Source: Acidimicrobiaceae bacterium
Lineage (GTDB): Bacteria > Actinomycetota > Acidimicrobiia > Acidimicrobiales > Aldehydirespiratoraceae
Reading direction: 5' to 3'
Length of the DNA stretch: 64,000 nt
Assembly: GCA_028820455.1 (NCBI GenBank)
Contig: JAPPJC010000006.1
Coordinates: forward strand, 34,682-98,681
How positions within the stretch are numbered: the first letter of the stretch is position 1; the number at the start of each line of letters is the position of its first letter. Shown here in pieces: positions 1 to 64,000 of the stretch. Made by a program: the position numbers and the translations under genes. The notes below the pieces were generated by a model. The model was given only the letters and a program-made list of their open reading frames with translations, searched no databases and was not told the origin of the DNA.

Positions 1-25
1 TCTCTTTACATACAGAACAGCTGGA

Positions 26-115
26 TCAGTGACTACAAAGCCGCTGACCGATGAAGTTTATCGCGTCTATGCGTTCTAGTTGTTGGCTCAGCGACTACAA
101 AGCCGCTGAGCCAAC
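26..115. repeat. Duplicated 22-nt motif; the second copy sits in a perfect 12-bp-stem hairpin
   Basis: tcag(t/c)gactacaaagccgctga occurs at 26-47 and 88-109 (62-bp spacing, 1 mismatch). 82-93 gttggctcagcg pairs perfectly with 104-115 cgctgagccaac (10-nt loop) and is followed by TTTAT on the + strand. Confidence 0.5.
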
Positions 116-333
116 TTTATGAAGGGCTTCCATAGCTTCAGTGGCATTCAAATGGGCATTGACCTTGGCTGTATTAGCCATGGTAGTTCGTATTCTAAAT
201 CCTTCAACCTACTCGAAATCTTACTGCAATCGAAAGGGTGTGACAGTACCACTGTCGAATGCATCGGAGTAATCAAATACAGCACTCTCCAAAATCGTTT
301 CGGAAGTTTATTTTGGTTTACTCAACCCCAAGC

Positions 334-1455
334 TTATGTTAATATTTCAGTCAAGGCCGCTACGAAGAACTCGATCTCTGATGGAGTTCCCACGCTTACT
401 CTAAGACATCCCTCAAAATAAGGCCATGAAGAACAGTTTCTCACCAAAACCGAGCGGTTGAGCAGCTGCTGCCAGACCTCGGTTGCAGGCATAGTCAAGG
501 TGCGAAACAATATGAAATTAGCTTCTGAAGGCCATGTCTTGACAGGCAACTCGGCCAGACTCGACATTAGCTGTACCCGACCCGCAGTTATGGTAGCTAC
601 ACGTTTTCGCATGTCTTCTTCATGCTGAAGTGTTGTGATGCCAATAGCCTGTTTGAGAGTATCAAGGTGGTACGGCAACACTACTTTGTCGAGTTGTTCC
701 ACAATAGAGGTAGTGCCTACTAGATAGCCAAGCCGTGCTGCGGCCATGCCCCAAGCTGCTTTAGAGAATGTGCGTGTTACTACTAGCGGACTGTCTGAAT
801 CGTTTCTCAGCAGTTCAAGCGCACTACGCGAGGCGAATTCCCCGTAGGCCTCATCGACGCATAGCAGCCCACCCACAGATCGGACAGCTTCAAGTACTGC
901 GGCTATTGTTTCAATGGGTTCGGCAAGGCCGGTCGTGTTGTTAGGCGAACACAAAAAAGTCAACGACGGACGTTCAGTGGATATCAGTTCAACAGCCCTG
1001 TCTACATCAAGGGTGAAATCCTCAAGACGCTCACCCGAGATCATCTCGGCACCAGTCACTCCGATCAAGTGCTCATACAGACTATACGTGGGTTCGAACA
1101 CTGCTACTGAACCACTAGCGGCAGCAAAAGCAAGCAGCAAACATTGCAATACTTCGTTAGAACCATTGGCAGCAAAAATCTGTTCTGGTGAAACACCGTA
1201 AAACTCAGCGATACTACGACGCAGCTTAACCGCACAGCGGTCGGGGTAACGGTTCCAATCCACCGTCTGAATAGCCTCTGAAATAGAATCTGTCAAAGCC
1301 ACTGAAGTAGCGTAGGGACTTTCATTGAAGTTGAGTCGAATCTTCGCGTTCAGCTGATCCTCGACGTCTAAATGTGTTACCATCGCGTCAATGGCATCAC
1401 GTGCTTGAGTCTTCATATCAGATGTGAGATCAACTCTCGAATGTAGCAGGATCAA
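334..1455 (-). CDS. hisC: Histidinol-phosphate aminotransferase (class II aminotransferase)
   Basis: 373-aa ORF with the PLP-lysine context TRTFSKAAWGMAAARLGY, N-terminal LNFNESPY and NRYPD motifs, and CSPNNTTG. The track start is TTG. ATG at 1416 (MKTQARD...) is an alternative start that removes the 26-nt overlap with metG. Confidence 0.85.
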   Translation of the reverse strand: MILLHSRVDLTSDMKTQARDAIDAMVTHLDVEDQLNAKIRLNFNESPYATSVALTDSISEAIQTVDWNRYPDRCAVKLRRSIAEFYGVSPEQIFAANGSNEVLQCLLLAFAAASGSVAVFEPTYSLYEHLIGVTGAEMISGERLEDFTLDVDRAVELISTERPSLTFLCSPNNTTGLAEPIETIAAVLEAVRSVGGLLCVDEAYGEFASRSALELLRNDSDSPLVVTRTFSKAAWGMAAARLGYLVGTTSIVEQLDKVVLPYHLDTLKQAIGITTLQHEEDMRKRVATITAGRVQLMSSLAELPVKTWPSEANFILFRTLTMPATEVWQQLLNRSVLVRNCSSWPYFEGCLRVSVGTPSEIEFFVAALTEILT

Positions 1456-3070
1456 CTTTCGAGAATAGGGGAGGAAGCTTGGCTAGTTGCAGGCCTTGCG
1501 ACAATTCAGGACGTTTCCATTCTGTAATCGGACCGAAAACCCTTCCCAAAGCTTCAGTGGAGAACGGTAAGTAGGGTGAAAACGCAATCCGCACGCCTGC
1601 CACAGCTTGCACCGCCGTCGCTACCACCGCAGCGGCTCGTTCAGGATCGCTGCTCTTGAGCTTCCAGGGTTCTGTGGCGTTCAGATAAGCATTGACCTTG
1701 GTCGCTGTTTCCATGGCTGTACGTAAACCAGCTTTCAAAGCTACACGCTCAATTTGGTCAGCCTCAACAAGCAATGCACCATCCACGGCTGCTAGCAACG
1801 ATCTATCTTCTTCCGCTATGGTGGCTTCTGCGTTAACTTCCGGGAATATTCCACCAAGCACAGACTGAGCTAAAGACAGCACACGATTGACTAGATTACC
1901 CCAGGTGGCTACAAGCTCATTGTTGATCCGTCGTACAATCTCGCCTATTGAGGTATCAGAATCCGCATGTTCGGGCATCAACGACGCTAATGCATAACGC
2001 AGCGCGTCAGGTTCAAAGAATTTGAGCCCGTCCCCTATTGTTGTGCCAACACCACGGCTCGCCGAAGCTTTCTGACCAGAAAAAGTCACATATTGCGTGC
2101 CTGCTACAATATCCGGTAACCGCAACCCACCATAAGCCATAAGCTGCGCAGGCCAAAACAAAGTGTGAAAAGGTATGTTATCCTTCCCTAAGAAGTACAC
2201 GTGCAAGGCGTCATCGTTTTGCCACCAGCGTTTCCACCGATCTGTGTCGCCGTTTTGTGCAGCCCATTCTTTGGAAGCAGACAAGTAGCCGATCACTGCG
2301 TCATACCATACATAGATACATTTGCCTTCACCAAGATCATCGACCGGTAGTTCTATCCCCCAGTCGAGGTCACGGGTAACAGCACGGTCTTGTAAGCCTT
2401 CATCGGTCCATCCAAGGGAAGAGTTCAAAACATGGGGACGCCATCCTTTGCGAGTGCGAAGCCATTTAGCTACATCTTCTGAGAGATCAGAAAAACGGAA
2501 GTAGAAGTGTTCGGTTGATCTCATAACAGGTTCCGAACCGGTGATCTTGGAGCGAGGCTTCAAAAGATCTACGGGATCAAGAGGACGACCACAGTTTTCG
2601 CACTGGTCGCCGCGGGCTTCTTCGTACATGCAATGGGGGCAGACACCGTTTATGTACCGATCAGGCAGGAAACGTTCAGCCACGGGATCGTAAAACTGTT
2701 CTGACGCTTTCTTGTAGATGAACCCTTTCTTGAGATGGCTCAAGAACATTTCTTGAGTGGCAGCAGTGTGGTTCGGGGTGCCTGTGGTCGTGTATAAATC
2801 AAAGGTAATGCCGAGGGCATTCCACTGCTGACAGAATTCGCTGTGAGAACGATCAGCGATCTCTGACGGTGCTACCCCTTCAGTGTCAGCACGCACCGTG
2901 ATAGGGGTGCCATGGACGTCGGAACCACTGACCATCAACACGTCATTGCCCTTCAAACGCTGGAAACGGGCGTAAATGTCGGCTGGCAAGTAGACACCAG
3001 CAAGATGGCCGAGATGACGACTACCCGACGCGTAAGGCCAAGCAACTGCTACAAGAACGGGGGTGCTCAT
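1430..3070 (-). CDS. metG: Methionyl-tRNA synthetase
   Basis: 546 aa with a HIGH-type motif (SRHLGHLAG), zinc knuckles CPHC...CENCG, and the KMSKS-equivalent KASASRG. The anticodon-binding helical C-terminus is typical of MetRS. Confidence 0.95.
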   Translation of the reverse strand: MSTPVLVAVAWPYASGSRHLGHLAGVYLPADIYARFQRLKGNDVLMVSGSDVHGTPITVRADTEGVAPSEIADRSHSEFCQQWNALGITFDLYTTTGTPNHTAATQEMFLSHLKKGFIYKKASEQFYDPVAERFLPDRYINGVCPHCMYEEARGDQCENCGRPLDPVDLLKPRSKITGSEPVMRSTEHFYFRFSDLSEDVAKWLRTRKGWRPHVLNSSLGWTDEGLQDRAVTRDLDWGIELPVDDLGEGKCIYVWYDAVIGYLSASKEWAAQNGDTDRWKRWWQNDDALHVYFLGKDNIPFHTLFWPAQLMAYGGLRLPDIVAGTQYVTFSGQKASASRGVGTTIGDGLKFFEPDALRYALASLMPEHADSDTSIGEIVRRINNELVATWGNLVNRVLSLAQSVLGGIFPEVNAEATIAEEDRSLLAAVDGALLVEADQIERVALKAGLRTAMETATKVNAYLNATEPWKLKSSDPERAAAVVATAVQAVAGVRIAFSPYLPFSTEALGRVFGPITEWKRPELSQGLQLAKLPPLFSKVDPATFES

Positions 3071-3106
3071 ATCTACCTCTATACTATCTTTATCATTACA
3101 CTAAGA

Positions 3107-3856
3107 TTAGGTGGCTACTACAGGATCGGATGGTCGTTCTCGACACTTATCGTAACCAACCACTTCTAAAAACACTTTGTTCAAATAGCTGTTTATCACT
3201 GGATGATCCTTGAAACCGAGAAACAGTTCTCCGCTCACCCGGCCTCTGCCGATCAGTTTTCGCACGAATTCAGGTATTGTCCATTCATCAGATAGAGAAA
3301 CCAGCTCGGGCAGCAACTTCAACCATAGTGACCGTGCATCCATTTGAAGTTGCAGCAAAGTCTGTCGGTCGCCTACAAGCTGAATGGTTCGACCTGTAAT
3401 CGCATTCAAAAGCAGCCGTAACCGTAATTCTTCCGACTCAAGAAACTCTTTTGTCTTGACTACTCGAGACAGACGCGCTTCACCATCATCTCCCAGTAAA
3501 AACTTTCCGCTACTTGCGAGTGTCATATCCTCAAAAGTTGCGACTAATTTGCGTTCGAACGGTACTTCGTCATCCAGTGCCAGTCCCCATTCCCGGTGGA
3601 ACTCCACAATCAATTTGATCAATTCCTGCAGACTGGAAGAATCATAAGCATCCGATACTATCAATACGTCAACATCTGATGTGTCACCCTCAATACCATA
3701 AGCATACGAACCGTAGACGAATGCCATGCTTTCATGAGCATCCAACGCTTCTGTGAGTATTTCTGTCAATGCTGTTAAAACCTGCCGAGATTTGCGAGAT
3801 AGAACCTCTTGCTCAAACATCATGAAAATCAGGGGAGCCTTTGACCGGATGAACAC
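3107..3856 (-). CDS. Pol-beta-fold nucleotidyltransferase with helical C-terminal half (KNTase-like architecture)
   Basis: GSYAYGIEGDTSDVDVLIV matches the G-S...D-x-D minimal NTase signature. A helical region of about 150 aa follows. The track start is GTG at 3856. The ATG pair at 3823/3820 lies 6 nt after the decarboxylase stop and is the likelier start. Confidence 0.7.
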   Translation of the reverse strand: MFIRSKAPLIFMMFEQEVLSRKSRQVLTALTEILTEALDAHESMAFVYGSYAYGIEGDTSDVDVLIVSDAYDSSSLQELIKLIVEFHREWGLALDDEVPFERKLVATFEDMTLASSGKFLLGDDGEARLSRVVKTKEFLESEELRLRLLLNAITGRTIQLVGDRQTLLQLQMDARSLWLKLLPELVSLSDEWTIPEFVRKLIGRGRVSGELFLGFKDHPVINSYLNKVFLEVVGYDKCRERPSDPVVAT

Positions 3857-5418
3857 TCATCAGCGATCACTGAGAGGTATCCCAAAAAATCAACTAGCAC
3901 TGCTTCGCTGATGAGCGGGTTCCCTGACATGAATCGTAGAACATTAACAGAGAAATCCCGTCCACAACCGATGCGATTCAAATCATCTGCAATGACAAAA
4001 GAATGAATATAGTACTTACCCTCAGCCATGACCTGTTCATAGATTCTCCGATTAAGCACCGACAGTTCTTCTGCTTGGGAAAGAGTCATACCATCCCCAC
4101 GGAACTTGCGTGGCACGTAAACAAACGTCACGGAGTTGAACATCACGTCATTGATAAGCAGAAATCGTTCATCTTTGCGAATCATCTCTGCAAAAGTCTG
4201 TGCCATATCACAACGCTGTTCGACCAGCTCGGCAATACCCGAAACACCGTGCATTTTCATTAACATCCACAACCTGCATGCAATGAATGCCTTCGACCCG
4301 ACGACCGGTGTCCTTCGTCCTAGTGAACGACCCTGGCGCATGATCAAATCAGATTCCGTGTCGATCACCCGTAGGACTTCCGGTCTGGCAACCAAAAAAA
4401 GTGAAAGCGGGTACGGAACCGCTAAAACCTTATGAGGATCAACCGTTACAGAGTCGTATAGCTCAATCCCTTGAAGGTGATGTCTCAACTTCTCAGAAAA
4501 AGCCAGGCTCGTCCCGTGGCATCCATCACAGTGAAGCCAAGTATCAGGAGATTCGCCCCGAACAAGATCATGCAGTCCTGTTAAATCCTCAATAGTCATG
4601 GTTCGACTATCCCCAGCGTACGCGACCAACATAATTATTCGTTCTCCATTTTCACGGGCTGCACGGAATAGCCTGGACAGTGCTCGCTGGTCGTAGCGAT
4701 AGCCACGAATCGGTGCTTCGATCATATTTTCACTACCCAACCCGCACCACGCCAGCGAAGCTGCAACTGTGTAATGCTTGATTCCTTCAGGAACCACCAC
4801 TTTGACCTTAGAAGTGTCAAACCTGACACCAGTTTTCTTTGTGCCTGGAAATGCTCGTTCACGTGCTAGAAGGGCAGCAGCATAGTTGGACATCGTCCCC
4901 CCGTAGAGAACCATTCCACCGACGTTGTCAATACTGTCTTGTTCCTCGTATTCTGAAAAAGGCTGTGCGGCATCGTAGCCGATAATCTCACGGAACCAAT
5001 TAATAACCGAAATCTCCATTTCAGCTGCCACGCGCGAACAAAAAGTTGAGTTGATCATGTTGACGTTCAAAAAATCGCTCAGCACAGCACCGCTCAAACC
5101 TGCTATGCTATTCCCAGCATCCGGAAAGCCTAAAAAATGAGGTGAGGCAAAATTTGGCATACCCGGAAGGTAATCAGCAGCCAGGGAATCAAGGACATCG
5201 TCTATTGCAGTGGGTGTTGTCGGTAACCCCTCCTCTACAACCTGTCGTGGTGGCTTACCTTGTTTCCGATGATAGAACTGTTTGCGGGACTTGAAATCAA
5301 ACCCCAGCTCTACGACACGAGCTAGTATCCTCGCAGCCTCATTTTTTGATATTCCTCGATGGCCAACAAAATAATCGCGTAAACTCATCAAAGGATTATA
5401 CCCCGCCGTTTTAATCAT
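3829..5418 (-). CDS. Group II PLP-dependent decarboxylase (pyridoxal_deC-type)
   Basis: Motifs GGTMSNYAA, LHCDGCHGTS (H-x-D-A-A-type) and VDPHKVL (PLP lysine). I place the start at ATG 5418 (MIKTAGYNPLMSLRDYF...). The 123 extra Cys-rich codons of the 652-aa track ORF look non-coding. Confidence 0.85.
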   Translation of the reverse strand: MIKTAGYNPLMSLRDYFVGHRGISKNEAARILARVVELGFDFKSRKQFYHRKQGKPPRQVVEEGLPTTPTAIDDVLDSLAADYLPGMPNFASPHFLGFPDAGNSIAGLSGAVLSDFLNVNMINSTFCSRVAAEMEISVINWFREIIGYDAAQPFSEYEEQDSIDNVGGMVLYGGTMSNYAAALLARERAFPGTKKTGVRFDTSKVKVVVPEGIKHYTVAASLAWCGLGSENMIEAPIRGYRYDQRALSRLFRAARENGERIIMLVAYAGDSRTMTIEDLTGLHDLVRGESPDTWLHCDGCHGTSLAFSEKLRHHLQGIELYDSVTVDPHKVLAVPYPLSLFLVARPEVLRVIDTESDLIMRQGRSLGRRTPVVGSKAFIACRLWMLMKMHGVSGIAELVEQRCDMAQTFAEMIRKDERFLLINDVMFNSVTFVYVPRKFRGDGMTLSQAEELSVLNRRIYEQVMAEGKYYIHSFVIADDLNRIGCGRDFSVNVLRFMSGNPLISEAVLVDFLGYLSVIADECSSGQRLP

Positions 5419-5668
5419 CCAATGGGCTATAGGCCACCAGCAACCACTGCAGATATCGGTAAGATGAAAGGCTAGAGAGCATCCCACCAACAAAGACAGA
5501 AAAGCAGCAGAAAAGCCCTCACACTGAAAAGCCCTCACGCTGAACGAGGTTGAGAACGTGGGTGACCTTTGCAGCGACTCTTGAAGATTCCAGAAGATTC
5601 CAAATGTGCAACATACATACCCCTTCACCCAATAAATCTTCGTATCATCAAAAGAAGCACCCAACCCA

Positions 5669-5938
5669 CTATTCAGACTCCCGACTATTGGGCCAAGGCA
5701 GCAACAGCCAATCAGACTCGCCAAGTTCCTTAGCAGAAGCGTACACAAGCCCAAACTGAGAACCACTCTCCATAATCTTACGCTCAACCAACTCAGCCAC
5801 AGTCACTGTAGCTGCCTCATACTGCGTATCCCCGACACCCCAACCCCATTCTTCCGGGCTCATATCCTCGCCACCGTCCGGTATTGCACAGACAATCCAA
5901 CGCAGACCATCGATAGCCCGAAGCCCCACGAACTTCAC
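5669..5938 (-). CDS. Small hypothetical ORF inside the SagB/decarboxylase cluster (64-89 aa depending on start)
   Basis: It is co-oriented with its neighbours, between the SagB-like pair and the decarboxylase. Start is GTG at 5938 or ATG at 5863 (MSPEEWGWGVGDTQYEAATVTVAELVERKIMESG...). Composition is protein-like, but there is no recognisable motif and the RBS is weak. Confidence 0.25.
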   Translation of the reverse strand: MKFVGLRAIDGLRWIVCAIPDGGEDMSPEEWGWGVGDTQYEAATVTVAELVERKIMESGSQFGLVYASAKELGESDWLLLPWPNSRESE

Positions 5939-6036
5939 TCCAAGAGCCTGAACGTCTTAGATCACCAAGACACTCAACACCCCTCCCCCTCACGACAAAC
6001 ACCAGTACCAACCAACCACAAGATCATGGCGATTAT

Positions 6037-6969
6037 CTATAGCAATTGGCGTCGACCCGTTGTTGCAGTATGAACCACCATATCAAAAGAACTCCCAAAC
6101 CCGAGCAACTCACTCAGTGCGTTATCACGCACAGCCGATGTGATCACTGATCCATATCGAAGATTCTCAGCATGGAGCAAATACTCCTGACACCAAACGC
6201 CGCTTAACAAATACAAGTCCGTCAAAGCAGAACAGGCCCCAACAGCCTGCCCTAATAACCTCTCTGAATTCACCACCCACAATACAGTCCAATTAGCCGC
6301 AAGCACAGACGATTGGTCACACATTCCAGTGCGCATCGAAGAACGAAGATCATCCTCAGAAACCGAAAGCGAAAGCTGAAGTTCGCCATCAGATTCCTTT
6401 TCCTCATAAACACCACTGGAATAGCCCTCTACCGAATACACCGCCACAAACCGTCTCAAACGAAGATCGTCGACATGCAATCCTGAACGCGTCCGAATAT
6501 CGGGCATTCCAACCACCGCAACCCGACTACCCTTCACAATCTGCTCAAAATCATCAGCCGGAGCACTGTCCAATCGATATTCATAGAGTGAACGACGGTT
6601 CAACAAAGTCTCAACCAGCGGACGAGACCGCCGCAGCCCAGGATCATCAGGGTCCTCGGCGTGAATCCCAGGTTCAGGAGAGACACTGGTAACAGTACCC
6701 GAAACAGGTGAACTCCGAAACATCTCAACATCGAAAGCGAGGCCCCATCCACGCTCTTCCCATCTCTCGATCAAATGCTTATCCACACACCCAGACGATC
6801 GGGCCGACGCTTTCACAAACGAAGCAGGCATTTCATCATCGACGGTGAAATCAATCGCCTCTGACACCGACAAGTCAAGCCAGACATCCAACTCAGGAAT
6901 ACCGAAACGTACTGGAGACCGCTCATTGCATGAAGATTCCAGAACAATCCTAGTCGGCTGCATCGTCAT
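6037..6969 (-). CDS. Nitroreductase/SagB-like protein, degenerate (lacks the PSAG..P.E.Y motif)
   Basis: 310 aa. LLNRRSLYEY resembles the nitroreductase RRS.R.F motif. SSGVYEE and the C-terminal LTDLYLLSGVWCQEYLLHAENLRYGS...DNALSELLGF follow the SagB-fold layout. It starts 12 nt after the upstream SagB gene. Confidence 0.45.
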   Translation of the reverse strand: MTMQPTRIVLESSCNERSPVRFGIPELDVWLDLSVSEAIDFTVDDEMPASFVKASARSSGCVDKHLIERWEERGWGLAFDVEMFRSSPVSGTVTSVSPEPGIHAEDPDDPGLRRSRPLVETLLNRRSLYEYRLDSAPADDFEQIVKGSRVAVVGMPDIRTRSGLHVDDLRLRRFVAVYSVEGYSSGVYEEKESDGELQLSLSVSEDDLRSSMRTGMCDQSSVLAANWTVLWVVNSERLLGQAVGACSALTDLYLLSGVWCQEYLLHAENLRYGSVITSAVRDNALSELLGFGSSFDMVVHTATTGRRQLL

Positions 6970-6981
6970 CTCTACGAAAAC

Positions 6982-8268
6982 CTAGCTAGCAGGCTTGTGC
7001 AACCTCATCACGGCAACACCACTCTCTTCCAACCGTTCAAACCCTAGGCTTTTCTGAATCTGGTCATGGTCCAATGCCAGTGAGACCGATGTCCGGTAAC
7101 CACAATTCTCGAAAATACGCGCTGCCGTCATTATAAGATGGCCGACATCCATGAAAACAAGCCGATACGACCGAGAAGTAGAATACTTGCACATCGTCCG
7201 TTCGAATACTGGCGCAAAAAGCAAATAGAAGACTTCGTCCTGCTCATTCAGAAGTAGTGAATCCCCGAAATCTGCCCACAAACCAGCAGAGCAATCCTCG
7301 GTTATCGGCAAAGAAACCAGACCAGCAGGATCCATCTGACAGTGATACAAACTTGGAGCTGTAAACTGTCGTCCCAACATGTACGCAATATATACTTCAG
7401 TCGGATGATGTGAACCAGCAGACGGAGACGTCCGCAACAATAAAGGCTCAGCATCAGCAAACACTTTGCGTTCTCCAACCTTAGTAGTCAGCAACCACAA
7501 AAGCTGTAGCAAAGGTACCTCCTGCTGTGCACTATTGAACCGCCCGCAAGCTGGGCCTAAATCCAAACCACCGACCAACGACCGATCACCAGCCAAATCA
7601 ATCGCACTACCCCGTATCCGCTTGCACCGAACAAAATCAGCCCATTCAGGATCCATCGCTCGACTAGGGTTGCTCGTATCATGCCGATCGTCGTCATCAC
7701 GCTGATTATGGTCATCAGAACCAATAGACGGAACATCGAACATTGCAGTTGTCGCATAATGATAATACCAAGCCAAACGCTGCTCCAACGACGCGGGAAG
7801 CTCAGAAAATTTTTCCGCATCCTGAACAGGTACTAAGATTCCTTCATCTAACAGCCTGTTCGCAAGACCTAAAACACTGTCAGGATTGACACCGAACTGC
7901 TCGCTGACATCACTGACAAGTTCACTGATCGTCTGCTTGCGCATAGCTAAAAGAATCAGTACCACCCCAGCCGCTCCCACCTTATAACTACGGCTGTCCA
8001 ACACTAACTCTATAATCCATCTACGCGTAAGCGAAGACCTAAGGATCCTCACCCCCTGAGCGGAACAAACAAGCATCCGACCGCTGCTCATTGGGCTTCC
8101 ATCCACGATAACATAACGAGTGAACAACCCTCCAGACTGTACAGAGTTCTGAGTTAAGGCCCTTCCAATGGAATCCAGTATACCGTGGTGTAGCGTCTCA
8201 TCGGGATGAACCACCAAAGCGTCGGCTTTTTGTCGATATATGATACAGATACCAGTTTTTGAAAGCAC
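6982..8268 (-). CDS. SagB/ThcOx-type dehydrogenase with N-terminal PqqD/RRE-like winged-helix region
   Basis: RTSPSAGSHHPTEVY matches the SagB R..PS(A/G)G...P.E.Y motif. SRSYRLVFMDVGHLIMTAARIFENCGY matches the YR....EAGH...N core. Residues about 85-150 (YKVGAAGVVLILLAMRKQTISELVSDVSEQFGVNPDSVLGLANRLLDEGILVPV) read like a PqqD-type peptide-recognition element. GTG start. Confidence 0.75.
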   Translation of the reverse strand: MLSKTGICIIYRQKADALVVHPDETLHHGILDSIGRALTQNSVQSGGLFTRYVIVDGSPMSSGRMLVCSAQGVRILRSSLTRRWIIELVLDSRSYKVGAAGVVLILLAMRKQTISELVSDVSEQFGVNPDSVLGLANRLLDEGILVPVQDAEKFSELPASLEQRLAWYYHYATTAMFDVPSIGSDDHNQRDDDDRHDTSNPSRAMDPEWADFVRCKRIRGSAIDLAGDRSLVGGLDLGPACGRFNSAQQEVPLLQLLWLLTTKVGERKVFADAEPLLLRTSPSAGSHHPTEVYIAYMLGRQFTAPSLYHCQMDPAGLVSLPITEDCSAGLWADFGDSLLLNEQDEVFYLLFAPVFERTMCKYSTSRSYRLVFMDVGHLIMTAARIFENCGYRTSVSLALDHDQIQKSLGFERLEESGVAVMRLHKPAS

Positions 8269-8565
8269 TTTCCTTGGAGGAGCGCAGCTTAAACGCCTAC
8301 TCCTTGCCTTCGCTATTCGTGCATGTCAATGGCTTTCTCGGCTTCCTCAACGTAAGCTTTGGCGAACTCTGCGGGGTTGTCGGGCTCGACTTCTGCCTGA
8401 GGCTCTGAGGCGGTAGCAGATCATGCGGCCTGAGAGTCAGCCTGAATAGCCTGTATAACCGAAGAACATTCCGTTGCTTCCAGTCTCACACCAATAGCAG
8501 GAATAAAACAAGGAATAAGCAAAAACAGTAGGCAGAGAGAGAGCCAGAGTGCGACCGACAATACC

Positions 8566-10494
8566 ATGTCTTCAGAAATTGAACTCCTGGCCGCAGCCGT
8601 TACGGTGATCCGGCATTCCAATGCACTGATACTCGCAGCGACTCACGGCGACATGACAGATGCGGATCTGAGCAGGTTAGCGGAAGAAGTGGCCGATCAC
8701 GAGGCAGGGCTGAGCGCTGCCTTGAATGTTTTAACGGACACGGATTACGACGAACGCGTGGATCGCATCAACGCCCTTGCCGATCGCCTGATAGCGAATG
8801 CGGCGCTGATCACCGAAGGAAGGCCATCGCTGCTGAAGGTGATAATCGATTCAGACGCCGACATTCGCCGCCTTCGCATCGCTAACACCACTCGGATGTC
8901 ACCTGCCTCGATCACGACAAAGGACAACCAGTTCTCCAGCCTCGCTAACAGAACCGACCGTGATTCCCAACGATCACACGAAGAAGACGTGCTCCTGTTT
9001 GAACAGGCTGCAACATTGTCGAGCGATCTGGCACTCAATCAGACGCTTCTAGCAGTCGTCAGCAGGTTGAACGATCCGACCCACCTGGCACGGATACAGG
9101 AGATATTCGACTCTGCGGCCAACCGCATCGAGCGGGCTGTGGAGTACCTAGACGCATACGGTGGGAGCGAACTGGTCCCGGGGTTCCTCCCCCTAGCTGA
9201 GCAGCAGCTCGCTGCCGGTAAGGGACCGGACAACTATTTCGATCTTCTGCAACGTCGACTCGACCTGGTTGTGGCAGAGCGTGATCTGATCGACGAGAAT
9301 ACGGAGATCCGTAACGAGTTGCTGTTCGAGATCGAGAGTTTGACTGCCGAGATCGAAGGAAAACCGGTACCAGAGATGACGATCTCCGCAGTCGACGAAA
9401 CCGATGAAAGCGGCATCACTGATGAGACGGTACTCTTCGGGCAGTCAGCCGCTTTCAGTGGGCCGACACAAGCACTCGGCGAGGATATGCGCCGCGGTAT
9501 CGAGGCTGCGTTCCAAGAGGTGAACGAATCCGGGGGTGTTCACGGTCGCAGTGTGCAACTCACTACACTCGACGATACCTACGAGTCTGATTTTGCGTTC
9601 GCCAACACTTTGCGCCTGATCGAAGATGAAAAAGTCTTCGCGCTGATCGGTGCTGTCGGCACGCCTACCTCACGGGCAGCGTCACCGCTTGCGCACGCAG
9701 CCGGTGTACCGTTCATCGCTCCGTTCACCGGTGCCGAATTGTTGCGCGACTCCGAGATGGCCAACACCCTCAACGTGCGTGCCTCGTACTACCAGGAAAC
9801 AGAAACAATGATCGAGCGTCTCACCGAAGACTTGGACATTACCCGTGTGGCGGTGCTCTATCAGAATGATTCTTACCGACTCAACGGTTTGGAAGGCGTG
9901 CGTCGAGCACTTGAACGCCGGGGATTGGAACCGGTTGCCTCGTGGTACTACCAGCGCAACACCACTGCCGTGAAATCGGCAGTGTTCCGAATAGCCGCCG
10001 CCGATCCCGAGGCCGTTATCATCATCGGCTCATACGCACCCGCAGCGGAGAGTGTCAAGTTACTGCAAGACAGTCTTGAATCCGACCCTGTGTTCATGAC
10101 GGTGTCGTTCGTGGGTAGCGAAGCATTGGCAGATGAACTCGGCGATACCGGAACCAGCTTCTACGTGACGCAAGTGGTACCCCTGCCGGACGACACGTCG
10201 CTTCCGGTCGTGGCTGCACTACAGGCCTTCGATCCCGATGCAGAGCCCGGGTTCGTGTCGCTGGAGGGATATCTGGCCGGCCGATTAGCGATCGCAGGTC
10301 TCGAGCTGTGTGGCCCCGACCTCAGCAGAGAATGTTTCCTAGAGGCCGTGTATGACTCGCAGACAATCGACATCGACGGACTACAGCTCGAGTTCACAAC
10401 CGGTGACAACCAAGGTTCCGACGACGTTGTCCTGACTGTGATCGGGCCAGATGGGAACTACCACCGAGTCGACAGTCTCAACCAAACGCCCTAG
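8566..10494 (+). CDS. Signal-less fusion: ~285-aa helical N-domain plus type-1 periplasmic-binding-protein fold (LivJ/AmiC-like)
   Basis: The C-terminal 350 aa (VLFGQSAAFSGPTQALGEDMRRGIEAAFQEVNESGGVHGRSVQLTTLDDTYES...FALIGAVGTPTS...GVPFIAPFTGA) follow the Leu/Ile/Val-binding-protein pattern. There is no hydrophobic signal or TM segment at the N-terminus. An in-frame TGA at 8443-8445 forbids upstream extension. Confidence 0.7.
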   Translation: MSSEIELLAAAVTVIRHSNALILAATHGDMTDADLSRLAEEVADHEAGLSAALNVLTDTDYDERVDRINALADRLIANAALITEGRPSLLKVIIDSDADIRRLRIANTTRMSPASITTKDNQFSSLANRTDRDSQRSHEEDVLLFEQAATLSSDLALNQTLLAVVSRLNDPTHLARIQEIFDSAANRIERAVEYLDAYGGSELVPGFLPLAEQQLAAGKGPDNYFDLLQRRLDLVVAERDLIDENTEIRNELLFEIESLTAEIEGKPVPEMTISAVDETDESGITDETVLFGQSAAFSGPTQALGEDMRRGIEAAFQEVNESGGVHGRSVQLTTLDDTYESDFAFANTLRLIEDEKVFALIGAVGTPTSRAASPLAHAAGVPFIAPFTGAELLRDSEMANTLNVRASYYQETETMIERLTEDLDITRVAVLYQNDSYRLNGLEGVRRALERRGLEPVASWYYQRNTTAVKSAVFRIAAADPEAVIIIGSYAPAAESVKLLQDSLESDPVFMTVSFVGSEALADELGDTGTSFYVTQVVPLPDDTSLPVVAALQAFDPDAEPGFVSLEGYLAGRLAIAGLELCGPDLSRECFLEAVYDSQTIDIDGLQLEFTTGDNQGSDDVVLTVIGPDGNYHRVDSLNQTP

Positions 10495-10730
10495 CGAAGA
10501 AGACCGTACAACCGCGATGATCCAATCTGTAATGTTTCTGGTAGGAGGTTATGTAGCCGTGGTGACTGTGGTTTCACTCCTGTCCCGTTAATCAGTTGTC
10601 AGGGACGAAACCCTTGCCGACATCATGACCTCCCAGCATGACGATCTCGGATCTGGACGTTCGTCTGAGCTGTAGTGAAATGTCCGTCGGAACTGTGGTC
10701 AAACCATCACCGGAATTCTAGTCTAAGCGT

Positions 10731-11430
10731 GTGACTGGTTATCTTCCCCGAATTGTTCATACGGAACTCGGCGATCCCACTGCGGCTCCTGCTGTGTCCA
10801 TAGAAGACCCTCGCGCTATCGGCAAAACCGAGACCTTTCTACAACGAGTTGGAACAGTCCACAGCCTCGACGATCCCGAACAACCAGCGGTGCTAGCCGC
10901 CATTCCGAAGCGTGTCACCACAGGAGACCCGGCTAGTGCTCATAGGCGAGTGACAATGCCTACTCAGTTCATGGGAACGGCATCCCGTGCTACGCCTCGA
11001 CTTCGGTGGTGGGCTCTATAAAGAACCGAACAGCCTGCGCGTCAATCTGTTGGATCAGCTTGCAACCATCGGACGAAAGCGGGTATGCCATCCACGGAAC
11101 AGGACGCCACAGCTGCTTCGCTACCTGTTCTGTTCCGTCGTCTGATCGAAGGATTGCACCAACGAACATGCCGGCGTGTCGTGTTGATGGTGGATGCATC
11201 CTGGATGCTCTGGACTCACCGGAGCAGGTACGCATCAACCGTGACTTGCTGCGTGGAATTGTATGCGAACATCAAATTCGCCGACGCGCATATCCAGTTC
11301 ACTCTATCGGCTGGAGAGGGTTTCTACGCTAGCGTGTTCTATTCGTACTTCGCGACTCTGGGATTCGACATCATCTTCGAAACAACGATGGCCCGAGCTT
11401 GTCAGTCGATAGTGGAAAAGTACTAGGTGT
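10731..11430 (+). pseudogene. Decayed AAA_14/DUF4143-type ATPase
   Basis: The frame-0 start YLPRIVHTELGD...PAVSIEDPRAIGKTET resembles the family N-terminus, with a damaged Walker A. After a frame change near 10925-10930 the sequence reads TRLVLIGE*Q. TGA at 10951-10953 sits where the conserved IDEWQ Trp is expected. Downstream the signal is scattered over three frames. Confidence 0.45.
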
Positions 11431-11603
11431 GCCGTCCCACACAGGGAGTCCCCGCCTGTACAGCAAGATTGATCCAAACGTCTTTGCGCGGTCTCCGAAT
11501 CGAAATCATACCCGAGTCATCGAACGTGATGGAGTCAAGTAGCGGCTGGATCATATTCTGGACTGGGAGTTGTCCCCACAAACCAGCATCCACCCTCCGC
11601 TTT

Positions 11604-12634
11604 CTATGATCCTATGATCCGGACGTCGGGGTAGAACGCGGACACCGCGAACCAGAGGGTGTCAAGATGCTCCACCGACTCGAGTCGCCTCCCACCGTCT
11701 GAGCCATCCAACGCAGCACCCAGAATGTCGAAGACCGCCCCTGTGTGCGAGTCAACGAATCCGCCACCCTTGACGGGAATCAGTTCTAGCGGCTGACCAT
11801 TGACAGTGGCGACGAACACACCTGAGGCACCAACATCACGACCCTCGGCTATGACTTCGGTGTCGAGAGCACTGACCGTACCCGGTTCGTAAAGAGCGAC
11901 AAAATCTTTTCCTTCAAAGGTGAACGGAACAACCCCGTGCTGCGCGAGCACGTCATAGGTGATCACAACGCCTTCTTCGTCGCCTCGCACAGCCACCACA
12001 CGGGTCATAGGAGCGAGGCGATCATCAAGCGCACCGAAAAAGAAACTGGGATTCGGCTGACCATCAGGATCGTCATAGGAGCTATAAGGGCTTTGCCCGT
12101 ACTGGCGTATATGACCCGTGTCGAAACTCAGCACCCCTCCCTGCGGGTAAACCGACAAGAATGCCTTGAACGACATGATTTGTGCAGGAAGAAGACCAAG
12201 CTGGGAGCCGGTGAGATGGCCTGCTACCGCTCGACCTGTGTAATGCGACCACAGACTCTCGGTCTGGCGATCGTACATGACCAGCGACGAGTTCAAAAGC
12301 ACACTTGAAGTGTCGAAATCGAGTATACGCTCACCGAGTCTGCGGTCGTAGACGACAGCTGAGTTGCACAGAGGGCAGTATGACGCCGTGACGGGTGTTC
12401 CCCCAACGGTGCTGTTGACGATCTCGTGCCAAGTCAGATCCTAAGCGGGTAGGCACGGGCATCGCCATTGATCTCCAGCACGAGAACCGGCTCCATCTGC
12501 GGCAGCCAATCAACCTCCCCAGCTGTCTCGAACACGGGATCATCAAGAGCGGGAATAGCATCGGGACGCACCACTGGACGAATCTCAGACAGGAAGTCTC
12601 GGTGGGAAGATACCATCGCACATGTCAAAGACAC
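11604..12634 (-). pseudogene. DUF3179-domain protein interrupted by a frameshift
   Basis: The N-terminal piece (12434-12634) ends ...RPDAIPALDDPVF...NGDARAYPLRI*. The next frame continues LTWHEIVNSTVGGTPVTASYCPLCNSAVVYDR...LLNSSLVMYDRQTESLW into ORF 11604-12302, which ends ...HLDTLWFAVSAFYPDVRI. This is a contiguous DUF3179 pattern if one nt is restored at about 12434. The N-terminal signal region also appears lost. Confidence 0.7.
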
Positions 12635-13159
12635 AGGCGGGAACAGGTTTCACTTCACTGGATTCGACGTCAACAGTGCTTGGCTGTAACTCGCCGTGTC
12701 AGCTGACATAGTGGTGAGATGATTCCAACAGCTGTGCCTACGAGGTCCGCTGTCACACGCTAAGCACATAGTCCGCGTTGATTATCGGGTTAACCACGAA
12801 CCCGTGCGTTAGGCAGTACTTCCACGTTCTGTGTTGTATTCTTCTGTTGTGATGGAGAGTGTGAAACATCCTGGCAGCCAGATAGCCGAGGATCAGATTG
12901 CCGTGCAGAGCCTTATGAACGAACGGACGACCCGTGCCGAGAGCCTCAGCCAGATGTTCAGCGCACCTAACGATCACCCATACACAGCTATTGAACACTT
13001 TTTCAATTTATTCAATGATTTCTGGTCTGCTTCTACAAAACAGATGATAAGATTAATTAACTAAATAACATCAAATAGCAAAGAATATCAGATGGCCATC
13101 CACCACCACAAACCTGCAATAGCTGCTCTGTTCACGGGCGATCTGCTAGGCTGGTAGGA

Positions 13160-13621
13160 ATGGAGTCTGTGCTAATGGATCCCACAATCACCGCCACCGT
13201 CATGGGTGTAATGATGACAGTGACGTTCGGTGCGTTCATGTTCACTATCCGCTGGCTACGCTCTGATATGCGCGACCTGGGATCCGACATGCGCGACCTG
13301 GGATCCGAAGTCAACGACCGATTCGCAGCAGTCGAAATGCGTATCACCACCGAAGTCGACAAACTGGAAACGAAAGTCGAAACAAGATTCGACAAACTGG
13401 AAACAAGATTCGACACCTTGGGATCAAAACTCGACGGTCTGATCATGGCACTGGCAAACTCCGGCAGCCTAACCTACCCACCAGAAACCACACCCTCACC
13501 GGCCACTCAACCAACATCACCAGAAACTACAGTACAAGCCTCTTCACCAACGTCAAAAGAACCCACACCCTCGCAATCTTCCAATGATGAAACAGCAGAC
13601 CAAACTATCTGCGACGCATGA
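13160..13621 (+). CDS. Small N-terminal-TM coiled-coil protein with P/T/S-rich tail
   Basis: 153 aa with the hydrophobic segment TATVMGVMMTVTFGAFMFTI and the heptad-like stretch RFAAVEMRITTEVDKLETKVETRFDKLETRFDTLGSKLDGL. It contains a perfect-frame 21-bp tandem duplication (13265-13285 / 13286-13306, SDMRDLG x2). Confidence 0.5.
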   Translation: MESVLMDPTITATVMGVMMTVTFGAFMFTIRWLRSDMRDLGSDMRDLGSEVNDRFAAVEMRITTEVDKLETKVETRFDKLETRFDTLGSKLDGLIMALANSGSLTYPPETTPSPATQPTSPETTVQASSPTSKEPTPSQSSNDETADQTICDA

Positions 13622-14139
13622 GACAGCTACTGAGACACCCACCAGATAAGATCCACAGCCGACCACCCATCCAGTATTCCTGTGAATTCGTGGTTGAAAC
13701 TCTCCGGAAGTAACACGCTATGAGGCCTCACTCCAGGCTTGTGACGAAAAAACGATGTTATGCAGATGTCAGCCGCAGATTCGCCCACTGCTCCGCATCA
13801 CCTGATCAATGTAACTACCGCAGATGGCGTGTGCGTCTGGATCTCCTGATTGAACGAACTGACAGCAAGTACACAGCAACTAGTCAGACTACGGTCTAGC
13901 GATATGCGAACTGCGGGATTCCAATCGGCGTTCATTCATATTATATGGTGGATTCTTTTCGGTACTTTTGTCAGTTGTCGGTCTGAGTGGAGCCTCACAT
14001 GGAATCAGTAGAACAACAAATGCGTAAGCAATCATGAAGTAAGAGACGACACTAAGCACAACGCATAAGAGCTGTAAAAGCAAGCAACAATGCAAAAATA
14101 CCAACAGAAACCCTGCGGAGCTCAATAAAATGTTTTGCT

Positions 14140-16761
14140 ATGAAATCTGACACACAAAATCATCGCCTACCAACCGAAGTGGTGCCCAGTCATTATCAAA
14201 TCGAACTAGCACCAGACCTAGAAGCAGCAAAGTTCGCAGGCACAGTCACCATAACCGTGGAGATCACCGAAGCTACCAACTCGATCATCTGCAACGCTGC
14301 CGAGCTGTCTATCTCCGAAGCCTATTTCACACTTGCCGACAACCTATCGACCGGGCCGACCTCTGCCACACGCGAAGAACTAGCATTCACCACAGACCCG
14401 ACTAACGAACGTCTCATACTCACCCGCAAGCCAAGCAATACACACCAACCAACCGACAACAGCGCCACGCAAAGCTTCCAGCCGGGTCAAGCCAAACTGC
14501 GGATAGCCTTCTCGGGTATTTTAAGCGACCAGCTTCGAGGTTTCTACCGGTCAACCTTCACTGATGACAACAACGAAACACAAACTCTTGCTGTCACCCA
14601 GTTCGAAGCAACAAACGCCCGACGAGCTTTTCCGTGCTGGGATGAACCAGCAATCAAAGCTACTTTCACTGTTTCGTTGGTGGTGAACAACGAGCTGATG
14701 GCGATCTCCAATTGTGCGGAGACAAGCCGTGAACCTGTTGGCCCCAGCAAAACACGGGTGAACTTCGCCACAACAATGAAAATGTCCACGTATCTTGTGG
14801 CTTTCGTGGTCGGCCCACTAGAAGCAACCCAGCCCATCGATGTGGTAGGCATACCGGTACGGGTGGTGCATAGGCCAGGCCGCAACTCTCAAACCGCTTT
14901 CGCTTTAGAAGTAACTGCTCACGCTCTGAAGTGGTACACCGACTATTACGGCATCGACTACCCTTCCGGTAAACTCGACCTGGTATCGATACCCGACTTC
15001 CAGTTCGGAGCGATGGAAAACCTGGGATGTATCACTTTTCGGGAGGTGTTACTATTAGTAGACCCCGACACTGCCACCCCATCGGAATTACAGCGGGTAG
15101 CGCAAGTAATCAACCACGAGTTAGCTCACATGTGGTTTGGCGATCTGGTGACAATGGCTTGGTGGGACGACCTCTGGCTTAATGAGGCATTCGCTACGTT
15201 CATGGAAACAGCCTGCACGGACGCTTTCAAACCAGAATGGAAATCCTGGTCAACTTTCGGGGTTTCCCGTGCCCAGGCATTACAGATCGATGCTTTGGCT
15301 TCCACACGCCCGATCGAATATCCGGTGACAACACCCGAAGATGCTGAAGACATGTTCGACGTGCTCACCTATCAGAAAGGTGCAGCCCTGGTGAGAATGT
15401 TAGAACAATACCTCGGCAGCGAAAACTTCAAGGCCGGTGTGCGCTTGTACTTGAACCGTCACGCCTACTCCAACACACGCGACTCAGATCTCTGGGATGC
15501 TTTGGAAGAAGCCACCGACCAGCCTATAAAAGCGATCATGGACAGTTGGATCACCCAGGGTGGCTATCCTCTGGTAAGAGCTCAAACCAGTGAGCACGGC
15601 ATAACACTAACCCAGCAGCATTTCACTTTAGACCCCGAACAGTCTGATGGTCGCACGTGGCAGATTCCTGTGCGACTGCTCACCCGCAACGGTGACCCGC
15701 TCAACAGCGAGCGTGAACACCGAGTACTGTTAGACAGACCCAAACTCACGTTAACAGTGCAGCCAGACACAATAATCACTGCTAACGCAGGTGCCAGCGG
15801 CTTTTTCTGTGCGTGTCCCAACCCCGATACACTGGCAGCGGTAGCACAAGAAGGCGCGCAGGCCTGGTCGAGCAACAGCGATGAACGTTTTAGTCTTGTA
15901 AGCGACTCTTGGGAGTTGACCTTGTCGGGTCATCTCGATGTTGAAGCTTTTTTAGAGTTCATCCTTAAAGGGTTTGTCGACGAGTTCGATTTGAACGTAT
16001 GGGAAATAATCGCTGCCGTACTGAAGCATCTGCAGCGCATATTGAACGAGCATGACAGCGCGGCTCAGCGTTTCAGTGAACTGATCACCGCAACAACGGC
16101 CAAAGTTTTGGACACGTTAACGCTTGAACTCAGAGCAGGTGATGACGACCGCACCCGTGACCTGCGTGCGCTGATAGTTCTGCTCCGTGGTGTGGTTGCC
16201 AAGCACGCTGAAACGATCAAACAATCGCGTGAATGGTTGCAACATCCGGACCCCGATATGACTGCAGCTGCTTTGCAGATCACAGCAGTAAACGGCAACG
16301 CTGACGACTTCCGGCGATTCTGGCAGCATTTCAAGGAAGCCTCAGACCCGCAATCAGAGCAGCGGCATCTGACTGCTTTAGCCCATTTCTCCGACCCGGA
16401 TTTGGTGTTGAACCTGCTGAACAACACACTCAACGGCACTATCCGCTCCCAGGATGGCCCTCGAGTGATGTGTCACGCCCTGATCAACCCTGAAGTCGGA
16501 CAACACGTGTGGGCTTTCATCACCAGCAACTGGAATAAAATCAACGCAACCTTCTCGAATATTTCTGTGACACGGATGCTTGAAGGGATCACAGTTCTAG
16601 ACCACCCCGAACTCGCCGCTGACGTGCGCCAATTCTTGGCAGAACATTCCCTTCACAGCCGACAGGTTGCTCAGCACCTTGAACGCCTAAACGTCAACAC
16701 CGCCTTCCGTGTGCGGGCCACCGCACAGCTAACCCAGGCCGTGCTCAACTATTCAAACTAG
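14140..16761 (+). CDS. pepN: Aminopeptidase N (M1 family)
   Basis: 873 aa with the GAMEN exopeptidase motif (FQFGAMENLG) and the zinc site HELAHMWFGDLVTMAWWDDLWLNEAF (HExxH-x18-E). Confidence 0.95.
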   Translation: MKSDTQNHRLPTEVVPSHYQIELAPDLEAAKFAGTVTITVEITEATNSIICNAAELSISEAYFTLADNLSTGPTSATREELAFTTDPTNERLILTRKPSNTHQPTDNSATQSFQPGQAKLRIAFSGILSDQLRGFYRSTFTDDNNETQTLAVTQFEATNARRAFPCWDEPAIKATFTVSLVVNNELMAISNCAETSREPVGPSKTRVNFATTMKMSTYLVAFVVGPLEATQPIDVVGIPVRVVHRPGRNSQTAFALEVTAHALKWYTDYYGIDYPSGKLDLVSIPDFQFGAMENLGCITFREVLLLVDPDTATPSELQRVAQVINHELAHMWFGDLVTMAWWDDLWLNEAFATFMETACTDAFKPEWKSWSTFGVSRAQALQIDALASTRPIEYPVTTPEDAEDMFDVLTYQKGAALVRMLEQYLGSENFKAGVRLYLNRHAYSNTRDSDLWDALEEATDQPIKAIMDSWITQGGYPLVRAQTSEHGITLTQQHFTLDPEQSDGRTWQIPVRLLTRNGDPLNSEREHRVLLDRPKLTLTVQPDTIITANAGASGFFCACPNPDTLAAVAQEGAQAWSSNSDERFSLVSDSWELTLSGHLDVEAFLEFILKGFVDEFDLNVWEIIAAVLKHLQRILNEHDSAAQRFSELITATTAKVLDTLTLELRAGDDDRTRDLRALIVLLRGVVAKHAETIKQSREWLQHPDPDMTAAALQITAVNGNADDFRRFWQHFKEASDPQSEQRHLTALAHFSDPDLVLNLLNNTLNGTIRSQDGPRVMCHALINPEVGQHVWAFITSNWNKINATFSNISVTRMLEGITVLDHPELAADVRQFLAEHSLHSRQVAQHLERLNVNTAFRVRATAQLTQAVLNYSN

Positions 16762-16824
16762 CAAGACTGGACATTTTACGGTCATCAGCAAGATTGGGGC
16801 AGTGTGATTCACACATAGCTTCGC

Positions 16825-16886
16825 CATGACGTGTAACTTCAATATAAATGATGATATAATACTATTATGCACACTCCAGCCCACCG
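16825..16886 (+). promoter_or_regulatory. Duplicated promoter/operator region, copy 1
   Basis: catgacgtgtaacttcaatataaatgatgatataatactattatgcacactccagcccaccg recurs at 17626-17687 with 1 mismatch. It contains TATAAT and the palindrome ataata-c-tattat overlapping it. Confidence 0.5.
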
Positions 16887-16902
16887 TGTTAGGAAACAAA
16901 CA

Positions 16903-17187
16903 ATGACCACCCACACCGACGAAGACCTCGCTGTAGAAGAAACTGTAGAGGAAATTGAAGCGATGAGCGACGAAGAGTTCTGGGCATGGACAGCCGACCT
17001 CAACCCTGAAGAATACTCACAAGAAGCATGGGAAGAATGTATCGCCGAAGGACAGCGTAAGGCCGCGATCAAAAACCTGAACCCCCCAAGCCACTTCTAC
17101 GACACCCTAGACGAGATGTTCGCCGACATGGAAGCTCGGACAGCAAAACAAAGTTACCTCGTGGAGAATGAGCGTCTCACAGAATAG
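16903..17187 (+). CDS. Acidic small protein, putative antitoxin (copy 1)
   Basis: MTTHTDEDLAVEETVEEIEAMSDEEFWAW...PPSHFYDTLDEMFADMEA. It is a paralogue of 17752-18018. Its stop TAG directly abuts the GTG of the downstream ORF. I prefer ATG 16903 over the track start 16867. Confidence 0.5.
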   Translation: MTTHTDEDLAVEETVEEIEAMSDEEFWAWTADLNPEEYSQEAWEECIAEGQRKAAIKNLNPPSHFYDTLDEMFADMEARTAKQSYLVENERLTE

Positions 17188-17487
17188 GTGCCAACCTACG
17201 ACGTGCTACCCGCCTTCTGGACTGGATTTGACAGGCTGACCCCAGCACAGCAAGCGCGATTCCGCCGAGCGATAACACGATTTGCAATCGAACTTCTCGA
17301 AATTGAACGAGGAGACCGGATGTACCCATCACCTGGGCTCATAAAGAAACTACAGGGCCACCCAGACCTCTGGGAGTTCCGCTGGGCACACAACGGGCGA
17401 GCCACATTCGCGTGGGACACCGCTGTTCGGCCAGACAAGCATCACATCGTCTGGCACCAGATCGGCACACACGGCATCCTGCCCTGA
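17188..17487 (+). CDS. RelE/ParE-fold toxin-like protein (copy 1)
   Basis: 99 aa. GLIKKLQGHPDLWEFRWAHNGRATFAWD...HHIVWHQIGTHGIL resembles the K-L-x-G-x4-W-E-x-R...R-x-x-F...G-x-H core of RelE/ParE toxins (recollection, not searched). Confidence 0.55.
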   Translation: MPTYDVLPAFWTGFDRLTPAQQARFRRAITRFAIELLEIERGDRMYPSPGLIKKLQGHPDLWEFRWAHNGRATFAWDTAVRPDKHHIVWHQIGTHGILP

Positions 17488-17625
17488 AGGGAGTGCCAGG
17501 AGGTTAGACAGGAGCACCCGTCGGCTGTAGCTAAGTCACAGACATGAGACTCCCTTACACAGGTAGATTACACAGGTAGATGATTCTAGGGATATCCTCA
17601 CCGAGAGAGTCGCACACAAGTTTGT

Positions 17626-17687
17626 CATGACGTGTAACTTCAATATAAATGATGATATAACACTATTATGCACACTCCAGCCCACCG
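17626..17687 (+). promoter_or_regulatory. Duplicated promoter/operator region, copy 2
   Basis: It lies 801 bp downstream of copy 1. The -10 region reads gatataac instead of gatataat. Confidence 0.5.
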
Positions 17688-17751
17688 CGGTGTCTTCCAG
17701 CGGTCACTGATTACGAGATAAACCCGTCTCACCCCACCTAAGAATTGAACG

Positions 17752-18018
17752 ATGACTACCCATATCGACAAGCAGATCACTGTAGAGGAAATCGATGCAA
17801 TGAGTGACGAAGAGTTCACAAAATGGATCGAAAGCTGGGCAGCAGACCTCGATCCTGAAGAATACTCACAAGAAGCATGGGAGGAATGCATCGCCGAGGG
17901 ACGACGCAAGGCTGCAATTAAAAACCCGAACCCCCCAAGCCACTTCTACGACACTCTAGACGAGATGTTCGCTGACCTGGAGGCGCATTGCTCAAAACAG
18001 GAGCGTCTTGCAGAGTAG
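17752..18018 (+). CDS. Acidic small protein, putative antitoxin (copy 2)
   Basis: 88 aa and collinear with copy 1 (…EEIDAMSDEEF…DPEEYSQEAWEECIAEGRRKAAIKNPNPPSHFYDTLDEMFADLEA…). Confidence 0.5.
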   Translation: MTTHIDKQITVEEIDAMSDEEFTKWIESWAADLDPEEYSQEAWEECIAEGRRKAAIKNPNPPSHFYDTLDEMFADLEAHCSKQERLAE

Positions 18019-18318
18019 GTGCCAACCTACGACATGTTGCCCGCCTTCCGAGCTGGCTTTGCCAGGCTGACTCCAGCACAGAAGTACCTGTTCCATAAAA
18101 TGTTGCGGAAACTTATAACTGAGCTTCTCGAAATTGAACGAGGAGACCGTGTGCACCCATCACCTGGACTTGTAAAGAAACTGCGGAGCCGTCCGGAGCT
18201 CTGGGAGTTCCGCTGGGCACACGATGGACGTGCCACATTCGCGTGGGACACTGCTGTTCGGCCAGGCAAGCATCACATCGTCTGGCACCGGATCGGCACA
18301 CACGACATCCTGCCTTGA
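18019..18318 (+). CDS. RelE/ParE-fold toxin-like protein (copy 2)
   Basis: 99 aa. By my count it has 27 mismatches in 99 aligned positions versus copy 1. It has the same TAG-GTG junction. Confidence 0.55.
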   Translation: MPTYDMLPAFRAGFARLTPAQKYLFHKMLRKLITELLEIERGDRVHPSPGLVKKLRSRPELWEFRWAHDGRATFAWDTAVRPGKHHIVWHRIGTHDILP

Positions 18319-18321
18319 GAT

Positions 18322-18553
18322 ATGCACAGACGCCGAGCCACGCCGACCAGCAAAACGTTCAATCCCTGGATGATGTAAGTTCATTCAAAAAAGGAGTACG
18401 GGTCTTAGTATTCTGAGTTGGCTTCCCCTTCGGCTACCTGATCTAAATCGGCTTTATATTCGGCTTGGCTTGTTTGAAACGTCCCTCAGTAGCTACATCA
18501 GGATGAGGGGTTATGATTTCACGCCACTCAGTGAGACCAGCATCGGGCTTGCC
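18322..18553 (-). pseudogene. 5' stump of a DUF499-type P-loop ATPase (defence-island family)
   Basis: The minus-strand translation reads GLTEWREIITPHPDVATEGRFKQA / AEYKADLDQVAEGEANSEY*DPYSFFE*TYIIQGLNVLLVGVARRL. This tracks the conserved DUF499 N-terminus as I recall it (PW..v.tP..D...G....eFA..L.qV..G.a..eY.dP.eFF.rTY.T.gL..LL...RRL). There is no start codon. An apparent 5-nt duplication (agccaagcc, 18461-18470) shifts the frame. In-frame stops lie at 18405-18407 and 18381-18383. The homology ends at the toxin-2 stop (18316-18318). Confidence 0.5.
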
Positions 18554-18601
18554 TATAGTAGATTGTCGCTATCCGTCTATGCTCCGTGCGAGGGACTGTG
18601 C

Positions 18602-19753
18602 TCATTGAATAATTTCGCTCATCAGATCATAACGCAGACCATGTATCTGGGTACGCTGTTCACTGTTACCAAAAGCTTCCAATAGTCGTTCCATCGAATC
18701 GAGGGCCCGTATAGTGTCATCGCTGCTGAACGTATCCATCGGATGAGCCCAACGATTGCGAGCATCTTTGATCTCGAATACCAGTGAACGCACCGAGGCT
18801 ATTGTCGGGAGGCTGTCAGGCAGGGGATTGCATGCATCTTTGACCTTGAAGACACATGGACGTTCCGACGAGTCGAACTGATCTTCGAATACTTCATCCC
18901 AAGTAGCGATAATACTTTGGAGCAACCAAGCCGGATCATTGATGGATGGCTGACGGGATGGCTGGCGAAGCTTGCCATTGACAGTCTGAAGCCAACCTTT
19001 GTCGTAGTGTGTCTCCCAAATATCCTTACATGTCGGACCCAGCCCATCACTGAGCAAGCGCAACGCTTTTCGCAGTCGTTCGCTGTTATCCATCTCCGCT
19101 GCATCTTCTTCATGTGAATCGTCTGAATTTTGCCCTTGTTCTTTTGAGGAGGTGTCCTCTGAAAAGCTGTCTGTGTTGTTTTCCGATGGATCAGGCTCGC
19201 TGCTGTTAGAGGTTTTTGGTTTAACGTTCCGTCTTTCGGAACCGCGAATCCGGCGAAACAGGCAGAAACTCACAAAACAACCCACAATTAGTGCGGCTAG
19301 TAGTATTAAGACAAAAATCAGTTGATTTGGTTGGTTCTTCAGCTTGTGCAACTGGTCTTCAATACTGAATAACTGTTCCTGCAGCTGGTCTTCTACGTTG
19401 TCCAACCGTTCTTGTAATCGACCCTCAGAATGATCTACATGTTCCTCCAGCCGCAGCTCCAGCCGATCCAACTGCCCGCCCATCGCGTTTGATTCGTTTG
19501 AACCGCTGGCCATGGGCGTATTAGCGGCCTCATCGTTATCGCTGGAAGCATCCGGATCCTTTGAGCTGTCTGCGTTGAGCGTGGCGTCCAAGCTGTTAGC
19601 CTGCTCATCAGTTGTTTTTGTGGTATTTGTAGGTGCGTCAGTAGTGTTTGTGGTATCTGAGCTGCTTGAACCACAACCAAAACCCAATCCAACCAACAAA
19701 AAGACCAGCAGTATCTTGAGTGTTGCTTTCAATCGTCTTTCCCTTGCTTTCAA
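18602..19753 (-). CDS. Membrane-anchored coiled-coil protein with C-terminal Swt1-like HEPN domain
   Basis: 383 aa. The N-terminus MKARERRLKATLKILLVFLLVGLGFGCGSS is signal or lipobox-like. A D/S/T/N-rich region and a coiled coil (LDRLELRLEEHVDHSEGRLQERLDNVEDQLQEQLFSIEDQLHKL) follow. A TM helix LIFVLILLAALIVGCFVSFCLF is followed by RRIRGSERR. The C-terminal domain reads DPAWLLQSIIATWDEVF...VFEIKDARNRWAHPMD...IRALDSMERLL, with an R-x4-H HEPN motif. The start lies 3 nt after the MTase stop. Confidence 0.7.
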   Translation of the reverse strand: MKARERRLKATLKILLVFLLVGLGFGCGSSSSDTTNTTDAPTNTTKTTDEQANSLDATLNADSSKDPDASSDNDEAANTPMASGSNESNAMGGQLDRLELRLEEHVDHSEGRLQERLDNVEDQLQEQLFSIEDQLHKLKNQPNQLIFVLILLAALIVGCFVSFCLFRRIRGSERRNVKPKTSNSSEPDPSENNTDSFSEDTSSKEQGQNSDDSHEEDAAEMDNSERLRKALRLLSDGLGPTCKDIWETHYDKGWLQTVNGKLRQPSRQPSINDPAWLLQSIIATWDEVFEDQFDSSERPCVFKVKDACNPLPDSLPTIASVRSLVFEIKDARNRWAHPMDTFSSDDTIRALDSMERLLEAFGNSEQRTQIHGLRYDLMSEIIQ

Positions 19754-19756
19754 ATG

Positions 19757-21361
19757 TTAACGCTCATCTGAACATTCCCCGCTAGCGAAACTTTTCAGAA
19801 GTGCGATGTCGACGGGGGAGCGCATCACGATAACCTCTCTAACCGGCTTGTTAGGGCCGGTGAGGGCTTTGAGCGCACGATAGCCGGAACTGTTGACCGT
19901 TGGACGGTTGGTTGTGAGAAGCACCAGGCGGGTATTCTCCAGCCCCGCAGAATGGATCACAGCGGCTTTACCTAAAGCTTTCCAGAGAGTATCGGTGCGA
20001 CGCAACCCTGGACGCTGAGTCACACTGAAAGCCCCCGACACATCAAACAGCCATTTTCCGCCCTGCTGGTCGAAAGCCTCAAAATTGACCTGAGCACCAC
20101 ACACTCGGGCAACATTGTCGTTGATGCTACTAAAACCGCAGCTAAGCAAAACAACCCTAGCCATCTCCCGAGCCTTGCGACCCTCACGGCCTGCCCTTGC
20201 CTGAAAATTGTAATTGACGACCTCCTTGGCAGAAGCAGCTGTACTATTCCCGGCACTACCGGACCCTGCACTATTATCCCCTGTGTTATCCCCCACACCG
20301 GTAGCATTGTCGAGTTCAAAGCTTTGCTGTCTGGAAGGGCCCACAGCAACCGGCCAGCTCAACTCACCTATCTTCTCGTTACGCTGTTTTTCTAGCTTGG
20401 CAAGCCGCTTCCGCTCTTCAGCAACCCGCTGTTCAGCCAAATCAATATACGTCTTGTCAATGTCAAAACCCACGTAATACCGGCCAGTACGTACCGCTGC
20501 GACCGCTGTTGTGCCCGCCCCCATGAACGGGTCGAGCACTAAATCACCCTTATAGGTGTAAAGCTCAATCAAACGTTTCGGTAACTCCACCGGAAAAGGA
20601 GCGGGATGGCCTACACGAGTGGCTGACGCTGGAGGAATATCCCAAACATCGGTAGTGGCTTCCATGAACTCGTCCACGTGGACCGTGCCTATAGAAGGCA
20701 GTTGTCTTTTGGCACGTTCAGCAGCAGACAACGCACGATCGAACCTCCCCTTGGACGCAATGATGATCCGCTCGGTGACATCCCGCAGTACCGGATTGCC
20801 AGGTCGCTGGAAACTACCCCAAGCGCAGCTACCAGCAGCACCCTGAGCTTTACGCCAAATCACCTCACCACGCAGCAACAACTGTAAACGGTTTTGCAAT
20901 ATTTCTATGACATCCGCTGAAAGCGAACGATACGGACGCCTGCCAAGATTAGCGACATTCACAGCGATACGCCCGCCCGGTTCTAGTTTACGCACACACT
21001 CTGCCAGCACGTCCTCGAGCATCCTCAGATAGGCAATGTAATCAGCAGGCACATCGCCTTGCCCCATAGCCAGCTCATATTCCTTACCCACAAAATACGG
21101 TGGTGAAGTCACCACCAGGGCCACCGAATCGTCTGCCACATTATCATCATCCATGTCACGCGCATCACCGACCCAGAGACGATCAACACACGCATGAGGC
21201 ATGATCTCATCTTGATCGCTGATCTCAGGCAACGGAAACCGGTCGTAAAACTCCGAAGCATCATGGCCTTCACGGCGACCCACCCCAAACCTTGAAGTAG
21301 ACGTGCCTCGCCTCCGCCTGGCCGTCGGGCTCTGTCTAGATTGAGAGGCTGACATACTCAA
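19757..21361 (-). CDS. Beta-class N4/N6 DNA methyltransferase (N6_N4_Mtase family) with extra ~190-aa C-terminal domain
   Basis: Motif IV VVTSPPYFVGKEYE precedes motif I DPFMGAGTTAVAAVRTGRYYVGFDID. After a G/S/N-rich linker comes an unassigned domain (…VNFEAFDQQGGKWLFDVSGAFSVTQRPGLRRTDTLWKALGKAAV…LVLLTTNRP…). Confidence 0.9.
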   Translation of the reverse strand: MSMSASQSRQSPTARRRRGTSTSRFGVGRREGHDASEFYDRFPLPEISDQDEIMPHACVDRLWVGDARDMDDDNVADDSVALVVTSPPYFVGKEYELAMGQGDVPADYIAYLRMLEDVLAECVRKLEPGGRIAVNVANLGRRPYRSLSADVIEILQNRLQLLLRGEVIWRKAQGAAGSCAWGSFQRPGNPVLRDVTERIIIASKGRFDRALSAAERAKRQLPSIGTVHVDEFMEATTDVWDIPPASATRVGHPAPFPVELPKRLIELYTYKGDLVLDPFMGAGTTAVAAVRTGRYYVGFDIDKTYIDLAEQRVAEERKRLAKLEKQRNEKIGELSWPVAVGPSRQQSFELDNATGVGDNTGDNSAGSGSAGNSTAASAKEVVNYNFQARAGREGRKAREMARVVLLSCGFSSINDNVARVCGAQVNFEAFDQQGGKWLFDVSGAFSVTQRPGLRRTDTLWKALGKAAVIHSAGLENTRLVLLTTNRPTVNSSGYRALKALTGPNKPVREVIVMRSPVDIALLKSFASGECSDER

Positions 21362-21499
21362 GCCACAAGCCTAGCTTGGATTGCAACTGGCCTAACACGG
21401 CTCTCAACAACACTGCGCTTCATCTGCGAACAACATAATATCAAACTACCCATACAGTGAGACAAAACAAAAGCTGTAGGCTCGACCACCGATAAGAGA

Positions 21500-22309
21500 C
21501 TAGCCGAATCTCGGTGCACTCACGACCGCAGACACCCTGGCACACTCTCTGGCGCGGGAATCCGCGCGATCCAACAGCATCTCGACGATCTCGTTGCCAG
21601 AGAATTCTGCTGGGATAGACTCAGCTGCTCGGCCCAGCGCATCGGGCACTTGCGAAGCAATCTCCTCAGCCCTGGAAACAGTTTCTTCCCCATCAAGGCC
21701 GAGGGCTTCTCCTGTGTTGAACCAGGCAGACTTCCGGTCGCTCTTTCGCAGCGTGTAGTCCCTGCCGATCTTCATGGCTCATCCCCCCCAGGGAAGCCCT
21801 CAACGGTCATTTTAGAACTGGAGAGCGGTCTTCGCTTGGGCTCCTACCAGAGAGAATTGCCCAAAAGTTCGTCCTCCTAGCCAAGTTGAGTTGGCTAAGG
21901 TAAGCGAAGAAACGAGCGAGGCTAGGTCTCGGTCATCAAGCCATTCGACCCCTCCTCCGCGGTCAGCTACCGTGGCCACTCGGTGAGGAAAACAAAACTG
22001 GACCGCACCAGCGCAGTCCATTCCCATCGGAGTGGCGAGCAAATCAAACGACGACCTCCCCTTGACTCCGAATAGGCGACGTTGCTGTTCAACTACCTGA
22101 GGGTTGTCGGGCAATAGGCCTTCCATCCAAGCAGAGAGCCTCAGCAGCGGGAATCTTCTGCCGGTCTTAGGCATTCCAATCGATAGCGGTGCTCCCCTGC
22201 TGACAAGATACTCCTCGGTGTACACAAGCCCCGAGCGGTCATCAGAGCGCGAGGCATCAGCAGCGTGTTGGCATCCAATCAGTACACTGAGTGTTTCAAC
22301 CGCTGGCAT
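21500..22309 (-). pseudogene. hipA: hipA-family kinase toxin with the kinase core deleted
   Basis: The 165-aa N-terminal piece carries HipA N-domain motifs (LLPDNPQVVEQQRRLFG, GMDCAGAVQF, SLVGAQAKTAL). The 91-aa piece matches the HipA C-terminal tail. The two are separated by only 36 nt containing three stops and a C7 run (21783-21789). About 150-180 aa of catalytic core is absent. Confidence 0.7.
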
Positions 22310-22574
22310 CGGAGTTCCTCGAGTGGGGGATCATCGATAGTATGTCCACAGGCTCGTCTGAGACACTGAGCGAGTAGCCGAGTGAACGCAAAACTCGAAA
22401 GACCAGTCCGATCTCGGCGGTGGCCTTCCCGTTTTCAGCCTCGGACAACCACGGAGCTGACACGCCCGCCTTTTCCGCCAGGTTTTTTTGTGTGAGGCCC
22501 TGTTCTTTGCGAAGGTGTCGTATTGCTTGCCCCAGCTGACCTGGATGTACCATCTGCTTCATAATAACTTCCAT
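22296..22574 (-). CDS. hipB: XRE-family HTH antitoxin (HipB-like)
   Basis: LGQAIRHLRKEQGLTQKNLAEKAGVSAPWLSEAENGKATAEIGLVFRVLRSLG is a classic Cro/C1 HTH. It overlaps the hipA start by 14 nt. Confidence 0.75.
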   Translation of the reverse strand: MEVIMKQMVHPGQLGQAIRHLRKEQGLTQKNLAEKAGVSAPWLSEAENGKATAEIGLVFRVLRSLGYSLSVSDEPVDILSMIPHSRNSDASG

Positions 22575-22624
22575 CGCCGTTCGTTTATTTTAACGAACTG
22601 AAATTGGAATATCAACGAACGGCG
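22575..22624. promoter_or_regulatory. Candidate HipB operator: 11-bp perfect inverted repeat abutting the hipB ATG
   Basis: cgccgttcgtt (22575-22585) and aacgaacggcg (22614-22624). Further GTTCGT/ACGAAC half-sites occur at about 22593, 22644 and 22654. Confidence 0.4.
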
Positions 22625-22671
22625 ATACCAAAGAGACAAGGAGCGTTCGTGGTAACGATCAAAAACCTAGC

Positions 22672-23616
22672 TCATCCTCTCAGCCTGCGGCGAGTTTTTG
22701 CCACATCCACCGTAAGCTGAGCTTGCAGTTGATCAAGCCCCTCAAACTTGCGTTCGCTACGTAAGAAATCGACAAATTGCACCTTAATTTCACTGCCTTG
22801 CAGTTCACCTTGAAAATCGAGCAGATGAACCTCGAGCAACGATTGTTGGGCGTGCTCGTAGAAAGTGGGACGGAGACCGATATTGATGGCACACTCATAA
22901 CGAGAACCCCCAGGCAGAATACAAAATCCCGCATACACGCCATCAGCAGGCCAGGCCATAGTTCTCGGCACAAGCACATTAGCCGTTGGAAAGCCGATGG
23001 TCACACCCCGCTGGTCACCCGCTATCACTGTGCCTCTAACCTCGTAGTAGCGACCCAACAGAGCCGCAGCACGAGCCACATCACCACCAGCTAAGGCTCG
23101 CCGGATCGACGTAGAAGACACCGGCTCTCTAGCATCAGGATGGTGACGTAGCAGTTGTAACGGCATCACATCGAAACCTCTCGTCAGACTTAACCTTTGA
23201 AGTTCCACAACATTGCCGGAACGGCCTTTGCCGAAATGGAAATCCAGACCCACAACCACTGCCTTAACATGCACTGCGTCCACAAACACCTGGTCAACGA
23301 ACTCTTCGGGGCGGGTATCGGCGCGAGCTCGATCAAAGCGTATGACATACACGTAGTCGAGGCCTTCCGCCTCAAGCAGCTCAAGCTTCTGCTCTAAAGT
23401 GGTTAGAAGCTTCGGAGCGTTCTCAGGGCGAACCACAAGTGCCGGATGAACGTCAAAAGTGACAGCAACCGAAGCCAGTCCCTGTTGGAAGGCAATATTT
23501 CGTAACTGTTCAAACACTTCCTGATGCCCGAGATGCACCCCATCGAAAACCCCGATCGTGGCTACTGTCAACACCGACTCGGGCAAACGGTCGCATCCAT
23601 CTTGCAACAACTTCAC
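22672..23616 (-). CDS. ribF: Bifunctional riboflavin kinase / FMN adenylyltransferase
   Basis: 314 aa with GVFDGVHLGHQ (FAD synthetase nucleotidyl motif), GFPTAN and the C-terminal riboflavin-kinase region (…EVHLLDF…RSERKF…). Confidence 0.9.
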   Translation of the reverse strand: MKLLQDGCDRLPESVLTVATIGVFDGVHLGHQEVFEQLRNIAFQQGLASVAVTFDVHPALVVRPENAPKLLTTLEQKLELLEAEGLDYVYVIRFDRARADTRPEEFVDQVFVDAVHVKAVVVGLDFHFGKGRSGNVVELQRLSLTRGFDVMPLQLLRHHPDAREPVSSTSIRRALAGGDVARAAALLGRYYEVRGTVIAGDQRGVTIGFPTANVLVPRTMAWPADGVYAGFCILPGGSRYECAINIGLRPTFYEHAQQSLLEVHLLDFQGELQGSEIKVQFVDFLRSERKFEGLDQLQAQLTVDVAKTRRRLRG

Positions 23617-23669
23617 TTAATCCTCCCAAACCTCACCGACTTCTTAGCAAGCACACCTCACCGACTGCT

Positions 23670-23789
23670 CTATCATACTGCTGACACCACTACAACCAGT
23701 TTTGCCCCCTTAGGATTATCCAAGCCAAGTCGGATTCGTCGACTATCATACTGCTGACACCACTACAACCGGTTTTGCCCCCTTAGGAT
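23670..23789. repeat. 47-bp direct repeat duplicating the truB 3' end
   Basis: 23670-23716 and 23743-23789 are identical except for one a/g difference (73-bp spacing). The second copy contains the truB stop codon (23746-23748). Confidence 0.85.
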
Positions 23790-24801
23790 GAGCTTCGTAT
23801 ACTGCGAGTAGGTTGCCTTTGTGGTCATGAACAGCCCAAGGCCTGGAATTGGGATGCTGTTGACTGATCTCAGTACTACATCCCTCAGCGACTCCTAAAA
23901 TACTTAAAGGCAGTATTCGACCGTTACGTACCGCGGTTTCTATAGTCGGATCTACCTGCACACCAGGCAAATGGCTCACTGCAGCAGCCATCGGCAACAA
24001 CCTCAACGACTCAGACGACTCAACAGAACAAGCATCCGCCAAAATGAAACGACCCACAGCAGTGCGCCGTAGTTTTGCTAGATGAGCACCTCCACCGAGT
24101 GCTGCTCCCAGATCAGAAGCCAGCACCCTCACATACGTGCCTGAAGAACAATCCACCCATGCACGCCACACCCTAGACTCCCCCATTATGACTTCTGCTG
24201 CAAGCCTGTCTCTAGCTCCCACACTCGCTGTAGGCTCACCAGCCTCGACTTCTACTGCAAGCTCATCCTCAACTCCCGCACCCGTAGCAGGCTCCTCTCC
24301 AATCCCCTTCAAGGGCAGTGTTGCGGGTTGTAAGTCAAAACGAGTGACAGTAACAGGCCTAGCAGGACGATCAACCTCAATGCCTCTACGTGCTAGCTCA
24401 TGCAAACGCTTGCCGCCTATTTTAACCGCCGATACCATCGGTGGCTTTTGCATGATCCGACCTTTCAGGGAAGCAGCTGTTACACGCATTTGAGTGTCGG
24501 TTATACTACTCATGTCATGACGGGCTGTGACCGTGCCTGAAGCGTCAAGAGTGTCAGTCTCCACGCCAAACACAATTTCAGCTTCATAGCTTTTAGGCAA
24601 CATTGTCACAAACCGCAGTAAACGAGTAGCACGTCCCACACCCAACACTAGCACACCAGTTGCGTCAGGATCAAGAGTGCCGCTGTGTCCTACTTTGCGT
24701 GTCACCATTATTTTGCGGACTTTTGCCACCACATCGTGGCTAGTCCACCCTGCAGGCTTGTCGACAACAAGCACGCCATCACGAACAGCCATAACCATCA
24801 C
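23746..24801 (-). CDS. truB: tRNA pseudouridine-55 synthase
   Basis: VVDKPAGWTSHDVV and GHSGTLDPDATGVL (catalytic Asp motif). At 351 aa it is longer than usual because of an acidic insertion (…GEEPATGAGVEDELAVEVEAGEPTASVG…). Confidence 0.9.
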   Translation of the reverse strand: MMVMAVRDGVLVVDKPAGWTSHDVVAKVRKIMVTRKVGHSGTLDPDATGVLVLGVGRATRLLRFVTMLPKSYEAEIVFGVETDTLDASGTVTARHDMSSITDTQMRVTAASLKGRIMQKPPMVSAVKIGGKRLHELARRGIEVDRPARPVTVTRFDLQPATLPLKGIGEEPATGAGVEDELAVEVEAGEPTASVGARDRLAAEVIMGESRVWRAWVDCSSGTYVRVLASDLGAALGGGAHLAKLRRTAVGRFILADACSVESSESLRLLPMAAAVSHLPGVQVDPTIETAVRNGRILPLSILGVAEGCSTEISQQHPNSRPWAVHDHKGNLLAVYEAHPKGAKPVVVVSAV

Positions 24802-25024
24802 ACAACCATGAGCGTTTGAACAGGTGGAAAATATGAGACTTGTACTAACTCAATAACTGTGCTCATGAGCTGAGTGGTGGCCTAGTGGTGATCAGGACAA
24901 GAATATGATACCTGCGCTGCTAACTCGCTAACTAGATTGCAACTCAGGTGAAACATCTGCATCAGGGGAAGCAGCATCAGCATCCAGATACTCAGCCTCT
25001 ACCTGCCTAGTATTTTCTGTATTT

Positions 25025-25498
25025 TCACGCCCGGAATCCGCTGTCTTCATCATCTCGTCCACTATCACCTCGTCCACCAGTCATGCTGCCAGGCGTCTTT
25101 CTTGCTTTCTCAGCAGCGATCAGCTTGTCAATACGTTCAGCCATGCGCTCTGTAACATCTAGACGAAACAGCAGCTCAGGGGCTTTGCGCAGATTAGATT
25201 GTTTTGCCACCGCTCTGCGTAGACGGGCAGCGTGCGTCTGGAATGCTTCCAAAACGTCCTCATCGTGGTTGTCGTCAAATCTGCTGAACCACACCACTGC
25301 ACGCTCCAAATCACGATTCACATCAACTCCTGTTACCGATACAAACTGCAAACGTGGATCGTCGATATGTTCCAAAGTGTCAGCAATGATAGAGCGCAGC
25401 AGAGCCCCCACTCGAGCCGTGCGATAACTCGTGCTGAATTCAGGTTTGCTGCTGTAGGGCTTGCGATGGTACGAACCGCGGGATCGACGGCGTGACAT
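25025..25498 (-). CDS. rbfA: Ribosome-binding factor A
   Basis: RVGALLRSIIADTLEHIDDPRLQFVSVTGVDVNRDLERAVVWFS, in the position between infB and truB. Confidence 0.9.
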   Translation of the reverse strand: MSRRRSRGSYHRKPYSSKPEFSTSYRTARVGALLRSIIADTLEHIDDPRLQFVSVTGVDVNRDLERAVVWFSRFDDNHDEDVLEAFQTHAARLRRAVAKQSNLRKAPELLFRLDVTERMAERIDKLIAAEKARKTPGSMTGGRGDSGRDDEDSGFRA

Positions 25499-25529
25499 TC
25501 ATTACTCGAACTTTGCTGATATCAGCTGT

Positions 25530-28500
25530 TCAACTAACAGCATCCCGAGCTATTTCACGCTCAGTGAACGCTTCGATGACATCACCTCTTTTGAGGTCCT
25601 GGAACTCTTCAAGGCCGATGCCGCATTCAAAACCCGCGTTCACTTCACGAACATCACTCGCGAAACGTTTAAGAGATGATACGTTGCCTTTCCAGATGAC
25701 CGCGCCTTCCCGCAAGAACCGAACCATCGTTCCTCGTGTGATAACACCGCTTTGCACGTAGCAGCCTGCTACCACACCCACACGTGGAATCCGGAAAACT
25801 TCACGCACCTCAGCTTCACCTGTAACGACTTCTTCAGTTTCGGGGGCGAGCATTCCGTCGATAGCAGCTGTCACGTCTTCTAACAACTTGTAAATAACCT
25901 CATAAGTGCGTATCTCCACCATCTGAGACTCAGCTACTTCACGGGCTTTACGGTCAGGGCGAACATTGAAACCAACAATAGTAGAACCTGTCACCGCTGC
26001 AAGCTGAACGTCATTCTCGGTAATACCACCCACACCCTTATGCACGAAACCAATATGCACTTCATCTCGTTCCAACTTGCGTAAACTATCGGTAACCGCC
26101 TCAAGTGAACCATTCACATCAGCTTTAACGATCACGTTGAATGAAGCTGACTCCCCTTGCTGTAAGCGATCAAAAATGCTCTCAAGCTTGACGCTGTCAG
26201 ATGAAACGTGAGCTCCACGACTCAAATTTGACAGCCGCTGCCAATATTCACGAGTGTTGGCGACTCTACCTGCAATCCGCTCATTTGGTGCTACAGCAAA
26301 AGAATCGCCGGCAGCGGCCACATCCGACATTCCCAAAACCTGAACCGGCATTGAAGGACCCGCAAATTCCACGCTTTCGCCTCGGTCGTCATGTAAAGCT
26401 CTAACTCGACCCCAAGATGATCCAGTGACCACCGAATCGCCTATCTTCAAAGTGCCGCTCTGCACTAGCAGAGTAGCTATCGCTCCTCGCCCAACATCGA
26501 GGTGGGACTCCAACACAACGCCTGCCGCTCTTCCCTCGGATGAAGCTTTTAGGTCTTCTACTTCAGCTAAAACCAGCAATTCATCAAGCAAATCTGTGAT
26601 ACCGACATTGTTCAAAGCAGAAACTTCGCAGTAAATCGTGTCACCACCCCACGCTTCAGGGACAAGTCCATTATCAGCCAGACCGGCAATAGTTTTCGGC
26701 ACATCAGCGTTGTCACGGTCGATCTTGTTGACAGCCACCAAGATAGGCACTTCGGCTGCTTTAGCGTGATTAATGGCCTCGATTGTCTGAGGCATCACTC
26801 CATCGTCAGCCGCTACCACCAAAATCACGATGTCAGTGGCATCAGCACCTCGAGCACGCATAGCCGTAAAAGCCTCATGGCCTGGAGTGTCGATAAAAGT
26901 AACCACCTCGCTGTTTCTTTCTACCTGATATGCCCCGATGTGCTGGGTTATGCCACCAGCCTCATCGGATAGTCGATTCGAATCTCGGATACGATTCAAA
27001 AGAAGAGTCTTGCCGTGATCAACATGGCCCATCACAGTAACTACAGGCGGTCTAGATTCTGCACGGTCATCATCACCATCATCAAGCGCACTATCAATAT
27101 CCAGAAGCTCCTGCAACTCGGCTTCCTGCTCCTCACCGAGATCAACGAGACGAATATTGGCTCCTATATCCAATGCAAATAGTTCAATCATTTCATCGCT
27201 GAGCGATTGGGTGGCAGTTACCATCTCACCATGTTCCATCAAAAAACGAACCACGTCAGCAGCAGTGCGGTTCAGTTTAGGACCTAAATGCTGAGCAGTG
27301 GAAGTCCTTTCAACCACTACAACACCTGCAGGCACTGGAGCGTCGGTCGGTGTGTAGGTAGGGACATCCATCGGCTTCAATGCTTCACGTTTACGAGTAC
27401 GACGCTTACGACGCTTTTGGATTGGCCTATAAGGCCCTACTCTTTGGCCTCGACCAGGACCAGGCGAAGTACGACGTTGACCACTACCAGGGCGTCTAGC
27501 TCCACCACTAGGAGCTTGGGAAGAGCGAGATTTGGTGGCATCCCTGGATCTCGGGGCAGACGACGGTGTACTGCGAGTAGGAGCACCCGGGCGAGAAACA
27601 CTAGTAGCAGATCGACCCGCGCCGCGGGAAGGCCTCCCACCAGCTGATCGTGGTCGGTGACCTGGCCCATCACGACCACGCGACGACCTCCCACTGGGGG
27701 CACGACGACCACGCGACGACCGGTCAAACCCGGTGTTAGGCCCACGCGGCGGTGGAGGAGGCGGTATAGGTTTACCAGAACGCGAAAGAGGCGGCTTAGG
27801 CCGCTGGATCACCCGTTTCTTAGGTTTGGCCTTCACAGCTGAACGGGGTGGCGTGCTTTTATCGACTGACTCGACTTCGCGGCTATCTTCAGCTGGTACA
27901 GCATCTGCTTGTCGAGTATCTGAATGCTGGGTGTGTATAACTGCTTGCTGAGTATCAGTCGGCCCCGCATCCGGCTGCCGAGTGCTTGTTTTCTCTTTAG
28001 TCGTTTGCTTAGCAGCATTTACAGGTAAAACGTCTACGTTAACCACACCATCAGAATCGGAGGTGCCGGCAGAATCAGAGAGCGGGGTTTCAAGTGACTG
28101 CCCAGATAATGACAACAAATCCGTAGGCTGCTTTGAAACAGCAGTACTCCGCTGCTCATCCTCTTGTGTAGGTGGTTGCAAGCGGCTTTCTTGAGCACCG
28201 TCCACTGCAGAAACATCGTTAGCTGCAGGCTCTATGACTGCATCAGGCTCTGCAATCGCTGTAGAAGACCTATCAGCTTTCAGAGGACTACTTTTCAATG
28301 TGCCGCTGTCTGAGTTTTTTGTGCTTACTGGATTGGGTTGGAAAGACTGTTGTACAGACTCAGCAGTTTCTTGTGAGTCAGCAGCTTTGTATTGCAAATC
28401 ATTTTGACTAGCTGCTGTTTTAAGAACTTGACCCAACTTACGGCCGTCAGTGGATCCACTACGAACAGTCGTAGCAGATTCAATATTCGGGCTGTTTTGA

Positions 28501-28871
28501 CCAGAGCCGTACCTATCTGAACGTTGTGAAGCACTTACAACACCAACACGAGCTTGTCTATTCGCAGCCTGACTGCGAACCGAAGACCTGCTCCGGACAC
28601 GAGCTGCAGGACGCCTCCTATTTGACGAACCACGACTACGCAAACCGGATGAACGCCTAGTTCTACTGCCAACTCCCCTTGACTGCTGATCCGGTGTGCT
28701 ACCTAAACCTTCACGTCTTGCTTTACGCCTTGCCCGATCAGCTTGTGCTTCTTCAATACTTGAAGAATGCGACTTAACTCCCATGCCGAGAGACACACAC
28801 AGGTCGAGAGTCGACTGATTGCTAATACCGAGCTCTCTCGCTAGCTCATAAACACGAATCTTTTTAGGCAC
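25530..28871 (-). CDS. infB: Translation initiation factor IF-2
   Basis: 1113 aa with GTPase motifs [19 protein letters not shown] and NKID. The N-terminal region is about 500 aa of S/R/P/Q-rich low complexity. Confidence 0.97.
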
Positions 28872-28988
28872 TCTGTGATGTCTCCGACCTGTACAAACTC
28901 TAACTGCGACTAATAAATGAGGCTTCTCAAAACTACCAAGCTCTCAACTGGATTTTGTTTGTGAGAAAAACCATGAAGCTCTAAGGAA

Positions 28989-30212
28989 CTATTCAACCTT
29001 AACATCTGACTCTGATAACGGCTCCTCTGCTTGCCCGTTCGGCATCAACTCCTGTTGCGTTTCATCCGACTCCTGGCCTACCTCTTGATATGCTTCCAAG
29101 TCTTGTCCTGAAAAACTAGAAGTCCACGCTTCAGCACTAACAGCCTCTCCACCATCAGCAGACTGCCAGAACTGTTCGCCTGTCTCAGCGTCTGTAATCC
29201 ATTCACCTTCCGCCCAATCCACATCACCATATGCCATTTCTTCAGCAAACTGGGTTTCACTCTTAATATTGATATTCCAACCCGTAAGTCTGCTGGCAAG
29301 TCGAGCATTCTGTCCTTCTTTTCCAATAGCCAAAGATAGCTGATAATCGGGAACTATCACATCACATTCCCTGGTCGCTTCATTGGAACGCACTTCTTTA
29401 ACACGTGCAGGAGACAAAGAGCTGACAACGAAATCGGCGGGTTCGTTGCTGTAGGGAACTATGTCTATCTTTTCACCGTGCAACTCATTCACTACTTGAC
29501 GTACCCTAGCACCTCGAGCTCCAACGCAAGCACCCACCGGATCGACTGTCGGGTCGTTTGAATGTACTGCCAGTTTCGTACGGTGGCCAGGCTCACGTGC
29601 GCATGCTTTGACTTCCACAATTCCGTCGGCAATTTCTGGTACTTCCAGCTCAAAAAGTCGCTTAATCAAACCAGGGTGAGTGCGACTAACCACTATCTGT
29701 GGGCCTTTAGCTGTCTTACGAACCTCGACAATGTAAGCTTTAAGGCGGGCGTTGGTTTCAGGACGCTCAAAAGGCACCTGCTCAACTTGCGGTAAAATTG
29801 CTTCTACCCGTCCTAAATCAAGCAACGTATATCGAGCGTCCGCCTGCTGGATCATGCCAGTGACAATATCTCCCTCCCGGCCTGCGTACTCTTCATATTT
29901 GAGCTCGCGTTCTGCTTCACGTATTCGTTGTTGCATTACCTGGCGGGTAGTTCTAGCTGCAATACGACCAAAGTTAGGAGGAGTAACATCGAACTCCTCG
30001 CCCACTGGATAACCGTCATCGTCAAGCTCCTGGGCCATCACCGCGTATTCCATGGTGTCGGGATCGATGGTCACCCACGCGTATTCATGGGCATTAGGCA
30101 TGCGTTTATAAGCTGCCTCAAGGCCATCTGCTAAAGCACCAAGTAAAGCATCGACTGTGATACCTCTTTCAACCGCTACAGTTTGTAGAGCTTCCAAAGT
30201 CTCGGGGTTCAT
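28989..30212 (-). CDS. nusA: Transcription termination/antitermination factor NusA
   Basis: N-terminal domain, S1 and two KH regions (…GDIVTGMIQQ…, …ACVGARGARVRQVVNELHGEKIDIV…, …AIGKEGQNARLASRLTGWNINI…). AAGGAG lies 8 nt upstream of the ATG. Confidence 0.95.
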   Translation of the reverse strand: MNPETLEALQTVAVERGITVDALLGALADGLEAAYKRMPNAHEYAWVTIDPDTMEYAVMAQELDDDGYPVGEEFDVTPPNFGRIAARTTRQVMQQRIREAERELKYEEYAGREGDIVTGMIQQADARYTLLDLGRVEAILPQVEQVPFERPETNARLKAYIVEVRKTAKGPQIVVSRTHPGLIKRLFELEVPEIADGIVEVKACAREPGHRTKLAVHSNDPTVDPVGACVGARGARVRQVVNELHGEKIDIVPYSNEPADFVVSSLSPARVKEVRSNEATRECDVIVPDYQLSLAIGKEGQNARLASRLTGWNINIKSETQFAEEMAYGDVDWAEGEWITDAETGEQFWQSADGGEAVSAEAWTSSFSGQDLEAYQEVGQESDETQQELMPNGQAEEPLSESDVKVE

Positions 30213-30633
30213 TAACGTGTCTCCTTGAGGCTGGACGGTTAATTTATTCAGGGATTGAGTGTTAATTGAATATCAAATATGACTGATGCACCTAACAGTT
30301 GTCCGCTATTGCCCGTATCCGCGACTCACTAACGGGGCAAATCCCGAGTCACCGATATAACTAGCCGAACAGACCATATGCACCAACCGTTCAGGCACTC
30401 CCATTCTCATTATTCAACCTTGGCTAAAGAATAGGTCTAACGGTATCGAGGATTCTACCAGAATATTCACCTAAATTAAGGCCTAGCCACCAACAAACTC
30501 AAATCCCTCATCCCACTACCACCTACCAGTGTTCGCTGACGAGTTGACCAGCCAATCTGGATCAACAAACTCAAAACCACCATCCCTGCTACTCCACCCC
30601 CTCCCACTGCTACCCAAGAGATGAGTATTCAGT

Positions 30634-31857
30634 TCAGCGGCGGCGAATAGTAGCGATAACTGCTTCAGTATTGTTGGCGTTCACACCCACGTTCTCTAGA
30701 TTCCTTTGGCGGTCCTCCATAGCAGCCTTTCTAGCTGCTTCGCGTGTGTTTTTTGCTCTTCTCAAAGCCGCTTGCGCGCCATGCTTGTTCATGAACTCAG
30801 CCCATTCAACCAGCGAAGACACCATGTCTGACTCCGGAACGACAGCCACATTCACACCTTTTACAAACAGATGACCTCGCCGGTTACCCGCAGCAATACC
30901 CAGATCGGCATCACGCGCTTCTCCAGGGCCGTTAACCACACATCCCATTACAGCCACCTGCAGAGGTATTTTACGGTCGCTCAAAGCTTTCATCGCTTCC
31001 TCAGCAACACTGAATACGTCAATCTCAGCACGACCGCAACTAGGGCATGCGATCAGGTCGACATTGCGTCGTTCTCTCAGTCCCATCGCTTCCAACAGAT
31101 GACGCCCAGCTTTGACTTCTTCCACCGGATCAGCTGTCAACGAATAACGAATCGTATCACCAATACCTTCAGCAAGCAAGGTAGCCATCCCCGCGGTTGC
31201 TTTAATCGTCCCAGCAGGCGGAGGCCCTGCCTCAGTAACCCCGAGATGCAAAGGATGGTCCGTCACTTCAGACAGTTGACGGTAGGCTTCGATCATCAGC
31301 GGCACGTTTGAAGCTTTCACCGAAATCTTTACCAGATCGAAATCAACCTCCTCAAAATAACGCAGTTCACGTTGAGCTGATTCGACCATCGCCTCAGGGG
31401 TCACTCCAAGTTCAGGGTCATACAGATCCGGGTCAAGCGACCCACCATTCACGCCTATGCGTATCGGCACCCCACGATCACGACATTCACTGGCAACCGC
31501 TTTAATATGAGCAGGTTTACGTATGTTTCCAGGGTTAAGGCGCAAACAATGAACACCCGCATCCAAAGCAGCCAAAGCCATGCGGTAGTTGTGATGAATG
31601 TCAGCTACTATCGGCACAGGAGAACGGGGAACAATCCGAGCTAAACCTTCAGCTGCTTCTTGACGGTTGCAGGTGCAGCGCACAATATCAGCACCCGCTG
31701 CTGCCACTGCATAAATCTGCTGCAAAGTCTGCTCGTAATCAGCGGTTTTAGTAACTGTCATGGTTTGCACGGTTACCGGGGATCCATCCCCTACCGGCAC
31801 TTTTCCGACCATAATGCGCCTAGTCGGACGACGTTCAAAAAGAATTCTTATCTTCAT
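30634..31857 (-). CDS. ispG: 4-hydroxy-3-methylbut-2-enyl-diphosphate synthase
   Basis: …VDLIACPSCGR…VAVMGCVVNGPGEA… are the 4Fe-4S cysteines, and the TIM-barrel N-half reads …RIGVNGGSL…. Confidence 0.95.
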   Translation of the reverse strand: MKIRILFERRPTRRIMVGKVPVGDGSPVTVQTMTVTKTADYEQTLQQIYAVAAAGADIVRCTCNRQEAAEGLARIVPRSPVPIVADIHHNYRMALAALDAGVHCLRLNPGNIRKPAHIKAVASECRDRGVPIRIGVNGGSLDPDLYDPELGVTPEAMVESAQRELRYFEEVDFDLVKISVKASNVPLMIEAYRQLSEVTDHPLHLGVTEAGPPPAGTIKATAGMATLLAEGIGDTIRYSLTADPVEEVKAGRHLLEAMGLRERRNVDLIACPSCGRAEIDVFSVAEEAMKALSDRKIPLQVAVMGCVVNGPGEARDADLGIAAGNRRGHLFVKGVNVAVVPESDMVSSLVEWAEFMNKHGAQAALRRAKNTREAARKAAMEDRQRNLENVGVNANNTEAVIATIRRR

Positions 31858-31879
31858 AGATCAAAAGCAACAAGCATAA

Positions 31880-33451
31880 TCAAGAGAAACTCAAGGGGTC
31901 TACAATGTCACGCACCAAAGTCGCCACGCCAATAAACAAAAGTATTCCTATCATGATATAGGTTAACGGGATAAGCTTGCTCGCATCCACGTGATACGGA
32001 CCACCTCGTATAGAACGGATGCGTTCATAAGTGGCTACCATCACGTGTCCACCATCAAGTGGCAATATCGGTAGCAGGTTGAACACGCCTATGAAAACAT
32101 TGACAAGCATCATGAGAGTCATAAGTCCTATCATTCCTCCTGATACGGCACTGTCAACTCCGAGTCTGGCAACGCCGTAGATAGAAATCAGGCGATTTTC
32201 ATTGGGGTTGGTAGGATTAGCAGCCTCTGCAAGCCTTTGAACTTCTATTTCATCAGGGGATAGTTGCATGAACAGGTCACTGGGTTCGGGAACTTCAGCA
32301 TTTCCACTAATACTCTTGACAAGCTCCAACAAACCTTGAGAGAAAACCTTGGGAATAGCAAGAGATACATTTTTTATCAGTTCAAACAATATTTTTGCAG
32401 ACTCAACACCAGCAACGAAAGGATTCGCTCCAGAAAAGCTATAGACAGCTGAAATACCGAAATAACCTTCAGTGGCTTCGGATGCATCTACAACCTCAGT
32501 CAACTTGACCTCTGCTACTAATTCTCCACCCATTTGAGTGTTTCTTAAATTAACTTCTATCAACTGATCAGGCTGTGAAAGGGCATAGTCCACTACCTCT
32601 GCGTAGCTAGGAAGGCCGTCGGTTTCAAGACCTTTAACAGTTAGCAGTTGATCTCCTTCTATAAGCCCTGCAAAACCATCAGCACCTTCGACTGTAAGCC
32701 GCTCACCCATTTCTGCTGCAGCGACATGCTCAACACCATTACGCAAATAAACCAATTCCACTTCCTCACCTTTTGATTTAGAGGCAACTTGAGTACTGAA
32801 ATCGTCGTATAAGCCTATTGAGGTACCGTCGACAGATACCACCTTATCACCAGTCTTTAAGCCAATCTCATGAGCAGTGCTGTTAGGAACGACATGGCCT
32901 ATCGTCCATTCATCCTGACGAGATGCGGAATCTACAGATACTCCACCCATAAGAAACAGCATAAACAACAAAGCAAACGCCATCAAAAAATGCATACCCG
33001 AACCAGCAACTAAAACAAGCAGCTTTCGGGGGTAGCTTTTGTTACGGAAACTACGAGATTCGTCTTCCGGTGCTACCTGTTCCAGGTTGTTCATTCCCAC
33101 TATGCGGACATACGCTCCGAACCATAGTGGCTTAACACCATAATCGACCTCTTTATAACGAAACGACCATAACCGCGGCCCGAAACCCAGAAAAAACTCG
33201 GTAACTTTCATCCCAACCCAACGAGCTGTGAGATAATGTCCGAGTTCGTGCATCAACACCATGAATATCAAAGCGCAGATAACCAGCAGCCATAGCCCGC
33301 CGAATTGCAAACCAATCCAACCCAGAAAAATCAAGAATAATACAAAATTGATGCGACCCGACATACGCCGAGACCTTGCTGAAAAATCATCAGCATTTTT
33401 GGCTGGGTCTGCTGATTGTCGCTGCTCTAAAGCCGAACTCAATAACTTCAT
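31880..33451 (-). CDS. rseP: Site-2 (RIP) zinc metalloprotease, M50 family
   Basis: HELGHYLTARW (HExxH) in TM1, PDZ-like central region, and NLLPILPLDGGH near the C-terminus. Confidence 0.9.
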   Translation of the reverse strand: MKLLSSALEQRQSADPAKNADDFSARSRRMSGRINFVLFLIFLGWIGLQFGGLWLLVICALIFMVLMHELGHYLTARWVGMKVTEFFLGFGPRLWSFRYKEVDYGVKPLWFGAYVRIVGMNNLEQVAPEDESRSFRNKSYPRKLLVLVAGSGMHFLMAFALLFMLFLMGGVSVDSASRQDEWTIGHVVPNSTAHEIGLKTGDKVVSVDGTSIGLYDDFSTQVASKSKGEEVELVYLRNGVEHVAAAEMGERLTVEGADGFAGLIEGDQLLTVKGLETDGLPSYAEVVDYALSQPDQLIEVNLRNTQMGGELVAEVKLTEVVDASEATEGYFGISAVYSFSGANPFVAGVESAKILFELIKNVSLAIPKVFSQGLLELVKSISGNAEVPEPSDLFMQLSPDEIEVQRLAEAANPTNPNENRLISIYGVARLGVDSAVSGGMIGLMTLMMLVNVFIGVFNLLPILPLDGGHVMVATYERIRSIRGGPYHVDASKLIPLTYIMIGILLFIGVATLVRDIVDPLSFS

Positions 33452-34599
33452 CTCTGTTCTACCATTCTAATCGCTGCTTGTCTGGCTTGCACATCAGCTG
33501 CTAAAACACACTCCAGGTCAACTGCTTTGTCACCTGGCCACTGGGCGAGTGTCTGAGCTAGAATAGGAGCTATCTCAACCCAGGCAATCCTTCCATCAAG
33601 AAAAGCTTGAACAGCAACCTCATTGGCTGCATTAAGCCATGCTGGTGCTGTCTCACCAGCTCTGCCTGCCTCATATGCAAGATCAAGACAAGGGAAAACA
33701 GTCCGATCCGGTGGTTCAAAATCCAGGTGCCTTGGTTGAGTCCAGTCGATAGCCCCAAAAGGAGTGTCCAATCGGTCTGGACAGGCCAAAGCGTAGCTAA
33801 TGCAGAGACGCATGTCTGGCATGGACAGCTGCGCTATTACAGCACCGTCGCAGAAAGTGACCATGGAATGAACGACCGACTGGCGATGCACCACAACTTC
33901 AATACGGTCATAGTCCACATCGAACAATTCGTGTGCTTCTATCACTTCAAGGCCCTTATTCATAAGCGTACTCGAATCAACTGTTATTTTCGGCCCCATC
34001 TGCCAGGTAGGATGTGCTAGAGCATTTTCAACGGTTACATTCTGTAAACGTTCAGATGACCAACCAAGAAACGGTCCTCCACTAGCTGTAAGCACAATAG
34101 AAGACACCTGGTCGTGAGAGCGGCCACTCAACAAACACTGTTGTACCGCAGAATGTTCGGAGTCGATCGGAATGATCTCAGCCCCAGGAGTAGACCACGC
34201 TCGACGTACTACTGGACCCGCAGCAATCAACGACTCCTTGTTGGCTAAACCAAGCCTTTTACCCGCCTGCAATACCGCCAGGGTTATCGGTAGGCCTGCA
34301 AACCCAACCACCGCGTTGATTACAATATCGGCTGACCTGGCCACATCTACCAAGGAACTGTCACCTGCTAACAACTTAATACCTTTGGGCAGTTTCTCCT
34401 GTAAAGACCGAGCGGCCTGAGGGTCGGCCAATGCCACTACTTCAGGACGAAACCTACAAGCCTGATCGGCTAAAACATCTACAGATCCGCGTGCTGCCAA
34501 TGCTACGATTTTGTAGCTGTCCGAGTAGTTCTTCAAAACGTCCAGCGTCTGCAAACCGACAGAACCAGTGGAACCTAAAATTGCTACCGTTTTCATCAA
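33448..34599 (-). CDS. dxr: 1-deoxy-D-xylulose-5-phosphate reductoisomerase
   Basis: ILGSTGSVG NADPH-binding motif, …LANKESL…, …PIDSEHSA…, …NKGLEVIEA…. The likely start is ATG 34596 (the track start at 34599 is TTG). Confidence 0.95.
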   Translation of the reverse strand: MMKTVAILGSTGSVGLQTLDVLKNYSDSYKIVALAARGSVDVLADQACRFRPEVVALADPQAARSLQEKLPKGIKLLAGDSSLVDVARSADIVINAVVGFAGLPITLAVLQAGKRLGLANKESLIAAGPVVRRAWSTPGAEIIPIDSEHSAVQQCLLSGRSHDQVSSIVLTASGGPFLGWSSERLQNVTVENALAHPTWQMGPKITVDSSTLMNKGLEVIEAHELFDVDYDRIEVVVHRQSVVHSMVTFCDGAVIAQLSMPDMRLCISYALACPDRLDTPFGAIDWTQPRHLDFEPPDRTVFPCLDLAYEAGRAGETAPAWLNAANEVAVQAFLDGRIAWVEIAPILAQTLAQWPGDKAVDLECVLAADVQARQAAIRMVEQR

Positions 34600-34766
34600 A
34601 ATCCTAGTGTGTCAACAATCATGAGGGCCCGCTGTTACTCGTTAAACCGAACCTGAAAGCTTCATCAAAATCCTACGAAGTAGGACGCTACTCGGAAATT
34701 TCAGTGGCGTACCATCACTCCGGTAAGCGTTCTAGAAAACCATGTGGTACCACCACCCGGGTAGGA

Positions 34767-36029
34767 TCAAGCAACAGCGATAATGTCTGTCAAAAGGGCT
34801 GTGTAATAAACGGCAGGAATCACAAACAAGAGAGCGTCAAAACGATCGAAAGCTCCGCCATGACCAGGCAACAAAGTACCCATATCCTTCAAATTAAGAT
34901 CACGCTTAAGCAACGATTCAGCTAAATCGCCAATTGGTGCGGCAATTGCCGCAACTAAAGCCAACAGCAGCACAGGCCACAAGCTAACAGCAGACTCATC
35001 AACTAATTCTGGATATCCAGTAGAGCCCACAATGAAACCGACTACAAGAGTAATGACGAAAGCACCTATCAGTCCTTCCATAGTCTTATTGGGGCTAACA
35101 CGAGATAGAGGATTGCGACCAGCGGCCACTCCTACAACCAGCCCACCCACATCACTGGCAACAGTGAACAAGATCGCTACCAACAATAGGTTAAGGCCAT
35201 TATCCTCTCGCAATATCAGAGAAGCGTGCGATCCTAAAACTCCTACATAGACAACAACGAACAGCGTACTCGCCAAACCTTGCAGCGGCCCCTCGGCGAT
35301 CACCCCTGTGAGATACCAGAGTGCACCGAATATCACAGTTAAAACGACTACCACAGGTATTGCCGCTGCACCACGCCAAAAAACCGCCAAAGGCATGAAC
35401 ACTACACTGGCCAACCCGAGAAACACAGCTGGTTGGGTATAAGACAATCGCAAAGCATTGAATAATTCAACAGCAACCCATCCGAGTATCACCACAACTA
35501 AACCCAACGCGACTTCTGTGCCAATCCGTATAGCTGAAAAAGCTGCAGCAGCTAATATCAAACCAAATAGCACAGCCATGCGCATGTCTCGTTTATGATG
35601 GTCGCTAGCTGCTGAATGAGCGGCATAAGAATCAAAGGGCTTCTGGTGATCGTCGTAAGCAAAAAAGTCGGAACCCACATCACTAGTAGTCAAACCCGCA
35701 GTCTCCTCAGACCCAAAAGACGACGGATGTGTCGGGTCATCAGCCCATTGCGTCTGGGTAGCATAATCTGTCCACAAGTCCATCTCTTCTTGGGGTTTTT
35801 CTTCTTGTATCACAGGTTCATACAAATCAGTTTCCATTTTTTGGCTTTCCACTGGAACACCTTGGGATACTCGCGCACCGAACACAGAACTTCCCGTGTG
35901 CGTGTTGAAATCATCAGCGACATCAGCTGAATCGTCAGCTTGAAAAGTGTCCTCCGGGTATGTGTCCCCCGAATGATCCGGGTTGTTTCGGGTGTCGTCT
36001 TTATTCATTGTTGACTCATTTTTGACCAC
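34767..36029 (-). CDS. cdsA: Phosphatidate cytidylyltransferase with ~150-aa acidic N-terminal extension
   Basis: The C-terminal CTP_transf_1 signature reads SLLKRDLNLKDMGTLLPGHGGAFDRFD, with multiple TM segments. Confidence 0.85.
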   Translation of the reverse strand: MVKNESTMNKDDTRNNPDHSGDTYPEDTFQADDSADVADDFNTHTGSSVFGARVSQGVPVESQKMETDLYEPVIQEEKPQEEMDLWTDYATQTQWADDPTHPSSFGSEETAGLTTSDVGSDFFAYDDHQKPFDSYAAHSAASDHHKRDMRMAVLFGLILAAAAFSAIRIGTEVALGLVVVILGWVAVELFNALRLSYTQPAVFLGLASVVFMPLAVFWRGAAAIPVVVVLTVIFGALWYLTGVIAEGPLQGLASTLFVVVYVGVLGSHASLILREDNGLNLLLVAILFTVASDVGGLVVGVAAGRNPLSRVSPNKTMEGLIGAFVITLVVGFIVGSTGYPELVDESAVSLWPVLLLALVAAIAAPIGDLAESLLKRDLNLKDMGTLLPGHGGAFDRFDALLFVIPAVYYTALLTDIIAVA

Positions 36030-36209
36030 TCATACAATTACTACACATACAATAGCACCTTACAATGCCCCTTAACTCTGTTCACTACTCGGGTCAAACC
36101 GATCAAGCTGTTTAGAGCTACTTAGATTATACTGCTCGAACTGATTGTAGTGTCACTCTTTCATTAATCCAGTGTTACTCCACGCTTGTCACCAAACAAA
36201 CGCCTGCTA

Positions 36210-36779
36210 TCAAACATCGAGTAATTCTTGCTCTTTGCGCTTTTGGGCTTCATCCACCTGAGCTTCATATTTGCGTGCAATGGCGTCCACTTTGTCTGTC
36301 GCTCGAGCAATGTCGTCAAAAGACACACCGCCGTCTTTTTTTATTTCATCAATATCTTTGCGAGCTGTGCGACGTAATCCTCTTATCTGGTTACGAGAAT
36401 CTTCTGCCATGGAGCCCACCAATTTCGCTAACTCTTTACGACGTTGCTCCGTAAGAGGCGGGAAGAACAACCGCATAACCCGACCATCATTAATTGGTGC
36501 CAATCCCAGCTGAGATTGCTGAATAGCACGTTCAATCGCTGCAATATTCGCGGCATCGTGTGGGGTGATCAGTAGTTGTCTGGCTTCCGGCACAGAAAAA
36601 CTCACCAACTCCTGCATGGGCAGTATCACTCCGTAAGCTTCCACAGGAACACGTTCTAAGAGGGCGGAGTTAGCCCTACCCGTGCGCACGTTGGAAAACT
36701 CACGACGGGCAGCAGCTACCGCTTCACCCATCCGTTCATCTGACTCCTCGAGAACCAGCTCGATTAATTCTTCAGTCAT
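36210..36779 (-). CDS. frr: Ribosome recycling factor
   Basis: 189 aa with …FSNVRTGRANSALLERV… and …PPLTEQRRKELAK…. Confidence 0.95.
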   Translation of the reverse strand: MTEELIELVLEESDERMGEAVAAARREFSNVRTGRANSALLERVPVEAYGVILPMQELVSFSVPEARQLLITPHDAANIAAIERAIQQSQLGLAPINDGRVMRLFFPPLTEQRRKELAKLVGSMAEDSRNQIRGLRRTARKDIDEIKKDGGVSFDDIARATDKVDAIARKYEAQVDEAQKRKEQELLDV

Positions 36780-36808
36780 ACCTGTTGGCCCCCATGCTTG
36801 CTGTTCTC

Positions 36809-37588
<780 letters not shown>

Positions 37589-37664
37589 TCATGTCAGACA
37601 CATTCTGGGTATCACGCACACAATAATAATTTCACAGCATACTCTTCTAAACCACAACCAACTT

Positions 37665-38453
37665 CTAAACACCGACTACTACCTGTGCAAATCGCACTAT
37701 CAAGCCGTTGCCGATGCTACTTTTCACCGTGGCTTTACTACCCAGAAGATCTTGTTCGAGTAGTACGCGTTCCTTATACCAACCTTGCAAACGCCCTTCA
37801 ACGATCTTGTTCCAAGCATGTTCTGGCTTACCTTCAGCTCTAGTGATTTCCAGCAAGGCATGACGTTCACGTTCGACTTCTTCAGGCGACACATCTTCAA
37901 TGCATAAGTGTTTCGGCATAGCGAACGCTATGTGCAATGCCACCTGATGCAAAGCCTCACCATCCACCCCTGATCCTTCCACAATCACAGCATTTATGCC
38001 TCTGCCATGCTGTTTATGCACGTAAAAGTCAACCGTGTTGCCTTCTGCACCCACAATGTATTGGACCTCTCCAAGAGCGATGTTCTCTTTCAAAGTCAAC
38101 TGGATATCCTGGATGTCAGAAGTATGCTTGATGGTAGCTGCAGGACCATCAGCATGTACAGACCGAGCCAACGACTCGGTTAAGGAGACGAATTCTTTAT
38201 TCTTCGCAGAAAAGTCGGTTTCGCACTTTAGCATCACTAGAGCAGCACTACTACTATCACCTACCACGGCTACAGCACCCTGATTGCTTGCACGATCATT
38301 GCGGGTGAGAGCCTTAGCCAAGCCTTGCTCTCTCAACAACTGGTGGGCTGCTTCAACGTCACCATTAGCTTTTGTCAGTGCGTTTTTCGCATCCATCATG
38401 CCCGCGCCTGTAGCATCACGGAGTGCTTTCACATCTTGAGCTGTAATTGTCAC
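37665..38453 (-). CDS. tsf: Elongation factor Ts
   Basis: The UBA-like N-terminus reads [19 protein letters not shown]. The GTG start overlaps the rpsB stop (GTGA). Confidence 0.9.
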
Positions 38454-39412
38454 GTCATTCTCCTCATATCTGCGAATTCTTCAGACATCACAGGCGAATC
38501 CGATGAAGCAGCAGTGTCATCCACAGCAGCAGTGCCATCGACTGCTTTTTCGTGAACAACCACTTTTTGAGTGTCTGTTGTGTCTTGGTTGTCCATGTTA
38601 ACCGGTTCCACGTTAACTGGTCGCGCTGACTGCATAGGCTCTGCCGATCCTATGGATTCTACCGACTGTAAAAGGTGAGCCTGAATAGATGGTGCTTCTG
38701 ATCCATCAGACCCATCAACACGCTTAGAACGCATTAAGCGTCCCTCTTGAACGGCGTCAGAAACGATCCTACTGATAAGCTCGCCAACCCGAATAGCGTC
38801 ATCATTGCCTGGTATGGCATATTCCACCAGGTCCGGATCACAGTTAGTGTCGACTAGCGCAACAATAGGCACACCTAACTTACGCGCTTCAGCCACTGCT
38901 GTAGCTTCCTTTTGTGTGTCGAGAATGAATACCGCTCCAGGTGGTTCTTCCATTTCACTGATTCCACCTAGATTGCGCTCTAGCTGAACTAGTTTTTTGG
39001 AAAGTGCCAGCACTTCTTTTTTCGGCATTAATTCAAACTCGCCAGAGTCACGCATACGCTGATATTCCTTCATTTTGGCAATGCGCTTGGAAATGGTCTT
39101 GAAATTCGTGAGCATTCCCCCTAACCATCGTTCACACACATAAGGCATATCACATCGCTCAGCATAAAGCCGCACAGACTCTTGAGCTTGTTTTTTTGTT
39201 CCAACAAATAGCACCACCCCATCATTGGCCACTAGGTCACGCACAAACTGATAAGCCTGTTCCAGATGAGCAAGAGTCTGTCTTAAATCAATAATGTGTA
39301 TACCTGAGCTCTCGCTGTGGATAAACCTTTTCATTTTTGGGTTCCAACGACGAGTTTGATGACCGAAGTGCACTCCGGCATCTAGCAGTTGTTTCATTGT
39401 TACAACAGCCAT
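38450..39412 (-). CDS. rpsB: 30S ribosomal protein S2 with ~85-aa C-terminal extension
   Basis: [27 protein letters not shown] and VDTNCDPD motifs. Confidence 0.95.
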
Positions 39413-39699
39413 ACTTTATGTTCTCCGTGTTTCTTTTACTTTGCATGACCCGTTCATCGGGCATTACATCAACAAATAAATACAAGCTTGATATTAGCAA
39501 GCTTAAGCGATAACTGCGCCCTTACGGGGTATATCTACCGTATATCCATACTGATTATCTACCGTATGTCCATACCGCAAATATCGTTGTGGCACTACAA
39601 CTACAGTTAGCACTACCACAAAATAGTGCCACTATCAACAATGCCACTACAACTGCTGACAACAATGCCTAAACGATGTGTCAACATGTAACGGTAGTA

Positions 39700-40533
39700 T
39701 TACTTAGCAGGCAATGGATCATTTGGGATTAGCCGAACACTCACACGACGCTCTGCCACAAAAGTCATCGGATCAACATACTCGCCATTAACCCTTACAC
39801 CAAAATGCAGTAGACGTTCACCTGCGAGTCCAATCACACCTCCCTGAGAGACCCGTTGTCCTTGGGTCACGCTAATCCGACTCAAATATGAATAAGAGCT
39901 GAACACACCACCACCATGATCCAATGTTACGTACAACTCTTTGGCCACCAAACCCGCAAAACTGACTTCACCAGCAGCGGAAGCTCTCACCGTGTCACCT
40001 ACATCGGTGTGATACTCGATTCCACGATTACCAGGCCCGTATGGCCCTTCAGGGGGTCGGAAGGGATCAGACACATCAGCATCAACCGGAGATTCAAACA
40101 CCAGTAGGCCATCACCTGCTTCACCCATCACAAGCCCACGCTGAATCAAACCAGTCCCATGATTTTCATTCGCTGACTGAAACTTCAAGGGTTCCTGTGA
40201 ATGTGCGAGCCTGGGAATCAAACCAGTCCCATGATTTTCATTCGCTGACTCCACAAACTTGCTTGCTGTAACTGCCTGTATTCCCAACATGCGAACGTAC
40301 TTTTGCTCTTCACTCGCCGATCTTACAGGCTCGTTGAATGCAGGTGGCTCGAACTCACTAGTCATAAGTGAAGAGCCGCCTACCAACATCAGAATACTGG
40401 CAGCGGCTTTTTGCAAGGAATATGCTGTTTTATGGCTTAAACTTAATTTCAAAACAGCACAAATACGCAGTTTTGCCACACAGACAAGCGGAGCATACGA
40501 AACAGTTTCGCAACACAGAATAGGCATGCACAT
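39700..40533 (-). CDS. LytM/M23-domain protein with degenerate metal ligands
   Basis: The C-terminal M23 fold reads …GNRGIEYHTDVGDTVRASAAGEVSFAG…VTLDHGGGVFSSYSYLS…GGVIGLAGERLLHFGVRVNGEYVDP. NRGIE sits where H-x-x-x-D is expected, and LLHF where H-L-H-F is expected. The likely true start is TTG at 40416 (QKAAASILMLVGGSSL signal-like). Confidence 0.75.
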   Translation of the reverse strand: MCMPILCCETVSYAPLVCVAKLRICAVLKLSLSHKTAYSLQKAAASILMLVGGSSLMTSEFEPPAFNEPVRSASEEQKYVRMLGIQAVTASKFVESANENHGTGLIPRLAHSQEPLKFQSANENHGTGLIQRGLVMGEAGDGLLVFESPVDADVSDPFRPPEGPYGPGNRGIEYHTDVGDTVRASAAGEVSFAGLVAKELYVTLDHGGGVFSSYSYLSRISVTQGQRVSQGGVIGLAGERLLHFGVRVNGEYVDPMTFVAERRVSVRLIPNDPLPAK

Positions 40534-40687
40534 ATGTTACCATATTAATAGATGATAATGCATTTTCATGTAATTTAATTAATTTTAAGCTGATTTTATT
40601 ATATTTATGTTATTTAGGGATTGCTTAGACTCTGTTAATAGAACCACTCCCACAAAACGTCGACACGCATAAAACACTCGCCGCAAC

Positions 40688-41638
40688 ATGCATAAGGAAG
40701 ACCTACCAAACGTGAACAACCGGAAAAATATTGCAGTAGTCCCCGCAAGCAACACAGGAATGCATAACGCCTTTGTTCAGGCTGTGCAAGACGCAGGCGG
40801 TGAGCTTGCACCTGTGGAAACAGCCACTGCCTTGATATGGGCTGACGCTCAAGATTCTTCTCCATACCCTGAAATAATTGCTAAAGCACCGCATGTTCAA
40901 TGGGTGCAACTACCTTACGCAGGTGTCGAAAACTTTTCTGAATACTTGGATAACAACCACATTTGGACGTGCGGGAAAGGCGTTTATGCAGACCCGGTAG
41001 CAGAATACATCGTTGGTGCACTGCTATTGGGCTTGCGTGATTTCTACAAGTTCGTGCCAGCCAACAGCTGGCAAACCCGAACGGGACGCAATCTTCTGGG
41101 GGCTGATATAACTGTGCTCGGTGGGGGTGGTATCACTGAATCTCTGCTTCGCTTACTGCAACCCTGGAAATGCAAAGTCACCGTTGTCAGGCGTTCTGCA
41201 GCATCTTTTTCCGGTGCCATCCGAACTGTTACCCTGTCTTCTGCTGTCGACGCGGTAGTTGAAACCGACGCGGTGGTGCTATCCCTGGCACTTACAAACG
41301 AAACACGTCACGTAGTGGACGAAAAGCTGCTAGACGCTATGAGTACCAACGCTTGGCTCATCAATGTAGCTCGAGGCGGTCATGTCGACCACAAAGCATT
41401 AGCAGACGCTCTACGTTCGGACAGCATCGCCGGTGCAGTCCTTGACGTGACTGACCCTGAACCTCTTCCTGATGATTCTGAACTATGGAGCTTACCGAAT
41501 TGCATTATCACTCCACACACTGGAAATACTGCAGAAATGGGATTACCGCTCATCACACGCAGAGTGAAAGAAAACGTCTCAAGGTGGATTAATGGTAAGC
41601 CGATGTTGGGTTTGGTGGATGTTTTGCATGGCTATTAG
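40688..41638 (+). CDS. D-isomer-specific 2-hydroxyacid dehydrogenase family protein
   Basis: NAD fold ITVLGGGGITESL, …NVARGGHVD…, and …DVTDPEPLP…ITPHTG (catalytic His region). Confidence 0.8.
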   Translation: MHKEDLPNVNNRKNIAVVPASNTGMHNAFVQAVQDAGGELAPVETATALIWADAQDSSPYPEIIAKAPHVQWVQLPYAGVENFSEYLDNNHIWTCGKGVYADPVAEYIVGALLLGLRDFYKFVPANSWQTRTGRNLLGADITVLGGGGITESLLRLLQPWKCKVTVVRRSAASFSGAIRTVTLSSAVDAVVETDAVVLSLALTNETRHVVDEKLLDAMSTNAWLINVARGGHVDHKALADALRSDSIAGAVLDVTDPEPLPDDSELWSLPNCIITPHTGNTAEMGLPLITRRVKENVSRWINGKPMLGLVDVLHGY

Positions 41639-41705
41639 ACTGATGGAGTTTCCTGGTCTGAATATGGAGTCTCCTGTCTATCGACAACGAATGGATGGTT
41701 GAACT

Positions 41706-42365
41706 ATGCTTGATCACATATTCATGGACGCCGTAGGTGCTTTACGTGACGGTCTTGAAGACGCGCGGCTTGAATGCTTGACTGATGAAGAACACCTGCA
41801 GCATGACATACTGCTCGGAGATCTGATTTGGGAAACCTCTTACGGTCTGCCAGGTGAAGGGCTACATCCACGGATTAGTTCAGAATTGACAATGCATTGG
41901 TCTGCTGAATCGCAAGCAGTCTACAGAAGTTGGATTATCAACGACGACTACATTGAACCTCCGAGTGTAGGCATTGAAATCACATTCTGCATGAGCAACC
42001 TTATCGAACAGTCGACCACCACAGCGCGAACCCCACAACCAGCTGACACAGCCCCGCTGCCAACAGACAGAAAACCGACACGACAACCGATTCATAGAAA
42101 AATAGCGGAAATTCTACCACAATGCAGCCCGAAGATTGGTGACACTAAGCTTGAGCGCGGCTGTATGACCTCCAAAACCCTCTACGATGACGAACTCAAC
42201 CTAATTGCCAATTTTTTCGAAGTGCCTTACGAAGGTGCATATTATTTGGATGAAAACGTACTAGCAGACGGAAGTAGATTGGATGAGCACTTCAATAAAT
42301 TAGGGAGTTGGGTGTCATCTATCTTGGCTCGTATCGGCCACCCTAAGCTATCCTCGGCCGCTTAA
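41706..42365 (+). CDS. Hypothetical protein
   Basis: 219-aa ORF in a coherent + strand run. No motif recognised. Confidence 0.4.
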   Translation: MLDHIFMDAVGALRDGLEDARLECLTDEEHLQHDILLGDLIWETSYGLPGEGLHPRISSELTMHWSAESQAVYRSWIINDDYIEPPSVGIEITFCMSNLIEQSTTTARTPQPADTAPLPTDRKPTRQPIHRKIAEILPQCSPKIGDTKLERGCMTSKTLYDDELNLIANFFEVPYEGAYYLDENVLADGSRLDEHFNKLGSWVSSILARIGHPKLSSAA

Positions 42366-42472
42366 ACCTTCGCCATTCCTCAAACCTAAACTGTTGCCAC
42401 CTAACTTGCTTTTATTGGACTGTTATCCGTCGTTTGAATATCTACTAGCCAAACACGGCCGCTAATCAGGAT

Positions 42473-43756
42473 ATGAAGCATCTACTCGAACCATTCCACA
42501 CAACAGACAGCTACGATACTTCCGAAATAGTCGGCAACCACTTCCATCCCGACAGAAACTTCAGATATCTGTTGATGGTTGCTGTCGTAATGCTTGCCAG
42601 CGTTACTGTTCCCACTGGTGTGGTTGAAGCCCAAACTCACCACTTAGCCAGCAAAATAGAAGATTTGCGGAAACAGCGTAAAGAGCTACAGGAAATCCAG
42701 GCAGAGATTGCTGCAAAGCTGAACACTGCCGAAGCGGACATCGACAGCCTTACAGCTGCTCTAATGAAAGTGCAACAGTCGGTGAACTTGCAGCAGGATT
42801 CCTATGATACTGCTGAATCTGTAGCATCAGCAGCTGAAACTGTGTTGCATGAAGCTGAAAAAGCTGTCGATGAACATAGTCAGAGCATCCAAGACACCAG
42901 CCTGAGCCTACAAAAAACAGCCGTAGAGTCTTATATCAGGCTTCATTCGCCTGTTGACTCAACAGTTTTGTTTGATGCCGACCCATGGCAGAACACTCGC
43001 AGCAAAGCCCTACTGGCATTCGCTGTCGACGGTGGTATTGACGTCATCGACAGACTTCGAACAACCGAAGCTCAGCTTGAAGAAGCTGAAAACCTGCTTG
43101 CCAGAGCCGCGGTTGAAGCCCAACGCCACAAAAACGAGGCAGAAGAACGTCTACAAAAGTTGCTTACTGCTAGAAACCGCGAAGCAAAATTCGCAGAAGA
43201 AGCCGAAAAAAGGCTCGACTCTTTGCTCTATGAATCTCAATTAATGCAAGACCTAGATGAGAAGTTAGCCGCAGAAATAGCACGTGAAGTGCAAAAACTA
43301 GCTGAAGCTTTAGCCCGTACTCAAGCCAAAGCTGCTGAAGCAACACTTCCGGCTGGTTCCAAGGTGCAACTCGTATCTGTAAAAGGTTTGATAGTTTCGG
43401 AGACTATAGCAGTGGAAACCGAAGGTTTGATTACTGCTATGGAAGCTAAAGGATACAAACTCGGTGGCGGTGGCTACCGCAGTCCCACCGCGCAAATTTC
43501 TTTAAGGAAAGCACATTGTGGCACATCTGAATACGCTATTTGGCATATGCCGGCCAGCAAATGTTCACCACCCACAGCGCGACCGGGCAGAAGCGACCAT
43601 GAACGCGGTTTGGCGATCGACTTTACGTACCAAGGGCGTATAATATCAAACCGCAACAGCGCAGTGTTCAAAGAACTTCAACGTACGGCACCAGACTTTG
43701 GGTTCGTGAACCTTCCCAGCGAACCATGGCATTGGTCGAATACGCCAGAAGATTGA
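42473..43756 (+). CDS. Coiled-coil protein with C-terminal VanY/M15-type D-Ala-D-Ala carboxypeptidase domain
   Basis: N-terminal TM/signal (YLLMVAVVMLASVTVPTGVV) and a long coiled coil. The C-terminus has GRSDHERGLAIDF (S-x-H-x-x-G-x-A-x-D) and PSEPWHW (E-x-x-H). Confidence 0.75.
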   Translation: MKHLLEPFHTTDSYDTSEIVGNHFHPDRNFRYLLMVAVVMLASVTVPTGVVEAQTHHLASKIEDLRKQRKELQEIQAEIAAKLNTAEADIDSLTAALMKVQQSVNLQQDSYDTAESVASAAETVLHEAEKAVDEHSQSIQDTSLSLQKTAVESYIRLHSPVDSTVLFDADPWQNTRSKALLAFAVDGGIDVIDRLRTTEAQLEEAENLLARAAVEAQRHKNEAEERLQKLLTARNREAKFAEEAEKRLDSLLYESQLMQDLDEKLAAEIAREVQKLAEALARTQAKAAEATLPAGSKVQLVSVKGLIVSETIAVETEGLITAMEAKGYKLGGGGYRSPTAQISLRKAHCGTSEYAIWHMPASKCSPPTARPGRSDHERGLAIDFTYQGRIISNRNSAVFKELQRTAPDFGFVNLPSEPWHWSNTPED

Positions 43757-43860
43757 AACAACTATGAGTGTCAGCCGCCACAAGCGAGATCATTAATCTC
43801 CACCCCAGTGAATACACCACAAAGTTGAAACGACTATGAGCATCGGGGGGGCAAATACAA

Positions 43861-45564
43861 ATGCCAGAGGCCGAGCATTTGAAAACCGAAAACATTCACA
43901 AGCAGCCATTTCTGAGATACTGCTTACTATGTTTGCAAAAAATCCCTGCTTGGCTGCGGGCTATTATCGCAGGCCTGTGTGTTGCAGCTTCGGTACCCCC
44001 TTGGGGCTGGTGGCCTTTAGGCTTTGTCGGTTTCGCCTTTTGGACTGAACTATTCGTTGCCCGCCCTTTTCCACCGCGCTGGTGGCACAGAGTAGGACTA
44101 TCGACTCTCGCTGCCATAGCATGGTTTGCCCCATCCACAGTATGGATGATAGATTTCACTGTCATCGGCTGGATAATAGCAGTAGCATACTTTGCCCTCA
44201 TTCACGGATGTGCAGCTATTTTCGTGCCAGCCACTCAACAACGTTACATAGTACTTCCCGCTGCTTTTGTGTTGGCAGAACTACTTCGTTGGAACTGGCC
44301 TTTTGGTGGACTGCCACTAGCTACTGTGTCCATGGGTCAGGTAGCGAGCCCACTAGCCAACACCGCCAGACTCGGAGGCTCTATTCTGCTGACAGGACTC
44401 ACAGTCGCTGTGGGAGGCATCTTAGCCATGGCAGTGTCCGGGCGTTTGAAACCAGCACTGCTTGCAACAGCAGGCATAACAGCTGTAACGATAGCCGCTA
44501 CACACAGTCCAAGAAGCATGCCAGTGATGTCTTCGGCAAAATCCCAACTACCAGCAACAATTCGTGTGGCTGCTGTGCAGGGTGGCGGACCCCAAAACAC
44601 AAGGGCTGATATATGCACTCGACGAGATGTGTTTGAACGTCACTTTGAAGCTACTCAAACCCTGGTCATGCCGACGGTGGACTTGATCTTATGGCCTGAA
44701 GGTGCAGCCAACTTAAGTGCCGCAGGAGCTATACCCCCCCCCTCCCACGCACGTTGCAACAATTTACCGCTGCTTAAAGCCGAAGAAACTCGAGAACGTC
44801 TTTTAGGTTTGGCTGAAGAAAAAACCGCTGTTATGGTGGTGGGCTTATTCGAACGCGCTGCTGACGGCAAATCCAACCTCAACTACGCTGTTGCCTACGA
44901 TCCATTCGGAACTGTCAGCGACGCATACCACAAACATCGTATAGTTCCTTTCGGTGAATATGTTCCACTGCGTTCATGGCTTGAACGCTTCAATGAAGAA
45001 TTGCCGCAGCGTGATGTCAAAGCAGGTGATGCTGCAACACCTGCCGTCGTTGAAACGCCACTGGGCACTTTGGGGGTGTCGATATCGTGGGAAATATTCT
45101 TTGACCACCGAGTTCGCAACTCGGTTATGAATGGAGCTGAAATCCTGCTGAACCCCACTAATGGTTCCAGCTACTGGCTCACTGTGGTGCAATCTCAGCA
45201 GATAGCGGTAAGTCGTTTGAGAGCTCTTGAAACAGACCGTTGGATTATTCAGGCAAGCCCAACAGGGCTTTCTGCTATCATAAATCCTCACGGTAGAATA
45301 CTGAGCCGTTCTGACGTATCCGAGCGTGCCGTTTTGCAGGCTTCGGTGGAAGCGCGCACAGGAAAAACACTGGCAGTGCGTTTAGGCCCACAACCAACAG
45401 CATGGACTGCAATACTGATAATCCTTTTCACTTGTATCACAAGCCGAATAACGAAGCAGAGCCGAAAAGGTGATGATCCACAAACACGAGACGCACGAAA
45501 ACAAGCTGGCAAACAGAAGAGCACAGACCCTCCACCCACCTTGAGAGAGGACATTGCCCACTAG
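43861..45564 (+). CDS. lnt: Apolipoprotein N-acyltransferase-like (CN-hydrolase) membrane protein, Ser at catalytic Cys position
   Basis: Multi-TM N-half. The CN-hydrolase half has LILWPEGA (Glu), YHKHRIVPFGEYVP (Lys) and GVSISWEIFF, where E. coli Lnt has V-I-C-Y-E. Confidence 0.8.
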   Translation: MPEAEHLKTENIHKQPFLRYCLLCLQKIPAWLRAIIAGLCVAASVPPWGWWPLGFVGFAFWTELFVARPFPPRWWHRVGLSTLAAIAWFAPSTVWMIDFTVIGWIIAVAYFALIHGCAAIFVPATQQRYIVLPAAFVLAELLRWNWPFGGLPLATVSMGQVASPLANTARLGGSILLTGLTVAVGGILAMAVSGRLKPALLATAGITAVTIAATHSPRSMPVMSSAKSQLPATIRVAAVQGGGPQNTRADICTRRDVFERHFEATQTLVMPTVDLILWPEGAANLSAAGAIPPPSHARCNNLPLLKAEETRERLLGLAEEKTAVMVVGLFERAADGKSNLNYAVAYDPFGTVSDAYHKHRIVPFGEYVPLRSWLERFNEELPQRDVKAGDAATPAVVETPLGTLGVSISWEIFFDHRVRNSVMNGAEILLNPTNGSSYWLTVVQSQQIAVSRLRALETDRWIIQASPTGLSAIINPHGRILSRSDVSERAVLQASVEARTGKTLAVRLGPQPTAWTAILIILFTCITSRITKQSRKGDDPQTRDARKQAGKQKSTDPPPTLREDIAH

Positions 45565-45590
45565 AAACAATCAACTCGATGACGATCCAG

Positions 45591-47039
45591 TCAATCGTTT
45601 ATTATCCAGGTAAGTACCTGAAATCCGCCAAAACCGTTGGGAGCCAATAATGCTACTGCTTCACCGATACGACTGCGTGCTTTCATAGCCTCTAGATCAC
45701 CTAAGCTAGCACGCTCTAGCCAAATCCTTCGACCTTCAGCTACTAACTCTTCAATTCCGTGCTCTCGTAGAAAATCTGCCATAGTCTGCCTCTGTTGAGC
45801 TTTATGGTCGATTTGTATTTGATGGAAGTCAACATTTGCCGTGATATCGCAAGAACCCGGTTTTTCTAACCATGAAAAAGCGTGGGAGTGCTGCTTGTGA
45901 GTTCTCAACCATTTAAGTCCGGCAGATGAATTCTCTAGAGTTGGTGGGCTATCGGACCCCTCGCTTGCAGTCTCTGAAAAGGTATACTCCTCTGCTTGGA
46001 ATACCGGTTTGCGACTTGTATGGTACTGACTTGCCAGCTGACCGTTGGTCGGTAGAATACTGCCATCCATCTGACTGTCATACTGTGAACTGCTGTTGAA
46101 TCCAGCTTGTGCTTCTACTGCTTCAATATGTTCTTTGAAATGTGCTTCGATGCTAGGTTGTTGTGCTGCACTTGCAAATCCAAAAAAGTCCAAAGCTACT
46201 ATTCGCCCAGAGTTTAACTGTCTGTGAGCTTCTGCCACCCAGCGGCGGGCTGCATTCTGAACCGGCAGGCATGTTCCAACCTCGACATCTGACAATGCCG
46301 GCAGGTTTGTGGTCAAGCTGTCTACGGCAGGTACCGCCACCAAAGAAAAAGCAGGTGGCTCGTTGTTTGTGGATTGGCTACTTTTGCCTGTCTCATCGGC
46401 TCTGCTATTCTTGTCTGCACCGGTTTTATCGGCTTCATTCGGATTGGCTGTATCCGTCTCATCAGTCACAACTACACGCAACTCATTCCAACCACCCACA
46501 GTGCGTTGGACTATGTCAAACGGAAGATTATCAAGAAGCTCATTAGCGATAATAATCCCGCATTCCGCTCTCTGAAGCAGGACGTCTTCCACGGACGCAA
46601 CGCTTGTCACCATCGGATGATCGATGTGCAGTTTGCGTTGAGCCGCTGACAGCTCCACTGCCACCCACTGCAACGCATGTGCAGACATACAGAGCGGTTT
46701 AGCGTCAAGTACTGATCTTGTCAAGGTACCCGGCCCTGCCCCCCAGTCAATCACAACAAAAGGCGACGGTTTTCCAAGGTCAACCCACCAGGCATCCAAG
46801 GCTTTCGCTATGACCGCCCCAAACAAAGGTCCGACTTCCGGTGCGGTCAAAAAATCACCCCGACTGCCTCCAGCACGTCCACCGCCGCTACGCATATAAA
46901 ACCCGTAATCATGATCATAAAGGCAGGCATTCACATATTGTGACACAGGCATTGGTCCGTTGCGTGTGATCTCTGAAGCCACCCTCTCCGTAAGGGCAGC
47001 AACTGCGCGGTTGTCAAAGCTATCAGTCACAAAACACAC
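45591..47039 (-). CDS. MidA/NDUFAF7-family (DUF185) SAM-dependent methyltransferase with large insertions
   Basis: GDFLTAPEVGPLFGAVIAKAL…VVIDWGAGPGTL. Two low-complexity inserts bring it to 482 aa. Confidence 0.75.
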   Translation of the reverse strand: MCFVTDSFDNRAVAALTERVASEITRNGPMPVSQYVNACLYDHDYGFYMRSGGGRAGGSRGDFLTAPEVGPLFGAVIAKALDAWWVDLGKPSPFVVIDWGAGPGTLTRSVLDAKPLCMSAHALQWVAVELSAAQRKLHIDHPMVTSVASVEDVLLQRAECGIIIANELLDNLPFDIVQRTVGGWNELRVVVTDETDTANPNEADKTGADKNSRADETGKSSQSTNNEPPAFSLVAVPAVDSLTTNLPALSDVEVGTCLPVQNAARRWVAEAHRQLNSGRIVALDFFGFASAAQQPSIEAHFKEHIEAVEAQAGFNSSSQYDSQMDGSILPTNGQLASQYHTSRKPVFQAEEYTFSETASEGSDSPPTLENSSAGLKWLRTHKQHSHAFSWLEKPGSCDITANVDFHQIQIDHKAQQRQTMADFLREHGIEELVAEGRRIWLERASLGDLEAMKARSRIGEAVALLAPNGFGGFQVLTWIIND

Positions 47040-47126
47040 CTATAAAAAAACTTCTACAGAAATACGCCAACACTTGTCAAACAATACCTGCTACAAGAAA
47101 CCGAATAAAACCAACATCAAAGCAGA

Positions 47127-48122
47127 TCATCCCAGGTTGATCTGGGTAAACAGTATACGAGCCACCAAATCCTGACCAAAAGCAGTGACTATAGCCAGGT
47201 ACATCAACCCAGTAGCTGCCATGACCGCCGCATACTGTCGTTCTCGCAAGACCACCAAAGTAGTTATGACAAGCCCAACAGTGGTTGCCGTACAAGCAAC
47301 CCAAAACCAGCCTAAAAGACCATTATACCCGTCATTGATGCTGCCGTTTAACACCCATACCATACTTTCAGGCCAAAGCCACATCAGAGTTTCAGGCAGC
47401 CACAAAACGCCGGTTGTTTTTACCAACTGCAAAAAAGGAGCCCGCGGTAAGCCCGGTTGTACCAAATACCAATGGCCAAGTAGCATTGCATCGGTTACAG
47501 CACCAAGAAACAAAGCCCCGATTAACGCTCGGCTAATGGATCGAAGTGCCAGACCAACAAACTGGCCAAACGAGCTGACAACGCCTTCGTAGTCCGCTGT
47601 TTGCACACCAACTTCACCGTGTGGATAAGAAAAGTGGCCTGCCTCTGCAACAATTGACTCTATACTGAGTACTACTACTGCCAGCAACCCTATCAGGGCA
47701 GCGGACAAATCCAAAAAGGGTGGAAACTCCGCTGCTACTGGATCGTAATGGCTGGACCTGTTCATCCCGCTCATAGCAGCAACTCTCGCCGTACGACGTT
47801 CCTTAGTGGCACGCTGACCTGCCACACCAGCATCTTTGCGGAACACTGACAAGGCTAACGCTGCCAAGCCAACTGCCGAAAACACTGCTACCATTGTCGG
47901 GCCAAGCCAAGATTTGTAAGGATGACGAGTATCTACGGCTGAAACATCGGCAGCAGTCAAAAGTAATAAGGCCACAGCCGTCAATACTAGAAACACTCCT
48001 CGCATCAACCAGCCGTAACCAAGACCTACTTCCCGCCTGCGGGTCGTTACCCACAGAAAAAACCAGCCACCCGCCGACCAGGCGGTCAGCACAAAAGCAA
48101 TATCAACATCAACAGCAATCAT
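47127..48122 (-). CDS. Polytopic membrane protein, unknown function
   Basis: 331 aa with at least 7 hydrophobic segments. It is co-oriented directly downstream of lipB/lipA, a position where actinobacteria commonly carry a conserved membrane protein. Confidence 0.5.
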   Translation of the reverse strand: MIAVDVDIAFVLTAWSAGGWFFLWVTTRRREVGLGYGWLMRGVFLVLTAVALLLLTAADVSAVDTRHPYKSWLGPTMVAVFSAVGLAALALSVFRKDAGVAGQRATKERRTARVAAMSGMNRSSHYDPVAAEFPPFLDLSAALIGLLAVVVLSIESIVAEAGHFSYPHGEVGVQTADYEGVVSSFGQFVGLALRSISRALIGALFLGAVTDAMLLGHWYLVQPGLPRAPFLQLVKTTGVLWLPETLMWLWPESMVWVLNGSINDGYNGLLGWFWVACTATTVGLVITTLVVLRERQYAAVMAATGLMYLAIVTAFGQDLVARILFTQINLG

Positions 48123-48230
48123 TTAGATGTTGGTCGGTTCTGCGTCTACTTCATGTGTTAAATCTTCTTCAACTCCACATCTTTCACTCAAGCGGCGGTG
48201 AGTATGCCAGCTATACGATTCGGGCATGTT

Positions 48231-49958
48231 TCAAATCTTCTTCAACTCCACATCTTTCACAGCTTCAGCAGCTTGGCTAGCATGATAACTCGACCTGGTA
48301 AGCGGCGATGCTTCTACATGGCCTATCCCCATTGACTCTCCGATCTCTTTCCAATAAGTAAAATCCGCCGGTTCCCACCATTGAGTCACAGGCACATGAC
48401 GCACACTAGGGCGCAGATACTGGCCAATCGTTACAATGTCAGTGCCCACAGCATTCAAATCAGCTAGCGTTTGCACTATTTCAGTATGAGTCTCACCCAT
48501 TCCAACAATTATGGACGATTTAGTGGTTAGTCCTGAGGATTTGGCACGACACAAAACTGCCAAGCTGCGAGTGTAACCCGCTGATGGACGGATTGCCCGT
48601 TGCAAACGGGCTACTGTCTCAATATTATGATTCAGCACATCCGGTTTGGCATCAAATACGACTTGCAAAGCGTCAGGGTCACCTCCAAGGTCACTGATCA
48701 GCGTTTCCACACGAGCAGTCGGAAGGCGTCGGCGTACTGCTGCCACAGTCTCAGCCACCAGTTCAGCACCCCCGTCTGCAAGATCATCACGAGCTACCAT
48801 CGTCACAACAACATAAGCAAGCTTCATGCGAGCAGCCGCTTCAGCCACACGTTCAGGTTCGTTCCGGTCGGGCAACTCAGGACGACGGGTATCCACTAAG
48901 CAGAAACCACAACTGCGAGTACAGCGTTCTCCAAGGATCATAAAGGTAGCGGTGCCATCGTTCCAACATTCGTAGATGTTAGGGCATCCTGCCTCCTCAC
49001 ATACCGTTGTGAGGCGGAGATCACGCATCGTGGAACGGAGTCTTCTATAGTCGGTGCCGGTGTTGAGTTTGACTTTAACCCAGTCTGGTTTGCGGGTTTG
49101 ATACGGCACAGCGTTTACACTGTCCACCCCCGCCTGCACTAACCGTCCCAGCAGGCGTGGAGACACACCTCCACCAGAATCCGGTTGATCGCTTATTGTT
49201 TGCAACCGGGTAAAATCAAGTCGATCAGTGCCATAAACCACCCCAGTACGGTCGACTATGCCACCTTCTCCCCATAGCTGGCCGGCATGGCTGACTAGCA
49301 GGTCTACCACTTCTTGTATAGACACGTCAACACCCTCCGCTGCTAACGAAGTGTTCGCCGTATCGGCATTACCGCAAGGCACAATCTTGTTGAACCATTC
49401 AAGATCACAATCGACATTGAATGCGAACCCGTGCATAGAACGAGCTCGGGCCAAACGTACTCCTATGGCTGCAATTTTACGAGGATTGGCACTCTCCGGA
49501 TCAATCCACACTCCTGTCTGACATCTGAAACGACCCGCTATCAAGCCCAGCTCACTTAGAACATCTACGAGCAGTTGTTCCAAGCTAGCCACATAGGCTG
49601 CAGTGTCTGTCATTCCCCCGCCGCGCTTACCGGGTAATGTGAGTATCGGATATCCTACTAGCTGGCCTGGGCCATGGTAGGTGACCTCACCACCACGGTC
49701 CGTTTCGATAATTCGGGCCCCTAATCCCTCGACGTCTGTCAAGATGTGATCACTGCTACCTCGGCGACCTATGGTCACAATATGAGGATGCTGCATTAAA
49801 AGCAGGTAATTCTCCGAAGAGTGGTTTTGCAGCCTTCGCTGTAGCACTAGTGCATCATCGTAAGCAACCCGACCCAACCAGCGGACTCTCAATTTCGGTC
49901 CACCCTGAAATGCGGGCAGAGCAATCAAATCCGTGGTTGGCGAACCTGTTTTGGTCAT
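48231..49958 (-). CDS. lipB-lipA: Fused octanoyltransferase (LipB) and lipoyl synthase (LipA)
   Basis: A single uninterrupted frame. The LipB part has …DRGGEVTYHGPGQLVGYPIL…KIAAIGVR…. The LipA part has CEEAGCPNIYECW and radical-SAM CTRSCGFC. I prefer ATG 49958 because the track start at 50183 would overlap the E2 gene by 100 nt. Confidence 0.85.
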   Translation of the reverse strand: MTKTGSPTTDLIALPAFQGGPKLRVRWLGRVAYDDALVLQRRLQNHSSENYLLLMQHPHIVTIGRRGSSDHILTDVEGLGARIIETDRGGEVTYHGPGQLVGYPILTLPGKRGGGMTDTAAYVASLEQLLVDVLSELGLIAGRFRCQTGVWIDPESANPRKIAAIGVRLARARSMHGFAFNVDCDLEWFNKIVPCGNADTANTSLAAEGVDVSIQEVVDLLVSHAGQLWGEGGIVDRTGVVYGTDRLDFTRLQTISDQPDSGGGVSPRLLGRLVQAGVDSVNAVPYQTRKPDWVKVKLNTGTDYRRLRSTMRDLRLTTVCEEAGCPNIYECWNDGTATFMILGERCTRSCGFCLVDTRRPELPDRNEPERVAEAAARMKLAYVVVTMVARDDLADGGAELVAETVAAVRRRLPTARVETLISDLGGDPDALQVVFDAKPDVLNHNIETVARLQRAIRPSAGYTRSLAVLCRAKSSGLTTKSSIIVGMGETHTEIVQTLADLNAVGTDIVTIGQYLRPSVRHVPVTQWWEPADFTYWKEIGESMGIGHVEASPLTRSSYHASQAAEAVKDVELKKI

Positions 49959-50083
49959 CAGCCCTGATGTGGTCGGCGAATCTGAAGTCGTCAAATCAGA
50001 TTCAATGGTCAAATCGGATTGGGTGGTTGTAACAGCGGATTCTGTAATGGCAACTTCGCTAGTTGAAACTCCAGAATTTCCCG

Positions 50084-51583
50084 TTAACAAAGCTCTTGAG
50101 CCCAATCGCGGGTTTCGATGATTTCTTTCACCCTGTGAATGAAGGCAGCTGCGTAAGCACCATCGAACGCCCGATGATCCCAAGCCATGGAAAGCACCCC
50201 GACCGAATGTATCGCTATCGATTCGTCGCCGTAATCGTTTGTTACAACAACAGGTTTACGTGAAATACCGTCGGTGCTTAAAATTGCCACCTGAGGCTGA
50301 TTGATAATCGGAAATTGCAGCAACGTGCCATACCTGCCGGCGTTGGTGATGGTGAAAGTGCCAGACGAAAGATCATCGGGTTTGAGTTGACGGTTACGAG
50401 CACGGGATGCGATATCAACTATCTCCCGTGCCAACTGACGGAGACGTTTACCCTCAGCTCTGTGAATGACAGGCGCAAGCAAACCTTCAAAGTTGATATC
50501 AACCGCGACTGCTAGATTCACATACTGATGCAATACCAGCTCATCATCACCGAAACTGGCGTTGAGGTAAGGGTATTCACGCAAAGCGTCGATCACAGCC
50601 CGAGCTATAAACGGCAGGTAGGTGAGACTGAACCCTTCCTCTGCTTTCCACTGTGCTCGAGCTGGAAGGCGAGCCCGTTCCACAGCTTCATAGTCCACTT
50701 CGATAGCCGACAGTACGTGTGGGGATACCTGCTTCGACATTACCATATGTTGCGCTGTGAGGTTACGGATTTTGTTGAGCGGTACTGCTTGATAACCACG
50801 TCCTGACGGTGAAGGATCCAGCTCTTCAGCATCAGGATGAACCAGCTGGTGATCAGGGTGATGTTGAGCAATATCCACTGGGGGTGCAGCTGAAACCGGA
50901 GTAGAAGAAGAAACAACAGGCCGCTCTGGCTGCACTGAAGAAATATCGGCGGATACCATTGTTTGACCTACTGCTTTTTGTGCTTCGATTTCCCTTTCCA
51001 CGTCGGCACGAGTGATGCGACCGCCCAACCCTGTTGCCCTAATAGTGCGTGGGTCCAGATTGTTGGTGGTTATCAGACGTCTAACCAAGGGAGACATCAC
51101 AATAGTAGCGGCTTCAGCGGATGTGATTCTTGTGGCAGTGGATGCAGGCTTGGCAGTTGCGGGCTCAGCAGCAGTAGTTGCGGATTCAGCAGCAGTGCCA
51201 ACTGCACTGGCCGTGATACTGTCGGCATCGGTTTCAACGCCGTCGGTGACAGTCTGCGGAGACTGATCATCTGTTGCGTCTGTTACAGGAGTCCCCGTAG
51301 CAGTCTGAGAGATCGCAGCAGTAGCAGAATCACCGATACGGGCGACAACTTGGCCTACCTCGATAATATCATCTACGTTGGCTAAAATCTCCAGCACAAC
51401 ACCCACCGCTGGAGACGGCACTTCCGTGTCTACCTTGTCGGTTGAAACCTCGAAAAGAGGCTCGTCGGCTGAAATGCTTTCACCAACCTGCTTGAACCAA
51501 CGAAGAATTGTTCCTTCGACTACGGCTTCACCAAGTTTCGGCATCTTGACTTCAACAATCTGCTGGGTCGTATTGTCATTCAT
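50084..51583 (-). CDS. sucB: 2-oxoacid dehydrogenase E2 (dihydrolipoamide acyltransferase)
   Basis: Lipoyl domain …LFEVSTDKVDTEVPSP…, E3-binding SPLVRRLI, and catalytic …SMAWDHRAFDGA…. Confidence 0.9.
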   Translation of the reverse strand: MNDNTTQQIVEVKMPKLGEAVVEGTILRWFKQVGESISADEPLFEVSTDKVDTEVPSPAVGVVLEILANVDDIIEVGQVVARIGDSATAAISQTATGTPVTDATDDQSPQTVTDGVETDADSITASAVGTAAESATTAAEPATAKPASTATRITSAEAATIVMSPLVRRLITTNNLDPRTIRATGLGGRITRADVEREIEAQKAVGQTMVSADISSVQPERPVVSSSTPVSAAPPVDIAQHHPDHQLVHPDAEELDPSPSGRGYQAVPLNKIRNLTAQHMVMSKQVSPHVLSAIEVDYEAVERARLPARAQWKAEEGFSLTYLPFIARAVIDALREYPYLNASFGDDELVLHQYVNLAVAVDINFEGLLAPVIHRAEGKRLRQLAREIVDIASRARNRQLKPDDLSSGTFTITNAGRYGTLLQFPIINQPQVAILSTDGISRKPVVVTNDYGDESIAIHSVGVLSMAWDHRAFDGAYAAAFIHRVKEIIETRDWAQELC

Positions 51584-51760
51584 AAAGCGAGCTCTGCCTT
51601 TCAGGCTTTTCAGACTTATTCATTTCCGGACTTCTCAATAGTCTAAACATCTAACATAATTAGGAATACCTAACATAACTCAGGGTCAGCATCTGGTAGT
51701 AGGACTAATGGCAACATCTACCAAAACCGAAGCAACCGATCCGTTCATTCATGCTGAAAA

Positions 51761-53536
51761 TCATCCATGCAGAGAACGATCTGCCAATGTGAGTGTGGTT
51801 TCACTGAATAATTCACTCAAAGTGGGATGAGGCTGAATAAGAGCCGCTACTTCAGTGGCTGTGGCCTCCCAATTAACAGCCAAATATCCCTGACCCAACT
51901 GTTCTGTAACCCAGGGCCCGCACATGTGAACACCCAATATGCGACCTGCTGTGCCATCAATCTGTTTTTCGGCTATAACCTTTACAACCCCGTCTGTTTC
52001 CCCTATTATCATGGCACGACCATTGGCCATATAGCGATGCGATGAAGTGACTACTTCATAGCCAGCCTCAACCGCAGAAGTTTCGGAGTGTCCCGCAAAA
52101 GCAACCTCGGGATGACTGTAGATACACCACGGTACATTATGATAGTCGATAGGTACGGGATTCTCGCCTCGGATGTCGTCGATAACCAGCATGCCTTCGG
52201 CAAAGGCAACATGAGCAAGCTGCGGGGTGTCGATCACATCGCCAACCGCCCAAACGCCTTCCGCTGAGGTACGGCACCGCTCATCCACCGACACAAATCC
52301 ACGCTCATCGGATTTGACGCCCGCTGCAGCAAGTTCAAGCCTTCTGGTGTAAGGCTTACGACCCACAGACACTACCACCAGATCCACATCTACGCTTTTA
52401 CCGTCACCAAAATGTACTTTAGTGCCTTGAGTGTCGGGGTGTTTGGCAGTGTCAGCGGAACTGGCTCTACTTTTTTCGGCTTTGCTAGATGTTGTATTGG
52501 CGGTGTGCGGTTCGTGTCCATTCACTGTTACGTTCGTATGGACTTCCATGCGCCGTTTACGGAACGACCTTTCCACCATTTTTATCACGTCAGTATCACA
52601 ACCGCTAAGCAAAGTAGGTAATGCTTCCAGTAATGTCACTTTCACTCCGACATCTGCCATCATAGAAGCGAATTCACAGCCGATAGCTCCACCGCCGATA
52701 ACTGCTACGGTGTTAGGCAGCCTAGTAAGTGACAGCACCTCATCTGATGTCATGACAAGCTTACCATCTACCTCAAACCCAGGTATTGTTCTGGGTTTCG
52801 ACCCAGTAGCCAAAATTATGGAAGGCGCACTTATGGTTTTGGTGGTACTGCTGGTTTTGGTGGTACTATCACCGTCAGATGTGCTGTCATCTTCTTCTTT
52901 GCCGCCGGTGACTTGCACCATGCCTTGTCCACATAGGGTTCCTGTGCCGGAATAGACAGTCACTTTGCGATGCCCAAGCAAAGTAGAAAGACCGCTCACC
53001 AGGCGACTTATCACTTTTTCTTTGCGAGCCATCACCACCGACCAGTCACATGCCGGCTTATCTTCACCACTGCTTATGCCGAACTCACCGGCATCCAACA
53101 CCGTGCGGTAGACAGAAGCGACTTCTAACAGCTGTTTAGCAGGGATGCAGCCCACATTAAGACAAGTACCTCCAAGCTTGCTTTCTTCCACTAAAGCTAT
53201 ATTCAGGCCTTTGCTAGCACCGTAGAGGGCTGCAGCATACCCACCAGGGCCACCACCAATAATTACGACATCGTATTGTGTGACTTGATCCACGTTGTCC
53301 TCTGTTTCTTTTGTAGTATTCTTCTTCCTGGCGGTAGTCTCAGCAGCGGTAGGCTTAGGTGGAGTAGATCGCCTAGCAGCAGCGGTGCTTGTCTTTTTAG
53401 CCGCTGTTCCAACGGAGCTACGCTGTTCAGTGGTTTTACTCCGTGATTTACCAGTGTTTTCACTATTGTCAAGTGGATCGGCGTTTTTGCTGCAAGCAGA
53501 CGTATCTATCATAGACGAGTCCTTTTTTCTGCGCAC
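51761..53536 (-). CDS. lpdA: Dihydrolipoyl dehydrogenase (E3) with basic low-complexity N-terminal extension
   Basis: VVIIGGGPGGYAAA FAD motif, redox centre GGTCLNVGCIPAK, and C-terminal …HPTLSE…. The core begins at about 53290, and translation of the roughly 85 upstream K/T/A-rich codons is uncertain. Confidence 0.9.
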   Translation of the reverse strand: MRRKKDSSMIDTSACSKNADPLDNSENTGKSRSKTTEQRSSVGTAAKKTSTAAARRSTPPKPTAAETTARKKNTTKETEDNVDQVTQYDVVIIGGGPGGYAAALYGASKGLNIALVEESKLGGTCLNVGCIPAKQLLEVASVYRTVLDAGEFGISSGEDKPACDWSVVMARKEKVISRLVSGLSTLLGHRKVTVYSGTGTLCGQGMVQVTGGKEEDDSTSDGDSTTKTSSTTKTISAPSIILATGSKPRTIPGFEVDGKLVMTSDEVLSLTRLPNTVAVIGGGAIGCEFASMMADVGVKVTLLEALPTLLSGCDTDVIKMVERSFRKRRMEVHTNVTVNGHEPHTANTTSSKAEKSRASSADTAKHPDTQGTKVHFGDGKSVDVDLVVVSVGRKPYTRRLELAAAGVKSDERGFVSVDERCRTSAEGVWAVGDVIDTPQLAHVAFAEGMLVIDDIRGENPVPIDYHNVPWCIYSHPEVAFAGHSETSAVEAGYEVVTSSHRYMANGRAMIIGETDGVVKVIAEKQIDGTAGRILGVHMCGPWVTEQLGQGYLAVNWEATATEVAALIQPHPTLSELFSETTLTLADRSLHG

Positions 53537-54138
53537 TTCATCTCCTGTTTAGCTTATAAGTCCTATCAGCATAATTCTTGCGTAATTCCAGACCTACAAA
53601 TCTTGTCTAACTTCGTCATAGTCACAACGCTATCCCACAGCTGTTGCAACATTCTGTAGTCTATTCGGTTGCACGACTAAGACACAGCATACCTTACGAT
53701 TGTTTGCTTTGATAGTGGTGACCTCCTGTCTGAGGACTCCCGTTACAAACTTCAAACAACACAAGCTCCGAAGTAACTGGCATTATGCAATTCAAAGTAG
53801 ACTGACATCAAATAACCAGTAGCATCTGCACAGCAAAGGCTGCAAGAATTGCTACACCGCATAGCAATGCGGCCACAATCAACTTAAAGGTACTCACAAC
53901 AAAAACTGTCAAGAACTCACAGACTGCTACGCACACGCACAGTGGCTCGACTCATAGGCAACGTCTGCCGATCCTGTAACACTGGATATATGTCATACAC
54001 CTACACTAGCATATATCGTGCAGGACATACTCAGAGCACAATATTCAGATAACAGTGTTTCGGTTGTTCTTTGTACTTGAACAACTCAGATTATAGCAGC
54101 TCAGACTTACACAATCCAGAAGGGAAGGTCGACCAATA

Positions 54139-55047
54139 ATGCGAGTAGGTATCACGGGTGCGAGCGGGCTTGTCGGTAAATCGCTGGCAGCTCGACTCAC
54201 AGCGGATGGGCATGATGTAATACCTTTTTTGCGCGGCCCAGACAACGCTGTCGACACTAGTGCCTCTGAAACAGTTAGTTGGACCCCAGATGCAGGTCAA
54301 CTAGACCTCACAGGCCTACGTGGACTAGACGCAGTAGTACATCTTGCTGGCCAACCGATCGCTTCTCGCCGCTGGTCTAAAGAACAGAAAGAACGCATAT
54401 TGAATAGTCGGGTAAATGGCACACAGCTACTATCAGAAGTTTTAGCTGGTCTTACAACCCCGCCTGATGTGATGGTGTCGGCTTCTGCCATCGGTGTGTA
54501 CGGCAATCGAGGCGATACTCTGCTTGATGAAACATCGAGTCCAGGAGATGATTTCTTGGCCGAAGTGTGCGAACAATGGGAAGCAGCAACTGCTCCAGCT
54601 AAAGAAGCCGGCATACGCGTATGTCATCCTCGAACTGGCATTGTTCTAGCAGAACATGGAGGTGCACTAGCCAAAATGCTTGTTCCTTTCAAGTTTGGAC
54701 TTGGTGGAAAAATCGGCAACGGTCGACAGTGGATGAGTTGGATCAGTCTGCAAGATGAAGTTTCAGCTTTATGCTGGCTGCTCACATCCGATACCCACGG
54801 CCCGGTAAATCTCACTGCACCCAACCCAGTAACTAACAGCGAATTTGCAAAAACTTTAGCGCAAGTGCTCAAACGGCCAGCATTTCTCCCCACTCCCAAA
54901 ATGGCTTTAAGTGCTCTTTGGGGGCGCGAGCTAGCAGAAGCTTTGCTCTATAGCAGTGCTCGTGTAAAACCATCTGTACTGCAAGAAGGTGGTTTCCAGT
55001 TCGATCATCCCGACCTTCAAACCGCTTTAGAAGCTCTGCTGGCTTAA
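54139..55047 (+). CDS. TIGR01777/YfcH-like NAD-dependent epimerase family protein (DUF1731 C-terminus)
   Basis: MRVGITGASGLVGKSL Rossmann motif. At 302 aa, its C-terminal …RVKPSVLQEGGFQFDHPDL… is typical of this family. Confidence 0.8.
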   Translation: MRVGITGASGLVGKSLAARLTADGHDVIPFLRGPDNAVDTSASETVSWTPDAGQLDLTGLRGLDAVVHLAGQPIASRRWSKEQKERILNSRVNGTQLLSEVLAGLTTPPDVMVSASAIGVYGNRGDTLLDETSSPGDDFLAEVCEQWEAATAPAKEAGIRVCHPRTGIVLAEHGGALAKMLVPFKFGLGGKIGNGRQWMSWISLQDEVSALCWLLTSDTHGPVNLTAPNPVTNSEFAKTLAQVLKRPAFLPTPKMALSALWGRELAEALLYSSARVKPSVLQEGGFQFDHPDLQTALEALLA

Positions 55048-55709
55048 GTTATGCTCTTTCTATCCCCATCAAAGGAAACTAGGGCCTGTTGATGCTATTT
55101 CGTGTGTGGTATGTGTATGGAGGCTACACAGGATCAGAATGAACTCATAAAGATTGGCGAGCTCCATCAGTGGATGCGACGAATTTGCTCGTAATGATCG
55201 TAATGAACAGTGTCAAAGTCAGTATTCAACCGATAGAGGCCGCCTTTTTGGTACAATGTGTAAGCGTGTAAGCCTAAATTGTCAAACACAGGGGCATCAC
55301 GAAGAGACGGTTATCTCTGCGCTCGAGGCTGGAGTCGGAGGTTGACGGATTGGCCGAAGACACGAATCGCAACATCCCGTCCGCAGTAGAGGATTCAGAG
55401 CAGACGGCTGCCGATGGACAGACGACTGTGTTGATCATTGGGATCATCGGGTTCCCCGTAATCATTTCGGTAGCCAGCCACTTCAGAACCCGAACCAACG
55501 TCACCGCATAACTGCTGTGTGTGTTGTGGCGTGACGACTGAGGATGTCACCTCGTCTCACCAACCGAGAATAGAACTGTTGTTTTTGCGTTGAGCCTGTT
55601 GAGCGGCACGTATGCTGCGATGGGATTCCTGCCACAAGCAAAGTCCATGGTGGGACCCATCAGCACTAAAAACAGATAGCGAGGTGTTCGTGAGCGAACT
55701 GAGGCGACT

Positions 55710-55985
55710 CTATAGCGGTCGGTAAATATCTGCTCGATGATCAATGTATACCACGCTGACCATATGCTCGACTTTACTGATCTCGTAGACAATACGATAT
55801 GTCCCTACCCGTGCCGAGTGAAGCCCCGAAAGTTCACCCCTCAGTGGTTCACCAACACGGTGCGGATTATCAAGAAGAGATCCAAGGATGTAGTCCACGA
55901 CTGCAACGGCGATTTTTGCGGGGAGACGGTCAATGGCTCTCCGTGCGGGTCTAGCAACGACGAGACCCCAAGACGAATCGGTCAC
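55710..55985 (-). CDS. parE: RelE/ParE-family toxin
   Basis: 91 aa: …LLDNPHRVGEPLRGELSGLHSARVGTYRIVYEISKVEHMVSVVYIDHRADIYR. It overlaps the upstream antitoxin by 4 nt. Confidence 0.75.
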   Translation of the reverse strand: MTDSSWGLVVARPARRAIDRLPAKIAVAVVDYILGSLLDNPHRVGEPLRGELSGLHSARVGTYRIVYEISKVEHMVSVVYIDHRADIYRPL

Positions 55986-56299
55986 ACCGTGTTGCGACGC
56001 AGTCGGTCGCGGAGCGTTTCGATCTCTTCCTGGGTGGCAACATCACCGTCAGCAATAGCAGCTCGGCCGAGCTCAACAGCTTGCATGGCAGCGGGGTCGG
56101 AGAGAATGGCGACAGTTTCCTCAATGGCTTCGAGGTCGGCTATGCTAAGCACCACAGCTATTGGACGACCATTTCGTGTCACTGTAACTCTTTCGTGCGT
56201 CGCTGCGATCTCATCTATGACTTCAGACAGTTTCGCTTTAACTCTTGACAGGGGAAGTACCTTTGACATAACTAGAAATCTAGTCTGTCTGTTGAACAT
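55982..56299 (-). CDS. phd: Phd/YefM-family antitoxin
   Basis: …LSRVKAKLSEVIDEIAATHERVTVTRNGRPIAVVLSIADLEAIEETVAILSD…. Confidence 0.75.
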   Translation of the reverse strand: MFNRQTRFLVMSKVLPLSRVKAKLSEVIDEIAATHERVTVTRNGRPIAVVLSIADLEAIEETVAILSDPAAMQAVELGRAAIADGDVATQEEIETLRDRLRRNTV

Positions 56300-56733
56300 A
56301 TCAACACTCTTCCCAACACTTCACGACAACCTGTCGCAACTAACATCGAACCATACACACCTAGACAGGCCCCCACACCCACACCTCCAATGGAGCCCCT
56401 GTGAAGAAGCTACGCTCGCTATCGAGGATTGTGAACAACTGAACTAGGGGTTGGGTAGAAGACGCGACAGACGCAGTCACGAGAATCAAGAGCCGAGAAC
56501 AGGATAGTCTCACGTTCAGTGAGTACATCGCAGTTGACGCAGTCACGAGAATCAAGAGCCGAGAGCGGTGATTGGGACAACCTGAACATTGAACTGGTGA
56601 AGAGGTATTGGTAAGAACCGTTCACACTGCCAAGGGCAAAGAGTTCCCCATACGTGGTACTCTCCGGCGGTGAGTCGAAATGGGAGTGAATTTTGGATGC
56701 TGATCCCACGTTCGCAATCAGCTGTGTCTGCAA

Positions 56734-58086
56734 TCAGGGCTTATAGGTGTAGATGACAGGTAATTGTGTGGGATTGGTCATGCTGGAGTCGGTGTGGTGT
56801 GCTATGTCGACATTTCCAGTGCCACAGTCACCGAACTCGTCACACGACATGGTTCCGATGATGCCGTTGAAATCGGCGATCTCACTCAGCGTCTTCCGGA
56901 GTTCGGCTCGGTCGATGTAGAGCGTTTCCCCGTCTTCAACAGCGACTTCTTCAATAGCACGAAGGAGAAGAGTGGTGGCGTCGTAGGCATGAGCCACATA
57001 GGCCGATGTGGGTGGCTCGTCATATTGAGTTTGATAGGCAGCGATTAATTCGTCGCCGGATTTGCCAGTGGTGTTGTTGATGTTGCTTCCGAAATTCAAG
57101 GCCGGACCTTCGAGGTAGACACCTTCCGACTCGGGCAAGGCCAGAAAGCTTGAGAGCGTCAGAGCGGAACCGCCTATCAGCCTCACGTCACTGAGTTCTG
57201 GGAGCTGATCGAGTTGACGAATGAGATGAGTACCTTCTTCTGGGAAGATCGGGAAGAAAACTCCGTCGGGGTTGCTATCCGATATCTGGGTCAGGACAGG
57301 TACCATGTCGGTGTCACCCTTTTTGATGGAGACGCTGGTGACTTCACCACCGAGATCCTTGAATGCGATGGCGAAGCTTCCGGCAAGGCCCGATGTGTAC
57401 GGGTCGCCGTCATCAATGGTGGCCACGTTGCGCAAATCGAGCTCATTGTAAGCGAACTGGGCAACCGCCCGCCCGCTGTGAACATCGTTGTTGGCGATCC
57501 GATAGTAGCCGGGGTGGTAGTTGGAGCCAGCGTTGCCGCGGAGATCGGAAGTGAGCGAGGGAGCAGCATTCAACGGTGAGACCATCACGAGACCGGCTTC
57601 GCTGATGACAGGTGATGCCACGGCAGCGGATACAGAACAGGTAGTCCCTATAACACCGACAACCTGGGGATCGTTGACCACAAGCTGAGCCGCGTCACGC
57701 CCTCCTTCCTCGGAGCAGCCCGAATCGATACCGTCTCCCATCGTCACATCGCGGCCTTTGATGGGCCCGTAGTCCTCGATCGCTAGCCCTACAGTCCACT
57801 CGCGGGGAACCTCCAGGCCCGCTCCCATCGCTTCCAGTGAACGAATCTGAATCGCGTCACCTGGTTTGACTTCCACAGCTCCAAGGGATCCTGCCTCGAA
57901 ATCCTGTGACCCGCAAGCGACTGAGATCAATACGGGAAAGGCTGCCAACAGGATGAAACGTAGGTGAGACGAACGCAGGAAAACCGAAAGGCTCCGGCTC
58001 CGTCCAAATCGAATGCGCTGTGCTGTTATCATGTCTCTCCTATCACGCTTCTCCGTGTGTTGTTGCCCATACCTACGAGTATACAC
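56734..58086 (-). CDS. Lipoprotein, branched-chain-amino-acid-type ABC substrate-binding protein (PBP1), orphan
   Basis: Lipobox LISVACGS and Peripla_BP_6-like body (…VVGVIGTTCSVSA…). No permease or ATPase genes are adjacent. The probable start is ATG 58032. Confidence 0.8.
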   Translation of the reverse strand: MYTRRYGQQHTEKRDRRDMITAQRIRFGRSRSLSVFLRSSHLRFILLAAFPVLISVACGSQDFEAGSLGAVEVKPGDAIQIRSLEAMGAGLEVPREWTVGLAIEDYGPIKGRDVTMGDGIDSGCSEEGGRDAAQLVVNDPQVVGVIGTTCSVSAAVASPVISEAGLVMVSPLNAAPSLTSDLRGNAGSNYHPGYYRIANNDVHSGRAVAQFAYNELDLRNVATIDDGDPYTSGLAGSFAIAFKDLGGEVTSVSIKKGDTDMVPVLTQISDSNPDGVFFPIFPEEGTHLIRQLDQLPELSDVRLIGGSALTLSSFLALPESEGVYLEGPALNFGSNINNTTGKSGDELIAAYQTQYDEPPTSAYVAHAYDATTLLLRAIEEVAVEDGETLYIDRAELRKTLSEIADFNGIIGTMSCDEFGDCGTGNVDIAHHTDSSMTNPTQLPVIYTYKP

Positions 58087-58402
58087 TAACTCTAAGCCAC
58101 TATGAGAGACCCTGTTCGGTATTCATTGCAAAATGTAAAGGTACGTATTCATAGGACTGTTGTGTGATCAGCGTGAGCATAGCCCTGTTCGGTACTCATT
58201 GCACAGCGCAATTTACCTGCACAAGCGTAGGCGTTGTGTACGGAAGATGAACGGGGACACGGATGAGTGAATGATTTAGACAGCGATCTGAAAACGAACC
58301 CCAACGGCTAGTGTGACGCTTCGGATACGCACACAAGATTGCGCAGTGCTTCGTGAGACGCATGTGGTCGTCGTCGGTACTGGCGAGGCACTCGGGTGAC
58401 TA

Positions 58403-59035
58403 CTACACGCAGCAGGTATCAGCAAGGGATTCAGCCCGCCATGTGGCGATAGTCTCGTAAGCCGCGGCACCGGCGATGAACAACCCCGCCAGAGGGTCAG
58501 CCCACCACCATCCCAGCAGAGCGTTAGCGGACAACCCCACCAGTAGGACACCCGACAGGAGCACGCATAGGAAGGTCTGTTTCGCCTCAGCCTCCACAGC
58601 TCGCGATCCCATGAGCGGGGCCAACTTCCATTTGGCTCGCGCCAGTAGTGGCATGACCACGAGCGATAGGACAGCTATCACGATCCCTACCAGCGATTCT
58701 TCGGGCTGGTCGGCTATCACCAAATCGCGCACAGACTCCACCGCAACGTAGACGGCCAACAGGGCGAAACTCACGGCAATTAGACGTTGGGCCAGACGGT
58801 CGGCCTCCTGCTTGCAGGCAGTTCGATGCTCCTGAGCTAGTCGCCAGACCAGAATCAGAGCAGCCGACACCTCCATTCCAGAATCCAAGCCGAAGCCGAT
58901 CAGACTCACCGATCCTGCCGCGATGCCCGCCACTATCGCAACCACGCCCTCGACGCTGTTCCAGCCGATAGTGGCGGCTGTCAGCCATCTCTGGCGAGCC
59001 ACAGCTTGGTTCCTCGTTGTGGGCATCTTCCACAT
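58403..59035 (-). CDS. Short cation-diffusion-facilitator-like membrane protein (TMD only)
   Basis: 210 aa with …WNSVEGVVAIVAGIAAGSVSLIGFGLDSGMEVSAA… and six predicted TM segments. There is no cytoplasmic C-terminal domain. Confidence 0.7.
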   Translation of the reverse strand: MWKMPTTRNQAVARQRWLTAATIGWNSVEGVVAIVAGIAAGSVSLIGFGLDSGMEVSAALILVWRLAQEHRTACKQEADRLAQRLIAVSFALLAVYVAVESVRDLVIADQPEESLVGIVIAVLSLVVMPLLARAKWKLAPLMGSRAVEAEAKQTFLCVLLSGVLLVGLSANALLGWWWADPLAGLFIAGAAAYETIATWRAESLADTCCV

Positions 59036-59261
59036 TACCGAACTTTCACCCCTCCTGCCGTGTTCTGTGCACGAACTGTGGCCAGATCGCTGGCGAGTCC
59101 TTCTTTGGAGAAGAAAAACTCACCCCTCCTGGCGTGTTCTGTGCACGAACCATGTCACACTCCACACCAATACTATTGGTAGTTGTATCAAGCTCCGCTC
59201 GGTACGACAATTAACAATGTCAGCATGCCTGAGACTGCATGCGACAAACTAGGATATAGGC

Positions 59262-61601
59262 ATGTATTCCTCACTCGCAAAGTGGTGTTATCGTCACCCA
59301 TGGCATTGTCTTGTGCCTTGGCTTGTCATCCTCATCCTGATAACAGGCATTTCCCGGAACCTCGGGGAAGCCTACAGTGGTGATCTAGCCATAAGCGGAA
59401 CTGAGAGTTACAACGGTGCCGAAGTTCTGAAGGCACATTTCGACGGCGTGGGTGCCGGACCTGGAGGCACCATCGTGTTCCGGGCTGAGCAGGGTGTCGA
59501 CGATCCCGCGGTGCGATCTGCGATGGGTGAACTGTTCGAAAAGGTCGATGCTTTGGAAGATACCACTGTCATTTCGCCTTATACTCCAGTGGTCGGAGCA
59601 CACCGAATTTCCCAGGATGGAACTGACGCCGGACGAATCGCCTACGCGGACGTGAGCCTCCCACCCGGCACCAGCGGCACCGAAGCCCAAGACATGGGCA
59701 GAACTATAGAGGAGCTGATCGAGGAGCTCGAGCTAAGACACGTAGAGGGACTCGACGTCGAGGTCGGTGGAGTCTGGTTTGCTGAATTGAGGCCACCCGA
59801 ATCCGAAGCGATCGGGCTCGCTTTCTCCATATTCGTGCTGATCACGGTGCTGGGATCGGTTGTGGCTATGGGGGCTACAGTGGGAGCGGCTCTGCTGACC
59901 GTTGGTGTAGGCGCGGCTGGGATCGTCTTGTTCAGCAACCTTATGACTGTGCCGGACTTCGCTCCAGCTATCGGCCTTATGATCGGGTTGGGGGTGGGTA
60001 TCGACTATGCACTGTTCATCATCACCCGCTACAGCGACGCCTTGAACCAAGGTCAAGACCGAGAGCAAGCCCTGCAACTATCACTTGATTCCGCAGGCCG
60101 TTCCGTGATCTTCGCAGGAGTGACAGTTGTTGTGTCGTTGTTGGGGATGCTGCTGATCGGGATCCCGTTCGTGACCGGTTTCGGGATCGCAGCTGCTGCC
60201 ACGGTGGCTGTGGTTATGGTCGGTTCAGTCACACTGCTGCCCTCGCTCATTGCCTTGCTCGGTGACCGGATTACCACCACCCGGGTGCGGGGTATGACAG
60301 CCGCAGCCTTCGTGAGTGTAGGCCTGTTCGGCTTCGGTGCCGATATCAAGCCCCTGCTCGGTGCTTTCGGTGTCGCGCTGATCGTGCTCGTGGCAGGACT
60401 TTTCAGAGGGGACAAAAATCCGCTACGACGAGTATTGAAGCCACGTGAAACCCGGCCGTTGCGCGAGACCGGCTGGTATCGGCTCAGTCGGGTAGTACAA
60501 GCCCGCCCCTGGACTTTTGCCATGGGCGGCACTATACTGCTGCTCCTCTTAGCAATACCCGTAACAGTACTGCGTTTCGGTTTCGCTGATGAGAGCAACT
60601 ACTCGGCTGAGACTACCACCCGCAAGGCCTACGATCTTCTCGTTGAAGGTTTCGGAGTGGGAGCGAACGGCCCCTTGCTGCTCGTGGCCGAGATCTCAGA
60701 GCCTTCTCAGCGACAAGCGGAGCTCAACGGTCTGTCGCAGGCGATTGCCACCACTCCCGGCGTCGAGTTCGCCAGCCCGCCCATACCCAATAACCCCCTG
60801 CAACCAACAGCTGTCGCGATCGAAGTCCGGCCGACCACCGGACCCCAATCCGAAGAAACCGACGCCCTGGTCGAAAATCTACGCAGGGAGGTAATCCCCG
60901 AAGTCACCGCGGGGACCGACCTGAATGTGCTGGTGACAGGCCTGGTAGCCATCAAAGCCGATGTCAGCGACTTTTTGAAAGGACGTACTGCTCTGTTCTT
61001 CGCCGTGGTGCTCGGTGCTTCCTTCCTGCTGCTTATGGTCGTGTTCCGCTCATTGATCGTGCCGCTCAAGGCTGTGATCATGAACATGCTCTCAATCGGC
61101 GCGGCCTACGGGGTGCTGGTGGCCGTGTTCCAGTGGGGCTGGCTCGGTGGCATCGTGGGGGTCGAACCGGGGCCGATCGAGCCGTTCATCCCGATGATGT
61201 TGTTTGCGGTTCTTTTCGGCCTGTCCATGGACTACGAGGTGTTCCTGCTGTCGCGGATGAAAGAAGAGTTCGAACGAACCGGCGACGCAGTGAACTCTGT
61301 CGCCGATGGACTGGCCGCCACCGCACGGGTCATCACAGCCGCTGCGTTGATCATGGTGTTCATCTTTGGGAGTTTCGTCTTTGAAGATCAGCGGGCCATC
61401 AAAATGTTCGGTCTCGGTTTAGCGGCCGCAGTAGCAGCTGATGCCAGCCTCGTGCGTATGCTCATCGTGCCGTCGACTATGGAGTTGCTCGGAGCTCGCA
61501 ACTGGTGGTTGCCGAAATGGCTTGATCGTATCTTGCCGAATGTCAAAATCGAGGGTAGTCTCAATGAGGGCAGTCCTAGCGAAGACACGAAGACAACCTG
61601 A
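59262..61601 (+). CDS. MMPL-family (RND superfamily) transporter
   Basis: 779 aa with two 6-TM bundles, each preceded by a soluble loop. Typical stretches are …GVGIDYALFIITRY… and …FGLSMDYEVFLLSRMKEE…. Confidence 0.85.
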   Translation: MYSSLAKWCYRHPWHCLVPWLVILILITGISRNLGEAYSGDLAISGTESYNGAEVLKAHFDGVGAGPGGTIVFRAEQGVDDPAVRSAMGELFEKVDALEDTTVISPYTPVVGAHRISQDGTDAGRIAYADVSLPPGTSGTEAQDMGRTIEELIEELELRHVEGLDVEVGGVWFAELRPPESEAIGLAFSIFVLITVLGSVVAMGATVGAALLTVGVGAAGIVLFSNLMTVPDFAPAIGLMIGLGVGIDYALFIITRYSDALNQGQDREQALQLSLDSAGRSVIFAGVTVVVSLLGMLLIGIPFVTGFGIAAAATVAVVMVGSVTLLPSLIALLGDRITTTRVRGMTAAAFVSVGLFGFGADIKPLLGAFGVALIVLVAGLFRGDKNPLRRVLKPRETRPLRETGWYRLSRVVQARPWTFAMGGTILLLLLAIPVTVLRFGFADESNYSAETTTRKAYDLLVEGFGVGANGPLLLVAEISEPSQRQAELNGLSQAIATTPGVEFASPPIPNNPLQPTAVAIEVRPTTGPQSEETDALVENLRREVIPEVTAGTDLNVLVTGLVAIKADVSDFLKGRTALFFAVVLGASFLLLMVVFRSLIVPLKAVIMNMLSIGAAYGVLVAVFQWGWLGGIVGVEPGPIEPFIPMMLFAVLFGLSMDYEVFLLSRMKEEFERTGDAVNSVADGLAATARVITAAALIMVFIFGSFVFEDQRAIKMFGLGLAAAVAADASLVRMLIVPSTMELLGARNWWLPKWLDRILPNVKIEGSLNEGSPSEDTKTT

Positions 61602-62149
61602 TCAAATCTCGGTCGCGCTGGAACACTGGATCCTCCTCATGTGTCGGCACCCCGGGTCTATGACTCCAGTGGTTCGGCAGCCAAAGTCTTGAGATGGGCT
61701 ATGAACTCCCCATCGCTGTCAAAGATCAAACCAGTGCTCTTTTCTTAGGCCATATAAGCAAGTTTATGATTTGTGGAGCTGGTTATGATGTTCGTGGTGT
61801 ATAGATATCTTCTATTATATTATATGTGATTCTATAATCATATGTGGTTCAAATTGCAACAACACGCCTGCTAGAATCCCAAGCTCATGAGGGACACGCG
61901 CGATTGGTCTTCCAATTTCTCGAACGAACCACACAGCCGAAAGTGAGAGAGAAGGAAGTCTCCGGACGATCTGTAAGAGAACAAGGGCATATCGGCATGA
62001 TCTGTTGTAGCTCGGCGGACAAGCGGTTAGGATCCTATGGGTTTTTACCGCCTGTGGGCACTCACCACACTGTAAGTACCCACCACCATAGGCACTTCAC
62101 CACCTGTGAAATGCCAGTACATAGGACTTAGGAGATACAGAGCAAACAC

Positions 62150-64000
62150 ATGAGATTCATAACCAAAGCGGCGGTCCGTAATCGAACGGTAACGGTCCTC
62201 GCCATAATCATCTTGCTGACAACAGGGGTAACGGCTTACCGTTCGTTGCGTGTCGAGCTTTTCCCTGAACTCGAGTTTCCTCTCGTAACCATAACAACGT
62301 CGTATCCGTCTGCCAATCCTGATGCCGTCGTTCGTGACGTCGCCGTTCCGATAGAGCGGGCGATTTCGGGGACGCCCGGACTGGAGTCCGTCCAATCGAC
62401 GACCTTCGAGGGCAATTCTTTGGTGTTGGCCACCTTCAAGTATGGAACGGACATGGCCGAAGCGGAGAATCAAATCACTGCTGCGGTGAGCAATGTGTCG
62501 TTCATCACCGGTGTTGAGGAGTCCACGGTCGAGCGTTTCAACCCCGACCAGTTTCCCGTTATCCAGTTCAGCGTTATCTCGGATCTGGAGACCACCGATC
62601 TACAGGAAATCGTCCAGTCACGTTTTCTGCCCGCGATTGCTGACATAGAAGGTATTCAGAAGATTCAGGTCACCGGGGAAATCGATCAAAGGGTCCAGAT
62701 CACAGTCGACGCCGACAAGCTGGCGGCGAACGGCATTCCGTTGTCCCGAATATCGTCTGCTCTAAGGGACAACAACGTTAGTTTGCCTGCCGGTGCCATC
62801 TTTGAAGACGGGCAAGTCGTTCTTGCCAAAACGACACATACATTCGATTCCATCGACGATCTCAAAGGTCTCGCTTTAGGGATGTCGCCGGAGGCAAGCC
62901 CGATCTTTCTCGGTGACGTGGCAGACGTGAACCTTGGAACAGCAGCTCCGAAGAGCATTTCCCGCACGAACGGCAAGCCGAGTGTAAGCATATCCATCAT
63001 CAAGGGGGCCGACGCGAACACAATCGACGTTACGACCGCCGTGCGTGAAGCGGTGGAAGGACTGACAGAACTTCCGCCGGACGTGGAGATCGTCACCATA
63101 TCCGATCAGGGGCCGGAGATCCAACACCAGATCGACACCCTCGTCCAGGAAGCGATGTACGGATTTTTGTTCGCGGTTACCGTTGTCTTCGCGTTCATGC
63201 TGACGTTTCGGCCGACGATTCTACGAGGACTGTTCAACACCGTTCGCCCGACTATCGTTGTAGCACTGTCTATACCTCTCAGTGTCTTCACAGGCGTGTT
63301 GCTGATCGCATGGCAGGACATGTCGCTGAACTTCATGACGTTGGGCGGCCTTGCGATCTCCGTTGGGCGGGTTGTCGATGACGCGATTGTGGTACTGGAA
63401 AACGTCTATCGTCATATCCAAGCAGGACGCGAGAGATGGAAAGCCGCGCTGGAAGCCACAGCCGAGGTCGGCCCCGCGATCTTCGCCGCGACAATGACGA
63501 GCATCGTCGTGTTCGTTCCTTTGGCGTTCATCCAGGGTGTCGTGGGAGCGTTCTTCGCTCCTTTCGCACTCACGGTGACCTTCGCCTTGATTGCGTCGCT
63601 GTTCATCGCTCTCACAGCCGTTCCTGTGCTGGGTGCTTATCTCCTACGCCCCGGTGATCTGCCTGAAACAGCGGGAGAAGGAGAAGAAGCAGCGGGAGAA
63701 GGAAGCGACGTTTTCGTTCAAGAGACATGGATGCAACGCTTGTACACACCGACCATCAAATGGGCACTCCAGCACAAGACTATTACCCTTGTGGCCGCTT
63801 TCGCGTTGACCGTCGGCAGCATGGGGTTGACATACTTCATCCCCGTCACGCTGTTCCCCGGTGGAGATGACCGCTTCGTGCAGATCGAGCTCTCCTTACC
63901 GCCCGGCACTCCACCAGACCGGACTCTGACCGAAGTGATCGAAATCGAGAATCGGGTGAGTGAAGTCTCCGAGGTGTACAGTGCTACCATCGGAGCAACC
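62150..64000 (+). CDS. RND efflux permease (AcrB/HAE-type), 3'-truncated by the window end
   Basis: This ORF is not in the ORF track because it is open-ended. ATG 62150 is preceded by AGGAGA (62130-62135). The translation runs MRFITKAAVRNRTVTVLAIIILLTTGVTAYRSLRVELFPELEFPLVTITTSYPSANP…GRVVDDAIVVLENVYRHI…AIFAATMTSIVVFVPLAF… with no stop to 64000 (617 codons). Confidence 0.9.
   Translation, partial: MRFITKAAVRNRTVTVLAIIILLTTGVTAYRSLRVELFPELEFPLVTITTSYPSANPDAVVRDVAVPIERAISGTPGLESVQSTTFEGNSLVLATFKYGTDMAEAENQITAAVSNVSFITGVEESTVERFNPDQFPVIQFSVISDLETTDLQEIVQSRFLPAIADIEGIQKIQVTGEIDQRVQITVDADKLAANGIPLSRISSALRDNNVSLPAGAIFEDGQVVLAKTTHTFDSIDDLKGLALGMSPEASPIFLGDVADVNLGTAAPKSISRTNGKPSVSISIIKGADANTIDVTTAVREAVEGLTELPPDVEIVTISDQGPEIQHQIDTLVQEAMYGFLFAVTVVFAFMLTFRPTILRGLFNTVRPTIVVALSIPLSVFTGVLLIAWQDMSLNFMTLGGLAISVGRVVDDAIVVLENVYRHIQAGRERWKAALEATAEVGPAIFAATMTSIVVFVPLAFIQGVVGAFFAPFALTVTFALIASLFIALTAVPVLGAYLLRPGDLPETAGEGEEAAGEGSDVFVQETWMQRLYTPTIKWALQHKTITLVAAFALTVGSMGLTYFIPVTLFPGGDDRFVQIELSLPPGTPPDRTLTEVIEIENRVSEVSEVYSATIGAT

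Follow-up and report, generated by a model that had tools for sequence, protein, structure and literature searches.

The window analysed here, a stretch of 64,000 nucleotides, carries a run of genes that all lie on the minus strand. The five open reading frames on which the initial annotation had been built were all recovered where it had placed them, and the features of the region are as follows.

334-1455, minus strand: HisC-type class I/II aminotransferase, overlapping the end of metG (TIGR01141, 291 bits, above cut-off)
1430-3070, minus strand: archaeal-type methionyl-tRNA synthetase (MetRS, metG; TIGR00398, 480 bits; closest structure P. abyssi MetRS 1rqg, E 3e-125)
3107-3856, minus strand: Pol-beta-superfamily (MNT-like) nucleotidyltransferase (NTase), 249 aa, with a C-terminal helical domain and a YGSYAYG...SDVD motif
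3829-5418, minus strand: group II PLP-dependent decarboxylase, 529 aa, with a DPHK lysine motif
5419-5619, minus strand: junction between two modules, non-coding filler in which two short sequences, GGAATCTTC and GTGAGGGCTTTTC, each occur twice as tandem duplications
5620-5953, minus strand: YcaO pseudogene remnant of roughly the first 110 codons, in frame -1 from 5953 to 5672 and in frame -2 from 5664 to 5620
6037-6969, minus strand: gene B, a 310-aa degenerate partner of SagB/nitroreductase fold, whose start lies 12 nt past the stop of gene A
6982-8091, minus strand: gene A, 369 aa if started at ATG 8091, with an RRE-like N-domain (~7816-8091) and a SagB/McbC-type FMN dehydrogenase domain (~6982-7524)
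8113-8202, minus strand: precursor-peptide-like segment DETLHHGILDSIGRALTQNSVQSGGLFTRY, in frame with gene A with no stop between

Gene A had been described as a 428-aa SagB/ThcOx-type dehydrogenase. Its reading frame does stay open to a GTG at 8268, but the protein is probably the 369-aa product from ATG 8091, since all six A homologues (335-376 aa) align from that methionine. The enzyme class was upheld, as the SagB model TIGR03605 matched A (E 1.1e-12, 47.8 bits) and so did TIGR04511 (E 1.2e-13), though both under their curated cut-offs, and Foldseek searches with the AF2 model of A (pLDDT 82) returned ThcOx as the best match (E 1.7e-12), followed by BmdC and McbC. At the sequence level the best PDB match was 3EO7 (E 1.1e-6) and McbC was matched at E 5e-4; RTSPSxGxxHPxExY and (K/R)Y motifs are conserved. 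The N-domain of the model matched the RREs of PqqD, TbiB1 and lasso B1, and structure prediction thus confirmed the PqqD-like domain that had been proposed to be carried by the dehydrogenase itself. With ThcOx as the best structural match of A, such an arrangement is not unprecedented. The family of A is very rare: a set of 5.8 billion proteins yielded six homologues, which come from Acidimicrobiaceae-type metagenome bins.

Gene B was matched by TIGR03605 over model positions 44-172 only (E 2.6e-5), with TIGR03605 and TIGR04511 both near E 1e-5, and a low-confidence model of B gave fold matches to McbC, 3eo7 and BmdC. It adjoins A in related loci L001, L003-L006 and L008, at 54-88% identity. 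Natural A-B fusions were found in P0173 (Kribbella sandramycini) and P0203, each consisting of an A-like half and a B-like half, and B aligned with the C-terminal half of P0173 (hhalign probability 97%). The proposed pairing of an active-looking with a degenerate SagB-type protein is borne out.

In the related loci the conserved RiPP-like unit runs from a peptide of 37-41 aa, bearing a (D/N)VALxQ(N/S) motif, through A to B; most of these loci also encode a small standalone YcaO. The order is peptide-A-B in L001, L003 and L004 (YcaO-peptide-A-B in full in L001), A-B-YcaO in L005, L006 and L008, and YcaO-A in L007, while L004 has no YcaO on its 6.2-kb contig. An E1-like/Ocin-ThiF (McbB/SagC) partner was absent from every A/B locus examined, and no homologue of the decarboxylase, NTase, MetRS or aminotransferase was found in L001-L008. 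In six-frame translations the only occurrences of a [DNGR][VRA][AS]L.Q[NS] motif lay shortly upstream of A, at nt 8166 in the window and likewise in L001, L003, L004, L005 and L006; the window lineage has no separately terminated precursor gene. A 46-nt core is near-invariant in L005 and L006, with two synonymous changes. With very short peptide cores, and no Cys in the L003 core, azole chemistry is not secured.

The locus had been regarded as YcaO-less, with neither a YcaO nor a ThiF/Ocin-like partner in the window. No intact YcaO is encoded there, and hmmsearch of the whole 64 kb with the family YcaO profile found nothing beyond the remnant, but a truncated, frameshifted YcaO does lie between B and the decarboxylase, and the claim is therefore wrong in the relevant sense. 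When the YcaO proteins of L005, L006 and P0007, from 90%-identical relatives, were used in tblastn they matched the remnant with 71-78% identity (E ~1e-40), and the Pfam-YcaO proteins of L001 and L007 matched it at E 2e-14 and 2e-15. Alignment of the indel revealed a 1-nt insertion leading to a stop at 5669-5671, and blastn nucleotide homology to L005, L006 and L008 stops at 5616-5621 (~5618). The small ORF of the initial annotation (5669-5938) is, as judged from the tblastn matches, the first ~95 codons of this YcaO pseudogene and not an independent small gene. Divergence of the remnant (pN 0.13, pS 0.31) exceeds that of A and B (pN 0.045-0.069, pS 0.14-0.18), which show no decay: their pN/pS of ~0.3 is the same as between relatives and just 2-3 unique changes fall at otherwise invariant columns. 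Either the YcaO loss is recent, then, or A-B function without YcaO. In the closest relatives YcaO is intact beside A/B, as it is in five of the seven related loci, and between L005 and L006 it is under purifying selection (pN/pS 0.21). The L007 YcaO has the C-terminus PVPHPFW, which is the PxPxP motif tied to azoline-forming YcaOs (PMC12338566). In L008, a close relative, the YcaO C-terminus is diverged and shortened and lacks this motif.

On the other side of the junction the decarboxylase (PF00282, 135 bits, cut-off 27) and the Pol-beta NTase (PF01909, 27.5 bits, cut-off 21, E 4e-6; likely start ATG 3823) were assigned as before. The former is a clear member of the group II PLP decarboxylases (PanP, DABA decarboxylase, aromatic amino-acid decarboxylases) and the latter of the MNT/KNTase-like minimal nucleotidyltransferases, but neither reached an equivalog cut-off (PanP 139 bits versus 606). 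More than 378 decarboxylase homologues were found. In seven other loci the gene immediately after the decarboxylase encodes an NTase homologue (28-57% identity), and in L009-L014 the decarboxylase, as first gene of the cassette, is followed by an NTase-like gene. A MetRS gene comes after this pair in L010, L011, L013 and L014/L015 and is absent from that place in L009 and L012; the cassettes of L010, L011, L013 and L016 include a class I/II aminotransferase. The usual order elsewhere, in unrelated genomes, is decarboxylase-NTase-(aminotransferase)-MetRS, and no homologue of A, B or YcaO was found in L009-L014 or L018. In the window, metG and the class I/II aminotransferase gene seem to go with the decarboxylase and NTase. 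The window decarboxylase shares 55-66% identity with the cassette copies elsewhere, the MetRS ~35% and the aminotransferase ~27%; at these last two values they are not orthologous to the cassette copies and their membership of the module is uncertain. We found no pathway that matches the grouping of decarboxylase, NTase, MetRS and class I/II aminotransferase.

ThcOx acts as a homodimer. Like A, the ThcOx/cyanobactin azoline oxidases (PDB 5LQ4, 8PZ5) have RRE-like N-terminal domain(s) fused to an FMN nitroreductase-fold azoline dehydrogenase, but ThcOx has two RRE-like domains where A has one plus, in B, a degenerate partner dedicated to it. The two share only ~14% sequence identity, and the cluster content differs in that the A/B cluster has neither a PatD-type heterocyclase nor a protease. 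Like the TOMM/LAP systems McbBCD (microcin B17 synthetase) and SagBCD, the A/B cluster combines a leader-bearing precursor with a YcaO cyclodehydratase and a dehydrogenase of the SagB/McbC type; PSGG...P.E.Y and (K/R)Y motifs are shared as well, and McbC matches A by sequence and by fold. Unlike those systems, the A/B loci carry the RRE on the dehydrogenase in place of an E1-like partner, their YcaO is small (336-416 aa) and standalone (dead in the window), and they have a second, degenerate dehydrogenase paralogue, with TIGR03605 scores below cut-off. Two SagB-type nitroreductase domains are paired, as in A plus B, in the tandem SagB-like protein 3EO7 (Ava_2154) and in the fusions P0173 and P0203, none of which has a known function, whereas A and B are separate genes. 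TIGR04511 (SagB_rel_DH_2, "putative peptide maturation dehydrogenase"), an uncharacterised family of ~380 aa with an N-terminal extension and a SagB domain as in A, is the best NCBIfam match of A and its remote relatives, but with a score of 50.9 bits, where the cut-off is 240, A falls outside the family. The PflD nitroreductase domain and AlbAB are nitroreductase-fold flavoenzymes that carry out C-alpha/C-beta dehydrogenation on peptides without YcaO (PMC12636437). AlbAB is, moreover, a two-subunit enzyme and is among the fold matches of A/B, but PflD is fused to an MNIO, and PflD/AlbAB-type fold matches are weaker than those to azoline oxidases.

We consider it likely that two independent modules abut at ~5618, a decaying RiPP-type cluster and a separate conserved cassette, and that their adjacency is accidental. 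The initial annotation had treated all five genes as one unit, a new combined pathway whose peptide or small-molecule product, made by the SagB pair, would be tailored by the decarboxylase and NTase. The genes are indeed co-oriented and tightly packed, the gap between B and the decarboxylase contains no convincing terminator or promoter, and there is in principle a precedent for PLP-dependent and decarboxylative tailoring at RiPP C-termini in daptides, where it is carried out by enzymes of other families, the NAD-dependent DapBC and a class III aminotransferase (PMC12338566). Synteny largely refutes a single operon, however, and we hold it to be extremely improbable: the two gene sets are neighbours in no related locus, the decarboxylase and NTase have conserved partners of their own, and the pseudogene and ~200 nt of filler separate both sets. 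The neighbourhood comparison speaks for accidental adjacency upstream of metG/hisC, with those two genes apparently on the cassette side. It is also very unlikely that the junction is a chimeric metagenome-assembly join in an organism with an intact A-B-YcaO cluster. The sequence does appear to be metagenome-assembled (100% match to P0009 on a 118-kb contig), homology to relatives ends abruptly and the junction contains short duplications. Against this, the insertion and stop at 5669-5671 lie ~50 nt before the breakpoint and are independent of the junction, the remnant is unusually diverged, GC and GC3 are alike on either side of ~5618, and the join has no repeat common to other parts of the window. 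The filler at 5419-5619 showed no similarity to relatives of either module and no Rfam match.

Given two modules, A-B might still be a YcaO-independent, leader-guided peptide dehydrogenase, forming for example dehydroamino acids or making another -2 Da change, in which case the window module would still be functional and the YcaO of relatives an accessory tailoring enzyme. We regard this as unlikely, although several observations point to it: with the YcaO dead, A and B remain intact and as constrained as their counterparts in relatives, the L004 contig encodes peptide-A-B but no YcaO, PxPxP is missing from the L008 YcaO, the AlbAB cyclodipeptide oxidase is among the fold matches, and the PflD nitroreductase domain makes dehydrophenylalanine without a YcaO, its authors suggesting similar chemistry for other YcaO-free nitroreductases (PMC12636437). 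On the other hand, the adjacency of YcaO in five of seven loci in varying order argues for a functional linkage with A/B, the L005-L006 YcaO is under purifying selection, the best structure and sequence matches of A are the azoline oxidases ThcOx, BmdC and McbC, and the contigs of L003 and L004 are short, so that a YcaO could sit just past their ends.

In the two-module reading, module 1 (5620-8268) would be a RiPP cluster in decay, one copy of a rare and new azole-type (TOMM/LAP-like) variant. In intact relatives the (D/N)VALxQ(N/S) leader of the 37-41-aa precursor would be bound by the RRE-like N-domain of A, and the small standalone YcaO, acting without an E1-like partner, would cyclodehydrate Cys, Ser or Thr in the short core. 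A and the catalytically degenerate B, joined as a nitroreductase-fold heterodimer in which one FMN site is competent, would oxidise the azolines to azoles. In the window the YcaO gene has been inactivated by the frameshift and stop and has lost its 3' two-thirds while A and B are still intact, and module 2 (334-5418), with its PLP decarboxylase, MNT-like NTase, MetRS and class I/II aminotransferase, would have taken the place of the distal YcaO part; the most likely role of this second module is to make or handle a small molecule that contains an amine.

The five minus-strand ORFs described in the initial annotation were all present as stated. We read them as parts of two modules lying side by side, in which a decarboxylase/nucleotidyltransferase (NTase) cassette appears to end where a YcaO gene is cut. 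The features are as follows.

334-1455 (-), hisC, HisC-type aminotransferase
1430-3070 (-), metG, MetRS
3107-3856 (-), NTase
3829-5418 (-), decarboxylase
5520-5610 (-), junction with short tandem duplications
5620-5953 (-), YcaO remnant
6037-6969 (-), gene B, degenerate SagB-like partner
6982-8091 (-), gene A, RRE-like domain and SagB/McbC-type dehydrogenase (ORF open to 8268)
8113-8202 (-), precursor-like segment
8566-10494 (+), divergent protein with a Peripla_BP_6 domain

Gene A matched TIGR03605 (SagB family peptide dehydrogenase) with an E-value of 1.1e-12 and 47.8 bits, under the 78.4 cut-off, and TIGR04511 (SagB_rel_DH_2) with 1.2e-13 and 50.9 bits, under the curated 240-bit cut-off, so that A is not a member of the latter family; a Pfam scan returned no match. 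Only six homologues were present among 5.8 billion clustered proteins, one of them annotated as an Acidimicrobiaceae MAG, and all are 335-376 aa long. Because all six have their first residue where the 428-aa ORF has Met60, the true start of A is most likely the ATG at 8091. No relative of A turned up when GTDB species representatives and JGI metagenomes were scanned by pattern. A profile search of 1.84 billion representatives reached 1302 remote relatives with an E-value of 1e-3 or lower, 397 of which were at 1e-10 or lower; most of the relatives have 350-390 aa and aligned over their full length, which indicates that the architecture of an N-domain followed by a SagB domain is widespread, albeit uncharacterised; ten of these relatives scored 71-116 bits with TIGR04511, all under the 240-bit cut-off.

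An AF2 model of A built on an 80-sequence alignment had a mean pLDDT of 82. Among PDB structures Foldseek placed the cyanobactin oxidase ThcOx first (E 1.7e-12); BmdC, McbC and the tandem protein 3EO7 came next, with the ThcOx, BmdC and McbC fold matches falling between 1e-12 and 1e-9. In A, both RTSPSxGSxHPTExY and (K/R)Y are retained in alignment with McbC and 3EO7, and the FMN motif is conserved; taken with the sub-threshold TIGR03605 match, these folds and motifs bear out the SagB-type dehydrogenase assignment. Residues 7-92 of the model form strands and then three helices (pLDDT 88-97), the arrangement of a PqqD-like wHTH winged helix, and this N-domain searched alone matched the RREs of PqqD (5sxy), TbiB1 (5v1u/5v1v), lasso B1 (6jx3) and TigE over ~85 residues at an rmsd of 2.4-3.2 A. 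The fold and the PqqD, TbiB1 and lasso B1 matches support the proposal that the dehydrogenase itself carries an RRE-like domain, for which ThcOx, an azoline dehydrogenase bearing an RRE, is a precedent.

Gene B had been described as a degenerate SagB partner, and its sequence agreed with this. Matches to TIGR03605 and TIGR04511 were at about 1e-5 (24.4 bits for TIGR04511) and to Pfam Nitroreductase at 0.015; the TIGR03605 alignment was partial, from model position 44 onward, and an alignment of B held no PSGG or (K/R)Y equivalents, so that B lacks the RxxPSxGxxxPxExY flavin site and (K/R)-Y of an active SagB. A model of B from three sequences had a pLDDT of 52, at which its matches to McbC, 3EO7 and BmdC are indicative only and hint at a nitroreductase fold. 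Among the eight loci with relatives of A, B or YcaO (L001-L008), B follows A immediately in L001 and in L003-L006 (54-88% identity), and a partial copy precedes YcaO in L008. By hhalign the B profile matched the C-terminal half of P0173 (probability 97%); the N-terminal half of this Kribbella protein of 697 aa resembles A, and P0203 has the same layout. These 'Rosetta stone' fusions argue for A and B working as a pair, and because the nitroreductase fold is dimeric the two may form a heterodimer with one competent flavin site. B is not universal, since L007 carries YcaO and then A without it (122-2622); the next gene after A in that locus is convergent and, by eye, putatively shikimate-dehydrogenase-like.

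The 'small ORF' at 5669-5938 proved to be the N-terminus of a YcaO gene, of which a frameshifted, 3'-truncated remnant is left. In the closest relatives, L005 and L006 (nucleotide identity ~89%), the gene after B goes on to encode a Pfam YcaO, and L008 provides a full-length example (P0007, 336 aa). By tblastn the remnant was 71-78% identical to the YcaO of relatives over ~95-101 residues (E ~1e-40), and it matched the YcaOs of L001 and L007 at 2e-14 and 2e-15. Compared with L005, L006 and L008, a 1-nt insertion produces a TAG at 5669-5671; past this stop the similarity goes on in another frame for ~15-23 codons and all homology ends at 5616-5621, so that about two-thirds of the gene is missing. 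A family YcaO profile did not find the rest after the NTase or elsewhere in the 64-kb window. Divergence of the remnant was pN 0.13 and pS 0.31, against pN 0.045-0.069 and pS 0.14-0.18 for A and B. The description of the locus as YcaO-less therefore needs correction, as a broken YcaO lies between B and the decarboxylase and relatives carry an intact one; the locus is YcaO-less because its YcaO was destroyed.

When set beside a TOMM/LAP-type azole RiPP cluster, the locus has the SagB/McbC-type FMN-dependent dehydrogenase as A, whereas an intact YcaO cyclodehydratase is absent from the window and adjoins A/B in L001/L002, L005, L006, L007 and L008; it is also absent from the 6.2-kb contig L004, and the L003 contig stops with B. 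Neither the window region nor the Pfam listings for L001-L008 showed an E1-like or Ocin-ThiF (C protein) partner. In TOMM/LAP-type clusters the RRE is on the E1-like partner, whereas here the sole RRE-like domain is on A. The YcaO C-terminus reads PVPHPFW in L007 and PVPHFFW in L001, and a C-terminal PxPxP-type motif has been linked to azoline-forming YcaOs (PMC12338566). P0007 (L008 780-1790, a TARA relative) diverges from the L001 and L007 YcaOs in its last ~70 residues and is without this motif, a hint that degeneration of YcaO may extend further through the clade of the window.

Precursor-like ORFs of 37-41 aa precede A by 130-300 nt in L001, L003 and L004 and have in common ...LS(L/I)EEV...(D/N)VALxQ(N/S), after which comes a core of 3-11 residues that includes Cys in two of the three. 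In six-frame translations of the window and L001-L007 the motif regex matched only immediately upstream of A, once each in the window, L003, L004, L005 and L006, twice in L001 and not in L007; the pattern was widened after the window sequence had been seen, which makes these statistics indicative only. The second L001 copy (VDTFNVALPQNYWILLFQQNPASFGDSSF..., 9588-9850) comes immediately behind the stop codon of the 37-aa precursor and in the same frame; it has no obvious start codon and may be a precursor that arose by duplication or is reached by read-through. In the window, L005 and L006 the motif GR(A/S)LTQNSVQSGGLFTRY is in frame with A, 22 codons before its ATG with no intervening stop (about 1975-2070 in L005, about 215-325 in L006). 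A 46-nt core is almost invariant among the three, with two synonymous differences, and the linker is variable. The three do not share start codons upstream, and in L005 a frameshift immediately precedes the segment. Read from sequence, the in-frame motif could be translated as a peptide-enzyme fusion, serve as a leader in cis or be a relic. A candidate leader for A is MLSLEEVDTFNVALPQN.

Further upstream, L006 is without ~150 nt that the window and L005 have (window 8312-8461), and small ORFs of 78 aa in L005 and 56 aa in L006 are not conserved. Other small ORFs upstream of A (25-aa, 56-aa, 78-aa and 'MRRYTTVYWIPLEGP') were rejected for lack of conservation between the window, L005 and L006. 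The divergent gene on the other side of this region encodes a 642-aa protein in which a helical-looking N-terminal extension of ~290 residues precedes the Peripla_BP_6 domain (branched-chain amino-acid/urea-type); its GC3 of 0.64 exceeds the ~0.47 of the genes on the other side, and it is kept next to A in L005. In L004 (3816-6006) the order peptide-A-B, without YcaO, is flanked by toxin-antitoxin-type genes (HicB-like, Phd/YefM-like, Fic), which suggests a mobile or variable genomic region.

Assignments for the second module stood as proposed. The group II PLP decarboxylase scored 135 bits with PF00282 (cut-off 27), contains the DPHK PLP-lysine motif, has TDC/AADC/CSAD/GAD as PDB relatives and falls far short of any equivalog (PanP, 139 bits versus a cut-off of 606). 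The Pol-beta NTase, of MNT-like type and ~240 aa in the cassette family, scored 27.5 bits with PF01909 (cut-off 21) and carries the GS...DxD motif, YGSYAYG...SDVDVL being invariant in the family alignment; among solved structures the MntA antitoxin is nearest (E 5.6e-4, over the N-domain only). With PADLOC the NTase domain matched the candidate families PDC-M05A/S09 only weakly, while A, B and the decarboxylase matched nothing, and a defence-system reading was rejected. More than 378 decarboxylase homologues were recovered; an NTase pattern scan found none in GTDB and a single metagenome locus, L012.

Among loci with cassette relatives, L010, L011 and L013 (55-58% identity) have the order decarboxylase, NTase homologue of ~232-255 aa, class I/II aminotransferase, MetRS. 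In Nocardia vermiculata (L014/L015, 45%) the order is decarboxylase-NTase-MetRS, with start and stop codons overlapping between genes in the L014 gene calls. L009 and L012 (66%) have decarboxylase-NTase with no MetRS within ~900 nt after. The hosts are N. vermiculata and several metagenomic lineages, with partial versions in N. farcinica, where decarboxylase and NTase are ~1 kb apart, and on the B. cereus plasmid pRML02, where NTase-aminotransferase and decarboxylase lie within a larger ACP/adenylating-enzyme cluster.

Spans of the decarboxylase/NTase cassette in the window and in four related loci.
Window: 334-5418 (-)
L010: 5714-10967
L011: 6001-11093
L013: 7001-12078
L014: 7001-11041

The genes downstream in the window encode a bona fide MetRS and a HisC-type aminotransferase, the latter above the HisC equivalog cut-off. 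As A/B loci are without MetRS and aminotransferase and several cassette loci carry one or both, metG and hisC look like partners of the decarboxylase and NTase. This is uncertain, since their identity to the copies in other cassettes is only ~35% and ~27%, and since HisC passes its equivalog cut-off. The MetRS is of archaeal type (P. abyssi 1rqg, E 3e-125) with a KASAS motif; a 'degenerate KMSKS' reading was rejected, since KASAS/KFSTS-type motifs are normal for archaeal-type enzymes such as 1rqg. Daptide-like C-terminal tailoring by the decarboxylase or aminotransferase was likewise rejected because the enzyme families differ. The cassette is conserved and apparently undescribed, and our guess is an amine-forming small-molecule pathway.

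Whether the five genes form one pathway was decided by their relatives. None of eight A/B loci had a decarboxylase or NTase homologue, nor a MetRS or aminotransferase, and none of seven decarboxylase/NTase loci had a homologue of A, B or YcaO. This lack of co-occurrence, the separate existence of the cassette and the decay of YcaO together argue that a 'YcaO-less SagB + decarboxylase + NTase' unit is not one pathway, and the single five-gene operon suggested initially was not upheld. About 200 nt of non-coding filler separates the YcaO remnant from the decarboxylase start, and the junction contains the short tandem duplications GGAATCTTC (twice) and GTGAGGGCTTTTC (twice). For a riboswitch, T-box or other RNA, Rfam gave no match at E<=1 over 1-9000, and across the whole window none reached gathering score; a promoter/terminator scan yielded fewer promoter-like sites than shuffled sequence did and was uninformative for the stretch separating B from the decarboxylase. 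We disfavour a chimeric assembly here, as the frameshift in the remnant is independent of the junction and composition is similar on both sides.

A and B themselves are intact, with a pN/pS of ~0.3, equal to that among relatives (0.17 for the neighbouring binding-protein gene), and have 2-3 unique deviations at otherwise invariant columns. Intact and constrained genes beside a dead YcaO leave room for either a recent loss of YcaO or a YcaO-independent role, and such a role has recently been shown for a RiPP nitroreductase domain (PMC12636437). We consider it unlikely that A-B is a self-sufficient leader-guided dehydrogenase working without YcaO, with its substrate or leader peptide fused in cis to its own RRE in this lineage (as a precursor-enzyme fusion or a cis-activating leader) and the module still active, next to a cassette that encodes an undescribed MetRS-linked small-molecule pathway. 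We favour instead the reading of 5620-8268 as a decaying member of a rare, undescribed azole-type RiPP cluster variant, in which the dehydrogenase carries the RRE and has a degenerate partner, the YcaO is small and stands alone, and an E1-like protein is absent. A literature search found nothing describing this cluster type or the decarboxylase/NTase cassette.

The main value of the analysis is corrective, as the apparently exotic module is best explained by gene decay and accidental adjacency; a new five-gene tailoring module is not upheld and what remains is a broken copy of the variant. Its by-products, a very rare family of putative azole-type RiPP clusters that probably stem from Acidimicrobiaceae, together with an uncharacterised decarboxylase/NTase cassette that recurs with a MetRS gene in Nocardia and in several metagenomic lineages, could be of use to natural-product genome miners.

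Follow-up and report, generated by a model that had tools for sequence, protein, structure and literature searches.

A probable hmaC relic beside an intact DNA methyltransferase gene in an Acidimicrobiaceae genome

In the 64-kb window (the whole stretch of DNA that was analysed), an open reading frame with a HEPN domain lies directly downstream of a DNA methyltransferase gene. We consider it likely that this HEPN ORF is what remains of the N-terminal part of an old hmaC gene, read in frame with an orphan N-terminal extension, and that it stands beside an intact methylase of a widespread Acidimicrobiales family, most members of which have no HEPN partner. The locus, between ribF and pepN, is probably a decayed fragment of a defence island and not a dedicated methylase-HEPN system. 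It would thus be the relic of an already-known system, not a new two-gene defence system. The source of the island is a metagenome-assembled genome (MAG) of Acidimicrobiaceae, probably sponge-associated. A second ENA assembly record (L086) matches the window over 9131 nt with 100% identity; this argues against an assembler artefact only, and the record may derive from reads of the same sample.

A sequence-only reading of the same DNA had described two ORFs, 3 nt apart, as a candidate defence operon. As maximal ORFs on the minus strand they are confirmed, the HEPN ORF at 18602..19753 (383 aa) and the methylase at 19757..21361 (534 aa), and all domain calls of that reading proved correct. The features below are on the minus strand unless stated otherwise.

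The methylase gene is intact. Its more likely start is ATG 21355, and the conserved N-terminal residues STS.FGVGRRE lie upstream of the GTG start chosen by NCBI; the gene then covers 19757..21355 and encodes 532 aa (exact product in ENA/Logan and NCBI MDE0267571.1). The beta-class N4/N6 methyltransferase domain PF01555 is matched at residues 80-310 (20432..21124; E=8.5e-40, 137.5 bits against a cut-off of 26.7), and the PADLOC MTase_II profile matches at 1.9e-85. Motif IV (TSPPY, residues 85-89, 21095-21109) is located N-terminal to motif I (FMGAGTT, residues 279-285, 20507-20527), which is the beta-class order and agrees with the class proposed earlier. The best solved relative is 2zie (TTHA0409, 3.1e-35), in which the TSPPY motif is aligned. 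Among 78 homologues, 225 columns are at least 95% conserved, and 220 of them are retained in the window's methylase. The SPPY motif is typical of N4-cytosine methyltransferases but not decisive; the protein is an SPPY beta-class enzyme that probably modifies N4-cytosine.

A low-complexity G/S/N/T linker (residues ~345-385, 20207..20329), unconserved among homologues and low in pLDDT where the AF2 model begins, separates the catalytic domain from a C-terminal domain (residues 386-534, 19760..20206). The presence of an extra domain after such a linker had been recognised before, with a size of about 190 aa; the conserved part is about 150 aa. For this domain we found 288 homologues, with conserved residues N426, D431, D440, S442, R450, R455 and K461, three of which (K461, R450, R455) are invariant. 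The domain models as a restriction-endonuclease-like (PD-(D/E)xK) fold. Its AF2 model has a pLDDT of 85.5 and an alpha-beta-beta-beta-alpha-beta-alpha-beta-alpha topology, and the top Foldseek matches, all of them of this fold, are NucS/EndoMS, SfsA, XisH, Card1, PspGI, BstEII and EcoO109I, with weak E-values (best 1.6e-3, TM 0.43). There is no sequence-level match to PD-(D/E)xK nucleases and the canonical D...(D/E)xK is not evident, the strand residues reading N426...D440-x-S442, and the domain may be an inactive or non-canonical nuclease derivative. According to the ORF list and the profile search, no separate restriction endonuclease gene adjoins the methylase. The earlier statement that it has no recognisable endonuclease partner overlooks the restriction-endonuclease-like domain that, by AF2 and Foldseek, the methylase itself appears to carry.

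The HEPN ORF probably starts at TTG 19732 (376 aa, NCBI MDE0267570.1), which is preceded by AAGGGA and leaves a gap of 24 nt to the methylase. Its Swt1-type HEPN domain occupies residues 221-383 (18605..19093), and its first codon is ATG 19093, the start codon of the ancestral hmaC; the closest HEPN homologues begin at the position of this internal Met221. PF18731 (HEPN_Swt1) is matched with E=1.5e-20 and 74 bits, cut-off 27.5, in two stretches split by a 23-aa insertion. The R-x4-H catalytic motif ARNRWAH, pointed out before, is found at residues 331-337 (18743..18763). Its R, N, W, A and H do not vary among 13 homologues, and every family-invariant HEPN residue is retained in the window's copy. 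AF2 predicts a confident HEPN domain at 223-382, with pLDDT above 90. The 23-aa insertion (18797..18865) is unique, corresponding to a gap in 9/9 aligned homologues, and originates from a diverged 72-nt tandem duplication (direct repeat 18754-18796 / 18826-18868, 74% identity). In the AF2 model it forms a loop ahead of the catalytic helix, with pLDDT of 50-66 at residues 295-317. A weak terminator-like site is located inside the HEPN ORF, at 19296-19282.

Judged by homology, the HEPN domain and the DUF499 stump that adjoins it are one former gene, hmaC, encoding a HEPN-DUF499 ATPase. The sequence-only reading had taken the HEPN protein as separate from the stump, which does not hold, and had rightly seen in the stump the remnant of a larger module. 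With the intact HmaC proteins of two related loci (L001, L017) as queries, tblastn aligns 19093->18464 in frame -1 and then 18485->18312 in frame -3. The homology runs from HmaC residue 3 to ~234 and stops before Walker A (GGGKTHS), with the stump (18312..18601) covering residues ~163-234, or 72 residue-equivalents. Five lesions are seen in translation: the stop TGA that closes the HEPN ORF (18602-18604), a stop TAG at 18569-18571, a 5-nt insertion near 18466 that shifts the frame, a stop TAA at 18405-18407 and a stop TGA at 18381-18383.

HEPN-DUF499 proteins belong to the Hma or type-1 BREX-related (BR) system, consisting of the Snf2 helicase(-nuclease) HmaA, the DUF1156 N6-adenine methylase HmaB and the DUF499 ATPase HmaC (PMC3710099, PMC8565338, PMC12839542). 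HmaC in its HEPN-fused form corresponds to the 'Ava_2192' family among the Swt1-like HEPN proteins of Anantharaman et al. 2013 (PMC3710099). PADLOC recognises the intact relatives (HmaC E=5e-283, HmaB E=0) and gives no HmaC match in the window, and tblastn with three DUF1156 proteins detects no hmaB remnant in the 64 kb. Because hmaC is cut before Walker A and the window holds no hmaB remnant, the parent Hma system is, from its gene content, very probably dead here. Between pepN and ribF the ORF list shows no large helicase-like ORF, and the closest intact relatives have no helicase-like ORF adjacent either.

Upstream of the HEPN domain, residues 1-220 of the ORF (19094..19753) form an extension that is unique to this MAG. 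Its parts are, in order, a signal/lipobox region, a disordered S/T/D/N-rich stretch, a long helix, a TM helix and an acidic linker. Residues 1-27 (19673..19753) combine a basic N-terminus, a hydrophobic segment and a lipobox-like LGFGC (hydropathy and PROSITE-type pattern; AF2 helix 2-24). On the Kyte-Doolittle scale the hydrophobic segment covers residues ~13-27 and ends in the PROSITE-type lipobox match VFLLVGLGFGC. The long helix at residues 89-139 (19337..19489), a putative coiled coil, is predicted by AF2 with pLDDT 79-93. The predicted TM helix comprises residues 145-166 (19256..19321; KD19 maximum 3.07; AF2 helix 142-175) and is followed by RRIRGSERRNVKPK. Hydropathy and AF2 thus predict the topology proposed earlier (signal or lipobox, coiled coil, one TM helix, basic residues, HEPN), and the extension would anchor the HEPN domain to the membrane on its cytoplasmic side. 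This topology, called unusual before, has a precedent to which the present instance is unrelated in sequence: membrane-associated Abi2/Swt1 HEPN proteins with an external all-alpha domain, a single TM helix and a cytoplasmic HEPN domain were described in 2013 (PMC3710099, section 15).

The extension finds only itself among 1.84 billion representative proteins, and tblastn and tblastx give no match in 86 loci or elsewhere in the window. It looks coding, judging from codon usage and the lack of stops. The codon-usage log-likelihood ratio (LLR) is +0.145 per codon in frame and negative in the other five frames; host genes reach 0.258 +/- 0.075 per codon, so that its support is modest.

The HEPN ORF could instead be a dead fragment, with an extension that is never made or is a functionless peptide, so that only the methylase matters. 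This reading is a serious but not the leading contender, somewhat below an even chance in our estimate. Four stops and a frameshift of the former gene come directly after the ORF, the ORF with its extension is a singleton, and the extension is low-complexity and predicted to be disordered over about half its length. The 23-aa insertion that a duplication has placed beside the catalytic helix of the HEPN domain fits the same reading. So does the surrounding island: at 21812..22574 lie a hipB-like HTH gene (HTH_3) and a truncated hipA of 165 aa, which has only the N-terminal coupling domain (Couple_hipA) and no kinase domain, and this truncation is further decay within the same island as the hmaC stump. 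Moreover, most conserved residues are still retained in the stump, which suggests that the inactivation of hmaC may be recent, with decay yet to reach the head, and the HEPN ORF may be intact only because no lesion has struck it so far.

However, 383 stop-free codons are very unlikely in non-coding DNA; for the 220 codons of the extension alone the probability is ~6e-6 to 3e-5. The in-frame codon-usage signal of the extension also equals that of the HEPN domain. The lesions are concentrated in the stump, none in the 383 codons of the HEPN ORF against five in the next 92, and the probability that the four further lesions all fall there is 0.0014, or 0.017 counting the HEPN domain only, in a post hoc test on five events. 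Finally, the state seen here, an intact HEPN-only ORF followed by a fragmented DUF499, recurs in three other samples.

According to the reading that we prefer, the HEPN ORF would be the surviving head of hmaC, the remainder of which was pseudogenised and cut before Walker A, and the 660-nt orphan segment that separates the methylase stop codon from the former hmaC start would now be in frame with it. The methylase would be the working part, methylating host DNA alone, with a DNA-binding or cleavage role for its nuclease-like domain. It is probable that the HEPN ORF continues to be transcribed with the methylase and translated, because the 24-nt gap has no terminator-like site and there are a Shine-Dalgarno-like site and coding-like codon usage. 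If expressed, the product would be an RNase domain tethered to the membrane and lacking its regulatory ATPase. We lean towards a relic that has not yet been erased; a selectable function, as a stand-alone toxin or an abortive-infection-type RNase, seems the less likely of the two, though not by far.

In a bolder version, the head of the dying hmaC was taken over by an orphan lipoprotein/TM module, which may have arisen de novo, and selection now maintains this head as a stand-alone RNase that is tethered to the membrane and co-expressed with the methylase-nuclease-like gene. We hold this to be unlikely. If true, it would be a fresh case of an effector domain salvaged from a decaying defence system and rewired to the envelope.

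To place the methylase, we surveyed 79 related Acidimicrobiales loci and looked for Hma genes within 10 kb. The fusion of methyltransferase and C-terminal domain (MTase-CTD) is present in all 79. A HEPN, DUF499 or DUF1156 gene is absent within this distance in 65 of them, and Hma genes are found in the other 14. The family is very conserved in Acidimicrobiales and sits mostly in the core genome (ligA / pknB-like / gatCAB contexts, in many loci between ligA and gatCAB, and also an ABC-transporter neighbourhood), without a HEPN gene. In nine loci, in keeping with an Hma-embedded sub-lineage of the family, the methylase lies directly upstream of an intact hmaC, whose start is 85-231 nt past the methylase stop in seven loci, while a small cassette is inserted at the junction in the other two. 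The adjacent HEPN domain is then part of a full HmaC of 1086-1088 aa, and hmaB is in the same locus or within ~7 kb upstream. The adjacency in the window is most simply explained as an inheritance from such an arrangement. In our tree the window's methylase is a long branch outside the Hma-embedded clade, and therefore inheritance of the adjacency from the Hma-embedded arrangement is plausible but not proven.

These counts bear on the proposal that both genes form a functional module, with the methylase as a marker of self DNA or a sensor of infection and the lipoprotein/TM HEPN protein as an envelope-sensing suicide RNase. The ORFs do share a strand and lie close together, and the short gap shows no terminator-like site. 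The HEPN ORF has no lesions and retains R-x4-H, the order methylase, HEPN(-DUF499) recurs in 9/79 loci, and for membrane HEPN proteins that carry external domains a role as stimulus-dependent RNases has been suggested in the literature. Nevertheless, we regard the module as improbable, and none of the results favours envelope sensing or a methylase that serves the HEPN as self-marker or sensor. The membrane form of the HEPN protein was found once, and its extension has no homologue, so the architecture is unconserved. Neither a HEPN nor an Hma gene accompanies the methylase in 65/79 loci, so that the two genes do not behave as the co-occurring pair first proposed, and where a HEPN domain does adjoin it, it belongs to a full HmaC with hmaB nearby. 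The window's HEPN is visibly the head of a pseudogene. Furthermore, we know of no HEPN system with a PF01555 methylase as its regulator.

It is equally improbable, in our view, that in the Hma-embedded lineage the MTase-nuclease-like protein is a component, for instance the nuclease, of a helicase-less hmaB-hmaC system of which the window keeps a reduced but still cooperating version. Some observations invite the idea. On inspection of the neighbouring ORFs, no large helicase-like ORF adjoins hmaB/hmaC in L001, L017 and L023. In L017 the MTase-CTD gene stands between hmaB and hmaC, and a conserved ~90-nt leader precedes hmaC. A survey of BREX-related systems places PD-(D/E)xK nucleases in loci without a helicase-nuclease fusion. 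However, most members of the methylase family are far from Hma genes, the C-terminal domain shows no obvious canonical nuclease residues, and the window has no hmaB match and wholly lacks the ATPase part of HmaC. Unrelated cassettes are tolerated at the junction as well, which is what passive embedding would predict, and gaps in Hma loci are occupied by a Dcm/HATPase/RR/HNH set, a TA pair or an ATPase as well. In the window, two tandem paralogous two-gene cassettes of TA-like appearance (16867..18318, plus strand; 74-79% nucleotide identity to each other) abut with their 3' end the end of the hmaC homology; their sole profile match is a sub-threshold Gp49.

Compared with solved enzymes, namely the SPPY methyltransferase TTHA0409 of Thermus thermophilus (2zie) and the N4-cytosine methyltransferases 8s9m and M.PvuII (1boo), the window's methylase shares the full-length PF01555 match and the IV-before-I order, and adds the ~40-residue linker and the ~150-residue restriction-endonuclease-like domain. 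This domain resembles PD-(D/E)xK nucleases (NucS/EndoMS, SfsA, XisH, type II enzymes) in its predicted alpha-beta-beta-beta-alpha-beta topology, but has N426...D440-x-S442 instead of D...(D/E)-x-K. Embedded genes are common in Hma loci (62.7% of Hma systems). The MTase-CTD gene, lying inside or against hmaB...hmaC in nine loci, is reminiscent of the 'guilt by embedding' described for such genes (bioRxiv 10.1101/2024.01.29.577857), and in the accessible part of that preprint it does not appear among the named HEC candidates. Unlike Hma-embedded genes, most members of its family are located outside defence islands, in core-genome contexts.

The closest known system is Hma. The window's HEPN domain and stump are homologous, in order and from their first residue, to residues 3-234 of intact HEPN-DUF499 proteins, and R-N-x-W-A-H is kept. 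In contrast to Hma, the window lacks the ATPase from Walker A onward and shows no HmaB remnant by tblastn, and the DUF499 part that is left carries five disabling lesions. The HEPN domain, at the very N-terminus in HmaC, is preceded here by the 220-residue orphan membrane module. This gives it a predicted layout similar to that of the Abi2/Swt1 membrane HEPN group, with an extracytoplasmic helix, a TM helix, basic residues and a HEPN domain with R-x4-H (PMC3710099). In that group the TM helix and the external domain are well conserved, whereas the N-terminal module in the window has no homologue. The window's HEPN is derived from hmaC, and hence it is a look-alike of the Abi2/Swt1 group and not one of its members.

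Both ORFs were recovered on the minus strand at the positions assigned to them by the sequence-only reading. A methylase gene (MTase, 19757..21361, 534 aa) is followed by a gene for a HEPN protein (HEPN ORF, 18602..19753, 383 aa), annotated at NCBI as MDE0267571.1 and MDE0267570.1 in this Acidimicrobiaceae MAG. Another ENA assembly record, which may have been built from reads of the same sample, agrees at 100% identity over 9.1 kb. The 3-nt gap claimed between the genes holds for these maximal ORFs only, and with the likely starts (ATG at 21355 for the methylase; TTG at 19732 for the HEPN ORF, with AAGGGA upstream, giving 376 aa) it becomes about 24 nt. The terminator scan found no terminator-like site in this gap, and the promoter and terminator counts were not above the shuffled expectation.

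The domain calls of the sequence-only reading were right. A profile search assigns the HEPN ORF to HEPN_Swt1 (PF18731, 74 bits; cut-off 27.5), and the R-x4-H motif is present as ARNRWAH at residues 331-337. Hydropathy confirms the two hydrophobic segments: one closes with VFLLVGLGFGC, a PROSITE-type lipobox match, and the other, at residues 145-166, is followed by RRIRGSERRNVKPK. According to the AF2 model, helices at 2-24, 89-139 and 142-175 are separated by disorder and precede a confident HEPN domain at 223-382.

All homologues of the HEPN ORF align only to its last 163 residues. Every one of these proteins opens with the HEPN domain (M..N.ER.AKALDLLRDGLGP), which aligns with the internal Met221 of the HEPN ORF and in several is followed by DUF499. 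The closest relatives are of the type embedded in Hma systems (MVMANTER...), where HmaB is a DUF1156 methylase and HmaC a DUF499 ATPase. When translated past the stop at 18602, the window continues with recognisable DUF499 sequence broken by stops. Using tblastn, intact HEPN-DUF499 proteins of 1086-1088 aa from two related genomes match the window from 19093 to 18464 in one frame and from 18485 to 18312 in another, with no window match past residue ~234, just short of Walker A. Five lesions can be read on the minus strand: TGA at 18602-18604, TAG at 18569-18571, a 5-nt insertion near 18466, TAA at 18405-18407 and TGA at 18381-18383. PADLOC identifies HmaC in the intact relatives (E=5e-283) and HmaB in the genes beside them (E=0). 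It gives no meaningful match for the HEPN ORF, because the HmaC model begins after the HEPN head. Three tblastn queries found no hmaB (DUF1156) remnant anywhere in the 64-kb window, including upstream of the methylase. From the homology across both pieces and the lack of DUF1156 in the window, we read the "Swt1-like HEPN protein" and the "adjacent DUF499 stump" (18312..18601, minus strand) as one decayed hmaC gene, whose parent Hma system is very probably defunct here. The earlier caveat that the locus might be the remnant of a larger module is thereby borne out.

The hmaC homology stops where two tandem cassettes of the opposite strand end, at 18318, and these cassettes mark the truncation point. 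They are paralogous two-gene units on the plus strand (16867-17487, 106/99 aa; 17752-18318, 88/99 aa) with 74-79% nucleotide identity. Their only match is a sub-threshold Gp49/HigB-like one, and from their sequence they look like a duplicated toxin-antitoxin pair. On the other side of the two ORFs, 21500-22574 (minus strand) is probably another decayed toxin-antitoxin locus, in which only the N-terminal coupling domain of hipA is left (165 aa), overlapped by a hipB-like HTH gene. This region includes a 91-aa ORF (21500-21775) that matches nothing in Pfam, NCBIfam or PDB, which gave no support to it as a hipA C-terminal remnant.

The N-terminal extension of the HEPN ORF (residues 1-220) has no homologue in a word-indexed database search or among 1.84 billion representative proteins scanned in full with HMMER, and no tblastn, tblastx or blastn match in 86 fetched loci or the rest of the window. 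Since low complexity in the N-terminus could have dominated the first search, a second was run with the HEPN domain only, and again no membrane-anchored relative was found. In these searches neither the hmaB 3' end, nor the small ORF downstream of the methylase in loci of the L004/L008 type, nor any other gene of the fetched loci matched the extension, and all three were rejected as its source. The extension itself nevertheless looks coding. The probability of 220 stop-free codons is ~6e-6 to 3e-5, and a codon-usage log-likelihood trained on the long genes of the window is +0.145 per codon in frame and negative in the other five frames; the in-frame value is similar to that of the HEPN domain (+0.151) and below the host-gene mean (0.258 +/- 0.075).

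The orphan segment is A-rich on the coding strand and distinct in composition from its surroundings; the plus-strand AT skew at 19001-20000 flips to -0.147, whereas most of the kilobases flanking it on both sides have +0.06 to +0.27. Elsewhere in the window, a 153-aa ORF at 13160-13621 (plus strand), which has no family match, resembles the orphan N-terminus in style, not in sequence. It combines a TM segment at the N-terminus with a helical stretch rich in repeats (DMRDLGSDMRDLGSE..., DKLETKVETRFDKLETRFD), and its tail is rich in P, T and S.

In related loci the distance from the methylase stop to the hmaC start is only 85-231 nt, or the junction holds inserted genes or small-ORF remnants. 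L010 carries a ~427-codon open frame with the P-loop GARQSGKST, a putative ATPase gene (10486-12045), L033 two ORFs (2458-3400) that look, by eye, like a pair of the Phd/RelE type, and L014, L015 and L021 decayed remnants of the small ORF that trails the methylase in L004-type loci. These varied inserts show that the junction accepts insertions and is a hot spot for them. The 660-nt segment of the window would then be another junction insert, by chance in frame with the HEPN domain. A strongly conserved leader of ~90 nt lies upstream of the hmaC start (GGTTCGTGGCATTGTATGGGGCGTGAATCCAACGATTCCGGCTGACGAACGGAGACGCCC-ATG) in L014, L015, L017, L020, L021, L023 and L024. It precedes hmaC wherever the MTase gene is inserted upstream and has no counterpart in the window; a promoter, a regulatory RNA and a leftover of the 3' end of hmaB are candidate explanations.

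Whether the HEPN ORF keeps a function was judged from lesion density instead of dN/dS, because synonymous sites are saturated at the ~50-60% protein identity of the nearest homologues. The 383 codons contain no lesion, compared with five in the next 92, and the probability that the four lesions after the first all fall in the stump at random is 0.0014, or 0.017 when only the HEPN domain is counted. The HEPN domain has a pLDDT above 90 in the AF2 model and keeps every family-invariant residue, including R-N-x-W-A-H. An open HEPN head with a fragmented DUF499 is seen in three other samples, and next to intact hmaBC pairs there are HEPN heads joined to different C-terminal domains. However, the HEPN ORF is a singleton, and next to the catalytic helix its HEPN domain carries a 23-residue insertion that comes from a diverged 72-nt tandem duplication. 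Most conserved residues are still present in the stump, so the decay may be recent, and the neighbouring hipA is truncated as well. On balance we find retained function conceivable but somewhat doubtful.

The HEPN head has come apart from a decaying hmaC repeatedly, as ORFs of 140-162 aa that hold the HEPN domain only, with broken pieces of DUF499 after them, occur in at least three independent samples (L087 8001-11251, L088 and L089; proteins P0138, P0139 and P0140). There are also stand-alone Swt1 HEPN proteins with novel C-terminal modules, P0007 (L001 10001-10804, 2 kb from an intact hmaB-hmaC pair) and P0008-P0011. The C-terminus of P0007-P0009 consists of two copies of a ~45-aa repeat (FEWNPKWAKVD..YNYVKACVEQAAARLHE), while P0010-P0011 have a different module.

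The methylase has a PF01555 domain over residues 80-310 (E=8.5e-40), with TSPPY (85-89) ahead of FMGAGTT (279-285) as previously described. The best of the PADLOC type II methyltransferase models matches at 1.9e-85. Its best solved relative, TTHA0409 (2zie, 3.1e-35), also contains TSPPY, and the motif is compatible with a putative 4mC specificity. For the C-terminal ~150 residues 288 homologues could be detected, Pfam annotates none of them, and profile searches of Pfam, NCBIfam and PDB match the MTase part only. In the AF2 model (pLDDT 85.5) this domain is alpha-beta-beta-beta-alpha-beta-alpha-beta-alpha, and its top PDB fold matches are all PD-(D/E)xK nucleases (NucS/EndoMS, SfsA, XisH, Card1, PspGI, BstEII, EcoO109I), albeit weak, with a best E of 1.6e-3. 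D431, R450, R455 and K461 are invariant. The conserved strand residues are N426...D440-x-S442, which makes catalysis by the modelled domain uncertain. A ~230-aa derivative, conserved across many contigs and adjoining ligA, retains the nuclease-like domain and only a degenerate MTase-domain tail (L005 8001-8693, P0035 type; also P0026-P0050), which suggests that the C-terminal domain has a role independent of methylation.

The fusion is referred to as MTase-CTD (C-terminal domain at residues 386-534). At least 574 stretches in a scan of species-representative genomes encode a relative. All 79 fetched loci (L007-L085) are from Acidimicrobiales or Acidimicrobiia MAGs or unclassified bacterial MAGs, many with sponge-symbiont names, and in all 79 the PF01555 domain is fused upstream of the C-terminal domain. 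The window's methylase keeps 220 of the 225 alignment columns that are at least 95% conserved. The gene lies between ligA and a PASTA kinase (pknB-like)/gatCAB in 23 of the 79 loci and in an ABC-transporter context in 27, and only 14 have Hma genes within 10 kb; some genomes carry two copies. The family usually occurs without any HEPN, and the proposed co-occurrence of the two genes is not conserved. MTase-CTD has the look of a housekeeping or repair-linked enzyme shared across the lineage, more than that of a mobile R-M gene. L017 has the gene order hmaB, MTase-CTD, hmaC, and in L023 a Dcm/HATPase/response-regulator/HNH set lies with the MTase-CTD gene between hmaB and hmaC. Both fit the habit of Hma systems of carrying embedded genes, put at 62.7% of systems in a preprint (bioRxiv 10.1101/2024.01.29.577857). 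Membership of the window's methylase in this Hma-embedded clade was not supported, as it lies on a long separate branch outside it in the NJ tree.

As a candidate new defence system the locus does not hold up. The proposed two-gene envelope-sensing module is unsupported: the HEPN protein is a leftover of a known system, the Hma/BREX-related family, and its anchor is unique to this MAG. What the locus provides is a clear snapshot of the decay of a multi-gene defence system, where stops gather in the ATPase but not in the effector head, and where the head has gained a new membrane anchor. The head may possibly have been salvaged as a membrane-tethered RNase. The methylase may merit more attention than the HEPN protein, being an unusually conserved, Pfam-unannotated fusion of an MTase with a nuclease fold that holds core-genome positions in many sampled Acidimicrobiales genomes, often between ligA and gatCAB.

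The HEPN-DUF499 ATPase was described in 2013 (PMC3710099), named HmaC in 2021 (PMC8565338) and presented as the core of "type-1 BREX-related" systems in a survey that counts the HEPN-fused form in 1370 taxa (PMC12839542). The canonical three-gene Hma includes a helicase, whereas by ORF and Pfam calls none is adjacent to the hmaB-hmaC pairs of L001 (2090-8165), L017 and L023. Although it has no sequence in common with the membrane-associated HEPN group (PMC3710099 section 15), the HEPN ORF is alike in its predicted layout: an external helix, a TM segment and a cytoplasmic Swt1/Abi2 HEPN domain.
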